Assembly (NCBI GenBank): GCA_020049855.1
Contig: JAGVLJ010000016.1
Span: forward strand, 5,603 to 69,602
Direction: 5' to 3'
DNA length: 64,000 nucleotides
DNA from: Bacteroidia bacterium
GTDB taxonomy: Bacteria > Bacteroidota > Bacteroidia > UKL13-3
In this document: in pieces, positions 1-64,000 of the stretch
Layout of the letters: each line of letters starts with the position of its first letter
Numbering within the stretch: position 1 is the stretch's first letter
The notes under the pieces: generated by a model
Databases searched by the model: none
Told to the model about the DNA's origin: nothing
What the model saw: the letters and a program-made list of their open reading frames with translations, nothing else
Program-made: the position numbers and the translations under genes

Positions 1-1
1 A

Positions 2-685
2 ATTTACACCGGTATTTCATTGAGACCCTTTCCAAAATGGACAGTAAATGCGTATGCTGACGTATATAAATCGGAATGGCTAAAATACCTGACAGACGCC
101 CCTGCCTACGGTTATGATTACCTGGCCGAGGTAGTACACAACCCCTCTAAAAGTGTTCAAATGTACTGGCGCTACCGCAATGACAACAAAGAAAGAAATG
201 CCTATTCCAACAATACCATAAGCGATTATTTAACCTGGCATCGCAGATACACCTTTCGCTACCATATAGCGTATAAAGTATCCTCGTCAGTTACGCTTAA
301 AAACCGAATTGAATACACGGAATATCAAACCGAAAATACCAAAACCGAACAAGGTATGGTATTTTTTCAGGACATACTTTACAAGCCAATGATGGGTAAA
401 TGGGACATCATTGCCCGATTAGCCATTTTCGAGACAGATGGATACAACAGCCGCATTTATACCTATGAAAACGATTTGTTGTATCAATTTTCAGTTCCGG
501 CTTTACAAAATCAGGGAGCACGTTACTTCCTGTTAATAAACTATAAATTTAGTCGCAAAGCAGAATTCTGGGTGAAATTTGCCCATACGGTTTACGCCAA
601 TCAAAAAACTATTGGTACAGGGCTTGACGAGGTACAGGGAAACAAAAAGAGTGACCTTAAAATACAACTGAGAATCACCCTGTAA
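2..685 (+). CDS. 5'-truncated hypothetical outer-membrane beta-barrel-like protein (C-terminal part only)
   Basis: The frame is open from the window edge at nt 2-19. The protein is rich in Tyr and Thr with alternating hydrophobic residues and aromatic residues near the C-terminus. I recognise no enzyme motifs. Confidence 0.35.
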   Translation: MYTGISLRPFPKWTVNAYADVYKSEWLKYLTDAPAYGYDYLAEVVHNPSKSVQMYWRYRNDNKERNAYSNNTISDYLTWHRRYTFRYHIAYKVSSSVTLKNRIEYTEYQTENTKTEQGMVFFQDILYKPMMGKWDIIARLAIFETDGYNSRIYTYENDLLYQFSVPALQNQGARYFLLINYKFSRKAEFWVKFAHTVYANQKTIGTGLDEVQGNKKSDLKIQLRITL

Positions 686-774
686 GTGTGCATAAACTCC
701 TGTTTTTATTCACACACAGTTAACATTCTCCCTAAACAAGTATTTTTGCGCCAGTTTTTAAAAAAAGTATTCTA

Positions 775-2019
775 ATGGATTTATTTGAAAAAATTGCTAA
801 ACGCCCTGGTCCGTTAGGCCAGCATGCCGATCGCAGTCACGGATATTACATGTTCCCGAAACTGGAAGGCCCCATTGGACCTCACATGAAATTTATGGGT
901 AAAGAACGACTTGTGTGGAGTTTGAACAATTACCTTGGGTTGGCCAATCATCCGGAGGTATTGAAAGCCGATGCTGAAGGTGCTGCCAAATTTGGGATGG
1001 CCTACCCAATGGGTGCCCGAATGATGAGTGGGAATAGTGACTACCATGAAGAGTTGGAAAGTGAATTGGCAAAGTTTATTGGCAAAGAAGATGTGATTCT
1101 GATGAACTACGGTTATCAGGGAATGGTGAGTGCCATAGACTGCCTTGTTGATCGTCATGATGTAATTGTTTATGACGCTGAATCGCATGCTTGTATTGTT
1201 GACGGAGTGCGCCTACATCAGGGAAAACGTTTTGTATACACACACAACAATATGGAGAGTTTGGAAAAACAGCTGGAGCGTGCCACGAGAATGGTGGGCG
1301 AAACAGGTGGTGCCATATTGGTAATTACGGAAGGAGTTTTTGGAATGTCGGGGGTGCAAGGCAACCTTAAAGGCATAGTTGAATTAAAGAAAAAGTTCAA
1401 CTTTCGCCTGTTTGTGGATGATGCACACGGCATAGGTACCATGGGAAAAACAGGTGCCGGAACCGGTGAAGAACAAGGCGTGATGGATCAAATTGATATT
1501 TACTTTGGAACATTCGCCAAATCATTTGCCGGGATTGGTGGTTTTATCGGAAGTTCTAAGAACATTGTTGATTTTCTGCGATACAATACGCGCTCACAAA
1601 TTTTTGCCAAATCACTCCCAATGCCAATGGTAATAGGAGCATTAAAACGGCTGGAACTTATTAGAACTCACCCTGAACTGAAAGATAATCTCTGGAGAAT
1701 TGTTCACGCATTGCAAAACGGATTAAAAGAAGCCGGGTTTAACATAGGTATTACTTCTTCGCCTGTTACTCCGGTAATTCTTTCGGGATCTATTCCGGAA
1801 GCAACCGCTTTAACGCACGACCTTCGAGAAAACTATGGTATTTTCTGCTCAATCGTAGTGTACCCGGTTATTCCTAAGGGCATGATTATTCTACGCATTA
1901 TTCCTACTGCTGTACATACACTGGAAGATGTAACCCAAACTATTCAGGCATTTAAAGAAGTGAAAGAAAAACTTACTGCCGGGAAATACAATGTGGATGA
2001 GATCGTGAAAATGATGTAA
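775..2019 (+). CDS. PLP-dependent alpha-oxoamine synthase (class II aminotransferase), most like serine palmitoyltransferase (Spt); BioF or Kbl are alternatives
   Basis: The N-terminus has NNYLGLANHP and the PLP-lysine region reads GTFAKSFAGIGGF...FLRYNTRSQIFAKSLPMP. From memory this matches bacterial SPT (GTFSKS...FLKHNARS...FSAS..P) better than Kbl or BioF. The length of 414 aa fits. Confidence 0.75.
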   Translation: MDLFEKIAKRPGPLGQHADRSHGYYMFPKLEGPIGPHMKFMGKERLVWSLNNYLGLANHPEVLKADAEGAAKFGMAYPMGARMMSGNSDYHEELESELAKFIGKEDVILMNYGYQGMVSAIDCLVDRHDVIVYDAESHACIVDGVRLHQGKRFVYTHNNMESLEKQLERATRMVGETGGAILVITEGVFGMSGVQGNLKGIVELKKKFNFRLFVDDAHGIGTMGKTGAGTGEEQGVMDQIDIYFGTFAKSFAGIGGFIGSSKNIVDFLRYNTRSQIFAKSLPMPMVIGALKRLELIRTHPELKDNLWRIVHALQNGLKEAGFNIGITSSPVTPVILSGSIPEATALTHDLRENYGIFCSIVVYPVIPKGMIILRIIPTAVHTLEDVTQTIQAFKEVKEKLTAGKYNVDEIVKMM

Positions 2020-2039
2020 TTAATTTTTAAATACTAAAA

Positions 2040-2079
2040 GCACCAGATTCCTTTTAATGGATTTGGTGCTTTTGTTTTA
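2040..2079 (+). terminator. Rho-independent terminator after the alpha-oxoamine synthase gene
   Basis: An imperfect stem, gcaccagattcc / ggatttggtgc, has a 7-nt loop and is followed by a T-rich tract (ttttgtttt). Confidence 0.5.
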
Positions 2080-2230
2080 TATGCTACCCAGCTTAGAATC
2101 GTGAGTAGTCAATCTGCACTCAGGTAAATTTAATCTGCATTAGGTTAGGACAAGAATATTTTGATATTTTAAATTGTGCCCGCACCCAGAGGATCGCAGT
2201 AACGTGTTCGTTTTTTACTACTTTTGCCGC

Positions 2231-2710
2231 ATGTTTACCCGGCAAACACTTGAAGAATTTCTAAAGGAGCAGCTACCAGTTCACCTCAATGCCATCACTC
2301 CTGAACTAACACCTAAATGGGGTAAAATGAATGTGCAGCAAATGGTGGAACATTTGAGTTTTACATTTTTGATGGCCACCGGCACTTTTCAGGTAAAACT
2401 ATCAACTGAAATGGAAAAACTTCCGTTGTATAAACGCGTATTGATGAATGAAGAAAAAGATTTTCCAAAAGATTTTCAAAACCCGTTATTGCCCGCCAGC
2501 CCCATCCCTGTTTCAACGGCTAACCTGAATGAAGCCAAAACCGGATTGAAACAAAGCATGGACAAATTTTTCATTTTCTTTACTGAAAACCCCGAGGTGG
2601 TAACCCTCAATAATGTGTGGGGCGAACTGAATTACCTGGAGTGGATGGTGATGAACTACAAACATATTAAACACCACTTTGCCCAGTTTGGAGTAGAAAT
2701 ATGCCTTTAA
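2231..2710 (+). CDS. hypothetical protein, DinB/DUF1569-like four-helix bundle family (tentative)
   Basis: The ORF is about 160 aa measured from the internal Met at 2231 (MFTRQTL). The MVEHL and HIKHHFAQFG motifs resemble the histidine triad of the DinB_2/DUF1569 family. The region upstream of 2231 (MCPHPEDR...) is an unlikely leader. Confidence 0.35.
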   Translation: MFTRQTLEEFLKEQLPVHLNAITPELTPKWGKMNVQQMVEHLSFTFLMATGTFQVKLSTEMEKLPLYKRVLMNEEKDFPKDFQNPLLPASPIPVSTANLNEAKTGLKQSMDKFFIFFTENPEVVTLNNVWGELNYLEWMVMNYKHIKHHFAQFGVEICL

Positions 2711-3554
2711 ACATATTGCTTTTGCCATCTGCTCGCGGAAAAAGCCTTCCTGCATAGTTAAATTACTCTTCGCAATTATGATGATTGAGGAAGTTTTTGA
2801 TACGCTTGAAAACATTCGTGCGAATGTTTAAAATGGTGTGATGAGCGAAGAATAATAGTGCATAGAAACGAGATGCTGCAACCATATAAATGCAACAAAG
2901 AGGATGTAAATAAATAAATCACTCCTACTAATACTCTGCTTATATTTTCCTTGACCACCCGCTGACAAAAACGGTTTCCAAGATTTAATTTGCATAACTA
3001 TAAACGGAGATGCCATCTCAAACAAAGCCCTTATTGGCAAATCAACCCTGATTATTGAAGAACATATGTCCTCTATTCTAGTGTGTTGTTTTTAGTCAAA
3101 GACATTCAGAAAGGATCCTTCGATACAATTCAAATCATTTCATTGCTGGAAAATTCAATGGAACAGATTCAAGCCTTTAATTCAACTGACACTAATGACA
3201 TCTGGTGTAGGATGAGACATCTGTTTAAACTTAGTCAAATAAATTTTGCGACTGTGACTTTCTGTAAAAAAGAAAAATAGGTACGAAAAAAGATCAAACT
3301 GTCGAGATTAAAAACCAATGCAATAAACTCAAAGTAAAATACTAAGCATTGAACGTAGCTCAAATATACATTACAAAATAATAATGGGTAAATTGTAAAT
3401 AAGCGGCCTGGGTGGTATATAAACTTGACTGCCCGTAAAACAACTATTTTGAAATTATTTAAACCTACCAACCGATAACTACAATAATGGCAACCTTAAT
3501 TTGTAACATGGCAACGGGAAAAATGTATTTTTGACGTGATAATTCATAATCCGG

Positions 3555-5105
3555 GTGAAGCGAACCATAAAATATTACAAAATAATTTGGCTTAAGCACG
3601 ACCTGCCTGCCGGACTTTCCGTTTTCCTTGTGGCACTACCGCTTTGTTTAGGCATTGCACTGGTATCGGGGGCACCGCTTTATGCCGGGCTGTTATCAGG
3701 CATTATAGGCGGACTTGTAGTAGCATTGCTGAGTGGTTCCCAACTTGCAGTTTCGGGGCCGGCCGCAGGACTCACCACCGTAATGGCCACCGCAATTATT
3801 TCGCTTGGCGACTACAAGGTTTTTCTGGTTGCCGTGATGATAGCCGGTTTGTTTCAACTTTTACTCGGGTTGTTAAAGCTCGGAGTGGTCGCAAACTATT
3901 TCCCTTCATCCGTTATCAAAGGAATGCTGGCAGCCATTGGCATTATTCTCATTTCAAAACAAATTCCACTGCTTATCGGTTACGATCAGCCTGATTTTTG
4001 GACAAGCGGTTTTGTTCAGCTTTTTTCTTCTAACAATTTATTGGGCAACTTTGAGCAGTTTAACCAAAACATGACAAGGGGTGCCATCCTCATAGCGCTT
4101 GTTTCCCTTGTTATTTTGGCGGTGCTTCAACAACCGTTTGCCAAAAAATTGAAAATAATTCCGGCACCGCTTTTAGTTGTTTTGTTTGGCATTGCTACCA
4201 ACCTTATTTTTACTGCTGCATCCTCTTCCTTCTCCCTTAAAGCAACACAATTAGTTAGTATTCCGTCTGATATTTTCGCCAATATTTCTTTCCCCGACTT
4301 TATAACAATTTTTACCTCCAGCGAAATTTGGAAATACGGACTGATTATAGGGGCACTAGCCACCTTAGAAACCCTGCTTTGCATTGAGGCCATTGATAAA
4401 TTGGACAGGCGAAACAGAATTACCCCCATCAATCGCGAACTTGTGGCACAAGGAATCGGAAATATAACCTGCGGGCTTTTAGGGGCAATTCCACTGACGG
4501 CCGTGGTAGTAAGAGGTGCTGCCAATATTGACGCAGGAGGAAGAACAAAACTGGCTGCATTTACGCATGGCGTTTTTCTGTTGCTTGCTGTGTTGTTGGT
4601 TCCTTCGTTACTCAATAAAATTCCTTATGCTTCGCTTGCAGCCATTTTGCTTGTTACGGGTTACAACCTCACCAAACCCAAACTTTACCGAAGCATGTGG
4701 AGCCTGGGATGGAAACAATTTTTACCATTTTTAATTACCATCCTCGTTGTGCTTGCCACCGACCTGCTCATAGGTGTGAGCATCGGACTTTTAATTTCCA
4801 TCTATTTTATCATTCAAAACAATTTCAAGGCAGAATACAAAATTACCCAAACGCAACATCAGGGCATTGAAACGTATTACATCAAACTGAACAGCAACGT
4901 AACTTTTTTGAACAAAGTACAATTAAGAAAAACGTTGGACGAAGTGGCTGAATACAGTGTGCTGACCATTGATGGCAGTGAATGTAATTTTATTGACCAC
5001 GACATTCTGGAAATTATCAGTGAATACAGCAACAAAGCCCATGACAGGCATATTTCATTGCACCTGAAAGGAATAAAAAAGGTAAATGTGACGGCATTGC
5101 ACTAA
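3555..5105 (+). CDS. SulP-family anion transporter (sulfate permease/bicarbonate transporter) with C-terminal STAS domain
   Basis: It has multiple TM helices and the Sulfate_transp signature region (GPAAGLTTVMATAI, GLLGAIPLTAVVVRGAANIDAGGRTK). A C-terminal soluble domain of about 90 aa is STAS-like. Confidence 0.85.
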   Translation: MKRTIKYYKIIWLKHDLPAGLSVFLVALPLCLGIALVSGAPLYAGLLSGIIGGLVVALLSGSQLAVSGPAAGLTTVMATAIISLGDYKVFLVAVMIAGLFQLLLGLLKLGVVANYFPSSVIKGMLAAIGIILISKQIPLLIGYDQPDFWTSGFVQLFSSNNLLGNFEQFNQNMTRGAILIALVSLVILAVLQQPFAKKLKIIPAPLLVVLFGIATNLIFTAASSSFSLKATQLVSIPSDIFANISFPDFITIFTSSEIWKYGLIIGALATLETLLCIEAIDKLDRRNRITPINRELVAQGIGNITCGLLGAIPLTAVVVRGAANIDAGGRTKLAAFTHGVFLLLAVLLVPSLLNKIPYASLAAILLVTGYNLTKPKLYRSMWSLGWKQFLPFLITILVVLATDLLIGVSIGLLISIYFIIQNNFKAEYKITQTQHQGIETYYIKLNSNVTFLNKVQLRKTLDEVAEYSVLTIDGSECNFIDHDILEIISEYSNKAHDRHISLHLKGIKKVNVTALH

Positions 5106-5146
5106 CAGTTAAGACCGGGGAAAATTTCTTAGATTTTTAGTATAGG

Positions 5147-6394
5147 TTAAGCCGACATGGTAAAGCTATCCGCCATATGTTGCGCTGCAATCCACGAGGT
5201 GGTCCAGGCCGATTGGAAATTAAATCCACCTGTAACACCGTCTATATTCAGCAGTTCTCCGGCCACATAAAGTCCGGGCACTTTTTTACATTCCATACTT
5301 TTAAAATCTACCTCTTTAAGGTTTATACCACCGGCTGTTACAAACTCCTCTTTAAACGTATTTTTTCCGATAATCTTTACTTCCTGCCTGCATAGAAGTT
5401 CGGTGAGTTTGTTCAGTTGTTTGTTGCCGGTATCAGCCCATCGTTGCTCTTCCCAAATCCCGCATTTCAGCAAAAAATAATTCCAAAGGCGCTGCGGAAA
5501 TATGCCTGGTTTGGCATTAGCTGCCAGCTTCTTTTCGTTGGCCTGTTTTAATTCGGTGAGCATGGTTCTGATTGCTTCCTGACCCATCCCTCCTGCCCAA
5601 TTAATACCTAACGTAAACTGGTAGTTGCATTGATGAAACACGATGGCTCCGAAAGCCGAAAGTTTTAATACTGCCGGACCACTTAACCCCTGGTGCGTGA
5701 TAAGCAAAGGCCCTTTAAATTTTTGCTTCTGTAACGAAGAACTTACCTCTGCCTCCTCTACCGAAATGCCGGGTAACGAAGTAAGTTCCGAATCATTTAC
5801 AATAAAAGTAAAAAGAGAGGGCACGGGATCAATCATCTGAATGCCTAACGTTTCAATAAACGCATACGAAGTTTTTTTGGCAAACCCGCCACAGGCCAGC
5901 AACAGGTTTTTGCTATGATACACCTGATTGGATGCTTGCAATTCAAACATATCGGTTTGCCTGTGAATATAAGTTACGGTAACACCGATTTGTATTTCCA
6001 CACCATATTTCCGGGCTTCGGTCATCAGCACATCAATCACCGATTGCGACTTATCCGTTACCGGAAACATTCGCCCGTCTGCCTCCGTTTTTAGTTTCAG
6101 TCCACGGCTTTCAAACCATTCAACCGTATCCTTTGGCTGAAAGCGCATAAAGGCCTGTAACAGCTCCTTGCCTCCGCGTGGGTAATATTTCACCAACTCA
6201 GTAGGGTCGAAACAGCGGTGAGTTACGTTGCACCTGCCCCCACCCGAAACGGCCACTTTACTTAATAACTTTTGAGATTTTTCCAATATCAACACGCGTG
6301 CCCCGGGTTTTGCCAGAGCAAAATTTACAGCACCAAAAAAACCGGCAGCCCCGCCACCAATTACAATCAAATCATATACACGTGTCTGTTTCAT
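5147..6394 (-). CDS. HI0933/BaiN-family FAD-dependent oxidoreductase (aminoacetone oxidase family flavoprotein)
   Basis: The N-terminal Rossmann motif reads VYDLIVIGGGAAGFFGA, followed by GGGRCNVTH, a HI0933 signature. The start was moved to the MKQTRVYDL Met at 6394. Confidence 0.8.
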   Translation of the reverse strand: MKQTRVYDLIVIGGGAAGFFGAVNFALAKPGARVLILEKSQKLLSKVAVSGGGRCNVTHRCFDPTELVKYYPRGGKELLQAFMRFQPKDTVEWFESRGLKLKTEADGRMFPVTDKSQSVIDVLMTEARKYGVEIQIGVTVTYIHRQTDMFELQASNQVYHSKNLLLACGGFAKKTSYAFIETLGIQMIDPVPSLFTFIVNDSELTSLPGISVEEAEVSSSLQKQKFKGPLLITHQGLSGPAVLKLSAFGAIVFHQCNYQFTLGINWAGGMGQEAIRTMLTELKQANEKKLAANAKPGIFPQRLWNYFLLKCGIWEEQRWADTGNKQLNKLTELLCRQEVKIIGKNTFKEEFVTAGGINLKEVDFKSMECKKVPGLYVAGELLNIDGVTGGFNFQSAWTTSWIAAQHMADSFTMSA

Positions 6395-6464
6395 TAAAAA
6401 AGAGAAAGCCCCCAAAGGTCATAAAAACCCGAGAGCTTCCCGTAACGATGATGATGAAAAGTTT

Positions 6465-7382
6465 TTAAAAGTCGAAGTCGTTAATCACAATACCAAAGGA
6501 AACCGGATACAATTCGGGGCCTTTTCCTTTTTCAAACATGGTTGACAGCGAGTAACTGCCATATAAACTTACTTTACCAAACCCGATTTTAACATTTAGC
6601 CCATAAGCCAATTTTTGAATATTAAGGTCTGAATAATTTTTATCTTTCCCGTCTTTGTTGCTTACCTGCTTGGTATGTGCGTTGAGCAAATAGCCTATAT
6701 AAGGTCCTGCGGCCATGCGAAATGAGCGTTTCTGCTTATCCGGGTTCGATTCAAACTGAAATCCGAACGGAACAGTGAGGTAGGTAGTTGTTAATTTATT
6801 CTTTTTTAAAGGAAGGGTTGAAGGAAGGGTAAGCAACGAATCATTAAATTTATTCAGCGATATATCTTCATTAAACCTGTAATTATTGTAGTTGATAGTA
6901 AACCCGTAATACATCCACCATTTTCTGTTTTTGCTTAAATGAATGGCCTGATCATACAGGTGCAAATTCACATTTATTGATTTGCTCGGATTCAAATCAA
7001 ACGGGGCTAATGCTTTGGGCATATTCATTGAGCCATTGTATAGATAATTATTAAAGCCAAGGTCGAGGCGCATTGAATTTGAAATTATCTTTTTATCTTT
7101 TTTAGAAACTTTATTCTTTACAATAATAGAATCAATGTCAAGAACGGTATCCTTGCATCCGGTGCACGGCTTTTGTTTATTTTTATTATAGATGCGAATA
7201 TTTCCCAACTGAACAAAAGAATCTGAACCGGAATTCGTATCCAAATCGCGCAGTTTCTTTAATTCTTCCTCTTGCTTTTTGAGCACATTTTTAAGCGAGT
7301 CTAATTCTGCTTTTTCATTTTTCTGGGCAAAAACTCCCCCTGTTAGCAACACAATGGCTGCTGTTAAAATTATCATTTTCAT
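6465..7382 (-). CDS. secreted outer-membrane beta-barrel protein (porin-like), last gene of the ECF sigma/anti-sigma operon
   Basis: The signal peptide is MKMIILTAAIVLLTGGVFAQ and an N-terminal coiled-coil stretch follows. The C-terminal half has alternating aromatic/hydrophobic beta-strand patterns ending in ...NDFDF. Only 17 bp separate it from the anti-sigma gene. Confidence 0.5.
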   Translation of the reverse strand: MKMIILTAAIVLLTGGVFAQKNEKAELDSLKNVLKKQEEELKKLRDLDTNSGSDSFVQLGNIRIYNKNKQKPCTGCKDTVLDIDSIIVKNKVSKKDKKIISNSMRLDLGFNNYLYNGSMNMPKALAPFDLNPSKSINVNLHLYDQAIHLSKNRKWWMYYGFTINYNNYRFNEDISLNKFNDSLLTLPSTLPLKKNKLTTTYLTVPFGFQFESNPDKQKRSFRMAAGPYIGYLLNAHTKQVSNKDGKDKNYSDLNIQKLAYGLNVKIGFGKVSLYGSYSLSTMFEKGKGPELYPVSFGIVINDFDF

Positions 7383-7399
7383 ATTCGTAATGTTTATTT

Positions 7400-8263
7400 T
7401 TACAATCCTGCTACCAGTTTTAACTTTTGATTTTCCAAATGGATGATGTATCTGGTTTTTTCATCCACTTTCACTTTTTCAATTTTCATTTTGGGTTTAG
7501 TAAAATACCCAAGTAAATTTTCAAGCCTGCCTTCTACTATATCTTTCAATGGCACATGTGTATGTTGCCGAGTGTAGGCAGGCATATGGGTTTTATCCGG
7601 AACTTGTGGTGTTTTAACTGAATCTACAATAGCAAGTACCGGTTGTTCTGACTGAATTAAAATTTTAGCGGGAATATCCTTTTTTATAACCCCCGAAGTA
7701 TCATAAGTAAATGCTTTCAGGCTATTATCTTCGGCAACAGGTTGCCGAACGGGTCTTGGAGCAGGCTTTTCCCATCGTTTATATTTTGGCCTTACTCCGG
7801 AGCGATTGAACGAAGGCGCTTTCCCTGTTTTTAACCCTTCCATATTGCCATTATAATTATCCGACTCCCGAGTTTGTGTTCTTGTTGAATCCGGAGCAGG
7901 TAATATCATTTCTTCCTTCGGCTTATTGCCTTCTGTTGCTGCCAAATGCTCCTTTTGATTGGAGCTTTTATTCATCCACATAAAAAAGGCTAATAATACA
8001 CAGGCTGCAACTGAATAGGGAGCCAGTTTGCGCCATATCGGAAGGGAAATAATTTTGGTATCCCCTTTTTTAAGCTGCTCCTTTCCTTCAAATACAATTG
8101 CATCCCCGGCATCTAAAAAACTGTTCTGAAACAATTCAAGTTCATTCAGTAATTCGGGACTTGAATGAACAAAAGCCATCACTTCTTTCCGCTCTGTTTC
8201 ATTGAGGTTACCCTCGACCAAATCAAAAAAGTGCTGTTCGTAATTTTGCTTATTGATATTCAT
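7400..8263 (-). CDS. putative anti-sigma factor (single-pass membrane protein)
   Basis: Its start overlaps the stop of the upstream ECF sigma gene by 4 bp (ATGA). There is one central TM helix (YSVAACVLLAFFMWM) and a Pro/Arg/Lys-rich extracytoplasmic region. Confidence 0.55.
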   Translation of the reverse strand: MNINKQNYEQHFFDLVEGNLNETERKEVMAFVHSSPELLNELELFQNSFLDAGDAIVFEGKEQLKKGDTKIISLPIWRKLAPYSVAACVLLAFFMWMNKSSNQKEHLAATEGNKPKEEMILPAPDSTRTQTRESDNYNGNMEGLKTGKAPSFNRSGVRPKYKRWEKPAPRPVRQPVAEDNSLKAFTYDTSGVIKKDIPAKILIQSEQPVLAIVDSVKTPQVPDKTHMPAYTRQHTHVPLKDIVEGRLENLLGYFTKPKMKIEKVKVDEKTRYIIHLENQKLKLVAGL

Positions 8264-8751
8264 ATTACAGCCTCCATCTTTCCAATATAATTTTTAATAA
8301 AAACCCGTGCTCTGAATAAATACACTTTTACCTGTGAAAGGTTAAGTCCGGTAATCCGGGCAATTTCATCGTAGCTGTATCCCTCATAATCCCGTAACAT
8401 TAACACCGAACGCTGCTCGTCCGAAAGTTGGGCTGCTGCTTTGTTTACCATTTGTTTTACCTCTTTGTTCTGATAACTTTTGTGTTCGCTTGTGTGGTTC
8501 ATGACGGCTTCCTCCATGTTTACAAATCGCTGGCTGTATTTAATTTCATCAATCATCAAATGGTAGGCGATAGTAAACAAATATGATTTAGCTTTTTCTG
8601 CCTCAATATCGTGGTGACGTACCCACATTTTTTCAAAGGCAGACTGCACCACGCTGCGTGCTGTATCGGCATCTTTCAGGTTCTTTGACAGAAACCGGAA
8701 AACTCCGTCAGCAAATTCTTCCACACACTTGTTGTACTCGTCTTTTGTCAT
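8260..8751 (-). CDS. RNA polymerase ECF-type sigma-70 factor
   Basis: Region 2 reads FEKMWVRHHDIE...SYLFTIAYHLMIDEIK. Region 4 is a helix-turn-helix reading LSDEQRSVLMLRDYEGYSYDEIARITGLNLSQVKVYLFRAR. The start was set at the MTKDEY Met. Confidence 0.85.
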   Translation of the reverse strand: MTKDEYNKCVEEFADGVFRFLSKNLKDADTARSVVQSAFEKMWVRHHDIEAEKAKSYLFTIAYHLMIDEIKYSQRFVNMEEAVMNHTSEHKSYQNKEVKQMVNKAAAQLSDEQRSVLMLRDYEGYSYDEIARITGLNLSQVKVYLFRARVFIKNYIGKMEAVI

Positions 8752-8849
8752 TTTGCCGTACGACCCTTTAGGTATCCATAAAGTTACAGGAGTTGCTACT
8801 TTAATTTTCAACTACTTGGTTTTAAAATAAATAAAATTGCTCAAAGATA

Positions 8850-8890
8850 ATCTTTGAGACCTGCTTTAAGTTGCTAACTTTGTTCGTGAA
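8850..8890 (+). promoter_or_regulatory. candidate Bacteroidetes sigma-A promoter (TTG ... TAACTTTG) for the 8905 gene; the region is divergent with the ECF sigma gene
   Basis: TAACTTTG at 8876-8883 matches the Bacteroidetes -7 consensus TAnnTTTG. A TTG lies about 18 bp upstream. The motif ends 22 nt before the ATG. Confidence 0.3.
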
Positions 8891-8904
8891 CAAAAAAAAC
8901 GCGT

Positions 8905-9753
8905 ATGAGAAGATTAGTTAGCCTTTTATTAATTGTGCTCTTTGCATTTAGAGCTCAGGCACAGTTTGGACATCAAACCAAAGAAATACTTGAAAAAATA
9001 AAAGAAACCGAGCTTGTGGTTATCTTAAGTGACGACTCGACCGACATGTATAATACCAGTATTCAAAAAGCGATACACAACTATTGGAAACTTACTCCGG
9101 CCAAATTTGTAAAAGCGGCTGCCGCCACCGAATATACTAAGAAGAAAGAAGGCTACACGTATTTAATAATGGTAAAAAGTGCCGGGGCCAAAATAAAATG
9201 TAAATGTGCTACATCAGAACTTGAAATGACCGGAATTGTGTTAACTACCAAATACAAAAAGGGTAAAATTACGCTTCCCGATATTGCGGCCTCGGCCCTA
9301 ATTGACGGCAAATTTGGAGCCACACAGGAAGAATATGATGCCCAGTTTATACGTGCCATTCAGTTTGTAAACAACTTTTTTGACTACGTAAATGATGCTG
9401 AAAACGATAAGGCACTTGCCTATGAAACCATGCAGAAAAAATATCCAGGTGATAAGACGCTAGCGGAGGGGAAAAAAATGCTGATTGATAAAAAAATGGT
9501 TGACGAAAAACAAAAAGAAGCGATTGAAAAATTATGGGATGGGGAAGTTGAATTCGTAGATGCGAAAGAAATTGTCAAAGCGATTTTAACCCAAAATGAG
9601 GAAATCGTTTATTGGGCCGCCCCAATGTTTGAGTTAGATACACATCGAATGTTTATTATGGCCAAGGATGGAAAAATTGTTTATTACGAAGTTACCGGTC
9701 CGGAAAAAAACATGGTGAGTGCCAAAGACGTGGGTAAACTGATGAAAAAATAA
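8905..9753 (+). CDS. hypothetical secreted protein with signal peptide
   Basis: The signal peptide is MRRLVSLLLIVLFAFRAQAQ. The protein is Lys/Glu-rich and has no recognisable catalytic motif. Confidence 0.4.
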   Translation: MRRLVSLLLIVLFAFRAQAQFGHQTKEILEKIKETELVVILSDDSTDMYNTSIQKAIHNYWKLTPAKFVKAAAATEYTKKKEGYTYLIMVKSAGAKIKCKCATSELEMTGIVLTTKYKKGKITLPDIAASALIDGKFGATQEEYDAQFIRAIQFVNNFFDYVNDAENDKALAYETMQKKYPGDKTLAEGKKMLIDKKMVDEKQKEAIEKLWDGEVEFVDAKEIVKAILTQNEEIVYWAAPMFELDTHRMFIMAKDGKIVYYEVTGPEKNMVSAKDVGKLMKK

Positions 9754-9774
9754 ATAACCGATTTTTAGTACGGA

Positions 9775-9802
9775 GAGAGGTTAGTAACGACCTCATTTTT
9801 TT
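9775..9802 (+). terminator. weak rho-independent terminator between convergent genes
   Basis: A 5-bp stem (gaggt / acctc) with an 8-nt loop is followed by attttttt. Confidence 0.3.
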
Positions 9803-11018
9803 ATTCAAATCGAATGGATTTTAGTGGACTAATCCGGGAAACATAGAGTGAAGGTGCTATCATGCACAGTAAACAAACTGCAAATGTTCCCGTATTAAGT
9901 AACAAAACATCCTGCCATCTTAAATTTACAGGAACACTACTCATATAGTAATTTGCCTGATCAAGGGTAAAAATTTGAGTATGTTGTTGAATCAAACAAA
10001 GGCCTATCCCGATTATATTTCCGATTACTAACCCGTTAAAAAGTAAGCGTGCCGATACATGAAAAAATATTTTCCCGATAGCAATATTTCCTGCACCAAA
10101 AGTTTTAAGCAACCCAATCATGTGGGTACGCTCAAGAATAAGAATAAGGAGTGCCGTAACCATATTAATTACGGATACCACCAACAGCAAGCCAATAATT
10201 ACAATTACATTCACATCAAGTAAATCAAGCCAGTCAAATAAGTTGGGGTTAATTTCCTTAATTGATTTAGCTTCATACTCATAGCCGGTTAAATCATTCA
10301 CCCGCTCAGTATTTTGTTCCAAATAATCAAACTGCTTTAATTGAATTTCAAAACCGCCTACCATGGTTTTACTCCAATCATTCAGCTTTTGAATATGACC
10401 CAAATCACAAATCATATAGATTTTGTCAAACTCTTCTAATCCGGTTTCATAAATCCCCCGGATGATAAAGCTTCTTACCCTTACCGGCTCTTGAATAAAA
10501 TAAACAATTAGCTTTTGTCCGGTATCAAGTCGTAACTTATCGGCTGTAAATTTCGAAATAAGTACCTCATCAGTTGGAAAACTGTCATTAGGTATAATCG
10601 TGTGCCCCTTAATGAGTTTAGTATTAAAAAAGTTCCAATCAAAGTCGGTTCCTATTCCTTTCAGTACAATAGCCTCCATATCGGTTTTGGTACGAATGAT
10701 GCCCGCTTTGGTAGCAAATACTTGTATATGGTTAAAGTCGGGAAGAGTTTTAATAGGTTTAATAAATTCCTGATAACGATAAATAGGAGCCGTTTCATAC
10801 GAATTATTCAAATCAATATGTGCAATTTGAATATGCGACCCAAAGCCAATAATTTTGTCCCGTATTTCATGCTGAAACCCGGTTACAATGGATATTGACA
10901 CAATCATCACCATCACACTTAAGGCAACGCCTGCGGTAGCAATACGTACAATAAGCCGGGAGAAGTTTTTGTTTCCCTTGCCCGATAACCGTTTAGCAAT
11001 AAAATACGTGTAATTCAA
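9801..11018 (-). CDS. FtsX-like ABC transporter permease (LolC/LolE-type lipoprotein-release permease family)
   Basis: There is an N-terminal TM helix and a large periplasmic domain (MacB_PCD-like). The C-terminal part has three TM helices with the FtsX-family pattern ...LILILERTHMIGLLKTFGAGN.... Confidence 0.75.
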   Translation of the reverse strand: MNYTYFIAKRLSGKGNKNFSRLIVRIATAGVALSVMVMIVSISIVTGFQHEIRDKIIGFGSHIQIAHIDLNNSYETAPIYRYQEFIKPIKTLPDFNHIQVFATKAGIIRTKTDMEAIVLKGIGTDFDWNFFNTKLIKGHTIIPNDSFPTDEVLISKFTADKLRLDTGQKLIVYFIQEPVRVRSFIIRGIYETGLEEFDKIYMICDLGHIQKLNDWSKTMVGGFEIQLKQFDYLEQNTERVNDLTGYEYEAKSIKEINPNLFDWLDLLDVNVIVIIGLLLVVSVINMVTALLILILERTHMIGLLKTFGAGNIAIGKIFFHVSARLLFNGLVIGNIIGIGLCLIQQHTQIFTLDQANYYMSSVPVNLRWQDVLLLNTGTFAVCLLCMIAPSLYVSRISPLKSIRFE

Positions 11019-11027
11019 TGTATAAAA

Positions 11028-12215
11028 ATGAAAACGCTCAAATATAGTAAAGCTATTCTTCTTTTAGTTACGCTGATTTGCTTTTCGGCCACCAGTTTCT
11101 CCGGAATTATTACTGGTGCAGAAAGAACAGATTACTACCTGCCGTTGCTTAAGGGTAAGAAAATTGGGTTGGTCATCAACCAAACTTCGATAGTTGGATC
11201 AACACATTTAGTTGATACCCTAAAAAGTTGCGGTGTTACTATCAAGAAAATTTTCGCACCTGAACATGGTTTTAGAGGAAATCACAGTGCCGGAGCCCAT
11301 GTAAGTAGCGGTATTGACAGCCTAACCGGTTTACCTGTAGTTTCGCTATATGGTGATAATAAAAAACCAAAACCCGAACAGCTAAAAGACCTTGATCTGT
11401 TAATTTTTGACATACAGGATGTAGGCGCACGCTTTTATACCTTCATCTCAACCTTACACTATGTAATGGAAGCATGTGCTGAACAGAAAAAACCTCTCCT
11501 TATATTAGACCGTCCTAATCCTAACGGGTTTTATGTTGACGGCCCAGTACTTGATATGAAGTTTAAATCATTTGTAGGCATGCACCCTGTTCCGGTGGTA
11601 CATGGAATGACTATTGGCGAATATGCACAAATGATTAACGGGGAACGCTGGCTGAAAGACTCGGTGCAATGTAAACTAACTGTAGTTGCCTGCGTAAATT
11701 ACAAGCATAGTATGCTTTATAAACTTCCAGTGAGACCTTCACCCAATTTACCATCCATGGAGTCTGTTTACCTCTACCCTTCATTGTGTTTATTTGAAGG
11801 TACAACCATAAGCCTTGGCAGAGGAACCGATAAACCATTTGAATGTTTAGGCAAACCTGATTTTGAAGGGGGGAATTATTCTTTTACTCCTAAAAGCATT
11901 CCGGGAATTGCTGATGACCCTCCATATAAAAATCAACTTTGCAAAGGATACCTGCTAAGCGGATTCAGTGATAAATACCTGTTATCTTCACGTAAGCTAT
12001 ACCTGCTTTGGTTAAACGGGTGCTATGAGAAAGATAAATCAAAAGAAACATTCTTCACGCCATTCTTTGATAAACTTGCTGGAAGTGATGTACTCAGAAA
12101 GCAATTAACAAGCGGTGTTCCCGAAAGTGTTATCCGACAAAGTTGGGAGCCTGATTTGTCAAAATTCAAATTAATGAGAAAGAAATACCTTCTCTATCCT
12201 GACTTTCCTGCGTAG
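11028..12215 (+). CDS. DUF1343-family protein (NamZ-like exo-beta-N-acetylmuramidase family)
   Basis: It has a signal peptide. The conserved block KKIGLVINQTS...IFAPEHGFRG...LIFDIQDVGARFYTFISTL...ILDRPNPNGFYVDGP is, to my recollection, typical of DUF1343/YbbC/NamZ. Confidence 0.55.
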   Translation: MKTLKYSKAILLLVTLICFSATSFSGIITGAERTDYYLPLLKGKKIGLVINQTSIVGSTHLVDTLKSCGVTIKKIFAPEHGFRGNHSAGAHVSSGIDSLTGLPVVSLYGDNKKPKPEQLKDLDLLIFDIQDVGARFYTFISTLHYVMEACAEQKKPLLILDRPNPNGFYVDGPVLDMKFKSFVGMHPVPVVHGMTIGEYAQMINGERWLKDSVQCKLTVVACVNYKHSMLYKLPVRPSPNLPSMESVYLYPSLCLFEGTTISLGRGTDKPFECLGKPDFEGGNYSFTPKSIPGIADDPPYKNQLCKGYLLSGFSDKYLLSSRKLYLLWLNGCYEKDKSKETFFTPFFDKLAGSDVLRKQLTSGVPESVIRQSWEPDLSKFKLMRKKYLLYPDFPA

Positions 12216-12244
12216 ATTCTGTAAACTTGCGGTAAATTTACATT

Positions 12245-13189
12245 TTGCATCCACTTCGAATTGTTTTTATAGGCACCCCTGATTTTGCCGTGGCCTCGCT
12301 GGATGCCATGTACCAAAAAGGGTATCACATTGTGGGGGTGATAACTGCCCCAAACAAACCTGCGGGACGGGGAATGCATCTGCATGAATCGGCTGTAAAA
12401 AAGTATGCAACCGAAAAAGGACTCTACATCATGCAGCCTGTCAACTTAAAAGCACCCGAATTTATTGAAGAGTTAAAAACGCTCCATGCCGATTTGCAGG
12501 TAGTAATTGCGTTTAGAATGTTACCTGAAATCGTTTGGAATATGCCCAAGTTAGGCACATTTAACCTGCATGCCTCGCTGCTGCCGCAATACCGTGGAGC
12601 TGCTCCAATAAACTGGGCCATAATGAATGGGGAAAAAGAAACCGGAATAACTACCTTTTTTTTAAGACATGAAATTGATACCGGACAAATTATTCTTCAG
12701 GAAAAAGTAAGTATTGGCGAAAACACAAATGCAGGCGAATTGCATGATGAATTAATGCAAAAGGGAGCCGATTTGGTAATGAAAACGCTTGAATTGATTG
12801 AAAAGGGAAATTACCCGTGTGTGGAACAAGATATTTCTAAAGCTATTAAACATGCACCAAAAATTTACACTGCCCACTGCCAACTTCTTTGGAACAAGTC
12901 GGTGTATAGTTTACATAACCAAATAAGAGGGTTAAGCCCATATCCTGCCGCCTTATCCACATTAAACGGAAAATTACTTAAAGTATACCAGTCAAAGGTT
13001 GAGGTAGCAAATCATACCTTTGCAATAGGCACATTTGTATCTGATGGGAAATCGTATATAAAAGTTGCCGCAACAGACGGATTTGTTCATTTACTCGAAT
13101 TACAACTGGAAGGCAAACGAAAAATGAAAGCAGATGAATTTTTAAGAGGATACGATAAAACCAAATTAGCTATTATACATTCAACTTAA
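12245..13189 (+). CDS. fmt: methionyl-tRNA formyltransferase
   Basis: The N-terminus reads LRIVFIGTPDFAV, the core reads FNLHASLLPQYRGAAPINWAIMNGEKETGITTF, and there is a C-terminal Formyl_trans_C domain. Confidence 0.85.
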   Translation: MHPLRIVFIGTPDFAVASLDAMYQKGYHIVGVITAPNKPAGRGMHLHESAVKKYATEKGLYIMQPVNLKAPEFIEELKTLHADLQVVIAFRMLPEIVWNMPKLGTFNLHASLLPQYRGAAPINWAIMNGEKETGITTFFLRHEIDTGQIILQEKVSIGENTNAGELHDELMQKGADLVMKTLELIEKGNYPCVEQDISKAIKHAPKIYTAHCQLLWNKSVYSLHNQIRGLSPYPAALSTLNGKLLKVYQSKVEVANHTFAIGTFVSDGKSYIKVAATDGFVHLLELQLEGKRKMKADEFLRGYDKTKLAIIHST

Positions 13190-13198
13190 ACCCTTATT

Positions 13199-13951
13199 AT
13201 GAGAAAGTATTTTTTAACATTTCTAACTTTAGCAGTTTGTGCCATATCTTTTGCACAATCTACTACCTCCTCAACCTCGCAATCAGACAAAAGCGGAGTA
13301 ATCAGACTTAAAGGAAAAGCTACCCAAATGGTGATGCCTGATATTGCGGTGGTATATTTTAATGTCAATGCAAAAGAGAAAACAGAACAGGAAACATTAG
13401 CAAAACTCAACTCTCAAACGCAGGCATTAATCACCAGAATGGAGTCTCTTGGTTTCAAAAAAGAGGAGATGAAACTGGGCAACTACCAGATTTACGAAAA
13501 CTACATATACGAGGGTGGCAAACAAAAAAAGTCAGGGTATATTGCAAGCAACAGCATTATTCTAAAATTCAAGTTCGACAAAGAAAAACTAAGCAACCTG
13601 TTTGGTAAAATAATGGGAGAGAAATCGGAAAACATTTCGGTAAATTTCTCTACCGAAGTATCGAAAGAGCTACAGCAAAAAACCAGCACTCAATTAGTAC
13701 GTGAAGCCATTAAAGATGCCAGCATTCGTGCAAAAACTATAGCCGAAGTTGCCGACTTGCGCATAGTAATGATAAAAGAAGTAAACTATCAGGTATTTAA
13801 CTTCAGGCCAATGCCAATAATGGAAAAATCCTACCGAATGGAGGCAGATACAGATATGCCCGCTCCGGCATTTTCAAACGTAGATGTGCAAGAAATTGAA
13901 CTAAGCGAAGAAGTGGAAATTACATTTCAGGTAGAGAATCTGATGAAATAA
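13199..13951 (+). CDS. SIMPL-domain (DUF541, YggE-like) periplasmic protein
   Basis: It has a signal peptide. The length is about 250 aa, and the pattern of a conserved domain flanked by secondary-structure repeats fits SIMPL/DUF541 proteins. Confidence 0.6.
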   Translation: MRKYFLTFLTLAVCAISFAQSTTSSTSQSDKSGVIRLKGKATQMVMPDIAVVYFNVNAKEKTEQETLAKLNSQTQALITRMESLGFKKEEMKLGNYQIYENYIYEGGKQKKSGYIASNSIILKFKFDKEKLSNLFGKIMGEKSENISVNFSTEVSKELQQKTSTQLVREAIKDASIRAKTIAEVADLRIVMIKEVNYQVFNFRPMPIMEKSYRMEADTDMPAPAFSNVDVQEIELSEEVEITFQVENLMK

Positions 13952-13968
13952 TTTCAAATTATTTATAA

Positions 13969-13999
13969 CAAAAAAGGCAGCTTAATAGCTGCCTTTTTT
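13969..13999. terminator. bidirectional rho-independent terminator between convergent genes
   Basis: The sequence is aaaaaaa-GGCAGC-ttaata-GCTGCC-tttttt. It is a perfect 6-bp GC-rich stem flanked by an A-run and a T-run. Confidence 0.65.
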
Positions 14000-14021
14000 G
14001 TTACTATTTTTTTAAAAAAAT

Positions 14022-14774
14022 TTATTCTCCGCTTAAAATACCTCCCAACAAACCTCCAACTCCCCTGCTCTGTTCTTTACCGCCCGATGAGGCAGCTAAA
14101 ATACGGTCGGCTAAACGAGAGAATGGAACACTTTGCAAATACACAATTCCCGGTCCGGTAACCAATGCATAAAAAAGGCCTTCCCCACCAAACAACGAAT
14201 TGCGAAAACCTCCAATAAATTTAATATCGTAGTCAATGCTGCTGGTAAAAGCAACCAAACATCCTGTATCAACACGCAGTGTTTCGCCATGTTTCAACTC
14301 CCGCCTAATAATGGTTCCGCCTGCATGTACAAAAGCTTTTCCATCGCCCTTTAAACGTTGCAGAATAAAACCTTCGCCACCAAATAAACCAGCCCCAATG
14401 CGTTTGGTAAATGCAATATCAATTTCAATTCCTTCTGCCGCGCATAAAAATCCATCTTTCTGGCAAAGAATTTCGCCACCATATTGCTTCAAATCAAAAG
14501 GAATAATTTTTCCCGGATAAGGTGCTGCAAAGGCAACCTTACTTTTTTCAACTCCTTCATTTAGAAAGGACGTAATAAAAAAACTTTCTCCGGTAAACAT
14601 TCGTTTAAGTCCACTGAAAATTCCACCGGTTGAGGTTTGCATTTGAATGCCATTTTCCATGTACAGCATGGCTCCGGCTTCGGCTCTTACTGCCTCATGT
14701 GGATCGAGCTCAATTTCTACTACCTGAATATCGTCACCGATAATATTGTAATCAATTTCATGTGCAATGCCCAT
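14022..14774 (-). CDS. AIM24/TIGR00266-family protein (DUF124)
   Basis: The length is about 250 aa and the C-terminus has a Gly-rich tail. The N-terminal [25 protein letters not shown]... and internal [14 protein letters not shown]...[14 protein letters not shown] repeats are characteristic of this family. Confidence 0.6.
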
Positions 14775-14901
14775 AACTATAATTTTTAGTTCCCAAAATT
14801 CTAAGTAATCTTGAATAAATCAAAACAAAAGTGATAACAGGCAGCCAATTACCATTAAACAAAACTGTTAGTCTGATAATAATGAAAAGATTAAATTTGC
14901 A

Positions 14902-15555
14902 GTGATGAGATTTTTTGTATTCCTGTTTAGTTTACTTCTAGTAAGTTTCACACCTGCCACTACTGCGGTAAAAATAGCCCGTCTAAAATACAATGGCGGA
15001 GGTGATTGGTATGCAAATAAAACTTCGCTACCAAACCTCATTCGCTTTTGCAATCAACAACTTAAAACCAATATACAAGGAGAAGAAGATATTGCAGAGG
15101 TCGGCAGCCCGGATATATTCAATTACCCGTTTGTGCATATGACAGGGCACGGAAATGTAGTTTTTTCTTCTTCCGAAGCAGATAACCTACGCAAATACCT
15201 GATGGCCGGAGGTTTTTTGCATATAGATGACAACTATGGGCTGGATAAATTTATACGAAGGGAAATGAAAAAAGTATTCCCCGAACTCAATTTTATAGAA
15301 TTACCTTTTAGTCACCCTATCTATCATCAGGCATTTCAATTTGCCAGTGGGCTGCCAAAAGTACACGAACATGATGGAAAACCAGCTCAGGGTTTTGCAT
15401 TAATTTATAATGGGCGGATGGTTTGTTTTTACAGCTACGAATGTGACTTAGGCAATGGCTGGGAAGATCAGGAGGTGTACAACGATCCTGAAAAAGTGAG
15501 GTTAAAAGCCTTGCAAATGGGAGCTAACCTTATTCAGTTTGCATTTACCCATTAA
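14902..15555 (+). CDS. DUF4159-domain secreted protein
   Basis: It has a signal peptide. LKYNGGGDWYAN...FVHMTGHGN...GGFLHIDDNYG is the conserved core of Bacteroidetes DUF4159 proteins (from memory). Confidence 0.5.
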   Translation: MMRFFVFLFSLLLVSFTPATTAVKIARLKYNGGGDWYANKTSLPNLIRFCNQQLKTNIQGEEDIAEVGSPDIFNYPFVHMTGHGNVVFSSSEADNLRKYLMAGGFLHIDDNYGLDKFIRREMKKVFPELNFIELPFSHPIYHQAFQFASGLPKVHEHDGKPAQGFALIYNGRMVCFYSYECDLGNGWEDQEVYNDPEKVRLKALQMGANLIQFAFTH

Positions 15556-16109
15556 TTAAATCTCGGATCGGGGGGAGAATTACTTAAAATAGCAAAATCA
15601 GTTCCCATCTTAGTTAAAATAGTTTTCCAAAGCATTTCAGGATTTGGATGAAAAATGTATGTCTTTTCAGCTTGGGTAACAAACCACGCCCGCTCTGTAA
15701 GTTCATCCTCTAATTGCCCTGCCGACCACCCGGAATATCCAATAAAAAATCGAATTTGGTTTTCCAAAAAAATTCCGCTTCTAATCCCATCTGCCACGGC
15801 TTCTATATCACCGCCCCAGAATATGCCAGGTTGAATTTGTACGGCATTGGTAGAATATTGCTGGCATGAATGAACAAAGTGAAGTGAATCCTGTTCCACC
15901 GGCCCCCCATAAAATAACCTAACTTTAATTCCGGTAAATTCAGGCAAAACATCGGCAAGATTTAAATTGGTAGGGCGATTGAGTACAAAACCTACTGCTC
16001 CGTTTGCAGCATACGAAGTTAGGTAAACCACTGTACGCTTAAAACTTGGATCTGTCAGGAAAGGGTCGGAAAGAAGAAACATCCCGGCCTTTGGTTTTAT
16101 TATTTCCAT
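15552..16109 (-). CDS. YqgE/AlgH-family protein (UPF0301/DUF179)
   Basis: The length is about 185 aa. GMFLLSDPFLTDPSFKRTVVYL...GGPVEQD...WGGDIE...GYSGWSAGQLEDEL is the canonical pattern of this family. Confidence 0.7.
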   Translation of the reverse strand: MEIIKPKAGMFLLSDPFLTDPSFKRTVVYLTSYAANGAVGFVLNRPTNLNLADVLPEFTGIKVRLFYGGPVEQDSLHFVHSCQQYSTNAVQIQPGIFWGGDIEAVADGIRSGIFLENQIRFFIGYSGWSAGQLEDELTERAWFVTQAEKTYIFHPNPEMLWKTILTKMGTDFAILSNSPPDPRFN

Positions 16110-16274
16110 AATATGAGTAATCCAGCGGATTTATATAACGGCAAATTTAGTACATTGAACGAAACTAGGCAGAAGGTATGGGATAAATTCAGAATTTTGC
16201 GCATTAACTGGAAAAATTAGACCCTGTTTTTTGATTTATTAATACTAATTTTATCCCGTTAAGCACCACACAAA

Positions 16275-16637
16275 ATGAAGATATTAATAGCTGAAGATGA
16301 GCAAATGCTGAAGAAGGCCGTAGAATTTAAACTTAAGAAGGATGGCCATGAAGTTTTTACAGCAGCAGATGGAAGAGAAGCATTGAGTCTTATCAAAGAG
16401 AATGCATTTGATATGATTATTACGGATATTATGATGCCGTTTGCATCAGGCTTGGAGATAATCAGCCATGTAAGGGCACAGGGATTTAAAATGCCCATCA
16501 TTGTAGTTTCATCTATTGGACTTGAAAATACCGTTCTGGAAGCATTTAAACTTGGAGCTGATGATTTTATTACCAAACCTTTCAGCCCAAATGAGTTATC
16601 AATGCGTGTAAATAGATTATTGTCCAAAATATTATAG
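16275..16637 (+). CDS. standalone response-regulator receiver (CheY-like REC) protein, first gene of a putative exopolysaccharide operon
   Basis: It reads ILIAEDEQM...D(52)MIITDIMMP...KLGADDFITKPF. There is an acidic pocket, a phospho-acceptor Asp and a conserved Lys. The protein is 120 aa with no output domain. Its TAG stop overlaps the GTG start of the next gene. Confidence 0.85.
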   Translation: MKILIAEDEQMLKKAVEFKLKKDGHEVFTAADGREALSLIKENAFDMIITDIMMPFASGLEIISHVRAQGFKMPIIVVSSIGLENTVLEAFKLGADDFITKPFSPNELSMRVNRLLSKIL

Positions 16638-18343
16638 TGAGAATTCAAGCATGTGTTACTACTCCCTTTTCGAATTTTGGGAGTAAGATTTTTTTATTTA
16701 TTTTTTGGGTTATGCTATCAGGCATCTCCTCTTTTGCACAGCGCATGCCTGATGTTGATTCAATGTATTTATCAGCCAAAAACATTGGTTTCAGGGGAGT
16801 TTATGACACGGCCCGAATGGAAATGGATACTGTGCTGCAATATGCCCCAAATTATTTAGATGCGCGAACTTTTATAGCTCGCACCTGGAGTTGGGAAAAT
16901 AAATTTGAAAAATCACGCGCACAACTAAAAATTGTACTGGATACCGACCCTAAAAATTACGAAGCACTTGATGCCTTAGTAGACGCATTCAGGTGGCCAA
17001 ACGAAATTGACACGGCATTAGCTATTTGTGAAAAAGCAATTGCCTTGTTTCCGGCCGATACCCTGTTTAAGTATAAAAAGCACGAAGTAATCAGGCAACA
17101 GCGAAATGTTAAGCTTACCACTAACCAACTCTTGTCAGACTCCTTTTATATGAAAGGACGTGCATTGGCTTTTACAGGGAAATATGAGGAGGGTCGTGTA
17201 TGGCTTGATTCTTCGATTAAACGAGACCCCTATTTTTTTGATGCGTATATTCTTAAAGCCCGCACGTTTAGCTGGCAAAAAAAATATGAAGAGGCTCGGC
17301 CTATTCTAAATTACGTTTTACTAAATGATACGCTCCCTTCAAGAAGAAAAGATGCTTATAGTGCGCTGGCTGATGTAGAAATGTATGCGTCTAAAAATAA
17401 AACATCCCGCAAAATTTGCGACACGGCATTGAGCCAATATAAAAAGGCAGTTGAATTTCATAAGAAAAAATCCATTACCCTTGCCAACGAAGATTTTTAC
17501 AAGGAAGCTATTCCCGAACTTCAACTTTATCTTGATTCTGTAAAAAACGATACCGCTTCCATCAAAATGATGGAAGATTTTAAATTCAAAAAATTACGTA
17601 ATTACGCTGGAGCAGGCTGGGTGCGCCAGATGTACAATCCCAAAACCACCTTCGCCCCTTGGGATTTTGGAAATATTGAATACGGACACCGCTTTAGAAA
17701 AGTTCAGTCAATAGGAAGAATAAACTATGCAAAAAGATTTGGGGAACAAGCACTGCAGTTTGAAGTGGATAACTATATTAAAATTTTCAGAGGCACTACC
17801 TTATTTACCAATACAGGAATCTCAAACAAAAATATCCTGTACCCGCGTTACCGTTTAGGTGGCGAGGTTTACCAAAACCTTTGGAGTAAATTCGATGTCT
17901 CGCTGGGGTATCATATACTATTCTATCAACCCGATACCATAAAAGAAACTTTTCATTTGATGGTTGGTTCCATTGGCTACTACTACAAAAAATGGTGGTT
18001 ATCCTACAGGCCGGTAATGGTTTTACAACCTTACGGAAAAGGTTCAACTACCCTGTCAAATACGGCTCAGGCCAGGTGGTTCCATAAATCAGCTTACGAT
18101 TACTTAACATTTATTTTTGCGTATGCAAACGGAGCGATTGGATTAAACAACCCTACTGCCATAGTTTTTGGAGAAAAAAATTTCGTGAAACTCCAAACAA
18201 TACGGTTTGGAATTGACTTTCAGCGAAGGCTTAACACCACCGTTTTTGGCGGATTGGGAGCATGGAGCGATTATGACGAGTATTCGGCCAGTAAATACCG
18301 ATACCGTTTTACACTTACACTCAACTTGAAAAAAGTTTTTTAA
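16637..18343 (+). CDS. TPR-repeat plus C-terminal beta-barrel outer-membrane protein (YaiO-like), putative exopolysaccharide export porin
   Basis: It has a signal peptide (…FLFIFWVMLSGISSFAQ). The N-terminal 300 aa or so is TPR-like helical repeats. The C-terminal 250 aa or so has amphipathic beta-strand patterns rich in Y/W/F and ends in a terminal Phe. This architecture parallels PgaA, BcsC and PelB. Confidence 0.6.
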   Translation: MRIQACVTTPFSNFGSKIFLFIFWVMLSGISSFAQRMPDVDSMYLSAKNIGFRGVYDTARMEMDTVLQYAPNYLDARTFIARTWSWENKFEKSRAQLKIVLDTDPKNYEALDALVDAFRWPNEIDTALAICEKAIALFPADTLFKYKKHEVIRQQRNVKLTTNQLLSDSFYMKGRALAFTGKYEEGRVWLDSSIKRDPYFFDAYILKARTFSWQKKYEEARPILNYVLLNDTLPSRRKDAYSALADVEMYASKNKTSRKICDTALSQYKKAVEFHKKKSITLANEDFYKEAIPELQLYLDSVKNDTASIKMMEDFKFKKLRNYAGAGWVRQMYNPKTTFAPWDFGNIEYGHRFRKVQSIGRINYAKRFGEQALQFEVDNYIKIFRGTTLFTNTGISNKNILYPRYRLGGEVYQNLWSKFDVSLGYHILFYQPDTIKETFHLMVGSIGYYYKKWWLSYRPVMVLQPYGKGSTTLSNTAQARWFHKSAYDYLTFIFAYANGAIGLNNPTAIVFGEKNFVKLQTIRFGIDFQRRLNTTVFGGLGAWSDYDEYSASKYRYRFTLTLNLKKVF

Positions 18344-18346
18344 AAG

Positions 18347-20167
18347 ATGAGCGTAAGATGTTATTTTCTTGTTTGGGTAGCACTCATTTTGTGCTTTGAG
18401 CAAAGAGTAGTTGCACAGAATTTCCCGAAAGAAATTATGTTAAAACCCGTATACTACAACGCCTCCATTGGTGAAAACATAAAAGTAGTTGCCAGAAAAT
18501 ATAAACTGAGTGAACGAACACTTGCCTCGCGAAACAGAATTCCTGCACACCAGCTGTTTAAAAAAGTAACGCCTATCATCATTGGTTACAGCCTGGTACC
18601 TGACAATGAACTTAGCAATCCCCCGGAAAATGCCTTTATAGTAGACGAAGAAACAGTAAAAATTTATTCAATCATTCCGGAAAATTTTATAGCTGACTCA
18701 ATAAGCATCTCCCCTTCCCTTTTTGCCAAATTGGTCATACAACCCGAAGAAATACTAGCTCCTGCTGCTGATATAACCCGCAAACCGCAACCAACCGAAG
18801 TGAAAAAGACGGAGACCGCGTCCTCAACCTCCCCCGCTAATCCGGCTCCGCTTACAGCAGGCGAATTAGCCAAAAGTGGTACTGATTATAAAGGAGATTT
18901 TGCACCCGATACCACCGAGGACACTGACCCCGCTATCAACAATATCTCCCCAGATAAACAAACCGGGACTATGGAAAGCTATTTTGCCGACCGTGTGAGA
19001 GAAATTGAAGAAAGTTCTATTGACTCAACCGATAGGGAAATTGAGTTTTTCGAATCACCGTCAGGTTGGTTTGCCCAAACGTACCGGGATCAACCTACCA
19101 TTATTCAGCGTGGATTGATTATTTTGTGTTTTTTTATATTTGGGAACATTACCCTTTTTGTTATTATAATAAGCAGCCGTATTTATAAAACCTACATTGA
19201 GATACGAAAAAAACGATTGATTGAAGTATATGAACCATTGCTGGCAAACTTATTATTTGGCGAATACGATACAGAGGAGCGCAGGATGCACGTGGTAAGG
19301 CGTATTAAAAAAAGGTATCTTGTAAATGAATTTAACAATGAGGTTTTTTTACAGGAACTGCTAAACCTGCACAAAAATTTTTCGGGCGATGTATGCGATG
19401 AAATACGCAATCTTTACCTTGAGTTTGATTTGCTCAAATTCAGCATGCGAAAGTTAAAAGCTTTTCCATGGGACGTGAAGATTAAAGGTATTCGAGAATT
19501 AACGCAAATGGATATAAAGGACGCTTATGATGAAATATTCAAATTTATTGACAGCAAAAATCCAATACTTCGACTTGAAACCCTGTTATCACTTATTCAG
19601 CTTAGCGAATCAGACCCACTGAAATTTCTTAGCAATACAAAAGCTAAAATGACCGGATGGCAGCAGGTAAATATTCTGGCCATTCTCTCTATTTTAAATA
19701 CAGACGATTTACCTGATTTCAAACGCTGGCTTAATTCCCCCAACGACTCGGTATCTTTATTTACTGTTCGAATGATTAATCACTTCAAGCAAATCGGTTC
19801 TGTAAATGCCATTATCCCAATGCTGGAAGATCCAAGAGAAGAAATACGTGAAGCCATTATTGATACCATAGGCAATTTAGAGCTATACGGATTTGCCGAT
19901 CAACTAATAGATACTTTCGGCAAAGAACAAGATCGGTTAAGGGTGAAAATACTTCAGGTAATGACCAAAATAAGTGATGACGACCAGATACCATTCTTTA
20001 AACAAGAACTTTTCAGCCCCAACTTTGCGATAGCACTCAATTCGGCCATAGCACTTGTAAAAACAGGGCCTAAAGGAAAAAGAGACCTGGAATTATTACT
20101 GGAATCGGCCGATGAACGAAGTTCAAAAATTATCAAACATGCACTCGATAAACGAATAGTAAAATAA
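18347..20167 (+). CDS. bitopic membrane protein with N-terminal secreted domain, Pro/acidic linker, one TM helix and cytoplasmic HEAT/armadillo-like repeats
   Basis: The signal peptide is MSVRCYFLVWVALILCFEQRVVAQ. A low-complexity PT/acidic linker follows, then a TM helix (GLIILCFFIFGNITLFVIIISS). The C-terminal 300 aa or so are repeated alpha-helical units (…EIREAIIDTIGNL…LRVKILQVMTKI…AIALNSAIALV…). Confidence 0.5.
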   Translation: MSVRCYFLVWVALILCFEQRVVAQNFPKEIMLKPVYYNASIGENIKVVARKYKLSERTLASRNRIPAHQLFKKVTPIIIGYSLVPDNELSNPPENAFIVDEETVKIYSIIPENFIADSISISPSLFAKLVIQPEEILAPAADITRKPQPTEVKKTETASSTSPANPAPLTAGELAKSGTDYKGDFAPDTTEDTDPAINNISPDKQTGTMESYFADRVREIEESSIDSTDREIEFFESPSGWFAQTYRDQPTIIQRGLIILCFFIFGNITLFVIIISSRIYKTYIEIRKKRLIEVYEPLLANLLFGEYDTEERRMHVVRRIKKRYLVNEFNNEVFLQELLNLHKNFSGDVCDEIRNLYLEFDLLKFSMRKLKAFPWDVKIKGIRELTQMDIKDAYDEIFKFIDSKNPILRLETLLSLIQLSESDPLKFLSNTKAKMTGWQQVNILAILSILNTDDLPDFKRWLNSPNDSVSLFTVRMINHFKQIGSVNAIIPMLEDPREEIREAIIDTIGNLELYGFADQLIDTFGKEQDRLRVKILQVMTKISDDDQIPFFKQELFSPNFAIALNSAIALVKTGPKGKRDLELLLESADERSSKIIKHALDKRIVK

Positions 20168-20168
20168 C

Positions 20169-21665
20169 ATGGATAAGTACTTAGAACTGTTAGGCGACTT
20201 TTTTGATTCATTCATTTTTTACTATGCCATCTCCTTGTGTTTCTCTTACTTTATGCTGGCTATTATTTCAGCCTTTGAGATGAGGCACTACATGAAGAAG
20301 AACAGTTTTATTGATTATCGTACCATTCTCAGTTCGCATTTGCAACCATCCATTTCACTCATAGCTCCAGCATATAACGAAGGAGCTAATATTGTTGAAA
20401 ACGTACGCTCACTTCTATCAATTCACTACGGGAACTATGAAGTAATAATTGTCAATGACGGAAGTAAGGACGATTCTATTGCTACATTGGTGCAAAACTA
20501 CGAGCTGGAAAAAGTAGACTATGCTATCAATGAACAACTGCATACTAAACCTGTAAGAGGAGTATATAAATCAAAAAATTCAGCCTTCAGCAAATTACTG
20601 GTAGTTGATAAAGAAAACGGAGGAAAGGCCGATGCATTAAATGTAGGGCTCAATATTTCACAAAGTGATTTGGTGGCTTGTGTAGATGTAGATTGCGTGA
20701 TTGAACAGGATGCCCTTGTAAAAATGGTTAAACCTTTTATTGAAGAAGAAACAAGAGTTATTGCCACGGGAGGTGTTGTGCGTATTGCCAATTCATGCGA
20801 AATAGAAAACGGTAAACTCATAAAAGTAAACCTACCTGATGAGCTACTTCCAAGAATTCAGGTTATTGAATACATTCGTGCATTTTTGATGGGACGTATG
20901 GCGTGGAGTAAATTAAACGGCCTTTTACTTATATCGGGGGCATTTGGATTATTTGATCGTGACATTGCCATTAAAAGTGGTGGATACAATCACAAAACAG
21001 TTGGCGAAGACATGGAACTGGTAGTGCGTATGCGTATTTGGTGCCATGAAAACAATATTAAATACCGGGTGGTTTATATTCCTGATCCTCTTTGCTGGAC
21101 CGAAGCCCCCAATAACGTAAAAATACTTGGCCGCCAACGAAACCGATGGGCCAGAGGTACTGCCGAAACATTGTGGTTTCACCGAAAAATATTCCTGAAC
21201 CCCAAATATGGCAAACTGGGAATTGTAAGTTACCCTTTCTGGCTTCTCTATGAGTGGCTTGCTCCTTTTATTGAATTTTTTGGATTATTGTTTTACATCA
21301 TTCTCGCTATTCTTGGATTCTCTACTTGGGAATTTTTTATCATGATTGTTAGTTTGATTTACGCCTTTGCAGTTATGATGTCGATATCCGCCATTTTGTT
21401 TGAAGAAATGTCCTATCACCAGTATAAAAATAAACGAGATATGTTCAGGATGATGGCTACTGCTTTAATTGAGCCAATTTTCTACCACCCTATGACGGTA
21501 AAATGGTCGCTGGAAGGCAATATTGACCTGTTAACAGGCAAGAAAAACTGGGGCGAGATGACAAGACAGGGATTAGGTAAAAAGAAAGTTCGAAAAGAAA
21601 CAACTTCAGCCAAACCTAAAGAAACTAAAACGGACATCCCTTCAGCAACTAATTCAGAATCGTAA
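20169..21665 (+). CDS. processive family-2 glycosyltransferase (PgaC/BcsA/NodC-like polysaccharide synthase)
   Basis: There are N-terminal TM helices. The GT-A motifs are IAPAYNE, VNDGSKDDS (D), DVDCV (DxD) and VGEDMEL (TED-like). The QRNRWARG (QxxRW) motif of processive beta-glycosyl synthases is present. C-terminal TM helices are followed by a Lys-rich tail. Confidence 0.8.
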   Translation: MDKYLELLGDFFDSFIFYYAISLCFSYFMLAIISAFEMRHYMKKNSFIDYRTILSSHLQPSISLIAPAYNEGANIVENVRSLLSIHYGNYEVIIVNDGSKDDSIATLVQNYELEKVDYAINEQLHTKPVRGVYKSKNSAFSKLLVVDKENGGKADALNVGLNISQSDLVACVDVDCVIEQDALVKMVKPFIEEETRVIATGGVVRIANSCEIENGKLIKVNLPDELLPRIQVIEYIRAFLMGRMAWSKLNGLLLISGAFGLFDRDIAIKSGGYNHKTVGEDMELVVRMRIWCHENNIKYRVVYIPDPLCWTEAPNNVKILGRQRNRWARGTAETLWFHRKIFLNPKYGKLGIVSYPFWLLYEWLAPFIEFFGLLFYIILAILGFSTWEFFIMIVSLIYAFAVMMSISAILFEEMSYHQYKNKRDMFRMMATALIEPIFYHPMTVKWSLEGNIDLLTGKKNWGEMTRQGLGKKKVRKETTSAKPKETKTDIPSATNSES

Positions 21666-22830
21666 TAATTTCTTTCCCCTGCCGTTTGCGGTGCTCATTT
21701 ATCGCAGTTCGGATAAGTGGAATATAATATTCCCAAAAAAATCGCTTCCGGTTTTCAAGTTCTATCTGCGAATAAAACATAGAACGAAAATTACGTATCC
21801 CCCGCAATTTTGACGACATCATTCCTATTTGATTATCACAAAAATCGGCTGAAAAATAATAATAATTCGAATCGCCCGAATGATGCTCAATTGATGCAAT
21901 GAATGTTTGGGGAATATGATAATAATTTAAAATGGAATCGCCCGACTTGTTTGTTTTCACAGAGAAAACAGACATTACGTTGTTATTGGCTCTTGCGTTA
22001 AGGGTAACAGCAAACCAAAAAGGGTATAAAATATTTTCGGGCAGGTTATATGATTTCTGATACTTCTCATCAGTGTATATAATGGGTATTGGAAAATTCA
22101 TATGCCGTTTCTCATCTAAAATAACAATTTTATCACTGGTATGAACATACACCAGACCGCCATCTCTAAAAGGCCATTTTCCTCCATGCTGCCTACGGTA
22201 AAGTTTCCAAACCCATGGAGGTAATTCTTTATTTTTTACCGTATCCAGCGATGAAAAATACCTCCCTACCCAACCTGTCCATTGCAAACCTAAAAGTTCT
22301 TCGCATTTTTGCCGCAGGGTGTAGGAAGTAGGTAAAGCATATAAACTGAATTCGGTAATGATGGTTTTTTTCTTTTCTACCATCTTTTTCAAAAGCTCGT
22401 AGTCGTTTTTATGCAATCCCCCATAAATTAACTCCGACCGTTCTTTATCATTCCCCTTTCTGTACCACTCGTTGTGATAAATTCCATAGGTGTCGGTATA
22501 ATAGGCCATTTCGTAATACGATGCCATACTATCCAAATCCTTGTCGCTGTAATCAGCTAAATCTCGTACATCAAACTGAAAATCTTCCAAGGGAAAGAAC
22601 CCCATATAGTCCTTGTCTATTTTGTATAAATCACCATTGGGTTTGGTAATTTTCATGTGATCCAGAATCCAGTTAAACGATCGGTGCTCAAGCCCCTCTT
22701 TTGTAAGTACCGTTTTATCAAGAATGAAAATTTTCATCGGATACTGGCTTTGAAACAACCAAATAACCCAGAGAATGAACGGGAATAATAAAATTACCAA
22801 TAAAATAATACGAACTGTTTTGCGTAGCAT
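21649..22830 (-). CDS. hypothetical membrane-anchored protein with large aromatic-rich extracytoplasmic domain
   Basis: The N-terminal TM anchor is IILLVILLFPFILWVIWLF. The domain of about 360 aa has no recognisable motif. It is convergent with the GT2 gene, and the two 3' ends overlap by 17 bp. Confidence 0.4.
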   Translation of the reverse strand: MLRKTVRIILLVILLFPFILWVIWLFQSQYPMKIFILDKTVLTKEGLEHRSFNWILDHMKITKPNGDLYKIDKDYMGFFPLEDFQFDVRDLADYSDKDLDSMASYYEMAYYTDTYGIYHNEWYRKGNDKERSELIYGGLHKNDYELLKKMVEKKKTIITEFSLYALPTSYTLRQKCEELLGLQWTGWVGRYFSSLDTVKNKELPPWVWKLYRRQHGGKWPFRDGGLVYVHTSDKIVILDEKRHMNFPIPIIYTDEKYQKSYNLPENILYPFWFAVTLNARANNNVMSVFSVKTNKSGDSILNYYHIPQTFIASIEHHSGDSNYYYFSADFCDNQIGMMSSKLRGIRNFRSMFYSQIELENRKRFFWEYYIPLIRTAINEHRKRQGKEIITILN

Positions 22831-22918
22831 GAATTACGAATATCATCAATATTGAGCAAACTTGTTGAAAAAACAAAAACATCAGCCGAAAATCATCAAT
22901 TCAATCTAATTTTGCAAT

Positions 22919-23569
22919 ATGGAAATGAGTAATAAACATATTGCAGCACTACGTAAAGAATACCTGCTGAAAGAATTTGATGAAGGCCATTTGCTGGCCG
23001 ACCCTTACAACCAATTTAGGCTGTGGTTTAAAGAAGCCATTGAATCGGAGGTAAATGAACCAAATGCGATGATGCTTGCCACGGCTTCGCCAAACGGACA
23101 GCCACATGCACGCATTGTATTGCTAAAAGGTTTTGACCATGAAGGCCTGGTTTTTTTTACCAACTACCAAAGCGATAAGGGAGAACAGATAAAAGAAAAT
23201 AATCAAGTAGCTCTTACTTTTTTCTGGCCCGAACTGGAGCGGCAGGTTCGTATAGAAGGAACGGCAAAGCAAATTCACCCTGAAAAATCAGATGAATATT
23301 TTTATAGTCGCCCCATCGGCAGTCAAATTGGTGCTCATGTGTCGCCCCAAAGCAAAGTAATTGTAAACCGTAAGTTTTTAGAGGATCGTGTACGCGAATT
23401 TGAAAAATTATTTTCTGAACAACCTTTACTACGACCCGAACACTGGGGAGGATATGTGGTAAACCCTCATTTATTTGAATTTTGGCAAGGACGCAGCAGC
23501 AGGCTACACGATCGTTTTTTATTTACATGCAAAGGCTCAATCTGGCAAATAGAACGGATAGCCCCTTAA
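22919..23569 (+). CDS. pdxH: pyridoxamine 5'-phosphate oxidase
   Basis: MMLATASPNGQPHARIVLLKG...FFTNYQSDKG...ALTFFWPELERQVRIEG...EYFYSRPIGSQIGAHVSPQS...EFWQGRSSRLHDRFLF is the full PdxH signature, including the C-terminal motif. Confidence 0.85.
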   Translation: MEMSNKHIAALRKEYLLKEFDEGHLLADPYNQFRLWFKEAIESEVNEPNAMMLATASPNGQPHARIVLLKGFDHEGLVFFTNYQSDKGEQIKENNQVALTFFWPELERQVRIEGTAKQIHPEKSDEYFYSRPIGSQIGAHVSPQSKVIVNRKFLEDRVREFEKLFSEQPLLRPEHWGGYVVNPHLFEFWQGRSSRLHDRFLFTCKGSIWQIERIAP

Positions 23570-24693
23570 TCCTTAACTGGAACAGGTACCCCCTGTTTAG
23601 TAATATAAAAAACATGGTTTAGGTATTGCACCTTAGCCAACCCAAAGCTAAAAGGTGACACTCCGTCAAATTCGGGCTGAATAACCACCCTCCCCTTTTT
23701 ATTCATAAAACCCCATCGCCCGTGCTTACGAATAGCGGCCATTCCATTTGAAAAACCTTGCGCCTCATCTAGTGTGAGCGGGACAAAAATAGCTCCTTTA
23801 CTATCAATAAAACCCCATTTTTTATTTACCATCACCGCTGCATACCCTTCCGAAAACGACTCGGCATAATCGTATTCTGGTTTAATAATTACTCTTTGTT
23901 TAAGGTTTATATACCCTATTTTATCCTTAATACGTACAGCTATTAATCCCTCGGCATAATCGGAAGCAAAAGTGTATTTAGGTTTTATCAAAACTTTGCC
24001 CCGCTGATTTACAAAACCGGCTAATCCGCCCAAATCAATGCGAGCAACCCCGCCCGAAAACGGATAGATATAATCATATATAGCAGGCAACAAAAATTTA
24101 CCGTGTGCATCAATCAATCCGTATTTATTTTTCATTTTTACCCGAGCCACACTATCTACAAAATCTCCGGCATCAAAAAACTGGCAAGGAATAACCAGAG
24201 TTCCGGTTTTATCCATGTACCCGAATTTAAAAACCAACATAGCGATGCGGCCTTTAATTTTTACATCCTCCTGCACACTTACCACAGCAAGCCCGTTATG
24301 AAATAATTGTGAATCATAAAAACCCGTGGGAACCTCAAGCACTTTAGCACCTGTTTTGTCAATATAATAGCGCTCGTTTTGCTCCCCTTGTATGCGTGCC
24401 CACCCCTCAGAGAATGGTGATGCACTTTGGCAGGTAAGTGGGCCAATCACTGTTTTACCTGTAGGGTCAATATAAAATTTCTTGCCCTCCCGCTCCACTA
24501 AAGCTAGGCCTTCGCTAAACTCATCGGCATACGAATACACTGTGTCGATAACCAAATGGCCTGTTTCATTTACATAGCCGTATTTTTTATTCCACTCAAA
24601 AGGGGTTAGGTTATTTCCCTGTGCCACTAAACGCCCCGACAGCATGAGCAAGGCAGTTGTAACAAGAAGAATGTATTTTTTGATATATCTCAA
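23566..24693 (-). CDS. WG-repeat (KWG) containing secreted protein
   Basis: It has a signal peptide and many tandem repeats of about 30 aa of the form K(Y/W)G(Y/F)I(D/N)..G..VI.P.YD.A..FS.G.A.V. Confidence 0.7.
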   Translation of the reverse strand: MRYIKKYILLVTTALLMLSGRLVAQGNNLTPFEWNKKYGYVNETGHLVIDTVYSYADEFSEGLALVEREGKKFYIDPTGKTVIGPLTCQSASPFSEGWARIQGEQNERYYIDKTGAKVLEVPTGFYDSQLFHNGLAVVSVQEDVKIKGRIAMLVFKFGYMDKTGTLVIPCQFFDAGDFVDSVARVKMKNKYGLIDAHGKFLLPAIYDYIYPFSGGVARIDLGGLAGFVNQRGKVLIKPKYTFASDYAEGLIAVRIKDKIGYINLKQRVIIKPEYDYAESFSEGYAAVMVNKKWGFIDSKGAIFVPLTLDEAQGFSNGMAAIRKHGRWGFMNKKGRVVIQPEFDGVSPFSFGLAKVQYLNHVFYITKQGVPVPVKD

Positions 24694-24839
24694 AATAATA
24701 TGTTATTAGAATTACTAATAGGCAAAAATAACTTGAGAAAGGCATTTAACCCATGTTACATTATCAACATCAACCTGTAAATTGTTTGCTTTTTATAATC
24801 TCACCTTTACCTTAGCATGATAAGCCCTGTTAAGCGGGA

Positions 24840-25601
24840 TTAGGAATGAGGGGCAGTTGCACGCAAAGGTAACCGTCTTTTCCGGAAAATAAATTCAAGC
24901 AAAACCCTTGACGGTTTGGGTGTGCGCATGCGTTTTAATCCGAATTTTTCAATGGAGTGTGTCTGAATATGCATAACGGCCTCCTCCACCGAGTCGGTGT
25001 ACAGCAACAGGTTTAAATCATTGGCATCAATGGTGCCGCCTTCCACCATTTTATCCAGCATTTCTATCAGGTTTTTCCAGTACTCCTTGCCAAACAACAC
25101 TACCGGAAAATCTTCCACTTTATGGGTTTGAATAAGGGTGAGTGCTTCAAACATTTCGTCCATGGTGCCCATGCCACCGGGCATAATGATAAACCCATAG
25201 CTGTATTTAAACATCATAAACTTGCGAATGAAAAAATACTTGAAGGTTACTTCCTTATCTACATACGGATTTGGATGTTGCTCAAAGGGTAAAATAATAT
25301 TGCAGCCCACTGAGCGGCCACCCGATTCAAAAGCACCGCGATTGGCTGCTTCCATAATTCCGGGGCCGCCTCCGGTCATCACGGTAAATCCAATTTTTGC
25401 CAGATGCCTTCCTATTTCGCGCGCCTGTTGGTAATTAGGATGATCTTCTTTAAACCGGGCCGAACCAAACACCGTAATACAGGGTCCTACAAAATGCAAT
25501 ACACGAAACCCGCGTATGGTTTCAGACAAAATACGAAAAGTAAATTTTAATTCCTGCCACCTGGAACGTGGCCCCTCCAGATAAACACTCTTTTTTGCCA
25601 T
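24840..25601 (-). CDS. LOG-family protein (TIGR00730; cytokinin riboside 5'-monophosphate phosphoribohydrolase-like)
   Basis: It has VFGSARF...MTGGGPGIMEAANRGA...GGRSVGCNI.LPFEQ..N.Y...PGGMGTMDE..E. I trimmed the start to the MAKKSVYLEG Met at 25601. The longer listed ORF has an implausible N-terminus. Confidence 0.8.
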   Translation of the reverse strand: MAKKSVYLEGPRSRWQELKFTFRILSETIRGFRVLHFVGPCITVFGSARFKEDHPNYQQAREIGRHLAKIGFTVMTGGGPGIMEAANRGAFESGGRSVGCNIILPFEQHPNPYVDKEVTFKYFFIRKFMMFKYSYGFIIMPGGMGTMDEMFEALTLIQTHKVEDFPVVLFGKEYWKNLIEMLDKMVEGGTIDANDLNLLLYTDSVEEAVMHIQTHSIEKFGLKRMRTPKPSRVLLEFIFRKRRLPLRATAPHS

Positions 25602-25639
25602 ATACAAATAGAACGAAAAAAAACGTGACTTGTTGGTAA

Positions 25640-26330
25640 CGCAGAGAAGAAATTTAAGATTTGATACGAACGAGCAGGTCAATGATTTTGAACCTGCGGA
25701 AAACCATCCCCCTACCCCCTTTGCTTGCACTCAACCCCAACGCTGCAAGGGGGACTTAGAACATTTTTAGCACAAAACAATATGACTGCGTTGGCGTGGA
25801 GATTAAATCCTTAGTCACAGACTAAGGATATCTGGGAGTAAAGATTGCCTCACGCATTAATTCCAACTCAAAATAAAAAAAATTGGTTTGAAGTGGTTGA
25901 TACTCTAAGGCCTTTACTCCATCAATAAATACCACATTTCCCGATGGTTTTGCGGCCTTGTAAATGTACAGGTAATTTTTTTCTACCTGCGAACAAACCG
26001 GAAGTAACGGGTTAACCGAGGCATTTACCGAAATAACACCTATCCTTCAATCGGTGCTGCGATTAAATACATACCGATTCGTACGTAATTGAGGACTATC
26101 TATTACCATAGAATCTGTTAATGTATATACTTCGACTATCCTGTGCAACGAATCGCGATATGAAGAATAATGCACAAACCGCAGTGAAACGGGTATAGAA
26201 ACCATTTCCCAACTTTTACTCTAAGCATGGGCATTACCCAGACTTGCCAGAATCAGATATAAAATAAAAAATGTTATTTTTTTGTGAACCATTATTAAAA
26301 TGTACCTTTCAAATGAATCAGGTCCATCTG
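25640..26330 (-). pseudogene. possible decayed gene remnant in a 760-bp ORF-poor region (tentative)
   Basis: Minus-strand translation gives a 52-aa ORF (MVSIPVSLRFVHYSS...) and, after a stop and frame change, about 75 aa reading ...VEKNYLYIYKAAKPSGNVVFIDGVKALEYQ.... This is reminiscent of beta-propeller repeat proteins. No intact ORF of 60 aa or more is present. Confidence 0.2.
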
Positions 26331-26361
26331 TATGATTACAAATTTACAGTTAAATTTATTA

Positions 26362-27486
26362 TTACAAATTGCCTCTTAACTCCTGCTCACGCTCTATGGC
26401 TTCAAACAGGGCTTTAAAATTTCCTTTGCCAAAACTTTTGGCTCCCTTGCGTTGTATAATTTCGTAAAACATAGTTGGCCTGTCTTCAACCGGTTTGGTA
26501 AACAACTGCAGCAAATACCCTTCGTCATCGCGGTCAACTAAAATGCCCAATTCTTTCAGCGGTTCTATATCCTCTTCAATGGGTCCTACCCTGTCCAGCA
26601 AATCATCGTAGTACGTAGAAGGCACTTTTAAAAATTCTACCCCGCGAGCCATTAACTGCCTTACCGTTGAAACAATATCTTTGGTGGCAATGGCAATATG
26701 CTGGGTTCCCTCTCCTTCATAAAATTCGAGGTACTCTTCTACCTGCGATTTTTTCTTGCCTTCGGCCGGCTCGTTAATCGGGAATTTCACATACCCGTTT
26801 CCATTGCTCATTACTTTACTCATCAACGCAGAGTATTCGGTACTAATATCTTTATCATCAAACGAGAGGATGTTTTTAAATCCCATCACATTTTCATAGA
26901 AATTTACCCAGGGGTTCATTTGATTCCACCCTACATTTCCTACGCAATGGTCAACATAGAGCAAACCCGTTGGCTCGGGATTATACTCGCTCTTCCATGC
27001 TTTAAACCCGGGCATAAAAACTCCGTTATAGTTTTTACGCTCAATAAACAGATGCACCACTTCGCCATAGGTATGAATGCCACTCATGCGCACTTCCCCA
27101 TGAGCATCTGTTAAGGTAGTTGGTTGCATATATGGTTTCCCTCCACGCTTGGTGGTTTGTTCAAAGGCATCGTAGGCATCATCAACCCATAGCGCCAATA
27201 CTTTTACGCCATCGCCATGTTTTTTGTGATGCTCGGCAATGGGGCTGTCGCTATGCAACGGAGAGGTAAGCACCAAACGCATTTTATTTTGCACCAGTAC
27301 GTACGATGAACGGTCTTTCAATCCGGTTTCAGGACCGGCATAGGCCAGTGACTGAAAGCCGAAAGCTGTTTTATAAAAATGTGCTGCCTGCTTGGCGTTG
27401 CCTACATACAACTCTACATAATCGGTTCCGTTAAGCGGAAGAAAATCGGTTGTACTTTGTTTTGTTGTTACTTCTAATGTATCCAT
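26362..27486 (-). CDS. hppD: 4-hydroxyphenylpyruvate dioxygenase
   Basis: It has two VOC domains and is 374 aa. The conserved Fe-binding region is HIAIATKDI, and the C-terminus reads FGKGNFKALFEAIEREQ, which is typical of HppD. Confidence 0.9.
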   Translation of the reverse strand: MDTLEVTTKQSTTDFLPLNGTDYVELYVGNAKQAAHFYKTAFGFQSLAYAGPETGLKDRSSYVLVQNKMRLVLTSPLHSDSPIAEHHKKHGDGVKVLALWVDDAYDAFEQTTKRGGKPYMQPTTLTDAHGEVRMSGIHTYGEVVHLFIERKNYNGVFMPGFKAWKSEYNPEPTGLLYVDHCVGNVGWNQMNPWVNFYENVMGFKNILSFDDKDISTEYSALMSKVMSNGNGYVKFPINEPAEGKKKSQVEEYLEFYEGEGTQHIAIATKDIVSTVRQLMARGVEFLKVPSTYYDDLLDRVGPIEEDIEPLKELGILVDRDDEGYLLQLFTKPVEDRPTMFYEIIQRKGAKSFGKGNFKALFEAIEREQELRGNL

Positions 27487-27512
27487 TTCAAAAGGTGTAT
27501 TATGCTATCAAT

Positions 27513-28670
27513 TTATTCTACCCATGTTTTATAATACTGAGGATCTTCCATCTTCATGGCCTCTTCGGTTATCATAAGCGGATAAAACGGATCAATCATC
27601 ACAGCCAGTTCTTTTGTTTCTTTAGCCCCAATAGATTTCTCTACCGTACCCGGGTGTGGCCCGTGAGGAATTCCCTTGGGGTGAAGGCTAATCATTCCGC
27701 GCTCTACATGCTTGCGGCTCATAAAATCACCATCCACATAATAGAGCACTTCATCACTATCTACATTGCTGTGGTTGTACGGTGCAGGGATGGCATCGGG
27801 ATGATAATCATACAAACGGGGAACAAAAGAACAAATCACGAAGTTATGTCCTTCAAAAGTTTGATGAATGGGTGGCGGCATGTGCACACGGCCCGTAATG
27901 GGCTCATAATTGTGTATGGAAAACCCAAACGGATAGCTGTACCCATCCCAACCAATGGCATCAAACGGGTGAGTGGCCAGGGTATAGGGGAACATCATAT
28001 CCTGTTTCTTAATCATCACCTTAAACTCTCCCTGCTCATCATGCGTTTCCAGATTTTCGGGCAATTTAATATCACGTTCGCAATAGGGGGAATGTTCCAG
28101 TAATTGCCCGAATTGATTCAGGTATCTTTTGGGAGGACGAATGGGCGAAAAAGATTCGGTTATAAACAGGCGGTTGTTTTCTGTGTTAAAATGCAACTGG
28201 TAAATGATACCGCGCGGAACAACCAGATAGTCGCCATACTCAAAAGGAATTTGACCGTAAAGCGTTTTAAGTACTCCGTTTCCTTCATGAATAAAGATTA
28301 CTTCATCGGCATCGGCATTCTTATAAAAATAATCGGTCATGGATTTTTTAGGTGCGGCCGATGCGAGATACAAATCGCGGTTAAACAATAAATAAACCCT
28401 GCTTTTAAGGTAATCATCCTGAGGGTTGGTTTTAAAGGTGAGAAAACTTCTATTCTGTAGGTTTTTTTCAATGGCGGCCTTCGGAGCTACATCGTAAGGA
28501 GTTCCAATACCTTTAACCAGTGTAGGTGGATGGCAATGGTAAACTAATGAATAGATACTACTAAAACCCTCAGTTGACACTAGTTCTTCTGCATATAATG
28601 TCCCGTCAGTCTTACGAAATTGCGTATGTCGTTTCTGAGGAATCTTTCCTAATCGGTGATAAAATGGCAT
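27513..28670 (-). CDS. hmgA: homogentisate 1,2-dioxygenase
   Basis: It is 385 aa with a cupin fold and Fe ligands. The sequence is rich in the HGPHPG and HNYEP-type motifs of bacterial HmgA. Placement directly upstream of hppD fits the tyrosine degradation pathway. Confidence 0.9.
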   Translation of the reverse strand: MPFYHRLGKIPQKRHTQFRKTDGTLYAEELVSTEGFSSIYSLVYHCHPPTLVKGIGTPYDVAPKAAIEKNLQNRSFLTFKTNPQDDYLKSRVYLLFNRDLYLASAAPKKSMTDYFYKNADADEVIFIHEGNGVLKTLYGQIPFEYGDYLVVPRGIIYQLHFNTENNRLFITESFSPIRPPKRYLNQFGQLLEHSPYCERDIKLPENLETHDEQGEFKVMIKKQDMMFPYTLATHPFDAIGWDGYSYPFGFSIHNYEPITGRVHMPPPIHQTFEGHNFVICSFVPRLYDYHPDAIPAPYNHSNVDSDEVLYYVDGDFMSRKHVERGMISLHPKGIPHGPHPGTVEKSIGAKETKELAVMIDPFYPLMITEEAMKMEDPQYYKTWVE

Positions 28671-28802
28671 AATTAAATTTATTTTTTAGTGCAACCTTAG
28701 TATGCAGTATCTTTACAAAGTTACTGTTAAGTGATGCGAAAATAATTACAAAAGCTCGCAAAAATCACCAACTTTGCCCACAGGAAAAATGACATAAGTC
28801 AC

Positions 28803-29816
28803 ATGATTAGAATTTTCATTATCAGCCTTATAGTAGCGAATGTATTCCTTACCACCTCTTGCCACAGAGAACAAAACACCTTTTCAACTCTGGTGGACTC
28901 GAATGCATCAGCCGCCATCAGGGATATAAATGAGCAAATTTTAAAGGATCCGCAAAATGCTGAGTTGTATTATAAAAAAGCTAAAACCTACTATACCGAG
29001 AAACGATTGGATAAAGCCGAAGAGGCCATTCAGGCCGCAATTGTAATCGACTCAACCAATGCCCTCTATCATTACCATAAAGGGGAAGTACTTTTTGCGT
29101 TGAATAAAACCATTGCAGCTGCAGCCGAGTTTGAAAAAGCCATCCAATTAAACCCTGAATTTTACGAAGCTTATATTAAACTGGGCGAGCTCTACTTATT
29201 TGTTAAAAAACATAAGGAGTCGCTGGAGTGCTTTACCAAGGCACAGGCATTACAGCCCAATGAGGCAAAAACTTATTTTATGAAGGGGCTCAATTTTAAA
29301 AGTTTAAAGGATACCACCAATGCCTTAGTAAGTTTTCAACGAGCTACCGAAACCGATAATACCTTTATCGATGCCTATATTCAATTGGCTATTCTGCACA
29401 ATGCAATGGGAAATAAAAAACTGGCTTTAGATTTTTACAACGGAGCCATCAGGATAAATGAATTGAATGTGGATGCTCTTTACGGGCGCGCACTATTGCT
29501 GCAGGAAGCCGAAAAATTTGATGATGCCGTAAAAGATTACCGAAAAATAATTTCAGTTAACCCCGGTTACTACCGCGCTTATTACAATATTGGTTTTATT
29601 AATTCTTTTAATCAAAAATATGAGGCGGCCATTGAAAATTTTGGGAAAGCCATTGAAGAAAATCCGGAGTACATTAATGCCTATTATATGCGGGGGTGGT
29701 GTCACGAAAAATTGGGACATAAGCAAGATGCCCTGAATAATTATGAATATACCCTTCAGCTAGATCCTACCTACCCAAAGGCTCTTGAAGGAAAAAAAAG
29801 ACTGGGGGCACAGTAA
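28803..29816 (+). CDS. tetratricopeptide-repeat lipoprotein
   Basis: There is a lipoprotein-like signal (…FLTTSC). About eight 34-aa TPR units follow, each with the A..Y...G...(A/Y)...(F/Y)..A pattern. Confidence 0.7.
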   Translation: MIRIFIISLIVANVFLTTSCHREQNTFSTLVDSNASAAIRDINEQILKDPQNAELYYKKAKTYYTEKRLDKAEEAIQAAIVIDSTNALYHYHKGEVLFALNKTIAAAAEFEKAIQLNPEFYEAYIKLGELYLFVKKHKESLECFTKAQALQPNEAKTYFMKGLNFKSLKDTTNALVSFQRATETDNTFIDAYIQLAILHNAMGNKKLALDFYNGAIRINELNVDALYGRALLLQEAEKFDDAVKDYRKIISVNPGYYRAYYNIGFINSFNQKYEAAIENFGKAIEENPEYINAYYMRGWCHEKLGHKQDALNNYEYTLQLDPTYPKALEGKKRLGAQ

Positions 29817-30019
29817 CCTGTTGCACTACAAACTTTATAATACACAAGTTGTGGGGCATTACCCTTTGTTTTCACTAACTTAATTCGTTTGAAAGGCCTC
29901 ATTTAAATTATTCAGCAGCGGGAATGGCTGCTAACTGATGTAGCCCCACTCTGGTCAAATCAAAAATTTGAATGGTGTATTTTTCATTTGCTGAAGTGAG
30001 CCAGTTTAAGCTGAGAAAA

Positions 30020-31903
30020 TTAGTAGGCTCTGGCAGTTTTGCCCTCTATAAAATTGATAAAAGCACGGTTCACTACTTTATTGCCTCCAGGTGTTGGGTA
30101 ATTACCCGAGAAGTACCAATCACCAAGATCGAAAGGGCAGGCTATATGAAGATTTTCAATACTCTGATAAATCACTTCTACCTGAGCTCTGCACTCTTTA
30201 GGCGTAACAATGGAAGCCACTTTATTACTAAGTTCGTCATCAGTAAATAAAGCATAGAGTTGCTGCAGGTGATTTTTAATTTCCTCTTTAGGCAAATGCT
30301 CCTGTTCTTTACATCTTGCGTACGTTTCGTCAAGCAAATCTTCTTTACCACGTTCTTTTAACAAAGCAATCATAGCCTGAAAAGCTACAAACTCACTTAA
30401 TTTAGACATATCAATGCCGTAACAGTCGGGGTAACGGATTTGAGGAGCAGAAGAAACAATGATAATTTTTTTAGGATGTAGCCTGTCAAGAATTCTGATA
30501 ATGCTGGTACGTAAAGTGGTACCCCGCACAATAGAATCATCAATTACAACAAGGGTATCTTCATCGTTGTTTATAATTCCGTAGGTAACATCGTAAACGT
30601 GCGCCACCATATCTTCCCTGTGCGTATCGTCAGTAATGAAGGTACGGAGTTTTGCATCTTTCACGGCAATTTTCTCTCTTCGCGGCTTAATACTTAAAAT
30701 TTGTTTCATTTTTGCCAAATCGGGGTTGATGCCAAGTTTCAAGATTTCCTGTGCTTTGTAGTCGGTAAGATAATCATGAACCCCGTCAATTAACCCATAA
30801 AATGCAGTTGCTGCCGTATTGGGTATATAAGAAAAAACAGTATTATCTAAATCATAATTAATAGCTTTAAGAACCTTTGGCGATAGTAAATGTCCCAATT
30901 TTTTTCGTTCAAGGTAAATATCGCGGTCATTGCCTCTTGAAAAATAAATTCGTTCAAATGAGCACGATTTACGCTCGGCAGGCGGTATAATGTTTACTTC
31001 ACTTATTACCCCGGTTTTGCGAACAATAAGGGCATTCCCGGGTTGTAATTCTTTTATATCTGTAAGCCGTATATTAAATCCGGTTTGAATGGCTGGCCTT
31101 TCTGAAGTTACCACCACAATTTCATCGTCATGGTAATAATAACACGGTCTAATACCAGCAGGATCACGAACAACGAATGCATCTCCGTGCCCCATCATTC
31201 CAGCAAGGGTATAGCCTCCGTCAACTTCTTTTAAAGATCTTTTAAGGATATGTTCAATATTTAAATTTTGGGCAATGAGTGGCGAAATATCCTTGTTGCT
31301 GTAGCCTTCTTTTTTAAACTGATCAAACAATACCTGATTTTCTTCATCTAGAAAATGTCCTATTTTCTCGAGCATGGTAACGGTGTCGGCTTTTTCCCTT
31401 GGATGTTGGCCAATGTCTACCAATAATCCGAAAAGTTCATCAACATTGGTCATATTGAAATTTCCTGCCAACATCAGGTTGCGGCTCATCCAATTGTTTT
31501 CACGAATAAAAGGATGGCATTTATCTTCCGAATTTTCGCCATGAGTGCCATACCTTAAATGGCCAAGCAGCAACTCTCCGGCAAAGGGTACATTGGCCTT
31601 TAGAAAGTCGGCATCTTTATTTCCGCTTTGATTTATTTTTGCACTTATTCGGGCAAAAATATCAGCTACCGCACCACTTCCGGCCGTACGTTTTCGAAAT
31701 ACATATGGATTTCCCGGCTCGGGATCAAGTTTAATAACCCCTACTCCCGCTCCATCCTGACCGCGATTGTGTTGCTTTTCCATTAACAGGTAAAGTTTCT
31801 TCAGTCCGTACAAAGCCGACCCGTATTTTTCCTGATAAAATGATAAAGGTTTTAGAAGACGAATAAATGCGATTCCGCACTCGTGTTTGATGGCGTCACT
31901 CAT
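30020..31903 (-). CDS. purF: amidophosphoribosyltransferase (long Bacteroidetes-type)
   Basis: The N-terminal Cys (MSDAIKHECGIAF) marks an Ntn glutamine amidotransferase domain. A PRTase domain follows (VVIDDSIVRGTT). The 627-aa length matches the Bacteroidetes long form. Confidence 0.9.
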   Translation of the reverse strand: MSDAIKHECGIAFIRLLKPLSFYQEKYGSALYGLKKLYLLMEKQHNRGQDGAGVGVIKLDPEPGNPYVFRKRTAGSGAVADIFARISAKINQSGNKDADFLKANVPFAGELLLGHLRYGTHGENSEDKCHPFIRENNWMSRNLMLAGNFNMTNVDELFGLLVDIGQHPREKADTVTMLEKIGHFLDEENQVLFDQFKKEGYSNKDISPLIAQNLNIEHILKRSLKEVDGGYTLAGMMGHGDAFVVRDPAGIRPCYYYHDDEIVVVTSERPAIQTGFNIRLTDIKELQPGNALIVRKTGVISEVNIIPPAERKSCSFERIYFSRGNDRDIYLERKKLGHLLSPKVLKAINYDLDNTVFSYIPNTAATAFYGLIDGVHDYLTDYKAQEILKLGINPDLAKMKQILSIKPRREKIAVKDAKLRTFITDDTHREDMVAHVYDVTYGIINNDEDTLVVIDDSIVRGTTLRTSIIRILDRLHPKKIIIVSSAPQIRYPDCYGIDMSKLSEFVAFQAMIALLKERGKEDLLDETYARCKEQEHLPKEEIKNHLQQLYALFTDDELSNKVASIVTPKECRAQVEVIYQSIENLHIACPFDLGDWYFSGNYPTPGGNKVVNRAFINFIEGKTARAY

Positions 31904-32004
31904 GGTGAAATTTCAAAGTGCAAAAATAGCAAATATAAAATGGAATGACACATAAACTGTGGTTATAAATTAACCATGAATTAACATTTAAGAATAATTA
32001 AACC

Positions 32005-32328
32005 CTAAGGTTTCCTATCGGACTGTTTGGAGAAGGCAATAACATATTTTAGAATATAACTTTGCGAAACATTATCAAGTTTTGCCCTTGAACACATCAA
32101 CGGAATGATATTCATCCATTCCAACTCTGTATGTTCATTGGGTTTATGATATGAATGGCACTTATGGCAATTTTGCTCAAATAGTAGTTTACCCTTATTC
32201 AATTCGGCCAAAGTAACATTTGGAAAACGTTTAGCAGCCTGCACTACTTCTTGCTCGCGGGGAACGGGTAATTTGTGAACGGAACACGCCAAAGCCAGCA
32301 TTAACGACAGTAAGACAAAATATTTCAT
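32005..32328 (-). CDS. small secreted protein with CxxCH motif (putative c-type cytochrome-like)
   Basis: The signal or lipobox is MKYFVLLSLMLALAC. There is a single CHKCH heme-binding-type motif. The protein is 107 aa. Confidence 0.35.
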   Translation of the reverse strand: MKYFVLLSLMLALACSVHKLPVPREQEVVQAAKRFPNVTLAELNKGKLLFEQNCHKCHSYHKPNEHTELEWMNIIPLMCSRAKLDNVSQSYILKYVIAFSKQSDRKP

Positions 32329-32348
32329 ACGTGACTCCTAGTTAAAAA

Positions 32349-32648
32349 CTACCCCCGTTTATGTTCAGCTTTTGGGCGAATCAGTGCAAGTGCATCAATG
32401 ATAATTTCAAGTTGCTCTATTAAATCCTTATTTTCTGTTTGACAAACTACAAAAACCGGCTCAAGGGTAATAAGGTATGGGGCAGCAGCTAAAACACCTG
32501 CAATATATGCCTTCTGCAATTTCATGGCCGGCTTGCTACCCGGTTTCACTTCATTTACAATAAAAACAATATTCAGTCGATCTTTTATTTTTTTCAGACG
32601 GTTAATTCGATGGTTAATTTTCTGATCGTTCTTCTTTAATGGTTTCAT
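32349..32648 (-). CDS. hypothetical small protein (99 aa, no signal peptide)
   Basis: It is a basic N-terminus followed by a hydrophobic core (AGVLAAAPYLITLEPVFVVCQTE). The gene sits between the two CxxCH genes. Confidence 0.3.
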   Translation of the reverse strand: MKPLKKNDQKINHRINRLKKIKDRLNIVFIVNEVKPGSKPAMKLQKAYIAGVLAAAPYLITLEPVFVVCQTENKDLIEQLEIIIDALALIRPKAEHKRG

Positions 32649-32787
32649 TTAATCTACTAATATGGAGTTATTATCTAATCTAAATTAATTTTAAGAGTGC
32701 TGAAAAATAGGTAAGAAAAAATTTAGCGGTATTTTTAATAGACGAAAAGAAGTTTAACGAACTGCTTAGTAACTTACAGGTGAATCT

Positions 32788-33279
32788 TTATGAAGTTATA
32801 TGGTCAAATTTAAGCTTTTTTATCTTTTTTAAAGGCCCCGGACAATTTTCTGTATGGCATTGAATACAAGCATCAATCACTAAATTAAAGCGCTCCATTG
32901 CTTTCCCTCCCGGCTGAACCAACTCATTAAATCTTCGTTTGAACTGCCCCGCTCTAATAAAAAACTGATCAGTAAGCACGCTGGAGTCGGTGGGTTCGGC
33001 ATAAATAAAATTAACCATTTTAAACTGTCCTGTTTGCAATTCAGTTCCGCTTTCAATTTGGCCACGAATCGCCAACATTTGTTCATACATGGTACGCATT
33101 CCAACAGCCATAGGCTTCGTGTTATCTGGATACAAAGTGGTACAGGAAGACGTGGAATCATGATGTGTTAGTGAACTGTCTGCCAATAATGAAACCGTTC
33201 CGTCTCCTTTGTGCTCCGAAGTGCATGCAGCAACTACCACAAATGTGGTGAAAATACAAAAAACTACAATCCGTTGCAT
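32788..33279 (-). CDS. secreted lipoprotein with C-terminal CxxCH motif (class-II cytochrome c-like, tentative)
   Basis: The lipoprotein signal is …VVVAAC. The C-terminal CIQCH is positioned as in cytochrome c'/c556-type proteins. The protein is 163 aa. Confidence 0.4.
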   Translation of the reverse strand: MQRIVVFCIFTTFVVVAACTSEHKGDGTVSLLADSSLTHHDSTSSCTTLYPDNTKPMAVGMRTMYEQMLAIRGQIESGTELQTGQFKMVNFIYAEPTDSSVLTDQFFIRAGQFKRRFNELVQPGGKAMERFNLVIDACIQCHTENCPGPLKKIKKLKFDHITS

Positions 33280-33290
33280 AAATGAATGAA

Positions 33291-33734
33291 CTACTGAATA
33301 AGTACTCCATCAGCCTCAAAAACCAATTCAAGCTTTGGTTCTTTAATGGCATCAATGTCAGTTTGTGATTTACCAGCATCTTTTGCATAATGCTTCAACT
33401 CCTCAACCGAAGTTTCCTGCCAGCTTGCTACTCCTTCAATAACTACCGTTTTACCGGCAGTATTTTTTGGAACAAAAAACGCGTACCCTTTAAATGTGAT
33501 TCGCATCGTTTGTTCGTTACCCAAATCAATTTTCATCCAACAACCTTTTCTCTGACACACTTCCAAAATTTTGCCTGTGAGCGTTACTTTCACCTCCTTT
33601 TTACCTTGCATCATGGCCGATAACTCATTGGCCGGTGTAACCACGTCCTTTGAAACCTTTGCGCCATAATTTTGCTGAGCAAAGCCTGCTAAAGAAAATA
33701 AACTTATGAAGGTAAAAATAAATAACCGTTTCAT
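33291..33734 (-). CDS. DUF4920-domain secreted protein
   Basis: I trimmed the start to the MKRLFIFTFISLFSLAGFAQ signal peptide, because the longer ORF overlaps the helicase gene. …KILEVCQRKGCWMKI…VVIEG… is the DUF4920 core (from memory). Confidence 0.5.
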   Translation of the reverse strand: MKRLFIFTFISLFSLAGFAQQNYGAKVSKDVVTPANELSAMMQGKKEVKVTLTGKILEVCQRKGCWMKIDLGNEQTMRITFKGYAFFVPKNTAGKTVVIEGVASWQETSVEELKHYAKDAGKSQTDIDAIKEPKLELVFEADGVLIQ

Positions 33735-33750
33735 ATATACTTTTTCAAAT

Positions 33751-35604
33751 TTAATAACTGTTGTTATCTCCTCCTGACTTTCCTTTGAATTTTGAGAATT
33801 TTTCTTTTCGGCTTCCCCCAAAAGAACTGTTTTCTCCTTTGCCATGAAAGGATGACCTGCCACTTCCATTTCCTCCACCGTCTCCTCTTCCATATCCCCC
33901 ACGTCCGCGCGATTCACTCCTGTTTCCATCATTTCTTCTTCCTCCCGAAAAGCCCCCGCGCTCGCCACCCCTTTCAAATTTACGCCCCCCATCCCGTGAA
34001 CGTGATTCCTCTCCTGAAACTTCAGCTCTTATTTTGCGCCCACGGTACTGCTGATTGCGCATATTATCAATAAACTGTTCAGCAAGAGATGAACTTACTT
34101 CAACAAATGCATACGCATTTTTAATACTGATGCGGCCAATATCTGTTTTATTATAGCTTGTACAATCCATTACAAAACGGAACAATGAACCTTTATCAAA
34201 CCCATCCATAGTTCCTACACTCACAAACACGCGTGTAAAATCGCCAGAATCACGTGACGATAATTCCTTCTGATTTGCATCATAATTCAAATCAGGTGCA
34301 TTTTTATAATAATTCAGGAAACGATTAAACTCGACCGAAGCAAATTTTTTAATTAACTCTTCTTTGGTTAAAACCTGAAGTTCCTCCATTATACGTCCAA
34401 GGTATGGCTCGATGGCTGAATCATTAACTTCCACTTTATGTACGTTGTTAATAATATTGAATAATTGCTTTTCGCAAACATCAACCCCACTAGGAATAAT
34501 CTCCTTTTCAAACTTTGCTTTTGTTAATCGTTCCATCTGTTTCAGTTTCCCTACTTCTTTCGGATTAACAATAGTAATTGAAACTCCCTTCTTGCCCGCA
34601 CGCGCGGTACGTCCGCTTCTGTGGGTATAACTCTCCAATTCATCGGGAATGGAATAATTTATTACATGTGTAATGTCATTCACATCAATACCACGAGCTG
34701 CCACATCTGTTGCAACCAACAATTGCAGTGAACGCTGGCGAAAACGATTCATCACTTTATCACGCTGCTGCTGACTTAAATCTCCGTGAAGGGCATCTGC
34801 ATTGTATCCTTCGCGTATTAATTTTTCGGCAATTTCCTGTGTTTCTATTTTTGTTTGAGCAAAAATAATCCCGAAAATATCCGGCTGATAATCGATAACG
34901 CGCTTTAATGAATCAAATTTGTGATTGGCTCTGGTAATGTAATAAACGTGTTTAATATTTTCGGCTGTGGTATTTTTATGACCTACCGTTAGCTCAAAAG
35001 GGTTCGTCATAAACCGTTCTGCAATCTGACGAACTTCGCGGGGCATTGTTGCAGAGAACAACCAAACATTTTTCTCTCCGGTAACGTGAGATAGAATAAA
35101 TTCAATATCGTCACGAAAACCCATATTAAGCATTTCATCTGCTTCGTCAAGCACCACGTACCTTATGGCTGCCAGATTTATCACCTTACGCTCCATTAAG
35201 TCCATTAATCGGCCAGGAGTTGCCACAATAATTTGAGCACCCCGTTTTATTTCCGAAATCTGTCCACTTATGCTTGCTCCGCCATACACCGATACCAAAT
35301 GAGCCCCTTTAGTATGAGAAGAATATTTCTCCAAATCGCCTTTTACCTGCATACATAATTCGCGGGTAGGGCAAAGAATAAGACCCTGGGTAGTTTTTAT
35401 TGAGAAATTCAGATGATTGATCAGCGGTAAACCAAATGCTGCTGTTTTCCCGGTTCCTGTTTGGGCAAGACCCATAAAATCTCTTGTACCTGTGAGCAAT
35501 ACGGGAATTGATTGCTCCTGGATTGGCGTTGGTTGTTGAAAGCCTAACTCTTCTACTGCCTTGGCAATCTCCGGCTTCAACCCCAGCGTTGAAAATAATG
35601 TCAT
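33751..35604 (-). CDS. DEAD-box ATP-dependent RNA helicase with DbpA-type RNA-binding domain and RG/Gly-rich C-terminal tail (DeaD/CsdA-like)
   Basis: It has the Q-motif, AQTGTGKT (Walker A), DEAD, SAT and HRSGRTAR(AG) motifs. The C-terminal RRM-like DbpA domain is followed by about 90 aa of low-complexity RGG/GGS sequence. Confidence 0.9.
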   Translation of the reverse strand: MTLFSTLGLKPEIAKAVEELGFQQPTPIQEQSIPVLLTGTRDFMGLAQTGTGKTAAFGLPLINHLNFSIKTTQGLILCPTRELCMQVKGDLEKYSSHTKGAHLVSVYGGASISGQISEIKRGAQIIVATPGRLMDLMERKVINLAAIRYVVLDEADEMLNMGFRDDIEFILSHVTGEKNVWLFSATMPREVRQIAERFMTNPFELTVGHKNTTAENIKHVYYITRANHKFDSLKRVIDYQPDIFGIIFAQTKIETQEIAEKLIREGYNADALHGDLSQQQRDKVMNRFRQRSLQLLVATDVAARGIDVNDITHVINYSIPDELESYTHRSGRTARAGKKGVSITIVNPKEVGKLKQMERLTKAKFEKEIIPSGVDVCEKQLFNIINNVHKVEVNDSAIEPYLGRIMEELQVLTKEELIKKFASVEFNRFLNYYKNAPDLNYDANQKELSSRDSGDFTRVFVSVGTMDGFDKGSLFRFVMDCTSYNKTDIGRISIKNAYAFVEVSSSLAEQFIDNMRNQQYRGRKIRAEVSGEESRSRDGGRKFERGGERGGFSGGRRNDGNRSESRGRGGYGRGDGGGNGSGRSSFHGKGENSSFGGSRKEKFSKFKGKSGGDNNSY

Positions 35605-36018
35605 AAATTGTGTTTCCTAAAATGAGGCGCAAAGGTATTGAAATATATCCGTCTATCAAAGAACTTATTGAAATTCAGACATTCGGATTGTTCATCAATT
35701 GGTTTATCAGCCAATTTAGCTCGCCCTTTACTCTACGTGCCCGCCTCATTTGCACCCTTTTACTTTTTAGGAACTCAAAAAACATAACAAACAGATAAAT
35801 AATAACAAACAAAAGAAACTGAGCGACTAATACAGGGGCGAAGAAGGAAGGTACGAATGTTTCCATGTGAAAGCATTAAGAAAGTTATATGTTATCGCTT
35901 TCAAAAGAAGTAAGTATAGTTAAACAGAATGTTTCGTTCAGGTTATGTTTTAATTACCTATAAAGGTCACAAATATATTCCTGATAATCTGCCTACCCAT
36001 TTATATTTGCAGTTTAAA

Positions 36019-36960
36019 ATGAACAAAAAAACAACATATCACATTTTACTCTATTACTGTTATAGCCCAATAGAAAATGCCCAGCAATTTGCCATTGATC
36101 ATTTGGCATTTTGCAAAGAGCTAAAACTAAGAGGTAGAATAATTGTTGCCAGCGAGGGACTTAACGGAACAATAAGCGGCACCATAGAGGCTTGTGAAGT
36201 ATATAGAGCAACCATATTGGCCGATTACCGCTTTGCAAAAACCGATTTTAAGATTGATGAAAGCGACAGCCACGCTTTCCAAAAAATGCACGTAAGGTAC
36301 AAACCGGAAATTGTCCATTCGGGGCTCAGAAATCCGGAAGAGGTAAATCCGAATAGAAAAACCGGCATTCATCTAAGTGGTGAAGAATTTCAAAAATTAA
36401 AAGAAAATAAGGATGTAGTATTGATTGACGTGCGGTCAAACTACGAACATCAGGTAGGCCATTTTAAAGGAGCAATTACCCTTGATATGGAAAATTTCAG
36501 AGAGTTTCCTGAAAAAATAAAAGAGTTGGAGTACCTGAAAAATAAAAAAATAATAACCTATTGTACCGGAGGAATTAAATGCGAAAAAGCCTCTGCCCTA
36601 TTGCTCAAAGAAGGATTTAAAGACGTATTTCAGCTTCATGGCGGCATAGTGAAATATGCTAAAGAAACCGGAGGAAAAGACTTTGATGGAGTATGTTATG
36701 TGTTTGATAATAGGGTAACCATTCCTGTAAATTCGATAAATCCAACCACAGTTAGTAAATGTCATATTTGTGGGGTCTCCACTTTCAGAATGATAAATTG
36801 CGCCAACCCCGAATGTAACAATCACCTGCCGGTATGCGAAGAATGCGGATGGGATATGGATGGTGCCTGCTCAGCAGAATGTAAAGCACATCCTAAAAAA
36901 AGAACCTACAATGGCACGGGCTATTATGTTAAAAATACTGACCCGGCTCATCTTGACTGA
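36019..36960 (+). CDS. trhO: rhodanese-domain tRNA uridine(34) hydroxylase (TrhO/YceA, UPF0176 family)
   Basis: The N-terminal UPF0176 domain is followed by a rhodanese domain with the active-site Cys (ITYCTGGIKCEKAS) and a C-terminal Cys-rich tail. The start was set at MNKKTTYHILLYY. Confidence 0.75.
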   Translation: MNKKTTYHILLYYCYSPIENAQQFAIDHLAFCKELKLRGRIIVASEGLNGTISGTIEACEVYRATILADYRFAKTDFKIDESDSHAFQKMHVRYKPEIVHSGLRNPEEVNPNRKTGIHLSGEEFQKLKENKDVVLIDVRSNYEHQVGHFKGAITLDMENFREFPEKIKELEYLKNKKIITYCTGGIKCEKASALLLKEGFKDVFQLHGGIVKYAKETGGKDFDGVCYVFDNRVTIPVNSINPTTVSKCHICGVSTFRMINCANPECNNHLPVCEECGWDMDGACSAECKAHPKKRTYNGTGYYVKNTDPAHLD

Positions 36961-36965
36961 ATAAA

Positions 36966-37409
36966 ATGAATGCGCTAAAGTCAAACCTTAATCCGAAACA
37001 ATGGTTGGATTTATATGCCAACCAGCTTTTTCGTTTTGCCTAAGAACAAATCAAGCAAAAAGAAACTACCAAAGAACTTGTTCAGGAAACTTTTGTATCC
37101 GTCCTTAAAGCACTCCCAAACTTTAAGGGAAGATGTATCAAAAATGAATCGGTATATACCATTCTGAAAAATAAAATAATTGACCATCCCCGTAAAAACT
37201 CCCATTTACATAAAAACCTTTGAAACTATCAAAAAGAATACAGCTATGGCTTTGATGATTTAGGTCATTGGAAACTAGAAAGGATGAACAGAGACTGGGG
37301 AATAATTGAAAATGATGTGCGGCTGGATAAAGAGTTTAGGGAAGGCTCGCATTGTGCCAAAATAACTGACCGAAATACAGAATGCGGTCGTTGCACTGAA
37401 ATAGATTGA
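36966..37409 (+). pseudogene. ECF sigma-70 factor gene interrupted by two in-frame stop codons (TAA about 37041, TGA 37221)
   Basis: In-frame translation gives MNALKSNLNPKQWLDLYANQLFRFA*EQIKQKETTKELVQETFVSVLKALPNFKGRCIKNESVYTILKNKIIDHPRKNSHLHKNL*NYQKEYSYGFDDLGHWKLE.... This is the sigma-70 region-2 pattern (DLVQETF...L..F.G.S..TWLY.I..N.IID..RK). The region-4 part is degenerate. Confidence 0.5.
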
Positions 37410-37539
37410 TGGAACAAACTCGAATTAAATTTGCAAGAAATTAACTATTTCATCGTCTAATTATAGGGTAATTATGCACCGCGCAAAACTTATCCTTCGG
37501 GCATTTATCCAAAATAACTGACTAAACGATAATGCCTAT

Positions 37540-37770
37540 ATGAAACTGAAAATAACTTGTAGGGGAGGTAGCTTTCTGGTAACAAAAAGCAAGGAGTATC
37601 GGCTTACATATGGCGAAAAAATAAGGATGACCCTTCACCTGCTTATTTGCAAATGTTGCTGCTTGTTTAAACATCAAAATAAAATACTTGATAAAGCACT
37701 ATCTGTAAATATCTACCTTGATCAATTAACCGATTCAGAAAAGGAAAAAGTTAAGCAATTAATAGGCTAA
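37540..37770 (+). CDS. short zinc-finger (zf-HC2/ZAS-type) anti-sigma factor-like protein
   Basis: Its 76 aa carry ITCRGGSFLV...HLLICKCCCLF, the H..C..C arrangement of ZAS anti-sigma N-terminal domains. It sits immediately downstream of the disrupted ECF sigma gene. Confidence 0.4.
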   Translation: MKLKITCRGGSFLVTKSKEYRLTYGEKIRMTLHLLICKCCCLFKHQNKILDKALSVNIYLDQLTDSEKEKVKQLIG

Positions 37771-37844
37771 TTGGTATTTTCCTAGCGCGATAGTGCCCTG
37801 AAGCAAATTAAAAAAAACGACAACCTATCTCCATATATTTGTGT

Positions 37845-38722
37845 ATGGCAAAAACAAAAATTATAGGTAGCAGCGAACTCGTATTAAATAAAGACGGATC
37901 CATTTATCACTTACATTTATTACCTGAAGATATTGCTGATATAGTATTTTTAGTGGGCGACCCTGCCAGAGTTAAAAAAGTATCAAATTACTTTGATCGC
38001 ATTGAACTGAAAAAGCAAAAGAGAGAATTCGTAACTCACACCGGATATATAGGAAAAAAAAGGCTCTCTGTTCTTTCTACAGGAATTGGAACTGATAATA
38101 TTGATATTGTAATGAACGAACTTGATGCTTTAGTCAACATTAACTTAAAAGCACGCCTGCCAAATAAAAAAACAAAATCATTGCAGTTAATCAGACTTGG
38201 TACCTCGGGAGCACTGCAAAAAGATATTCCAATAGATTCAATGGTGGTTTCAACTCACGGTTTGGGTTTTGATGGGCTTTTAAATTATTACTTGCTCAAA
38301 TATAAAAAAAAGAAAAAGCTTTACTTCATTCGTTTAATAAATACTTTAACAATGAGCACCTGTTCCCAAAAACTTACCTTGCAAAAGCAAATAAGGAATT
38401 GCTTTCGAAATTGAGTAAAAATCAAATTACCGGAATCACGGCTACCTGTTCCGGTTTTTATGGGCCGCAAGGACGCACTATAAGAGCACCCTTGAAAAAG
38501 TATGATTTGATTGATATACTCGCAGCCTTTCGCCACGGACAAAGCATCATCACGAATTTCGAAATGGAAACATCTGCCATCTATGGCTTAGCTTCAGTTT
38601 TTGGCCATCAAGCCTGCTCGGTAAATGCTATTATTGCTAACAGGCCTAATAAAGTTTTCAGCTCCAATGCGGATAGAAGTGTTGACCGAATGATTAAAAC
38701 GGTAATTGACTTGCTATTGTAG
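37845..38722 (+). pseudogene. nucleoside phosphorylase (PNP/UDP family 1; uridine-phosphorylase-like) disrupted by a frameshift in a poly-A tract
   Basis: ORF 37839-38414 matches the Udp/DeoD N-terminal two thirds (YHLHL..DIADIVFLVGDPARV...STGIGTDNIDIVMNEL...IRLGTSGAL). The next frame (open from 38339) matches the C-terminal third (TATCSGFYGPQGR...EMETSAIYGLA). The frames switch around aaatataaaaaaaagaaaaag at 38296-38316. Confidence 0.65.
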
Positions 38723-38733
38723 CAGAACACATC

Positions 38734-39666
38734 TTATTGGCTGTTCAATATTTGTAATAACTCATCTAATTTAGGAGTTAAAATAATCTCTGTTCTCCTG
38801 TTTTTCTTACGTGCTTCAGCTGTTTTCGCAGAAGCTACCGGATAAAACTCCCCGCGGCCTGCAGCAACAAAACGTTTAGGGTCAACCCGTCCTTCAACCG
38901 TTAAAATTTTAACTATATTAGTGGCTCTAAGAACACTCAAATCCCAATTGTCTTTAATAACACCTCCGCTAATCGGTACATCATCTGTATGACCTTCCAC
39001 CAGTACATTTACATCCTTTTCTTTATTTAGTGCTTCTGATAGCTTAAGCAAAGCTTCTTTTCCCTTTTCATCCACTTCAATTTTCCCCGATTTAAAAAGC
39101 AATTGCTCCTCAAGTGAAACATATACTTTCCCGTTTCTTATCTCAACAGTAAGACCTTTATCTTTAAAACCCAATAAAGCATTGCCAATATTCGCCTTTA
39201 ATGCCCTTACAGCCGAATCCTTTGCATTTAGTACACTTTGTAATTCATTAATCTTTGCCTGTGAAACTTTGAGATTATCTTCTTGTGCATCCAAATCTTT
39301 CTGCTTCGCGCTAAGTTTTGCATCCAGATCTTTTAAACTGGCAAGCATCTTTTTCTGTTCCACTTCACTCATTTTGCTAAAGTCCCTGAATTTCTCATCC
39401 AGTTCCTGCATGGATTTGGTAGTTCTCGACAAAAGTGTAGCTAACTCTGTTGAATCAACCCTTAGATTTTTAACTTGTGATTCCAGCGAATTAGCCATAT
39501 TGGTTAATGAATCAGTAGAGGACAAAGCCTTTTCCAACCGATCTTTACATTCGGCATTACTTTTCTCGAGTTCCTTCTTGGTAAACTCCAGCGCATCATA
39601 TTTTTTTCGCGAAACGCAGCCAGTAAATACTACTACTGCAGCCAAAGCAATCATCAGCTTTTTCAT
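38734..39666 (-). CDS. OmpA-family lipoprotein with N-terminal coiled-coil (MotB/OmpA C-terminal peptidoglycan-binding domain)
   Basis: The lipobox is …VVFTGC. A coiled coil of about 150 aa precedes a C-terminal OmpA_C domain (VNVLVEGHTDDVP...NWDLSVLRATNIVKIL...RFVAAGRGEFYPVASAKTAEARKKNRRTEIIL). Confidence 0.8.
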   Translation of the reverse strand: MKKLMIALAAVVVFTGCVSRKKYDALEFTKKELEKSNAECKDRLEKALSSTDSLTNMANSLESQVKNLRVDSTELATLLSRTTKSMQELDEKFRDFSKMSEVEQKKMLASLKDLDAKLSAKQKDLDAQEDNLKVSQAKINELQSVLNAKDSAVRALKANIGNALLGFKDKGLTVEIRNGKVYVSLEEQLLFKSGKIEVDEKGKEALLKLSEALNKEKDVNVLVEGHTDDVPISGGVIKDNWDLSVLRATNIVKILTVEGRVDPKRFVAAGRGEFYPVASAKTAEARKKNRRTEIILTPKLDELLQILNSQ

Positions 39667-39691
39667 AAAATCATTTATTTAATTAGAATAC

Positions 39692-41242
39692 TCAGAGTTT
39701 GACCTCTTCGCCATTTTTATCAAAGAAATGGTACTCCGACAAATAATAGGATGAAACGGGCTTAATTTTTATCCACTTACCATACTTGAGAAACCAATTA
39801 AACCGTTTGGATTTGACGCCCTTCTTGAGGTAAGACTCTATGTATGGGTGTACTTGCAGGGTAATAGACCTAATGTTCAATTCTTCATACAGGTACTCCA
39901 TATTCTTTTCAATCTCGTCAACGATCAGGATGCTGGCTGCACTTTGCCCGGTTCCGTTGCACATGGCGCATACCTCAGTTGTAACCACATTTGTCTCGGG
40001 TCGTACCCGTTGACGGGTTATTTGTACCAACCCAAATTGGCTCATAGGAAGAATTTTGTGCTTCGCCTTATCATTTTTCATAGCCTCCTTCAAACGCTCA
40101 TAAACCTGCCTACGATTACCGGCATTCTTTAAATCAATAAAATCAATTACCACAATGCCGCCCATATCTCGCAAACGTAGTTGTCGGGCAATTTCATCAG
40201 CAGCTTCCAGATTTACATTAAGTGCGTTTTCTTCCTGATTTTTTTCAACCACCGTTTTGCCACCACTGTTCACATCAATTACATGCATTGCCTCGGTATG
40301 TTCAATAATGAGGTATGCCCCCCCACTAAGCACTACTTCTTTACCAAAAGCAGTTTTAATTTGTTTCTCTACCCCAAAATGCTCAAAAATGGAAGTTTTT
40401 CCGTGGTGTAGTTTCACAATTTTATCGAGATGTGGTGCAATGGTTTTGATATACAATTTTATTTGCTGAAAAACATACGGATCATTTACATGGATACCTG
40501 AGAAATCGTCATTCAACATATCCCTTAACATGGAAATAAACCGATCACTTTCGCCAAGAATTTTTTGAGGAGGTGATGCTTTTTTAAGTTGCTTGAAAAT
40601 GCTCTCCCATTTATCAACCAAATCATAGTAATCGCGTTCTACGTCCGCAAGGTTAGCCCCCTCGGCCACAGTTCTAACAATTACCCCAAACTGATTTCCC
40701 CGCATACCCTGAAACAATTGCTTCAATCTCACCCGTTCTTCGTTGCGCTTAATCTTCTTAGAAACGGTAATTGAGTTGCTGAACGGAACCAGCACCAAAA
40801 ATCGTCCTGCCAATGATATTTGTGAACTTAATCTAGGACCTTTTGATTGGATAGGTTCTTTTACTATTTGAACAAGCAATTGCTTTTCCTTACCGATAGC
40901 CGCTGTTATTTTACCCGTTTTATCAATGTCCTTTTCAGGTTCAAATTTTGATAAATCGGAAGTTTTAATCCCCCCTCCCTGAACCTGCCTTGTATATTTA
41001 ATAAGGGATTTTATTTGTGACCCTAAATCAAGGTAATGCAAAAAAGCATCCCTCTCATGCCCTACATTTATAAATGCGGCATTTAATCCGGGCATTATTT
41101 TATTCACAACCCCAAGGTAAATATCACCTACCGAAAAATTATTGGAATTCTTTTCCTGATGTAATTCAGTAAGTTTTTTATTTACAGTTAGGGCTATAAC
41201 AACACCCGAAGAGTCGGAACTAATAAATAGTTCACTACCCAC
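39692..41242 (-). CDS. rng: ribonuclease E/G family endoribonuclease (RNase G-like)
   Basis: The N-terminal S1 domain (VGDIYLGVVNKIMPGLNAAFINVGHERDAFLH) is followed by the RNase E/G catalytic core (GGIVVIDFIDL...). The size of 516 aa fits Rng. Confidence 0.85.
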   Translation of the reverse strand: MGSELFISSDSSGVVIALTVNKKLTELHQEKNSNNFSVGDIYLGVVNKIMPGLNAAFINVGHERDAFLHYLDLGSQIKSLIKYTRQVQGGGIKTSDLSKFEPEKDIDKTGKITAAIGKEKQLLVQIVKEPIQSKGPRLSSQISLAGRFLVLVPFSNSITVSKKIKRNEERVRLKQLFQGMRGNQFGVIVRTVAEGANLADVERDYYDLVDKWESIFKQLKKASPPQKILGESDRFISMLRDMLNDDFSGIHVNDPYVFQQIKLYIKTIAPHLDKIVKLHHGKTSIFEHFGVEKQIKTAFGKEVVLSGGAYLIIEHTEAMHVIDVNSGGKTVVEKNQEENALNVNLEAADEIARQLRLRDMGGIVVIDFIDLKNAGNRRQVYERLKEAMKNDKAKHKILPMSQFGLVQITRQRVRPETNVVTTEVCAMCNGTGQSAASILIVDEIEKNMEYLYEELNIRSITLQVHPYIESYLKKGVKSKRFNWFLKYGKWIKIKPVSSYYLSEYHFFDKNGEEVKL

Positions 41243-41384
41243 TTTGATTCATATATAAAGTTAACTAGAAGGAAGTAATAACTTAAGATATTACCTCTTC
41301 TTATGCCTGTTTTTTCTTAACCTTTTTTTGCGTTTGTGCGTGGCAATTTTGTGTCTTTTTCTTTTCTTTCCGCTTGGCATAGCT

Positions 41385-42209
41385 TTAATTATTTTGAATT
41401 TCTTTAATTAAATCGTCAATTTTATTTTTGGCCTTTTGTTCTTTGGTTAGTGCTTTACACTCTTCAAGCATCATTACAGCCTTTTCCTTTTTACCCAACT
41501 GATTGTATATATCGGCCAGATAATAATAATACTCCGTATTATAAGGCTCTAACCTACGAAGTTTCTCAAAACGATCAGCAGCTTTATCCATTTGCCCTGA
41601 CTGTATGGCAAGCATTCCTAAGGTAAAGGTAGCCTGAACATTATTTGAGTCAGTGGCTAAAACCTCTCTAAGCATTTTTACTGCCAACATAATCTGGGAA
41701 GGGTTTTGAGCTAAACAAAGTGCTAATGAATTCTTTGCATCTAGGTTACTTTCATTAAAAGAAAGAACCTTCTCAAATGATTCGGTTGCCTTGCCTATGC
41801 AAAAAAATATCTCAGCAGAGTCTGTTGCATTTCGCGCGGCCTGTATGTACGCTTTTCCTGCCCTAAGCCAACTATCTTCTGAAGGAGCGGCTAGTGCAGC
41901 TTTAAAATAATAACTCCCTGAAACAGGCCATGCTTTCAGGGAGTCATATAAACTGGCCAATGCCATATAGGCAGAGGCACTACTTGAAGACGATTTTACT
42001 TCCGCCTCAAGCAAATCCACATGTTTCTTTATACCCTCAGGCAAAGAATTAATAACCGTTTGTTCTGCTACTTTCTCATCAAAAGTACCAACATTTCTCT
42101 GTCTGGTTGCTACCTTCTTCACTGAACTTTTATACCCTTTTACAAAAAGTATAGAACAACAGGAAAGAATAATAATCCCTAATAGCAGGGGGCCTTTTAT
42201 TCCCTTCAT
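41385..42209 (-). CDS. tetratricopeptide-repeat protein (membrane-anchored)
   Basis: An N-terminal hydrophobic anchor is followed by TPR-like helical repeats. Confidence 0.6.
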   Translation of the reverse strand: MKGIKGPLLLGIIILSCCSILFVKGYKSSVKKVATRQRNVGTFDEKVAEQTVINSLPEGIKKHVDLLEAEVKSSSSSASAYMALASLYDSLKAWPVSGSYYFKAALAAPSEDSWLRAGKAYIQAARNATDSAEIFFCIGKATESFEKVLSFNESNLDAKNSLALCLAQNPSQIMLAVKMLREVLATDSNNVQATFTLGMLAIQSGQMDKAADRFEKLRRLEPYNTEYYYYLADIYNQLGKKEKAVMMLEECKALTKEQKAKNKIDDLIKEIQNN

Positions 42210-42228
42210 CGGGTAATGCGAAAAGCCC

Positions 42229-42552
42229 TTAAGCTTTAGCGGCTGATTTTTTTGCAGCCATTGTTTTAACGGTTTCGCTCTTTTTTACTTTGTCAACAAA
42301 GGTCTTAGCCGGTTTGAAAGCAGGAATCCAATGCTCATCAATTACCATTGCCGTATTTTTTGAGATATTACGGGCAATTTTTTTTGCTCTCTTCTTTACG
42401 ATGAAACTTCCGAAACCTCTGAAATACACGTTTTTGCCTTCAACCATTGAATTGCGTACAACTTTAAAAAAAGTTTCAACACATTCTTGAGCGGCCAGTT
42501 TTTCTACTCCTGTTTTAGCAGAGATTTCTGCAATTACTTCAGCTTTTGTCAT
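42229..42552 (-). CDS. HU-family DNA-binding protein with Lys/Ala-rich C-terminal tail
   Basis: MTKAEVIAEISAKTG...FRGFGSF matches the HU/IHF fold signature (RNP..G). The tail is …MAAKKSAAKA. Confidence 0.8.
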   Translation of the reverse strand: MTKAEVIAEISAKTGVEKLAAQECVETFFKVVRNSMVEGKNVYFRGFGSFIVKKRAKKIARNISKNTAMVIDEHWIPAFKPAKTFVDKVKKSETVKTMAAKKSAAKA

Positions 42553-42700
42553 TGTTCTGTAGCTTTTAATTTTTTATAATTCAACTATTTAATAAAAACT
42601 TTTGGTATTAGTTTTTAGGACGGCAAATTTAGTTAAATTTCCATTTAAAAAAACTTTTTCCGCTGAAACAAAATTATTTGAGAATAATTTTGTGCAATTC

Positions 42701-43756
42701 ATGTGCTTCTCTACTCAACTTATTCAATGGTATCGCCAAAACAAGCGTAACCTGCCTTGGCGTGAAACCACAGACCCTTATAGAATCTGGTTATCCGAAA
42801 TAATTTTACAACAAACACGTGTAGAACAGGGACTTCCGTACTTTTTAAAATATGTACAAACATATCCAAATTTATCCGACTTTGCAAAAGCCAATGAAGA
42901 TGAAATCCTTAAATATTGGCAAGGATTAGGCTATTACAGCCGAGCCAGAAATATGTTAAATACTGCTAAACAGATAATTAAATTTCATAATGGGAAATTC
43001 CCGGAAAACTATGCAGCACTGATTCAACTTAAAGGAATTGGACCTTATACAGCAGCAGCCATCGCCTCTTTTGCATTTAATGAAAAAGTAGCCGTAGTAG
43101 ACGGTAATGTATTCAGGGTTTTAAGCCGGTTTTTAGGTATTTACGAACCGATTAACAATTCGGCAGCAAGAAAACTTTTTACCAAAGCTGCTTTAGAATT
43201 AATGAATAAAAAAAATCCTGCCGAATTTAATCAGGCAATAATGGAATTTGGAGCTACACTATGTAAACCGGCTAAACCCGATTGTTCAAATTGCCCAATC
43301 TCATCCGCCTGCTTTGCCTTTTCCAAAAATAAAATCGCAGAACTACCTGTTAAGATTGTGAAACCAATAAAGAGAATTAGGTATTTTAACTATTTGCACC
43401 TGAATGACAGCGGAAATACATTTTTTAAAAAACGGGAATCTAAAGACATCTGGCAAGGGCTGTATGAATTTCCATTGATAGAAACCCCAAAGACAATTAA
43501 CCAAGACGAACTCCTTGAACATCCCGATTTTAAAAAATTGGTTCAAAAAGCGAAAATAAAAATAACAAATTGGCATTCAGCGAAAAAACATATCCTTAGC
43601 CATCAAATTATTTACGCCAGATTTTGGCAGATTGAAATGGTAAAGGGGAATCTAAAGCAGGATAAGGCAATTATTAAGATTTCCGAAGAGAGGCTTGCAG
43701 AGTATCCTGTTCCTCGGATTTTGGATATATATTTGAAAAATAATAATCTAGTTTAG
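42701..43756 (+). CDS. mutY: A/G-specific adenine DNA glycosylase
   Basis: The HhH-GPD domain reads LPWR...PY.IW.SEI.LQQT...KGIGPYTAAAIASFAF. The [4Fe-4S] Cys cluster is C.P.C..C....C, and a C-terminal NUDIX-like domain follows. The start was set at the ATG at 42701. Confidence 0.85.
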   Translation: MCFSTQLIQWYRQNKRNLPWRETTDPYRIWLSEIILQQTRVEQGLPYFLKYVQTYPNLSDFAKANEDEILKYWQGLGYYSRARNMLNTAKQIIKFHNGKFPENYAALIQLKGIGPYTAAAIASFAFNEKVAVVDGNVFRVLSRFLGIYEPINNSAARKLFTKAALELMNKKNPAEFNQAIMEFGATLCKPAKPDCSNCPISSACFAFSKNKIAELPVKIVKPIKRIRYFNYLHLNDSGNTFFKKRESKDIWQGLYEFPLIETPKTINQDELLEHPDFKKLVQKAKIKITNWHSAKKHILSHQIIYARFWQIEMVKGNLKQDKAIIKISEERLAEYPVPRILDIYLKNNNLV

Positions 43757-43774
43757 AATTAATGTTAAATTTCT

Positions 43775-44212
43775 ATGTCAGTTAATAAAGTAATTTTATT
43801 GGGAAATTTAGGTAAAGATCCTGAAGTAAGAAATCTTGAAGGTGGGGCAAAAGTGGTGAAATTTTCATTGGCAACCTCAGAGACATACAAAGACAAAAGT
43901 GGGAACAAGGTTGAACAAACCGAATGGCACAATATTGTTGTGTGGAGAGGTTTGGCTGATATAGCCGAAAAATATCTGCGTAAAGGGAGTTCTGTTTTTA
44001 TTGAAGGTAAAATAAGATCCCGCTCATGGGATGATAAAGATGGTAACAAAAGATACATCACTGAAATTGTAGCCGACAATTTAACGCTTGTAGGAGGGAA
44101 AAGGGATGAGAATTCCGGTGGAAACCCATCTAACGCTAACGTAACAAATGGCGATGTTGGATCTGCAAATCCCACATTAACAAATGACAGTTCTGATGAT
44201 CTGCCGTTTTAA
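43775..44212 (+). CDS. ssb: single-stranded DNA-binding protein
   Basis: It has an OB fold (MSVNKVILLGNLGKDPEVR...TEWHNIVVWRGLAD), a Gly/Asn-rich linker and an acidic tip DDLPF. Confidence 0.9.
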   Translation: MSVNKVILLGNLGKDPEVRNLEGGAKVVKFSLATSETYKDKSGNKVEQTEWHNIVVWRGLADIAEKYLRKGSSVFIEGKIRSRSWDDKDGNKRYITEIVADNLTLVGGKRDENSGGNPSNANVTNGDVGSANPTLTNDSSDDLPF

Positions 44213-44236
44213 TGTATAACCTAATTTAGATAAATT

Positions 44237-45595
44237 TTGGAAAGTTACCCGCCTTATCCTTTATCAACTCTACTTTACGTACCCCAATCGGTTTTAAAAC
44301 AGAATATTCCTCCATCAGACTGGGTGAGCGTACTAATAAGTATTATACTAATATTTATTTTTTTAGCATGTGTAGCGGTATTCTCCGCATCTGAAAATGC
44401 TTTTTTTTCTATAAGCCCTGCTACTGTTGATGAATTAAGGCAAGACGATAGCCGATTTGCCAAAGCAACAGTTTTTCTAATGACACACCCAAAGAAACTT
44501 CTGGCTACCTTACTTATAGGAACAAATTTCGTGAATGTGGGTATAGTAGTTTTATCTTCATTCATAATGAATATTTTGTTTGATTTTTCAATTAGCCCTA
44601 TTGCCGGATTTATTTTTCAGGTAGTTATTGTTACCTTTTTGATTGTAATGATTGGGGAAGTGCTTCCTAAAATATATGCGGTACATAACAGCATGAAAAT
44701 GGTTAAACTCATTGCCTCTCCTATTCTTACGCTGAGTAAAGTCCTAAGTCCTCTGGTTTTTATTCTCGAAAAATCAACTTCCATAATTGATAAGCGCATC
44801 ACTAAAAAAGGGCACATGCTTTCGATTGATGAACTTAATCACGCTATTGATATTACCAGCGAAGAAGATGCCCCGGAAGAGGAAAAGGAAATACTCAAGA
44901 GTATTGTAAATTTTGGGAATATAAGTGTGAAAGAAATTATGAGACCACGGATGGACGTGGTGGCATATGATAAAAAAACAGACTTGGCCTCTCTAATCAA
45001 AGAAATCAACGAATGGGGCTACTCCAGAATCCCAATTTTCGAAGGGAACTTTGACCGGATAGTTGGTGTTTTATATATTAAAGATTTACTGCCTCATTTG
45101 GGAAAAGTGAATGACTTGGCTTGGCAAAAGTTAATAAAACCACCCTATTTTGTACCGGAAAGTAAAAAAATAGACGACCTGTTGAAAGAATTTCAGAATA
45201 AACGGGTACATTTAGCTATTGTGGTTGACGAGTTTGGTGGTACAAGTGGCATTGTAACTATGGAAGATATTCTGGAGGAAATCTTTGGAGAGATAAAAGA
45301 CGAATTTGACGAAGACGAATTGTTTTATTCCAAACTTGATGAAAGCAGCTACGTATTTGAAGCAAAAATATCACTAAACGATATGTGCCGATTGATGGAA
45401 ATTGAGGATAATAGTTTTGATGATATAAGAGGTGATGCCGATACATTAGGTGGATTAATTCTGGAGATGACTGGTAAGATTCCTAACCTGAAACAAAAAA
45501 TAGAATACAATCATTTCATATTTACGATTGAATCTGTAGACAAACGAAAAATAAAAAGAGTTAAGGTAGAATTAATTCCGTTGCTTGAAGGATAA
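44237..45595 (+). CDS. gldE: gliding-motility protein GldE (CNNM/DUF21 transmembrane domain plus CBS pair plus CorC_HlyC domain)
   Basis: It has a DUF21 membrane domain, two CBS domains and a C-terminal transporter-associated domain. It is followed after 2 bp by a GldD-like lipoprotein gene, and ssb and mutY lie upstream, as at the Flavobacterium johnsoniae gldDE locus. Confidence 0.7.
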   Translation: MESYPPYPLSTLLYVPQSVLKQNIPPSDWVSVLISIILIFIFLACVAVFSASENAFFSISPATVDELRQDDSRFAKATVFLMTHPKKLLATLLIGTNFVNVGIVVLSSFIMNILFDFSISPIAGFIFQVVIVTFLIVMIGEVLPKIYAVHNSMKMVKLIASPILTLSKVLSPLVFILEKSTSIIDKRITKKGHMLSIDELNHAIDITSEEDAPEEEKEILKSIVNFGNISVKEIMRPRMDVVAYDKKTDLASLIKEINEWGYSRIPIFEGNFDRIVGVLYIKDLLPHLGKVNDLAWQKLIKPPYFVPESKKIDDLLKEFQNKRVHLAIVVDEFGGTSGIVTMEDILEEIFGEIKDEFDEDELFYSKLDESSYVFEAKISLNDMCRLMEIEDNSFDDIRGDADTLGGLILEMTGKIPNLKQKIEYNHFIFTIESVDKRKIKRVKVELIPLLEG

Positions 45596-45597
45596 CC

Positions 45598-46182
45598 ATG
45601 AGCAGAATTTTTAGCGCATTCATTAGTATTTTGTTAGTTGGGGCTTTTGTTTCATGCGAAGACGAATACATTCCAAAACCAAGAGGCTACAACCGAATCG
45701 AATTTCCGGAAAAATCATACATAACCTATGATTCCATTTATCCATTCACCTTTCAATATCCTGCGTACGCAAAAGTTTTACCGTATCAGGGAAGTGATGG
45801 CCCTCATCCTTATTGGCTAAATATTTATTTTCCTAAGTTAAAGGCTACACTTCACCTTAGTTACCTTGGTATAGAATCGGAAAATGAATTAATAAAAATG
45901 ATTGAGGACTCCAGACGTTTAGTATTTAAACATACAGTAAAAGCCGAAGAAATTATAGAAAACTACCTTGATAAACCGGGCAAATATGGCATTGTTTACG
46001 AGCTTACAGGTTCAACCGCCAGTGCTTTACAATTTTATATAACCGATAGTACCCAACACTTCCTCCGAGGCTCACTTTATTTTAATGTAGCTACCAATCC
46101 TGATTCGGTAGCACCTGTTATCAACTTCATTAACAAAGATGTTGAGCGGTTTCTTGAGAGTTTATCCTGGAAGTTGAAATAA
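45598..46182 (+). CDS. gldD: gliding-motility lipoprotein GldD
   Basis: It is a lipoprotein of about 190 aa (…VGAFVSC) immediately downstream of gldE. Size, position and a conserved N-terminal region (…IPKPRGYNRIEFPEK.Y…) fit GldD. Confidence 0.65.
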   Translation: MSRIFSAFISILLVGAFVSCEDEYIPKPRGYNRIEFPEKSYITYDSIYPFTFQYPAYAKVLPYQGSDGPHPYWLNIYFPKLKATLHLSYLGIESENELIKMIEDSRRLVFKHTVKAEEIIENYLDKPGKYGIVYELTGSTASALQFYITDSTQHFLRGSLYFNVATNPDSVAPVINFINKDVERFLESLSWKLK

Positions 46183-46453
46183 CTATACCTCAGGAAAATA
46201 ATTTCCTGATTTTTGAACCTAAGCCCAACCGTTATGAAGTACACAATTTTACTTTATTTCGCAACTTGCTTCACCTTCAATTCGCTTAGAATTGCTTAAC
46301 GAATACAACGGCTGATACTATGTACACCTTATTAAAGTGAGGCTTTCCTCCCCATGTAGCATCAAATTCATGTATAGGCATTGCAGCATTATACGGTAAT
46401 AATGTAACGAGGTTAAACTACTGCCAGATGGACTTTCTACCATCTCACTCCAG

Positions 46454-47083
46454 TTAGCATAAGGTAAAAAATTCTGTTTTCTCGTTGGTATGAGATTGGA
46501 TAACACCCACGCTGACTAAGTTCACGAGCATTTTTTGAGCGCGCCACCTCGATATATTTAACAACTTACATGCATCTTTCAGAGTAATTTTTCCTTTTGT
46601 TTCTATGTATTTTAACAGGTCCCTTTCTTTATCGCTGTAGCGAATTACCACACCCTGCAAACTATGCTGCCTTTTTAATACATCTACTACCACTTTACTT
46701 GCCAATAGGCTTTTGTCTTTAACGCGAACATGAACCCACCATTTGCCGGTATCATCTTTGGCGTAATAGGGTTTGTTCTCACCTTCGGGGATTTTTGCTT
46801 CAAGAATTACTTTATTGCCTATTTCCCATTCAATGATTTCAATGCCTATCTCTGGTTTGCAATAAAACCGGACAGCCAGATCGAGCATGTATTTTTCATC
46901 TTCACTTTTAATCCCACAAATCATTTTTTTATCAGTAACCCCTACTAGCAGCGTGCCACCTTTGTGATTTGCAAATGCCGACATTGTTTTGGCTATTTTA
47001 GTGGCCGATGAAATGGTTTGTTTAAAGTCGAGGGTGTCGCTCTCTCCCGCCAGCAATAATTGCTGAATATGCGTAAGACTCAT
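46454..47083 (-). CDS. AlbA_2 (Schlafen-like divergent AAA / putative DNA-binding) domain protein with C-terminal winged-helix
   Basis: LLAGESDTLDFKQ...ISSATKIAKTMSAFANHKGGTLLVGV is the AlbA_2 N-terminal signature, seen in 'RecG-like ATP-binding transcriptional regulator' N-domains. The C-terminal helix-turn-helix is LKDACKLLNISRWRAQKMLVNLVSVGVI. Confidence 0.5.
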   Translation of the reverse strand: MSLTHIQQLLLAGESDTLDFKQTISSATKIAKTMSAFANHKGGTLLVGVTDKKMICGIKSEDEKYMLDLAVRFYCKPEIGIEIIEWEIGNKVILEAKIPEGENKPYYAKDDTGKWWVHVRVKDKSLLASKVVVDVLKRQHSLQGVVIRYSDKERDLLKYIETKGKITLKDACKLLNISRWRAQKMLVNLVSVGVIQSHTNEKTEFFTLC

Positions 47084-47251
47084 GCGAACAAAGATAAATT
47101 AAAATTAGTAGATGGGACATAGAGGCAAAGGTTACACTTCTCCATTTTGTTCCTGCGTAAAATTAAGTTTTTCCCTTAGCCCCATAAATACTGTCGCTGT
47201 AAGATTTAAGTGCTAACTTTAGTACTTTTGCATCCTTAAAACTGAAAATAA

Positions 47252-48718
47252 ATGAGTGTGCCGATAAAAATAGCCGTAGCCAAAGGTGATGGCATAGGAC
47301 CCGAGATTATGGATGCGGTTTTAACTGTGTTTAACTCTGTCGGAGTACCATTGCAATATGAATTTATTGAAATGGGTAAAACCTATTTTTTAGAAGGATA
47401 TGGCACCGGCATGACTCCTAAAGCCATGAAGGTAGTAGAAGAACTGGGCATATTATTTAAAGGTCCCATGGAAACCCCAAAAGGGAAAGGGATGAAAAGC
47501 ATCAACGTTACAGCCCGCAAAACATGGAGCACCTATGCCAACCGCAGACACTTTCAGTCGTTGCCCGGAGTAGATACCGTATTCTCACGTGCCGGCATTC
47601 CCATTGATATTACCATCGTTCGCGAAAACATTGAAGGTACTTATGGAGGTGTGGAGCACATGAACACCCACGATGTGACTATATGCCGCAGAATTATTTC
47701 GCGACCAGGAAGTGAACAGGTCATACGTTTCGCATTTGAAATGGCACGCAAGGAAGGATTTACCAAAGTAACCTGTGCACACAAGGCCAATATCATGAAA
47801 ATTACTGATGGTCTTTTTCTTGAAGTTTTTCAGGACATAGCCAAAGAATATCCCGATATACAAAGCAATGATATTATAATAGATGATTTAGCCATGAAAT
47901 TAGTAGCACGTCCACACGAGTTTCAGGTGGTGGTGCTCACAAATCTTCAAGGAGATATTATGAGTGATTTATGTGCCGGACTTGTAGGCGGATTGGGATT
48001 TGCTCCTTCGGCCAATATTGGCGATCATATAGCCATTTTTGAAGCAGTTCATGGTACTGCGCCTGATATTGCCGGCAAACAAATGGCCAACCCAACTTCT
48101 CTTTTGCTAAGTGGATTGATGATGATGCGTCACTTAGGTTTTGTGAAGCAGGCTGCTCAAATAGAAAATGCATTGCGCTATACATTGGAGCAAGGCGTGC
48201 ATACAGCCGACTTTGGCGATCGCTCTATCCCCTTTTCCACTACCCACGAATTTGCACAGTCTGTTATAACTAACCTTGACAAAGAACCAGAATTTTCGAA
48301 ACCCAGAATAGCAAAAGATGGAGTACCCCTTTTTATAAAGCCCTTGGCTGCTACCCATCAAAAAATGATGGAAAGCACCAAAGACAAAGCAAACAAGGTG
48401 ATAAAAGGAGTGGATTTATTTATTGAAAGCAGCGAACCGGGCGAAGCTATTGCTGCTACTATTCAGCCCTTACTTTCCTCCGGACAAAAGCTGGTAACGA
48501 TTTCTAACCGAGGCACCCTGATATGGCCAACCGGATCGGTATTTACCGAATTAGTTGATCACAGTTGTGTGCGTATAGAACAGGAACAAGGAGAAATGAC
48601 CCAAAACGAAGTGTTTGAACTACTAAAAAAGGTGGGAAAACAGTACATGATTCCCTCATACGAATTACTGCGAAATTTTGGAATAAAAACCGGTTACAGT
48701 CTCACTCAGGGACAGTAA
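47252..48718 (+). CDS. icd: NADP-dependent isocitrate dehydrogenase-family enzyme (isocitrate/isopropylmalate dehydrogenase fold) with C-terminal extension
   Basis: The IDH/IMDH motifs are KIAVAKGDGIGPEI, the substrate Arg cluster (RENIEGTYGG), and NLQGDIMSDLCAGLVGGLGFAPSANIG. A C-terminal domain of about 140 aa is added. Confidence 0.8.
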   Translation: MSVPIKIAVAKGDGIGPEIMDAVLTVFNSVGVPLQYEFIEMGKTYFLEGYGTGMTPKAMKVVEELGILFKGPMETPKGKGMKSINVTARKTWSTYANRRHFQSLPGVDTVFSRAGIPIDITIVRENIEGTYGGVEHMNTHDVTICRRIISRPGSEQVIRFAFEMARKEGFTKVTCAHKANIMKITDGLFLEVFQDIAKEYPDIQSNDIIIDDLAMKLVARPHEFQVVVLTNLQGDIMSDLCAGLVGGLGFAPSANIGDHIAIFEAVHGTAPDIAGKQMANPTSLLLSGLMMMRHLGFVKQAAQIENALRYTLEQGVHTADFGDRSIPFSTTHEFAQSVITNLDKEPEFSKPRIAKDGVPLFIKPLAATHQKMMESTKDKANKVIKGVDLFIESSEPGEAIAATIQPLLSSGQKLVTISNRGTLIWPTGSVFTELVDHSCVRIEQEQGEMTQNEVFELLKKVGKQYMIPSYELLRNFGIKTGYSLTQGQ

Positions 48719-48722
48719 TTCT

Positions 48723-49217
48723 TCAGGCGTTTACGTTGAGGTAACGGGCCAGCCACGTATTTTTAAGCGCAATTAACCAGTTCAAATCAAACTGCTCTTT
48801 GGTTTGAACCATATTATTAAACACAAGGCTATCTTCATTGATATCGCCATGCAAAAGCAGGTTCGGAATAAAATGCTTATTTACTACCCGTATCTGTTCG
48901 TCTTTTTTATAAGCTACCAGTAGGCGGTTAAAAAAATCAACCTTAAAATCACCCGCTATCGCCTTGAGAAAATTTACTGATTTATCTATCCCACATCCGC
49001 TTACCCCGTTAAATGATTCATCAACCATTACTACCACAAAACGGCCATAGAGTAAATCGATAGAGGCCTTCAACTGTTTGTCATGAGCTGTCCACTGGTG
49101 TACAAATTCAAGAAAAAGTCGCTCCAGTTTTTTTTGTTCAGTTTCCGAAAAAGACCGATCGGCCATGTACACCCACACACGAGAATGGGGAGGCATTTGC
49201 GAAAAATTCATACGCAA
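48723..49217 (-). CDS. hypothetical protein
   Basis: This is a 164-aa ORF with no recognisable motifs and no signal peptide. It is convergent with icd, 4 bp from it. Confidence 0.3.
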   Translation of the reverse strand: MRMNFSQMPPHSRVWVYMADRSFSETEQKKLERLFLEFVHQWTAHDKQLKASIDLLYGRFVVVMVDESFNGVSGCGIDKSVNFLKAIAGDFKVDFFNRLLVAYKKDEQIRVVNKHFIPNLLLHGDINEDSLVFNNMVQTKEQFDLNWLIALKNTWLARYLNVNA

Positions 49218-49234
49218 AGATATAAAAATTAATT

Positions 49235-50776
49235 TCAGTGAGCTTCCCGTTCAACTTTGTGTCGTGCTCTCATTTTCCTGGCATTCGTGTATCCGTATGA
49301 AATGTAAATAACTAACCCTACTACCATCCAGCCGATAGCGGTATTACGTGTTTCGGCTGGCAACCCTACGATCATCATGGAACAAACTAAAATACCAAGT
49401 ATAGGAATCAGCGGCACTAACGGGGTTTTAAAGGCACGTGGAACATGCGGATCGGTTTTACGCATAATCCAGACTCCTGCACTCACCAACACAAAAGCAA
49501 ACAAGGTTCCGATACTGGTTAAATCACCTGCAACTTCACCTGGAACAAATGCTGCAAACGCACCCACAAAAACAAAAAGGATAATATTGGATTTATAAGG
49601 CGTATGAAATGTTTTGTGCAAATCGGAAAATACTTTTGGCAGCAATCCGTCTTTCGACATGGAATAAAACACGCGCGATTGTCCCATGAGCATTACTAAA
49701 ATCACTGATGAAAATCCTGCAAGAATGGCTACTGTTACTGCCGTTCCAAGCCAACTGTACCCATGCATATAGTGCTGAATGGCATAGGCCACAGATGCTT
49801 CTTTCCCAGCCTTTACAAAGTCGGTATAAGGAGCAACTCCGGTTAACACATGAGAAAACAAAATATACAAAATAGTACAAATAACCAAAGAACCCAATAT
49901 ACCCACAGGCATATCTTTCTCCGGGTTTTTAGCTTCTTGGGCAGCTGTTGATACAGCATCGAAACCGATAAATGCAAAAAATACAATACCTGCACCGGTT
50001 ACAATTCCCGGCCACCCGTGTTTCCAGAAACCTTCATAGCCTGGTGTATTTTCGGGAATGATGTAAGGAGTATGGTTAGCCGGATTTATAAACTGCCATC
50101 CCACCACAATAAATACTAATGCGATTGCTACTTTGATAAACACAATAATGGCATTTACCACAGCCGACTCCTGTGTGCCTTTAATGAGTAGAGCCGAAAT
50201 ACCTAAAAGCACCAGCAAGGCAGGTAGGTTCATTACACCGTGATTCATGATTACATCGGAAGGCAGAACCTTTGAAACCGATACCATTAATTCTGTTCCG
50301 CCTTCGCCAATTCGTTTTACATAATGCTCAAAAGGCGAATGACACCATTCGTAAGGGATTACTCCTCCCAATAAATTATTCAGATACTCGCTCCAGGCAA
50401 TAGCCACTGTGGCTGCTCCCAATGCATACTCGAGTACTAATGCCCAACCCATTATCCAGGCCACCAGTTCGCCCATGGTCGCATAAGCGTATGTATAGGC
50501 ACTGCCTGCAATAGGAATCATGGACGCAAATTCGGCATAACATAACCCTGCAAAAGCACATCCCAAAGCGGCTATAACAAATGAAAGGGTAACTGCAGGC
50601 CCGGCATGTCCTCCGGCTGCTGCGGCTGTGCGCACAAATAACCCGGCACCTATAATCGCACCAATACCAAGCATAATCAGGTTGGTTCGGCCAAGGGTAC
50701 GTTTAAGGGTATGCCCTTCGGCATGTTTCATTAATTCTTTAAGCGGTTTGCGGTAAAAGAAACTTTGTAATGGCAT
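49235..50776 (-). CDS. APC-family amino acid permease
   Basis: It has 12-14 TM helices and the AA_permease signature (…SGSAYTYAYATMGELVAWIMGWALVLEY…). The start was set at the MPLQSF Met at 50776. Confidence 0.85.
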   Translation of the reverse strand: MPLQSFFYRKPLKELMKHAEGHTLKRTLGRTNLIMLGIGAIIGAGLFVRTAAAAGGHAGPAVTLSFVIAALGCAFAGLCYAEFASMIPIAGSAYTYAYATMGELVAWIMGWALVLEYALGAATVAIAWSEYLNNLLGGVIPYEWCHSPFEHYVKRIGEGGTELMVSVSKVLPSDVIMNHGVMNLPALLVLLGISALLIKGTQESAVVNAIIVFIKVAIALVFIVVGWQFINPANHTPYIIPENTPGYEGFWKHGWPGIVTGAGIVFFAFIGFDAVSTAAQEAKNPEKDMPVGILGSLVICTILYILFSHVLTGVAPYTDFVKAGKEASVAYAIQHYMHGYSWLGTAVTVAILAGFSSVILVMLMGQSRVFYSMSKDGLLPKVFSDLHKTFHTPYKSNIILFVFVGAFAAFVPGEVAGDLTSIGTLFAFVLVSAGVWIMRKTDPHVPRAFKTPLVPLIPILGILVCSMMIVGLPAETRNTAIGWMVVGLVIYISYGYTNARKMRARHKVEREAH

Positions 50777-50885
50777 ATGATGATGCTTTATATTTATGAA
50801 AATCAAATATCCGTTTTTATTCCTAAAATCAAACAGACAGGGTAAGTTTACCTCTAAACGTTTGCTTAATTAAGAATGGTGAAGT

Positions 50886-51287
50886 TTACAGGGCACCTTT
50901 ATCTACAGCAATTACTACCGGTACTTTCATTCGGTGAAGTTTATCCATAATCTTCATCATTTCATTTACCTCAATGCTTTTATCCATCCGCAGCACCACT
51001 GATGGTTTATCTTTCCCACGTATTTTGAGTGATAAAGTATTTTCAAATGAAGGCAAGCCCACTTCTTCATTTTCGATATAGTAACGTAAATCGGCAGTAA
51101 TAGAAACAGAAACGGGTGAAGAAGGGTTATCTCTGCCCGAGGTAGCATTGGGCAATAATAGTTTAATTGCGTTTGGACTGGCCAGAGTAGAAATAATCAA
51201 AAAGAACAACATCAGAAAGAACAGGATATCCGATAGCGCCCCGGCCTGTACTTCGGCATGAACATATTTTTTACGCCTGAAATTCAT
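50886..51287 (-). CDS. exbD: biopolymer transport protein ExbD/TolR
   Basis: It is 133 aa with a single N-terminal TM helix and the ExbD-family periplasmic domain. It overlaps the exbB stop. Confidence 0.8.
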   Translation of the reverse strand: MNFRRKKYVHAEVQAGALSDILFFLMLFFLIISTLASPNAIKLLLPNATSGRDNPSSPVSVSITADLRYYIENEEVGLPSFENTLSLKIRGKDKPSVVLRMDKSIEVNEMMKIMDKLHRMKVPVVIAVDKGAL

Positions 51288-51985
51288 GACTCGATGGGTT
51301 TATAGAGAATGTCAACAAACTCAATAGCGGTAACTTCCATCTTATTTACAGTACGCTCAATTTTTGCATTGAGGTAGGTATAGAAAATATAAGCAAGTAC
51401 TCCTACAATCAATCCCGAAGCGGAGGTAATCATTTTTACATAAATACCACTTGAAATAACCCCGATACTGATATTATCAGTTACCGAAATATCATAGAAA
51501 GCTTTTATCATTCCCACCACCGTACCAAGAAAACCAAACATGGGTGCAATGGCAGCAATGGCGGCTAGCAGACTCACATTTTTTTCCATTTTATATACCT
51601 CAACGCGCGCAGTGTTTTCAATGGCGTTTTCAATATCTCTGATAGGTGCTCCTACCCTTGATATTCCTTTGAGAATTAAATTTGAAAAGGGGGACGGAGT
51701 GCGATTGCAATAAGCAATACAAGCCTTTACATCATTTTTAACCAACATATCCCGGATATTATTAATCAGGTTACTGTCCATCTTACTGGCTTTATTGACG
51801 TAAAGCAGCCTTTCAATAAACAAATAAACTGAAGCAAGTGAAAGCACAAGAATGGGAAGCATCACTACCCCACCTTTCATTATTAAACTAAACACGGATA
51901 AACCCTCGGCTGCAGCTGGTGCAGCAGGTGACGGCTGACTGGCAACCGTTGTGGTAATCTGGACTAAAATATTCAGTAGTGCCAT
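51284..51985 (-). CDS. exbB: MotA/TolQ/ExbB proton-channel family protein
   Basis: It has three TM helices. The conserved C-terminal segment …AAIAAIAPMFGFLGTVVGMI…SGI…. is typical of ExbB/TolQ. Confidence 0.8.
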   Translation of the reverse strand: MALLNILVQITTTVASQPSPAAPAAAEGLSVFSLIMKGGVVMLPILVLSLASVYLFIERLLYVNKASKMDSNLINNIRDMLVKNDVKACIAYCNRTPSPFSNLILKGISRVGAPIRDIENAIENTARVEVYKMEKNVSLLAAIAAIAPMFGFLGTVVGMIKAFYDISVTDNISIGVISSGIYVKMITSASGLIVGVLAYIFYTYLNAKIERTVNKMEVTAIEFVDILYKPIES

Positions 51986-52061
51986 AACATGAATTAAATA
52001 TGTTCGATACTAAGAAAAAAATGTCCGGCAGGCTTCATTTAGTTTCCCACATGTGTGCACT

Positions 52062-52094
52062 AAAAAAGGGGAGCCTTGCGGGCTCCCCTTTTTT
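52062..52094. terminator. rho-independent (bidirectional) terminator downstream of secDF
   Basis: The sequence is aaaaaa-GGGGAGCC-ttgc-GGGCTCCCC-tttttt. It is a GC-rich 8-9 bp stem with an A-run and a T-run on either side. Confidence 0.7.
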
Positions 52095-52108
52095 AGTACG
52101 ATAACGGA

Positions 52109-55100
52109 CTATTTCGTTTCTTTCTTTTCAAAATCAACAACTACAGGTGTTGCGACACAAATAGAAGAATAAGTACCAACCACAATACCAATTAATAAAG
52201 CAAATGAAAATCCGCGAATGGTTTCGCCACCAAAAATAAAGATGGCCACCAATACGAAGAAAATGGTTAACGAAGTATTGATGGTACGGCTAAGTGTACT
52301 GTTCAAAGCGTAGTTAATTACCGTGTTTCGTTCATTTGTGTCTAAATCCGACTTGTTACGAATAGTTAGATACTCGCGAATACGGTCAAAAACCACCACG
52401 GTATCGGTCATGGAATAACCCATTACCGTAAGAATAGCTGCAATAAAGTGCTGATCAATTTCTAAAGAGAATGGAAGCAACCCGTCAAAAGCAAGGAATA
52501 TGGAAAGTACAATAAGTACATCGTGCAAAAGTGCCACTACAGCTCCTAAACCGTATTGCCATTTTTTGAATCGCAAAATGATGTACAGGAACATAATGAA
52601 GCATGAAATAATTACTGCCCAAACCGCCTTTGATTTGATATCGCCAGAAATGGTTTCACCCACTTTTTCCGAACTTACAATCTCATATTTCGGGTTTATT
52701 TTCTTGAGACCCTCATTTAGTTTGCCAGCTACTTTAGCCTCTGCGTCTGCCGAGTTATCCTGTATCAGATAAGCTGTTGTAATTTTTACCTGCTCACTCC
52801 CCCCATAGGTTTTCACCTCGGGTTCTTTGCCATCAAAAAATGGCCCCAATGCCTGACGAACATCGGTAGTAGGAATTGTTTTATCAAAGCGTACCACATA
52901 GGTACGACCTCCTTTAAAGTCAACCCCGAAATTAAATCCACCACGAATAAAGAAGAAGGTAATCCCAATAAGAATAATGAGAGAGGAGAAAGTATAATAC
53001 AACTTACGTTTTCCTACAAAGTCAATTTTAAAGTGGTCGTAAACATGTTGGGTGGTCTTGCGGTAAAAGGTTACATCGCGACCCTTTTCCAACATATTAT
53101 CGAATATAATTCGGGTGATAAAGATGGCGCAGAATAACGAAGTAAGAATACCGATGATAAGCGTGGTGGCAAAACCCTGAATAGGGCCTGTACCAAACAC
53201 ATAGAGTACAATACCCAGCAATAAGGTAGTAATGTTTGAATCGAGAATAGAAGACATGGCATGGGCATACCCTTCGGAAACTGCATTTTTCAACGACTTT
53301 CCATGATGCCCCATTTCCTCACGTATACGCTCAAATATGAGAATGTTCGCATCAACCGACATCCCTATAGTAAGCACTACGCCCGCAATACCCGGTAAAG
53401 TTAAAACTGCACCAAGAGATGCAAGCACCCCAATTACAAAAAACACATTGACGAATAGGGCAATGTCAGCCACCCATCCGGCTTTGTTATAGTAGAATCC
53501 CATAAACACCAATACCAAAACGAGGGCGATGGCAAAGGAAGAAAATCCGGAACTTATGGCTTCTTGCCCCAATGTTGGTCCTACCACCGCTTCAGCCACA
53601 ATACGGGTTGGAGCAGGCAGTTTACCGGATTTCAGAATATTGGCCAGATCATCCGCTTCCTTAGTTGTAAAGTTCCCGGAAATGCTCGAATGTCCATTAG
53701 GGATTTCACTTTGAACGGTAGGTGCTGAATACACTCTGTCGTCAAGCACAATAGCCACACATCTACCAATATTGGCACCTGTAACTTTTTTCCATTGTCG
53801 GGCACCAGAGGTATTCATGGTCATCGAAATCTCTACGTTTCCCGATTGCGAAATATCTTTACGTGCGTCAGTAACCACATCACCTTCTAAAGCTGCGCCA
53901 CCTGTTTTGCTGAATTTGATGGCATGCAAACGAAGGATTTCCTCATTTTTACCTAACCCTTTAGCTTCCCACAGAAATTTAATGGTTGAAGGTAGTGCGT
54001 TTAATACTTCAGGAGTATTGAGGTAAGCATTAATTTTTGCAGTATCTTTAATAAGAGCCGAACCAACAATGGAACCTTTTACCAGTTCGGTACGGTTTTC
54101 ATTTGTTGCTGGAATAAGCAACGTGTAAAGTAATGGGTTTTCTTTGATTAACTGTTCTTGAGATTTTTTATCGGAAGAGTCTTTACCGACCTTGCTGGTA
54201 TCAGAGGCTGCTGCAGTTAAATCAGTTAATTTTTTGCTGCTATCAGAGGCTGCTTTATTGGTTTGTAACAATTCCAAACCTTCACTTGATGATTTACTGC
54301 TATCGAGTACCTCAACGGTAGCTTCTTTTTTGCCGCTCAACTCCTTTGATGCTTTGAGTTTAGCAATGGTGGTGTTTGCCGTTTGCAAATAGCCAAAAGC
54401 TTCGGTATTGTCATAGGTTTCCCAAAATTGCAGGCGAGCCGAACCTTGTAACAATTTACGCACACGCTCAGGATTATCTACACCGGGTAACTCAACCAGA
54501 ATACGACCAGAATTACCTAACTTCTGAATATTTGGCTGTGTTACCCCGAATTTGTCGATACGTGCACGTAATATCTGAAACGAGCGATCAATAGCCTGAT
54601 CCGCCTCACCCGAAATAAATTTGAGCACTTCGGCATTGGTTGATGTGTAACTTACCTTATCTTTATTTTCTTTAGTGGCAAAAATGGTGGCCAGTTTACC
54701 GCCCGGGTTCAACTCGGCATACGCTTCCCCAAATAAGGTTACGTAATCTTTCTGACTTGTTTTTAATTTTTCATTGGCATTCGCCAATGCTTTGTTAAAA
54801 ATTGGATCCTGGTTATTATTAGATAACGCAAGCACTAGATCCGACAAAGACACTTCAAGGGTAACATTCATTCCACCTTGTAAGTCAAGACCCAGATTAA
54901 GTTCGCGTTCTTTACAATCCAGGTAGGTAAAGCTCATCAACACGGGCTCGCGGGCAATAGAGTCAATAAATGCTCTTTCTTTAGCCTTGTCTCCTTTGGC
55001 GTAGGCCTTGGCTTTACTTTCAATCTGGTTTGTTTTCCAGGTAAAGATCAATTGGTACGCGCAAACGAGTGCGAGTGCGATGGCAAATACCTTTACTACT

Positions 55101-55114
55101 CCTGTACTTTTCAT
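52109..55114 (-). CDS. secDF: protein translocase subunit SecDF (fused SecD-SecF)
   Basis: Its 1001 aa have an N-terminal TM helix, a large periplasmic domain, six TM helices (SecD), a second periplasmic domain and six more TM helices (SecF). The conserved segments are GLDLQGG… and …FDRIRE…. Confidence 0.9.
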   Translation of the reverse strand: MKSTGVVKVFAIALALVCAYQLIFTWKTNQIESKAKAYAKGDKAKERAFIDSIAREPVLMSFTYLDCKERELNLGLDLQGGMNVTLEVSLSDLVLALSNNNQDPIFNKALANANEKLKTSQKDYVTLFGEAYAELNPGGKLATIFATKENKDKVSYTSTNAEVLKFISGEADQAIDRSFQILRARIDKFGVTQPNIQKLGNSGRILVELPGVDNPERVRKLLQGSARLQFWETYDNTEAFGYLQTANTTIAKLKASKELSGKKEATVEVLDSSKSSSEGLELLQTNKAASDSSKKLTDLTAAASDTSKVGKDSSDKKSQEQLIKENPLLYTLLIPATNENRTELVKGSIVGSALIKDTAKINAYLNTPEVLNALPSTIKFLWEAKGLGKNEEILRLHAIKFSKTGGAALEGDVVTDARKDISQSGNVEISMTMNTSGARQWKKVTGANIGRCVAIVLDDRVYSAPTVQSEIPNGHSSISGNFTTKEADDLANILKSGKLPAPTRIVAEAVVGPTLGQEAISSGFSSFAIALVLVLVFMGFYYNKAGWVADIALFVNVFFVIGVLASLGAVLTLPGIAGVVLTIGMSVDANILIFERIREEMGHHGKSLKNAVSEGYAHAMSSILDSNITTLLLGIVLYVFGTGPIQGFATTLIIGILTSLFCAIFITRIIFDNMLEKGRDVTFYRKTTQHVYDHFKIDFVGKRKLYYTFSSLIILIGITFFFIRGGFNFGVDFKGGRTYVVRFDKTIPTTDVRQALGPFFDGKEPEVKTYGGSEQVKITTAYLIQDNSADAEAKVAGKLNEGLKKINPKYEIVSSEKVGETISGDIKSKAVWAVIISCFIMFLYIILRFKKWQYGLGAVVALLHDVLIVLSIFLAFDGLLPFSLEIDQHFIAAILTVMGYSMTDTVVVFDRIREYLTIRNKSDLDTNERNTVINYALNSTLSRTINTSLTIFFVLVAIFIFGGETIRGFSFALLIGIVVGTYSSICVATPVVVDFEKKETK

Positions 55115-55229
55115 TGTATCGCTTTGATTTTATTTAATTTCTTGTGTATGGTCAGTTTTACGAAGCGGCAAATATATACGCTGAGGCCGACTTTTCAAAA
55201 AGAGGAAATTTGCCTCGAAAACAGGTACT

Positions 55230-55643
55230 TCAGGCTTTCGGATTTAAACTCACCAGAAAGACAGTAGTTTTATTTCGGTCTCGTCCATACCTGAATTTCT
55301 CTAACGCTTCTTCAATACTACGACCGTGGAAATACGAGGTGCGCACTTCTTTCTCACCCAGAGGGGTCCATTGAATGGTGTAGGAATCAGACTGATCGCG
55401 GTAATGGCGCGTGTATTCAAGTGCTTTGTTCAATACATCTAATTTAGTTACCCCAACTGCGGTAAAAAATAAAAACATCTGGTTATACCGTGGATTGATG
55501 GTTTCAATATTCAATTGCACATTCCCAAAATCGTTGTGGTAATTAAAATTAACCCGATGGTTGGTATCCTGTCCGAGCATTTCAATTATTTCTTTTTCAA
55601 TGGCTAATGCCCTAAGAGTCTCTTCGGCAGTTAATTCTTTCAT
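55230..55643 (-). CDS. hypothetical small protein, translationally coupled to udk
   Basis: This 137-aa ORF has a start that overlaps the udk stop (ATGA). I recognise no motifs. Confidence 0.35.
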   Translation of the reverse strand: MKELTAEETLRALAIEKEIIEMLGQDTNHRVNFNYHNDFGNVQLNIETINPRYNQMFLFFTAVGVTKLDVLNKALEYTRHYRDQSDSYTIQWTPLGEKEVRTSYFHGRSIEEALEKFRYGRDRNKTTVFLVSLNPKA

Positions 55644-56275
55644 TGTACGGGGGGGGAATCGGATTGAATGAGTGAAGTAAAATGTTTTTTTAGTATCTGC
55701 AGGCTGTTTTGAAAATGTTCATTGTTATTAATAATCATATCGGCTGCATGCTTAAACGGAAGCAGGTATTTTTCATACGCTGGCAATACATGGTTGTGCC
55801 ACTGATATAAAACAAGGTCGTGCGAAATGCCACGCTCGGTGGTGTCGCGTCTTAGTCGTCTTTCAAGTTTTATATCATCGGCAGCATCAATAAATACCTT
55901 TAAATCGAGCATCTTAAAAATTTCTTCAAACCAAAAAATAAACAATCCTTCTATCACAATGATACGGGCAGGTTCAAAACGCACTACCCCGGCTTCCATA
56001 TTTTCATTCTGATATAAATACTCTTTGCGCTCAATAACCTTACCTGCTTTTAACAATTGTAAATCATTAATAAATTGTATATAATCAATACTTTCTGGTA
56101 AATCAAAATTTACCTTCCCATTTACATCGTAGATATGTTTTGAAGGCGGATGGTAATAATGATCCTGCGAAATAATACACAAGTCGCTTACCAAGAAAGC
56201 CTCTTTCAACGAAATAAGAAAACTTGTTTTGCCTGAGGCACTTCCGCCAGTTATCCCTACTAAATACGATTGCAC
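55640..56275 (-). CDS. udk: uridine kinase
   Basis: The P-loop is GITGGSASGKTS, followed by …IIVIEGLF…. Together with the length of 211 aa, these match Udk. Confidence 0.85.
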   Translation of the reverse strand: MQSYLVGITGGSASGKTSFLISLKEAFLVSDLCIISQDHYYHPPSKHIYDVNGKVNFDLPESIDYIQFINDLQLLKAGKVIERKEYLYQNENMEAGVVRFEPARIIVIEGLFIFWFEEIFKMLDLKVFIDAADDIKLERRLRRDTTERGISHDLVLYQWHNHVLPAYEKYLLPFKHAADMIINNNEHFQNSLQILKKHFTSLIQSDSPPVQ

Positions 56276-56514
56276 TTTGTTGTTTCTTATCGGTAAAGGT
56301 CACAAATTTAGCCTTTCAAACCATCTTTCCCAATTGGGTGTACTCACCATTCGCCCTTTGCCCTATATCAACTTCCATTCGTCCGCAGTTTTTGTCGTTT
56401 CAATTTACTTATCAGGTCTTTAATTAATAAAAAATGTAAACTTGAGAAACTTTTTAAATATTTTTTGTTTCCAAAGTATTTTTCTTGTTACCTTTGCTCC
56501 CGATTTTAGTACAC

Positions 56515-57132
56515 ATGAGTCCAACAGAAGAAAAAATTATAGTTAGTTCAAAGTCATTATTTATGAGATATGGCATTAAAAGCATCACCATGGATGATGT
56601 AGCCCGCGAGCTTGCCATTTCGAAAAAAACGCTATACCAGTATTTCAGCGATAAAAACGATCTGGTAACAAAAGTATTGACGCATCATCTTGATATTATC
56701 AGCAATGAATGCATCAAAACGTTTGTAGAAACAGCCAACCCCATTGACCAAATGCTTGCAATGAGCAGACAAAGGGCGGAAGACATGAGCAGCATGAATC
56801 CAGCCCTGTTATACGATTTAAAAAAGTACTATCCTGAAAGTTGGACAGAACTGGAAAAATACAAAACAGAATTTATTTACAACCACATTGTAGCTAACAT
56901 ACAAAAGGGTATTGAAGGTGGCTGGTATCACAACCATATCAAAACAGATATTATAGCACACATCTACGTTCATCTGGTGGATATAATGATAAGCAATGGG
57001 GATGAACTGAAAAAAAACTACAACCAAAAAGAACTTCATCTTAGTGTTATCACATACCACTTGCATGCGGTATGCACTAAAAAAGGACTTGACCATTTGA
57101 ACAAACGTTTAACCGAAAAGAATCACCAATGA
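56515..57132 (+). CDS. TetR/AcrR-family transcriptional regulator (likely repressor of the downstream efflux operon)
   Basis: The N-terminal helix-turn-helix is …LFMRYGIKSITMDDVARELAISKKTLYQYFSDKNDL. Its stop overlaps the TolC-family gene start. Confidence 0.8.
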   Translation: MSPTEEKIIVSSKSLFMRYGIKSITMDDVARELAISKKTLYQYFSDKNDLVTKVLTHHLDIISNECIKTFVETANPIDQMLAMSRQRAEDMSSMNPALLYDLKKYYPESWTELEKYKTEFIYNHIVANIQKGIEGGWYHNHIKTDIIAHIYVHLVDIMISNGDELKKNYNQKELHLSVITYHLHAVCTKKGLDHLNKRLTEKNHQ

Positions 57133-58574
57133 AAAAATACATGTATAGATCACTCCTCTCCTTTTTATTTTCTGCCCTCTTTTGGCAACAGACACTGGCA
57201 CAAAAAGACACCAGCATGAACTTTAGCCTGAAGCAGGCAGTGGAGTATGCCAAAAGCAATAGCTATATAGTGAAAAATGCAAAACTTGATGAAAAAAATG
57301 CGAAAGCTAAAGTAAAAGAAACGCTTGCCACTGGTTTGCCGCAGGTAAATGGCGCAGTAAATTTCAATAAAAATTTCCAACTTACTCCCTTCTATTTTAA
57401 CCTTAATCTTTCAAGTTTTACCAATTCCCTCACTCCGGCCTATGAAGCCCTACTTAAAGGCGGTCTAATTGATACTGCAACATTGTTAGGCTTATCATCA
57501 TCGCCAGGTGAAAAAGGATCAGTAACGAGAGCAGGTGCAAATATTACCGGTAATGCCAATATTACCGTAAATCAGTTGTTGTTCGATGGCTCCTATCTGG
57601 TAGGATTACAAGCCTCAAAAGAATTTGTAAAGCTATCCCAACAATTTTCAGCTAAAACAGAACAGGATGCCGAAATTAATGTCTCCAAATCATATTATCT
57701 GGTTTTGATTGCTGAAGAAAATATTTCGCTGCTTGAAAGTAATCTGTCGCAATTAGAGAAAACATTAAAAGACACCCGAGCTTTATATGTCAATGGCTTT
57801 GTTGAAAAAACAGATGTTGACCGATTGGAACTAGCTGTGTCGAATCTGAAACTGCAGAGAGATAAACTGCACGACCAAAAAGAAATTGCAACTAAACTGC
57901 TAAAAATGCAAATGGGCATTCAAGTAAATGAGCCAATTTATTTAACTGATAAACTCGAAGACTTATACAAAAACAACCTCGTGCTTACCGAAAAAGTTAC
58001 CCCTAACCCTTCAAACCGAATCGAGTACCAGCTACTAAATCAACAAGTGTATTTGAATAAATTAAATATGAAACGTTACCGCACAGGTTTTTTACCTACC
58101 CTTTCTGCCGTTTACAATATTGCTGGAAGCTCGTACCGCGATGCTAACTTTAATCCGCTTACCAAATTTGGCTGGTATTCATCTTCATTTGTAGGAGTCA
58201 GTATGAGTGTTCCACTATTTGACGGATTCAGAAAACAGTCGTGGATGCAACAAACGCATATTACCTTAGACAAACTCGAAAACGACAAAAAGAATTTTGA
58301 AAATGCAGTAGCCCTTGAAACTTATCAGGCACAAACCAATTATGAGAGTTCCATAAAACAAACTGAAATACGTAAAAGCAATATGAAACTGGCCGAAAAT
58401 ATTTATGCAAGCGTAAGCGCAAAATTCAAGAACGGGGTGGGCTCTTCATTTGAGCTAACACAGGCCGAAACCGAACTAAAAACAGCTCAAATAAATTACC
58501 TTACGGCTATTTACGATTTAATGGTAGCTCGCATTGAATTAAATAAAGCTCTGGGAAAACCTGTTTTAAATTAA
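57129..58574 (+). CDS. TolC-family outer-membrane efflux protein
   Basis: It has a signal peptide and two OEP repeats with coiled-coil segments. The start overlaps the TetR stop. Confidence 0.85.
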   Translation: MKKYMYRSLLSFLFSALFWQQTLAQKDTSMNFSLKQAVEYAKSNSYIVKNAKLDEKNAKAKVKETLATGLPQVNGAVNFNKNFQLTPFYFNLNLSSFTNSLTPAYEALLKGGLIDTATLLGLSSSPGEKGSVTRAGANITGNANITVNQLLFDGSYLVGLQASKEFVKLSQQFSAKTEQDAEINVSKSYYLVLIAEENISLLESNLSQLEKTLKDTRALYVNGFVEKTDVDRLELAVSNLKLQRDKLHDQKEIATKLLKMQMGIQVNEPIYLTDKLEDLYKNNLVLTEKVTPNPSNRIEYQLLNQQVYLNKLNMKRYRTGFLPTLSAVYNIAGSSYRDANFNPLTKFGWYSSSFVGVSMSVPLFDGFRKQSWMQQTHITLDKLENDKKNFENAVALETYQAQTNYESSIKQTEIRKSNMKLAENIYASVSAKFKNGVGSSFELTQAETELKTAQINYLTAIYDLMVARIELNKALGKPVLN

Positions 58575-58584
58575 TCAAAAAATT

Positions 58585-59754
58585 ATGAATTATAATACAA
58601 ATATTACCTCAATGAAATCAAATATAAACTACATACTTTCAGGCTTTGCTCTTATCGGTATGTTTGCCCTCAATTCATGCGGAAGCAAGAATTCGCTCGA
58701 CCAGAAGAAGAAGGAACTAGAAAAACTTAAAAGCGAGCAAACATTGCTGAATGAAAAAATTAAAAAACTGGTTGCCGATATTTCTATACTTGATACCACT
58801 GCCGTAAAAAGCCATAGAGAAAAAATTGTTGCCGTAACTAAAATTGAACAAAGCTATTTTCAACATAGCATTGATGTACAAGGCCGCGTTGACGGTGATG
58901 AAAACATTGCCATCAGTGCCAAAATGGGTGGGCCCGTAACTCGTTTAAATGTTCGCGTGGGCGATATGGTTCACAAAGACCAGATACTTGCCGAAATTGA
59001 CAATAAACTGGTACGTACACAAATTGCCGATATAAAAGATAAACTGGCACTTGCTACCGATTTATACAATAAACAAAAAAACTTATGGGATCAGAAAATT
59101 GGTACTGAAGTACAATACCTTCAAGCCAAAAATCAGAAGGAAAGCTTAGAAAATGCGCTGGCCACCCTAAACGAAAATCTGGATATGTACCTGATTAAGT
59201 CTCCCATTAGCGGAACGATTGATAACCTTACTATCAAACTGGGTCAATCGGTAGCACCAGGCATGCCCTGCATACAGGTAGTAAATTTTGGCAGCCTTAA
59301 AGTAAAAGCCGATTTATCTGAATCCTATTCGGCCAATGTAGATCAAGGAGACGATGCCGAAATAGTATTTCCGGATATTAACCGCACCCTTAAATCTAAA
59401 GTTGATTACGTAGCCAAAGCCATTAACCCCATGACCCGAACATTTGGAGTGGAGATAACGCTTCCGTCCGATAATAATTTTCGCCCGAATATGGTGGCCG
59501 TAGTACGCATTGTTGATTACAAAAAAACAAATGCTCTGGTGATACCCATTAATGCCATTCAAACTGCCGATGGAAAGCAATACGTTTTTGTAGCGGTTCA
59601 AAAAGGTAAAACCATTGTAGCCCAAAAACGTGATGTAAAAGCCGGGCCAATGTACAATGGGAAAGCAGAAATAATTGAAGGATTAAATCCCGGAGATCAG
59701 TTGATAAGTACCGGTTATCAGGACTTGAACGATAACGAAATAATTCGTTTCTAA
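58585..59754 (+). CDS. efflux RND transporter periplasmic adaptor subunit (HlyD/MFP family)
   Basis: There is a lipobox (…ALNSCGS). The coiled-coil hairpin, the beta-barrel and the membrane-proximal domain follow the AcrA/MexA pattern. Confidence 0.85.
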   Translation: MNYNTNITSMKSNINYILSGFALIGMFALNSCGSKNSLDQKKKELEKLKSEQTLLNEKIKKLVADISILDTTAVKSHREKIVAVTKIEQSYFQHSIDVQGRVDGDENIAISAKMGGPVTRLNVRVGDMVHKDQILAEIDNKLVRTQIADIKDKLALATDLYNKQKNLWDQKIGTEVQYLQAKNQKESLENALATLNENLDMYLIKSPISGTIDNLTIKLGQSVAPGMPCIQVVNFGSLKVKADLSESYSANVDQGDDAEIVFPDINRTLKSKVDYVAKAINPMTRTFGVEITLPSDNNFRPNMVAVVRIVDYKKTNALVIPINAIQTADGKQYVFVAVQKGKTIVAQKRDVKAGPMYNGKAEIIEGLNPGDQLISTGYQDLNDNEIIRF

Positions 59755-59788
59755 CAAAGGCTTTCAACCATTAATAAATTTAAAAGCC

Positions 59789-62700
59789 ATGCACGATACC
59801 CAAAAAGAATTTAAGGCCTCCAGCTGGGCTATTGACAATAAAACCAGCGTATATATTCTTACCTTCATTATTACCCTTGCGGGAATTTTTTCATACAACA
59901 GTTTACCTAAGGAACAATTTCCAGAGGTAAAATTCCCGAGCATTCTGGTTACTACCGTGTACCCTGGAACCACCCCAACCGATATGGAAAATTTGGTAAC
60001 CAAACAAATTGAAAAACAACTGAAAGTTCTTTCAGGTGTAAAAAAAGTAACCAGCAACTCGGTTCAGGATTTTTCGGTTATCAATATTGAATTTAATACC
60101 GACCAGAATGTTGACCTTTCGCTGCAACGTGTGAAAGATGCAGTAGATAAAGCTAAAACCGATTTACCAAATAACCTGCCAGCTCCTCCGCAGGTACGAG
60201 ATATTGACGTATCGCAAATGCCCATAATGAATGTACATGTGTACGGAAACTTTCCGCTCGATAAAATGAAAAATTATGCCGATGACCTAAAGGATGAAAT
60301 TGAAGGTCTTCGCGAAATTACACGAGTTGACATGGTAGGTGCACTTGACAGAGAGATACAGGTAAACGTAGACATGTATAAAGCCCAAGTAAGTGATATT
60401 ACACTCGATGATGTGATTCGCGCTATTGGTTCCGAGAACATAAATATTTCGGGCGGGCTGGTAAACATGGACGGCCTTAAACGCTCTATAAGTGTAAAAG
60501 GACAGTATGTTGATCCGCTCAAAATTGGCGATATTGTAATTCGAGGTCAATCAGGAGCCACTGTTTACCTAAAAGACATTGCTGAAATAAAAGATGCTTT
60601 TAAAGAAAAAGAAAGTTACGCCCGCTTAGATCATGCCAACGTAATTTCCTTAAACGTAATCAAGAAAAGCGGGGAGAACCTGATTGAGGCTTCGGACAAA
60701 ATCCGTGAAATATGCGAGCGTAAACAACGTGGCGAATTTCCGGCAGCCCTAAAAGTAACCATCACCGGTGATCAATCTGATAAAACACGTGTTACCCTGC
60801 ACGACTTGATAAATACAATTGTTATCGGGTTTGTGCTCGTGACTATTATCCTTATGTTTTTTATGGGAACCACCAACGCCATTTTTGTAGCTATGTCGGT
60901 TCCACTCTCCTGTTTTGTGGCTTTTTTGGTATTCCCCGCCATTGGTTTTAAACTAAATTTTATTGTACTTTTTTCTTTCCTACTTGCCTTAGGTATTGTT
61001 GTAGATGATGCCATTGTGGTAATTGAAAACACGCATCGCATTTTTGCCAATGGAAAAGTGCCAATTAAAAAAGCAGCTAAGATGGCCGCAGGCGAAGTAT
61101 TTCTTCCGGTACTGTCAGGAACTATGACCACTCTGGCTCCATTTATTCCATTGGCCTTTTGGCAAGGTGTTATAGGTAAATTTATGTTCTTTCTGCCGGT
61201 AACGCTTATTGTAACCTTACTTGCTTCATTAGTGGTGGCTTATATTATTAACCCTGTATTTGCTGTAGGTTTTATGAAAACCAAAGCCGAAGAAGCCAAA
61301 GCACGTAAAAACAGTAAAGGCTATCGCAAAAGTGCTATCGTGTTTGCAGGTATTTCCCTGCTATCGTATTTGTCCGGCAATTTCGGACTTGGTAACTTTG
61401 TTTTGGTAATATTTGCTCTTTACAGCCTCAATCGGTTTGTGTTCTGGAAATGGATTGAAAAATTCCAGGATAAAATTTGGCCAACCGTACAAAATACATA
61501 TGCCAATATAATGATATGGGCACTGCATGGAAAACGCCCTGCCATGCTTATGCTTTCTACTGTGGGTTTATTTATTTTCAGTATTGTGTTCACCGCTATT
61601 CGTAAACCTGATGTAGTATTTTTCCCTCAGGCCGACCCGAATTTTGTGTATACTTATATCACCATGCCAATTGGTACTGATCAGGCCTACACCGATTCGA
61701 TAACGCACATTGTTGAAGATCGGGTTTACAAAGTAGTGGGCGAAGACAACCCTCTTGTAGAATCTATTATTGCCAACGTATCGGTAGGGGCGGGCGACCC
61801 AAGTCAGTTTGAACAAAACTTTAATGCCAATCCAAATTTGGGTAAAGTTACCGTGGCCTTTGTGGAGTTTGCCAAACGAAACGGGAAATCAACCAGCGTT
61901 TACTTAGATAAAATACGCGAAGCAGTGAAAGGAATTCCAGGAGCCGAAATTTCAGTTGATCAGGAAAAAGGCGGCCCTCCAACAGGGAAACCGATAGCTA
62001 TTGAAATTATTGCCGATGATTTTATACAATTGATTGCCGTATCAAAAGATGTAAAACGTTACCTCGACTCGTTGCAAATTCCGGGAATAGAAGAACTGAA
62101 AAGCGATTTACAAACCAACAAACCCGAGGTAGTGGTAGAGGTTGACCGCGAGCGTGCTAACCGCGAAGGCATCAGTTCGGCCATTGTTGGAATGGAACTT
62201 CGTAAAGCCATTTTCGGGCAAGATCAGGCTTCAAAATTCCGAGATGCCAATGATGAACACAATATTCAGGTGCGCTACCGCGAAGACCAGCGCAATAACC
62301 TGAATGCACTGATGAATTTAAAAATTACCTACCGCGATATGAATATGGGCGGACAAATACGTCAAATCCCTCTTTCATCGGTGGCAAAAATATCGTATGG
62401 CAATACTTACGGAGGCATTAAACGAAAAAACGAAAAGCGAATGGTGACCATATCGTCAAACGTATTGAGTGGTTACACGCCCAATGAAGTGGTGCCACAG
62501 GTGCAGGAGGCGTTAAACAAATACAATGTGCCCACCGGGGTAACCATGAAAATGGGCGGAGAACAAGAAGAACAAAAAGAAACAGGTGCCTTCTTAGGAA
62601 CAGCCATGCTGGTTTCGCTGGGATTAATTTTTCTCATCCTCGTTACACAGTTTAACTCCATCAGTAAACCATTAATAATTCTCAGCGAAATTGTGTTGAG

Positions 62701-63181
62701 TTTAATCGGAGTGCTTATTGGATTCTCACTGTTTAAAATGCAAATATCCATTATTATGACAGGGGTGGGAATTGTGGCATTGGCAGGTATTGTGGTACGA
62801 AACGGAATTTTGTTGGTAGAGTTTACCGAAATTCTACTACACGATGGGATGCCGCTTAAAGAAGCCATTATTGAAGCCGGACGCACCCGTATGACTCCGG
62901 TACTGCTCACTGCATCGGCCACCATACTTGGATTAATCCCATTGGCAGTGGGCTTGAATATTGACTTCGTTACCTTGTTTACCGAATTCAATCCGCATAT
63001 TTTCTTTGGGGGCGATAGCGTAGCTTTCTGGGGCCCGCTCTCCTGGACCATGATTTTCGGGTTGGGTTTTGCGACTTTCCTCACACTCATTCTCGTACCG
63101 GTGATGTTATATATTACCGAAGGAATGAAACTGCGCATTAAAGCCAAAAAAGAGGCTGCGCTGCAACTTGAACATGAATAA
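59789..63181 (+). CDS. efflux RND transporter permease (AcrB/HAE1-like)
   Basis: Its 1130 aa have 12 TM helices and two large periplasmic loops. The conserved segments are …GIVVDDAIVVIEN…. and …GIVVRNGILLVEF…. Confidence 0.9.
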   Translation: MHDTQKEFKASSWAIDNKTSVYILTFIITLAGIFSYNSLPKEQFPEVKFPSILVTTVYPGTTPTDMENLVTKQIEKQLKVLSGVKKVTSNSVQDFSVINIEFNTDQNVDLSLQRVKDAVDKAKTDLPNNLPAPPQVRDIDVSQMPIMNVHVYGNFPLDKMKNYADDLKDEIEGLREITRVDMVGALDREIQVNVDMYKAQVSDITLDDVIRAIGSENINISGGLVNMDGLKRSISVKGQYVDPLKIGDIVIRGQSGATVYLKDIAEIKDAFKEKESYARLDHANVISLNVIKKSGENLIEASDKIREICERKQRGEFPAALKVTITGDQSDKTRVTLHDLINTIVIGFVLVTIILMFFMGTTNAIFVAMSVPLSCFVAFLVFPAIGFKLNFIVLFSFLLALGIVVDDAIVVIENTHRIFANGKVPIKKAAKMAAGEVFLPVLSGTMTTLAPFIPLAFWQGVIGKFMFFLPVTLIVTLLASLVVAYIINPVFAVGFMKTKAEEAKARKNSKGYRKSAIVFAGISLLSYLSGNFGLGNFVLVIFALYSLNRFVFWKWIEKFQDKIWPTVQNTYANIMIWALHGKRPAMLMLSTVGLFIFSIVFTAIRKPDVVFFPQADPNFVYTYITMPIGTDQAYTDSITHIVEDRVYKVVGEDNPLVESIIANVSVGAGDPSQFEQNFNANPNLGKVTVAFVEFAKRNGKSTSVYLDKIREAVKGIPGAEISVDQEKGGPPTGKPIAIEIIADDFIQLIAVSKDVKRYLDSLQIPGIEELKSDLQTNKPEVVVEVDRERANREGISSAIVGMELRKAIFGQDQASKFRDANDEHNIQVRYREDQRNNLNALMNLKITYRDMNMGGQIRQIPLSSVAKISYGNTYGGIKRKNEKRMVTISSNVLSGYTPNEVVPQVQEALNKYNVPTGVTMKMGGEQEEQKETGAFLGTAMLVSLGLIFLILVTQFNSISKPLIILSEIVLSLIGVLIGFSLFKMQISIIMTGVGIVALAGIVVRNGILLVEFTEILLHDGMPLKEAIIEAGRTRMTPVLLTASATILGLIPLAVGLNIDFVTLFTEFNPHIFFGGDSVAFWGPLSWTMIFGLGFATFLTLILVPVMLYITEGMKLRIKAKKEAALQLEHE

Positions 63182-63246
63182 AACGCAGAGGGTAAATTGG
63201 CTCTGTTGTTTATGTTGTTTCTCATATAATAGGTTTAGGTTCCGAA

Positions 63247-63279
63247 AAGTCCCCTTTGAGCAATCAAGGGGCTTTTTGG
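63247..63279 (+). terminator. rho-independent terminator after the RND efflux operon
   Basis: The sequence is aaaagtCCCCTTtgagcaatcAAGGGGcttttt. It is a 6-8 bp GC stem followed by a T-run. Confidence 0.6.
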
Positions 63280-63382
63280 TTTAAAGGCCAATCTGATTAT
63301 ATAGCCTATGACTAATTTGAATCCAAGTTTGAAGAATCGGATGTTTTTATTAACTTTGATTTACCTTAATAAATAAAATAAT

Positions 63383-63742
63383 ATGTCAACATCAACCACA
63401 CGAAGAAAATTTCTGGAACTACTTGGATTAACAGCCGGAGCTACTATTGCCGGAACTACTGTTTTTGGAAAATCGGTTTCAAATGAGGAGATACTTACCC
63501 TGAATGCCGAAGAGCAGGAATTTATGCTGATGTATGAACGATGGATGGACGAATTTTTAAAAGTGATAAAAATTCAAAAAAACGAGCCCCAAAATATAGA
63601 GAACCATAAACGCATGATAGCACTGACTGAAATAGCTGACGAATGGAAAACGCAGATAAATACCTATATGCAGGACAAAAAATTTGCTACCATTTTCCAT
63701 GCATCCATTGAGCGCATGAAAAATGAAATTCAGAACATTTAA
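63383..63742 (+). CDS. hypothetical protein with twin-arginine (Tat) signal peptide
   Basis: The N-terminus is MSTSTTRRKFLELLGLTAGATIAG, a Tat motif followed by an h-region. The protein is 119 aa. Confidence 0.4.
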   Translation: MSTSTTRRKFLELLGLTAGATIAGTTVFGKSVSNEEILTLNAEEQEFMLMYERWMDEFLKVIKIQKNEPQNIENHKRMIALTEIADEWKTQINTYMQDKKFATIFHASIERMKNEIQNI

Positions 63743-63756
63743 CAGAAAAACCTTAG

Positions 63757-64000
63757 CTAACCCATAACCCAGGTCAGCATATAATTTTCAATAAGCTTAT
63801 ATTGAACAAGGAGTTCCTCGCTTAAACCGCTCGAAGTAAACCGTACCCTTACTTTTCCTTCGTTAGCTACAATAAATGGAGAACATATGATATCTGTTTT
63901 AAACTCTACGTCTTCGTTTTGTCCGTATTTAAAAACTGATTCTTTAATTGACCACAACAACATGAGCACTTGAAAATCGTCAGGGAAACGTAGGCAATTC
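63757..64000 (-). CDS. 4'-phosphopantetheinyl transferase superfamily protein, 3' portion (gene continues beyond the window end)
   Basis: The C-terminal motif is W(S/T)IKESVFK, which is W..KEA..K in Sfp/EntD/AcpS. The reading frame stays open to nt 64000 upstream of the listed GTG. Confidence 0.5.
   Translation of the reverse strand, partial: NCLRFPDDFQVLMLLWSIKESVFKYGQNEDVEFKTDIICSPFIVANEGKVRVRFTSSGLSEELLVQYKLIENYMLTWVMG

Follow-up and report, generated by a model that had tools for sequence, protein, structure and literature searches.

What does the gene cluster at positions 16275-21665 of the window, the 64-kb stretch of Bacteroidia DNA analysed here, encode, and if it makes and secretes a glycan, how is it switched? 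Bacteroidota dominate in the communities of soil, water, plants and the gut, they are mostly without c-di-GMP, and their control of matrix polysaccharides is poorly understood. To our knowledge, all five well-studied synthase-dependent systems (cellulose, PNAG, alginate, Pel and Nfr) are switched by c-di-GMP. We consider it probable that the locus is a synthase-dependent glycan export system which is switched by a phosphorelay through a receiver protein (REC) and a HEAT-repeat protein, and which is spread across the Bacteroidota and also found in Ignavibacteria. What we observed directly are the domain identities, the membrane topology and the invariant linkage of REC, HEAT and GT2, and also that the phospho-acceptor site is intact and that no c-di-GMP domain can be recognised.

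Gene arrangement and conservation

Four plus strand genes follow each other almost without gaps (Table 1). We re-read the open reading frames and the junctions, which are -1, +3 and +1 nt for REC/gene 2, gene 2/gene 3 and gene 3/gene 4 and agree with the near-zero distances of the initial annotation. The TAG stop codon of the REC gene (16635-16637) was indeed found to share 1 nt with the GTG of gene 2 (16637-16639), and this GTG is the sole in-frame start codon preceding the signal peptide.

Table 1. Genes of the locus (nucleotide positions in the window) and parts of their proteins (aa positions).
Feature	Position	Strand	Length or remark
REC gene	16275..16637	+	120 aa
Gene 2, TPR + YaiO barrel	16637..18343	+	568 aa, GTG start
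Gene 2, signal peptide	~aa 16-34
Gene 2, TPR array	~aa 38-310
Gene 2, YaiO-family beta-barrel domain	~aa 320-568
Gene 3, bitopic HEAT-repeat protein	18347..20167	+	606 aa
Gene 3, signal peptide	aa 1-24
Gene 3, divergent LysM-like domain	aa 30-83		beta-alpha-alpha-beta
Gene 3, Pro/acidic linker	aa 132-206		disordered
Gene 3, TM helix	from ~aa 251
Gene 3, HEAT/ARM solenoid	aa 310-605		cytoplasmic
Gene 4, membrane GT2	20169..21665	+	498 aa
Gene 4, N-terminal TM helix	aa 15-33
Gene 4, GT-A domain
Gene 4, C-terminal TM bundle	~aa 350-415
Gene 4, conserved cytoplasmic tail	aa 435-470
Fifth gene, GATase1/GIFT-like signal-anchored protein	21649..22830	-	393 aa

The close packing is not due to chance, because most of the 76 related loci have a HEAT/GT2 junction of -4 or -1 nt and because the association of the genes is conserved across Bacteroidota orders and in Ignavibacteria. 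For the neighbourhood survey, 80 Bacteroidota loci or genomes were chosen solely by GT2 similarity. They have the highest scores among more than 588, and the percentages therefore hold for the closer relatives. The HEAT gene lies directly upstream of the GT2 gene in 75 of 75 loci. Furthermore, three members of the HEAT family, which were chosen independently of the GT2, have the same GT2 family encoded directly downstream (E 1e-220 or better). Among the 41 fully flanked loci, which have 6 kb or more on each side, REC and HEAT genes are present in all 41, the TPR-YaiO gene in 34, a large kinase gene in 18 and the fifth gene in 17. The TPR-YaiO gene was not seen within 6-8 kb in 7 of the 41 loci (~17%), and in some loci, the window included, it is located inside the operon. 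The gene order in the Ignavibacteria locus, which has the complete set, is HK-Hpt, REC, REC, YaiO, HEAT, GT2 and the convergent fifth gene. The synteny expected by the initial annotation for a four-gene unit is therefore kept in the related genomes; the invariant core unit is only REC-HEAT-GT2, with a mobile barrel gene.

The four genes are as first described, but a fifth conserved gene just beyond them had been overlooked. It runs convergently to the GT2 gene, with an overlap of 17 nt between the two 3' ends. At the N-terminus its product has a signal-anchor helix; this is followed by a GATase1/ThuA/GIFT-like alpha/beta domain, predicted to be periplasmic, and then by a beta-rich region. A Pfam scan of the protein gave no match, and a catalytic Cys is absent. 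Where the fifth gene is found it mostly adjoins the YaiO gene; it was not seen within 6-8 kb in 24 of the 41 loci.

The synthase and a proposed route to the outer membrane

The motifs D97, D173xD175, E280-D281 and Q323RNRW327 of the GT2 are invariant in an alignment with 17 relatives, and residues of the cytoplasmic tail (aa 435-470) are invariant as well. The protein is matched by Pfam GT2 families and Chitin_synth_2, and also by NodC and CelA. PgaC_IcaA (TIGR03937) is the top NCBIfam match (E 3e-41) and far nearer to the GT2 than any other named family of that scan. The score of 141.6 bits is about one third of the equivalog cutoff of 422.3, which rules out a PgaC ortholog and leaves a PgaC-like protein only; two GT2 relatives scored 138.4 and 127.2 bits, also under this cutoff. 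BcsA (TIGR03030) was rejected, as the CelA model reached only 35.7 bits where its cutoff is 699.1, and there is neither a PilZ domain nor a BcsB. The best solved relative is the Chlorella virus hyaluronan synthase 7sp6, which aligns over aa 61-388 including QxxRW and the membrane region after it. By its motifs, TM helices and this alignment, the GT2 qualifies as the inner-membrane processive synthase described for synthase-dependent systems (PMC7112194), where processivity itself is inferred. GT2 relatives are encoded in more than 588 species genomes.

We consider it very improbable that the GT2 is a non-processive lipid or polyprenol glycosyltransferase of the DPM1, GtrB or ArnC type and the operon no polymer synthase system. 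There are weak NCBIfam matches to ArnC-type proteins, PglI and PpgS, but these cover the N-terminal GT-A half only, whereas the full-length matches are PgaC/IcaA, NodC, CelA, chitin synthase and hyaluronan synthase. Moreover, QRNRW and the ED pair are invariant, and the TM bundle follows the motif at the C-terminus as in channel-forming synthases. The GT2 thus groups with the processive membrane synthases, as had been predicted.

The C-terminus of gene 2, previously described as a barrel, is a YaiO-family domain according to two curated models, PF19413 (105.8 bits, cutoff 23.9) and TIGR04390 (85.6 bits, cutoff 32); this is HMM evidence only. Gene 2 also matches several TPR families. YaiO (PF19413) and TPR matches were found in 31 out of 31 homologs examined, and the C-terminal Phe of gene 2 in 29 of these 31. 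In addition, the family profile of gene 2 picks up E. coli YaiO. With a signal peptide, TPR and YaiO domain, gene 2 corresponds to the periplasmic TPR and outer-membrane pore component (PMC7112194), the pore being inferred. We found no solved structure for any YaiO family member. That the barrel has a glycan-wide pore is assumed and not shown, because the domain has only about 250 residues and there is neither a model nor a solved relative.

For the periplasmic modifying enzyme of such systems (PMC7112194), the locus offers only the GATase1/GIFT-like fold without catalytic Cys, and the relatives an LtaS/OpgB-like transferase, which is fused to the GT2 in 8 of 80 and separate in 20 of 55. We detected no recognisable polysaccharide-modifying enzyme or hydrolase in the window. 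The LtaS/OpgB-like transferase belongs to the same class of periplasmic glycan-decorating enzymes as BcsG.

The transferase is also similar to the enzyme that adds phosphoglycerol to periplasmic glucans. The product could accordingly be a periplasmic or wall glycan, similar to osmoregulated glucans or associated with the septum, and the barrel might serve for anchoring or uptake. SPOR and LysM domains bind peptidoglycan, one relative carries a SPOR domain on its GT2, and the small size of the unverified YaiO pore and the loci without a nearby barrel gene would fit as well. We nevertheless regard this reading as doubtful. A TPR-barrel fusion beside a processive GT2 is the exporter signature of Pga, Bcs, Pel, Alg and Nfr (PMC7112194, PMC8669469), the barrel gene is present in most of the fully flanked loci and sometimes within the operon, and the GT2 is nearest to PgaC/IcaA.

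For an export system, family membership suggests that the GT2 would polymerise a UDP-sugar, probably a HexNAc since PgaC/IcaA are the nearest named relatives, and would pass the chain through a channel formed by its own TM helices. By analogy with the architecture of PgaA, BcsC, PelB and NfrA, the TPR array would then guide the chain across the periplasm to the YaiO-family barrel, where it would exit. The fifth protein may take the place of YbcH or BcsB, either as a scaffold in the periplasm or as a subunit that handles the glycan; this is the weakest step of the proposal. Both the polymer and the export route are inferred.

Receiver, HEAT-repeat protein and a possible switch

REC is a single-domain receiver without an output domain (PF00072, E 1.5e-28). 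The phospho-acceptor is D51, and D8, S79, F98 and K101 are also present. In the orthologs adjoining the same operon, D51 and S/T79 are conserved in 79 out of 79 and K101 in 78 out of 79. REC therefore has what defines a receiver domain, namely the phospho-acceptor Asp, the acidic pocket, the Ser/Thr and the Lys, while phosphorylation itself is inferred.

None of the five proteins matched PilZ, GGDEF (I-site), MshEN or other c-di-GMP domains. The c-di-GMP-binding regulator or co-polymerase of synthase-dependent systems (PMC7112194) is thus not found, and REC and the HEAT protein occupy its position. This bears out the suggestion that a receiver stands where other systems have c-di-GMP receptors, and a single-domain REC is found in 72 of 74 related loci. 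GGDEF genes are rare or absent in Bacteroidetes (PMC7288161). In many of the relatives' loci there is an adjacent hybrid kinase with an Hpt domain. These neighbouring kinases have the layout HisKA-HATPase-REC-Hpt, in some cases with PAS or CHASE3 added, as one would expect of kinases that feed a terminal receiver. There is no kinase gene in the window; for the locus itself, a hybrid kinase with an Hpt domain is presumed to be encoded elsewhere in the source genome.

Gene 3 matches HEAT_2 in Pfam (E 7.7e-15). Its AlphaFold model has a mean pLDDT of 80.4, with values above 90 across aa 250-600, and Foldseek returned solenoids only (alphaRep, armadillo and importin). The model agrees with the earlier description as a secreted N-domain, a linker, one TM helix and cytoplasmic HEAT repeats. 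The N-domain, which aligns with the LysM repeats of protein P0132, is a divergent LysM-like domain, and this is an addition to that description. In relatives, the N-terminal part contains LysM or SPOR domains. Because the model places the solenoid after the TM helix and because of these N-terminal domains in relatives, gene 3 is consistent with an N-out, C-in topology.

We propose that the switch would be phosphorylation and not c-di-GMP, with a hybrid kinase-Hpt protein phosphorylating REC at D51. The synthase may then be turned on or off by docking of REC~P, either to the cytoplasmic solenoid of gene 3 or to the conserved tail at the GT2 C-terminus, and the LysM-like domain (LysM/SPOR in relatives) could tether the complex to peptidoglycan or the nascent glycan. 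The physical contacts and the direction of regulation are inferred. It is possible, although we suggest it only tentatively, that in a phylum largely without c-di-GMP REC~P activates the GT2 through the membrane HEAT adaptor, with the fifth protein as a new periplasmic subunit and YaiO as a new class of pore.

The same machinery might also work without gating by REC, which could be a phosphate sink or a phosphorelay branch with its output elsewhere (transcription or motility), with the HEAT protein acting like PgaD or BcsB, as a constitutive structural co-polymerase or as an anchor to peptidoglycan. A physical link from REC to HEAT or GT2 has not been shown, and no REC-HEAT or REC-GT2 fusions were seen. 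Some loci have two or three receivers (L087 and L088), as in phosphate-sink arrangements, no kinase is near in the window, and the LysM and SPOR domains suggest anchoring by the HEAT protein. Still, we find this explanation unlikely. REC is present in nearly all loci and usually translationally coupled to the following gene of the operon, and such tight linkage in several orders is more easily explained by a dedicated subunit than by a generic sink. Furthermore, a cytoplasmic alpha-solenoid is a typical surface for protein docking, and for anchoring alone, about 300 conserved residues in the cytoplasm would be unnecessary.

If switching by REC and the HEAT protein holds true, it would be a second general control of synthase-dependent matrix production beside c-di-GMP, and a testable mechanism of biofilm control for Bacteroidota. 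The gene set occurs in more than 588 species genomes, including those of culturable Flavobacterium, Pedobacter, Mucilaginibacter, Chitinophaga and Dyadobacter. The switch, if real, would also give a first function to the YaiO barrel family, the cryptic E. coli yaiO cluster included, and to a protein family without a Pfam model.

Comparison with known systems

The initial annotation was not aware of a characterised system with this composition, and our literature search likewise found no published description of a REC-HEAT-GT2/YaiO system. The three-tier layout is shared with Nfr of E. coli, NfrB-NfrA-YbcH (PMC8669469). Both have an inner-membrane processive GT2 with DxD, (T)ED and QxxRW, a signal-anchored periplasmic protein of undetermined function (YbcH and the 393-aa protein), an outer-membrane component with signal peptide, TPR and C-terminal barrel, and tight gene overlaps. 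However, NfrB is switched by c-di-GMP via a fused MshEN, which is missing here, where a separate REC and HEAT protein are found instead. The barrel is NfrA_C there and of the YaiO family here, and NfrA is matched in its TPR part only. NfrB is only just detected by the GT2 profile, and YbcH is missed by the profile of the 393-aa family. Membership in the Nfr system was therefore rejected.

Pga has the closest named relative of the GT2, a TPR and barrel exporter (PgaA), and in PgaD a small or bitopic inner-membrane partner adjoining the synthase with a role in regulation. In contrast to Pga, the locus has no PgaB-type deacetylase/hydrolase, no PgaD, no c-di-GMP domain and another barrel family. 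CE4, GH153 and PgaD had no match in the window proteins and the flanking ORFs examined.

A YaiO barrel beside a PgaC-like synthase, mentioned in the initial annotation, exists in E. coli K-12, where yaiO lies within yaiS-yaiP(GT2)-yaiX-yaiO. YaiP is a membrane GT2 and 28% identical to the window GT2 in the GT-A domain (E 2e-15). YaiO has no TPR, though, and the cluster has no REC, HEAT or 393-aa protein; it has a PIG-L deacetylase and an acyltransferase (IS2-disrupted) and is uncharacterised.

We know of no homology between the Pel proteins (PelD-PelE-PelF-PelG/PelB) and the proteins of the locus. The Pel transferase is a soluble GT4, the Pel receptor binds c-di-GMP, and PelB is a TPR and barrel exporter. 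PelE, a membrane-anchored TPR-like alpha-solenoid, is thought to bridge the receptor PelD and the glycosyltransferase, and we propose a comparable role for the HEAT protein, which would link REC with the GT2.

Organisation and conservation of the gene cluster

The locus is not a new category of system but an ordinary representative of a large family, which is conserved and apparently without a published study. Its four co-directional genes encode a receiver domain protein (REC), a TPR protein with a YaiO outer membrane barrel, a HEAT-repeat membrane protein and a GT2 synthase, and the coordinates and junctions of the initial annotation exactly match the ORF list and the sequence. The REC stop codon TAG (16635-16637) and the GTG start of gene 2 (16637-16639) share a G, and the spacing is 3 nt between genes 2 and 3 and 1 nt between genes 3 and 4. 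The initial annotation did not discuss a fifth gene, which encodes a 393-aa protein and whose 3' end shares 17 nt with that of gene 4 (21649-21665). As there is no space for a terminator, the transcripts of the opposite strands must overlap at these two gene ends. The corresponding 3' overlap is 4-7 nt in relatives (positions 11289-11292 of L001, the closest relative, and the loci L044 and L078). The 64-kb window contains no match to an Rfam family at or above the gathering score.

Coordinates of the genes in the window (genes 1 to 4 from the ORF list) and of the parts of the HEAT-repeat protein (from the AlphaFold model)
Feature	Position	Strand	Details
DUF4159 gene	14902-15555	+	secreted protein
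AlgH/YqgE-like gene	15552-16109	-	
Gene 1 (REC)	16275-16637	+	120 aa
Gene 2 (TPR-YaiO)	16637-18343	+	568 aa, GTG start
Gene 3 (HEAT)	18347-20167	+	606 aa
Gene 4 (GT2)	20169-21665	+	498 aa
Fifth gene	21649-22830	-	393-aa ORF, convergent with gene 4
Repeat protein gene	23566-24693	-	375 aa, secreted
Gene 3, signal helix	N-terminus		
Gene 3, small beta-alpha-alpha-beta domain	aa 30-83		pLDDT 85-90
Gene 3, disordered stretch	aa 132-206		
Gene 3, long helix	from aa 251		holds TM segment aa 257-275 (computed separately)
Gene 3, all-alpha solenoid	aa 310-605		pLDDT >90

A search with the GT2 alignment detected relatives in more than 588 species-representative genomes, of which the best 80 loci were fetched with 8-kb flanks; ORFs were called in them and searched using the proteins of the window and an HMM of the HEAT core. 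These loci belong to the Sphingobacteriales (Pedobacter, Mucilaginibacter, Daejeonella), Chitinophagales (Chitinophaga, Lacibacter, Flavisolibacter, Sediminibacterium), Cytophagales (Ohtaekwangia, Dyadobacter, Emticicia, Imperialibacter) and Flavobacteriales (Flavobacterium, Salegentibacter) as well as to Bacteroidales MAGs. All following counts of loci refer to these best 80 of more than 588.

A HEAT-family gene was found immediately 5' of the GT2 gene and on the same strand in all 75 loci with enough upstream sequence, with a junction of -4 or -1 nt in most loci, and a single-domain REC is present in 72 of 74 loci. Of the 41 loci whose flanks are each 6 kb or longer, all 41 have the REC and HEAT genes, 34 a TPR-YaiO gene and 18 a large REC-containing protein; a homolog of the 393-aa ORF occurs in 17 of 41 and adjoins the YaiO gene in 12. 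The association of the four genes proposed in the initial annotation is conserved, but the exact order REC-YaiO-HEAT-GT2 is found in only eight of 61 loci. REC-HEAT-GT2 is more common; the genes for YaiO and the 393-aa protein then lie nearby as a pair of their own. As a control for circularity, three HEAT-family members were picked regardless of GT2, and the same GT2 family lies directly downstream in all three, with E values of 1e-220 or lower. The Ignavibacteria MAG that contributed one of these three has the full set of components, arranged as HK-Hpt, REC, REC, YaiO, HEAT, GT2 and a convergent 393-aa homolog (E 1e-156).

The convergent DUF4159 and AlgH/YqgE-like genes upstream, which overlap by 4 nt, were considered as further members and rejected. 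They are probably unrelated neighbours, because conservation of the pair extends to the closest relative (L001/L002) alone and not to the other 80 loci. Beyond the fifth gene, the 375-aa protein has many short repeats with a WGFID or YGLID motif and by eye looks like a WG-type repeat protein. In distant relatives, two more ORFs that look conserved lie within or next to the operon and have no Pfam match: one separates the YaiO and HEAT genes and encodes a 345-aa secreted protein (L087, 5831-6868), the other encodes a 472-aa protein (L088, 10838-12256).

The synthase, the barrel protein and the HEAT-repeat protein

Gene 4 matches the Pfam families Glycos_transf_2, Glyco_tranf_2_3, Glyco_trans_2_3 and Chitin_synth_2. 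Its top NCBIfam match is PgaC_IcaA with 141.6 bits (E 3e-41), far under the cutoff of 422.3, and PgaC orthology was rejected; the XrtG-associated glycosyltransferase (124.6 bits), NodC (48 bits) and CelA (36 bits) score lower. The best solved relative, the Chlorella virus hyaluronan synthase, aligns over residues 61-388, past QRNRW into the membrane region. Across 17 relatives there is no variation at D97, D173, D175, E280, D281, Q323, R324, R326 and W327, nor at H440, P441, G450, N451, W461 and R466 of the C-terminal tail, and hydropathy indicates a single TM helix at the N-terminus and a hydrophobic bundle at the C-terminus. By families, motifs, alignment and TM layout, gene 4 therefore groups with the processive, channel-forming GT2 synthases, as had been proposed.

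In relatives, an LtaS/OpgB-like membrane transferase (PF00884) is encoded 3' of the GT2 gene, with LtaS and phosphoglycerol transferase as its best NCBIfam matches, all far under cutoff. It shares its enzyme class with BcsG, the decorator of cellulose. It is a separate gene in 20 of 55 loci and fused to the GT2 in eight of 80, where the fusion proteins have about 1,150 aa and the GT2 ORFs range from 1141 to 1198 aa. In these eight, among them L031 (7995-11492), the fused part is a C-terminal multi-TM LtaS/sulfatase-family domain. The fusions suggest that synthase and modifier work together.

In gene 2, several TPR families of Pfam and NCBIfam cover aa 38-310, and the YaiO barrel domain is captured by PF19413 (105.8 bits, cutoff 23.9) and TIGR04390 (85.6 bits, cutoff 32). 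Judged from these family matches, the YaiO-type domain is best described as a putative exporter; the barrel structure has not been determined and the role of such a small barrel as a pore is uncertain. A sequence search found no solved structure of the YaiO family, and a full-text literature search found no publication linking YaiO to polysaccharide export.

Gene 3 matches HEAT_2 (E 7.7e-15) in its C-terminal half. Its AlphaFold model, built from a 70-sequence input, has a mean pLDDT of 80.4 and matched only HEAT and armadillo solenoids in the PDB (Foldseek). An exhaustive profile-free search gave 1,521 cluster representatives of the family at E <= 0.001. The TM helix and HEAT solenoid (aa ~245-604) are the part that is always conserved, and the N-terminal part varies in length from zero to about 650 residues. 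The alignment of the HEAT core has no conserved run of 7-10 columns. Out of 20 long family members scanned, six carry LysM and seven SPOR; all other N-domains were unassigned and no REC-HEAT or HEAT-GT2 fusion was detected among the 20. As Pfam gave no match to the N-domain of gene 3 even at E up to 10, its assignment rests on the predicted fold and on a 29% identical alignment with the LysM repeats of P0132, a LysM-bearing relative; on this basis the domain is predicted to have the LysM fold. Basic residues follow the TM helix and the LysM and SPOR domains are periplasmic, so the solenoid is placed in the cytoplasm.

SPOR domains bind septal peptidoglycan. SPOR is also present on a locus-encoded HEAT member (L055, 5656-8001) and at the C-terminus of one GT2 (L052, 7956-10154). 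Its occurrence on one GT2 and many HEAT-family proteins is a hint of a division-site location for some versions of the machine.

The 393-aa protein and the putative control module

The 393-aa protein has no Pfam (E up to 10) or NCBIfam match and at least 186 homologs (38-91% identity), all unnamed. In its confident model (mean pLDDT 90.7), an N-terminal TM helix after basic residues is followed by an alpha/beta domain and then by a beta-rich region, and the chain ends in a helix; the N-terminus is predicted to be a signal anchor with the domain outside. Similar structures (scores in brackets) are STM3548 (14.0), ThuA-like proteins (13.5), OST48 (WBP1) with 13.4 (11.4), the IFT52 N-domain (12.3) and the exopolysaccharide enzymes Agd3 (12.5) and PelA (9.5); GH42 middle domains matched as well. 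OST48, IFT52 and the gliding protein GldG are grouped by the GIFT domain, for which sugar binding has been proposed. The invariant residues of the family are mainly Trp, Tyr, Phe, Asp and Glu. A glutamine amidotransferase was rejected, as there is no invariant Cys, and a test for homology to YbcH, a periplasmic protein of E. coli, gave no signal. There is only weak support for the protein being a periplasmic scaffold or glycan-handling subunit.

Gene 1 is a Response_reg domain (E 1.5e-28) without an output domain. In 79 REC orthologs, D51 and S/T79 are present in all, and D8 and K101 in 78 each. REC has all residues required for phosphorylation, which itself is inferred. With no DNA-binding or enzymatic output, REC must act via protein contacts. 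Pfam and NCBIfam show no match to a c-di-GMP-binding family in any of the five proteins. According to a review of cyclic-dinucleotide enzymes, GGDEF homologs are absent or very few in Bacteroidetes (PMC7288161).

No kinase or Hpt domain was found across the 64-kb window. The large proteins in related loci have the hybrid kinase composition HisKA-HATPase-REC-Hpt, to which PAS or CHASE3 may be added, and in a more distant metagenomic relative a hybrid kinase gene and an Hpt gene of its own come after REC-HEAT-GT2. Phosphorelay control of the synthase via REC is inferred from this linkage and from domain logic, without contact data. In the simplest model, a hybrid kinase would pass phosphate via Hpt to REC, and phosphorylated REC would act on the HEAT solenoid and/or the GT2 tail. 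The REC/HEAT relay would then take the role held elsewhere by PilZ, PgaD, PelD or MshEN.

Comparison with known systems

The best description of the family is that of a synthase-dependent system for glycan export, controlled by a phosphorelay-REC/HEAT module and equipped with a YaiO-type exporter, in which the polymer is unidentified and both the barrel as pore and a direct action of phosphorylated REC on the synthase are uncertain. The initial annotation read the locus as resembling a synthase-dependent exopolysaccharide secretion system, and the domain families, the grouping of gene 4 and the conserved gene association support this. Its authoring model was not aware of a described system of this composition, and our full-text literature search likewise found no publication describing the gene set.

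Synthase-dependent systems are recognised by four criteria: a synthase, a c-di-GMP receptor, a modification enzyme and a TPR protein with a pore (PMC7112194). The window locus meets those of the inner membrane synthase and of the TPR and outer membrane pore. The c-di-GMP receptor is missing, with REC and HEAT in its place, and no LtaS-like or sulfatase-like gene as periplasmic modification enzyme was found across the 64-kb window.

The closest architecture is NfrB/YbcH/NfrA of E. coli, which combines a GT2, a periplasmic protein with a signal anchor and a TPR and barrel protein (PMC8669469). Homology to the window proteins does not go beyond the GT-A fold and TPR repeats. The initial annotation mentions YaiO-family barrels as neighbours of PgaC-like synthases, and E. 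coli K-12 (NC_000913.3, 380069-384616; L085) bears this out: its yaiS (PIG-L deacetylase), yaiP (a GT2 of the membrane), yaiX (an acyltransferase gene that IS2 has split) and yaiO (outer membrane barrel) form a cluster in the same orientation. YaiP is 28% identical to the GT2 of the window. The E. coli cluster resembles a cryptic polysaccharide system, disrupted in K-12, and it links YaiO barrels to GT2 enzymes independently.
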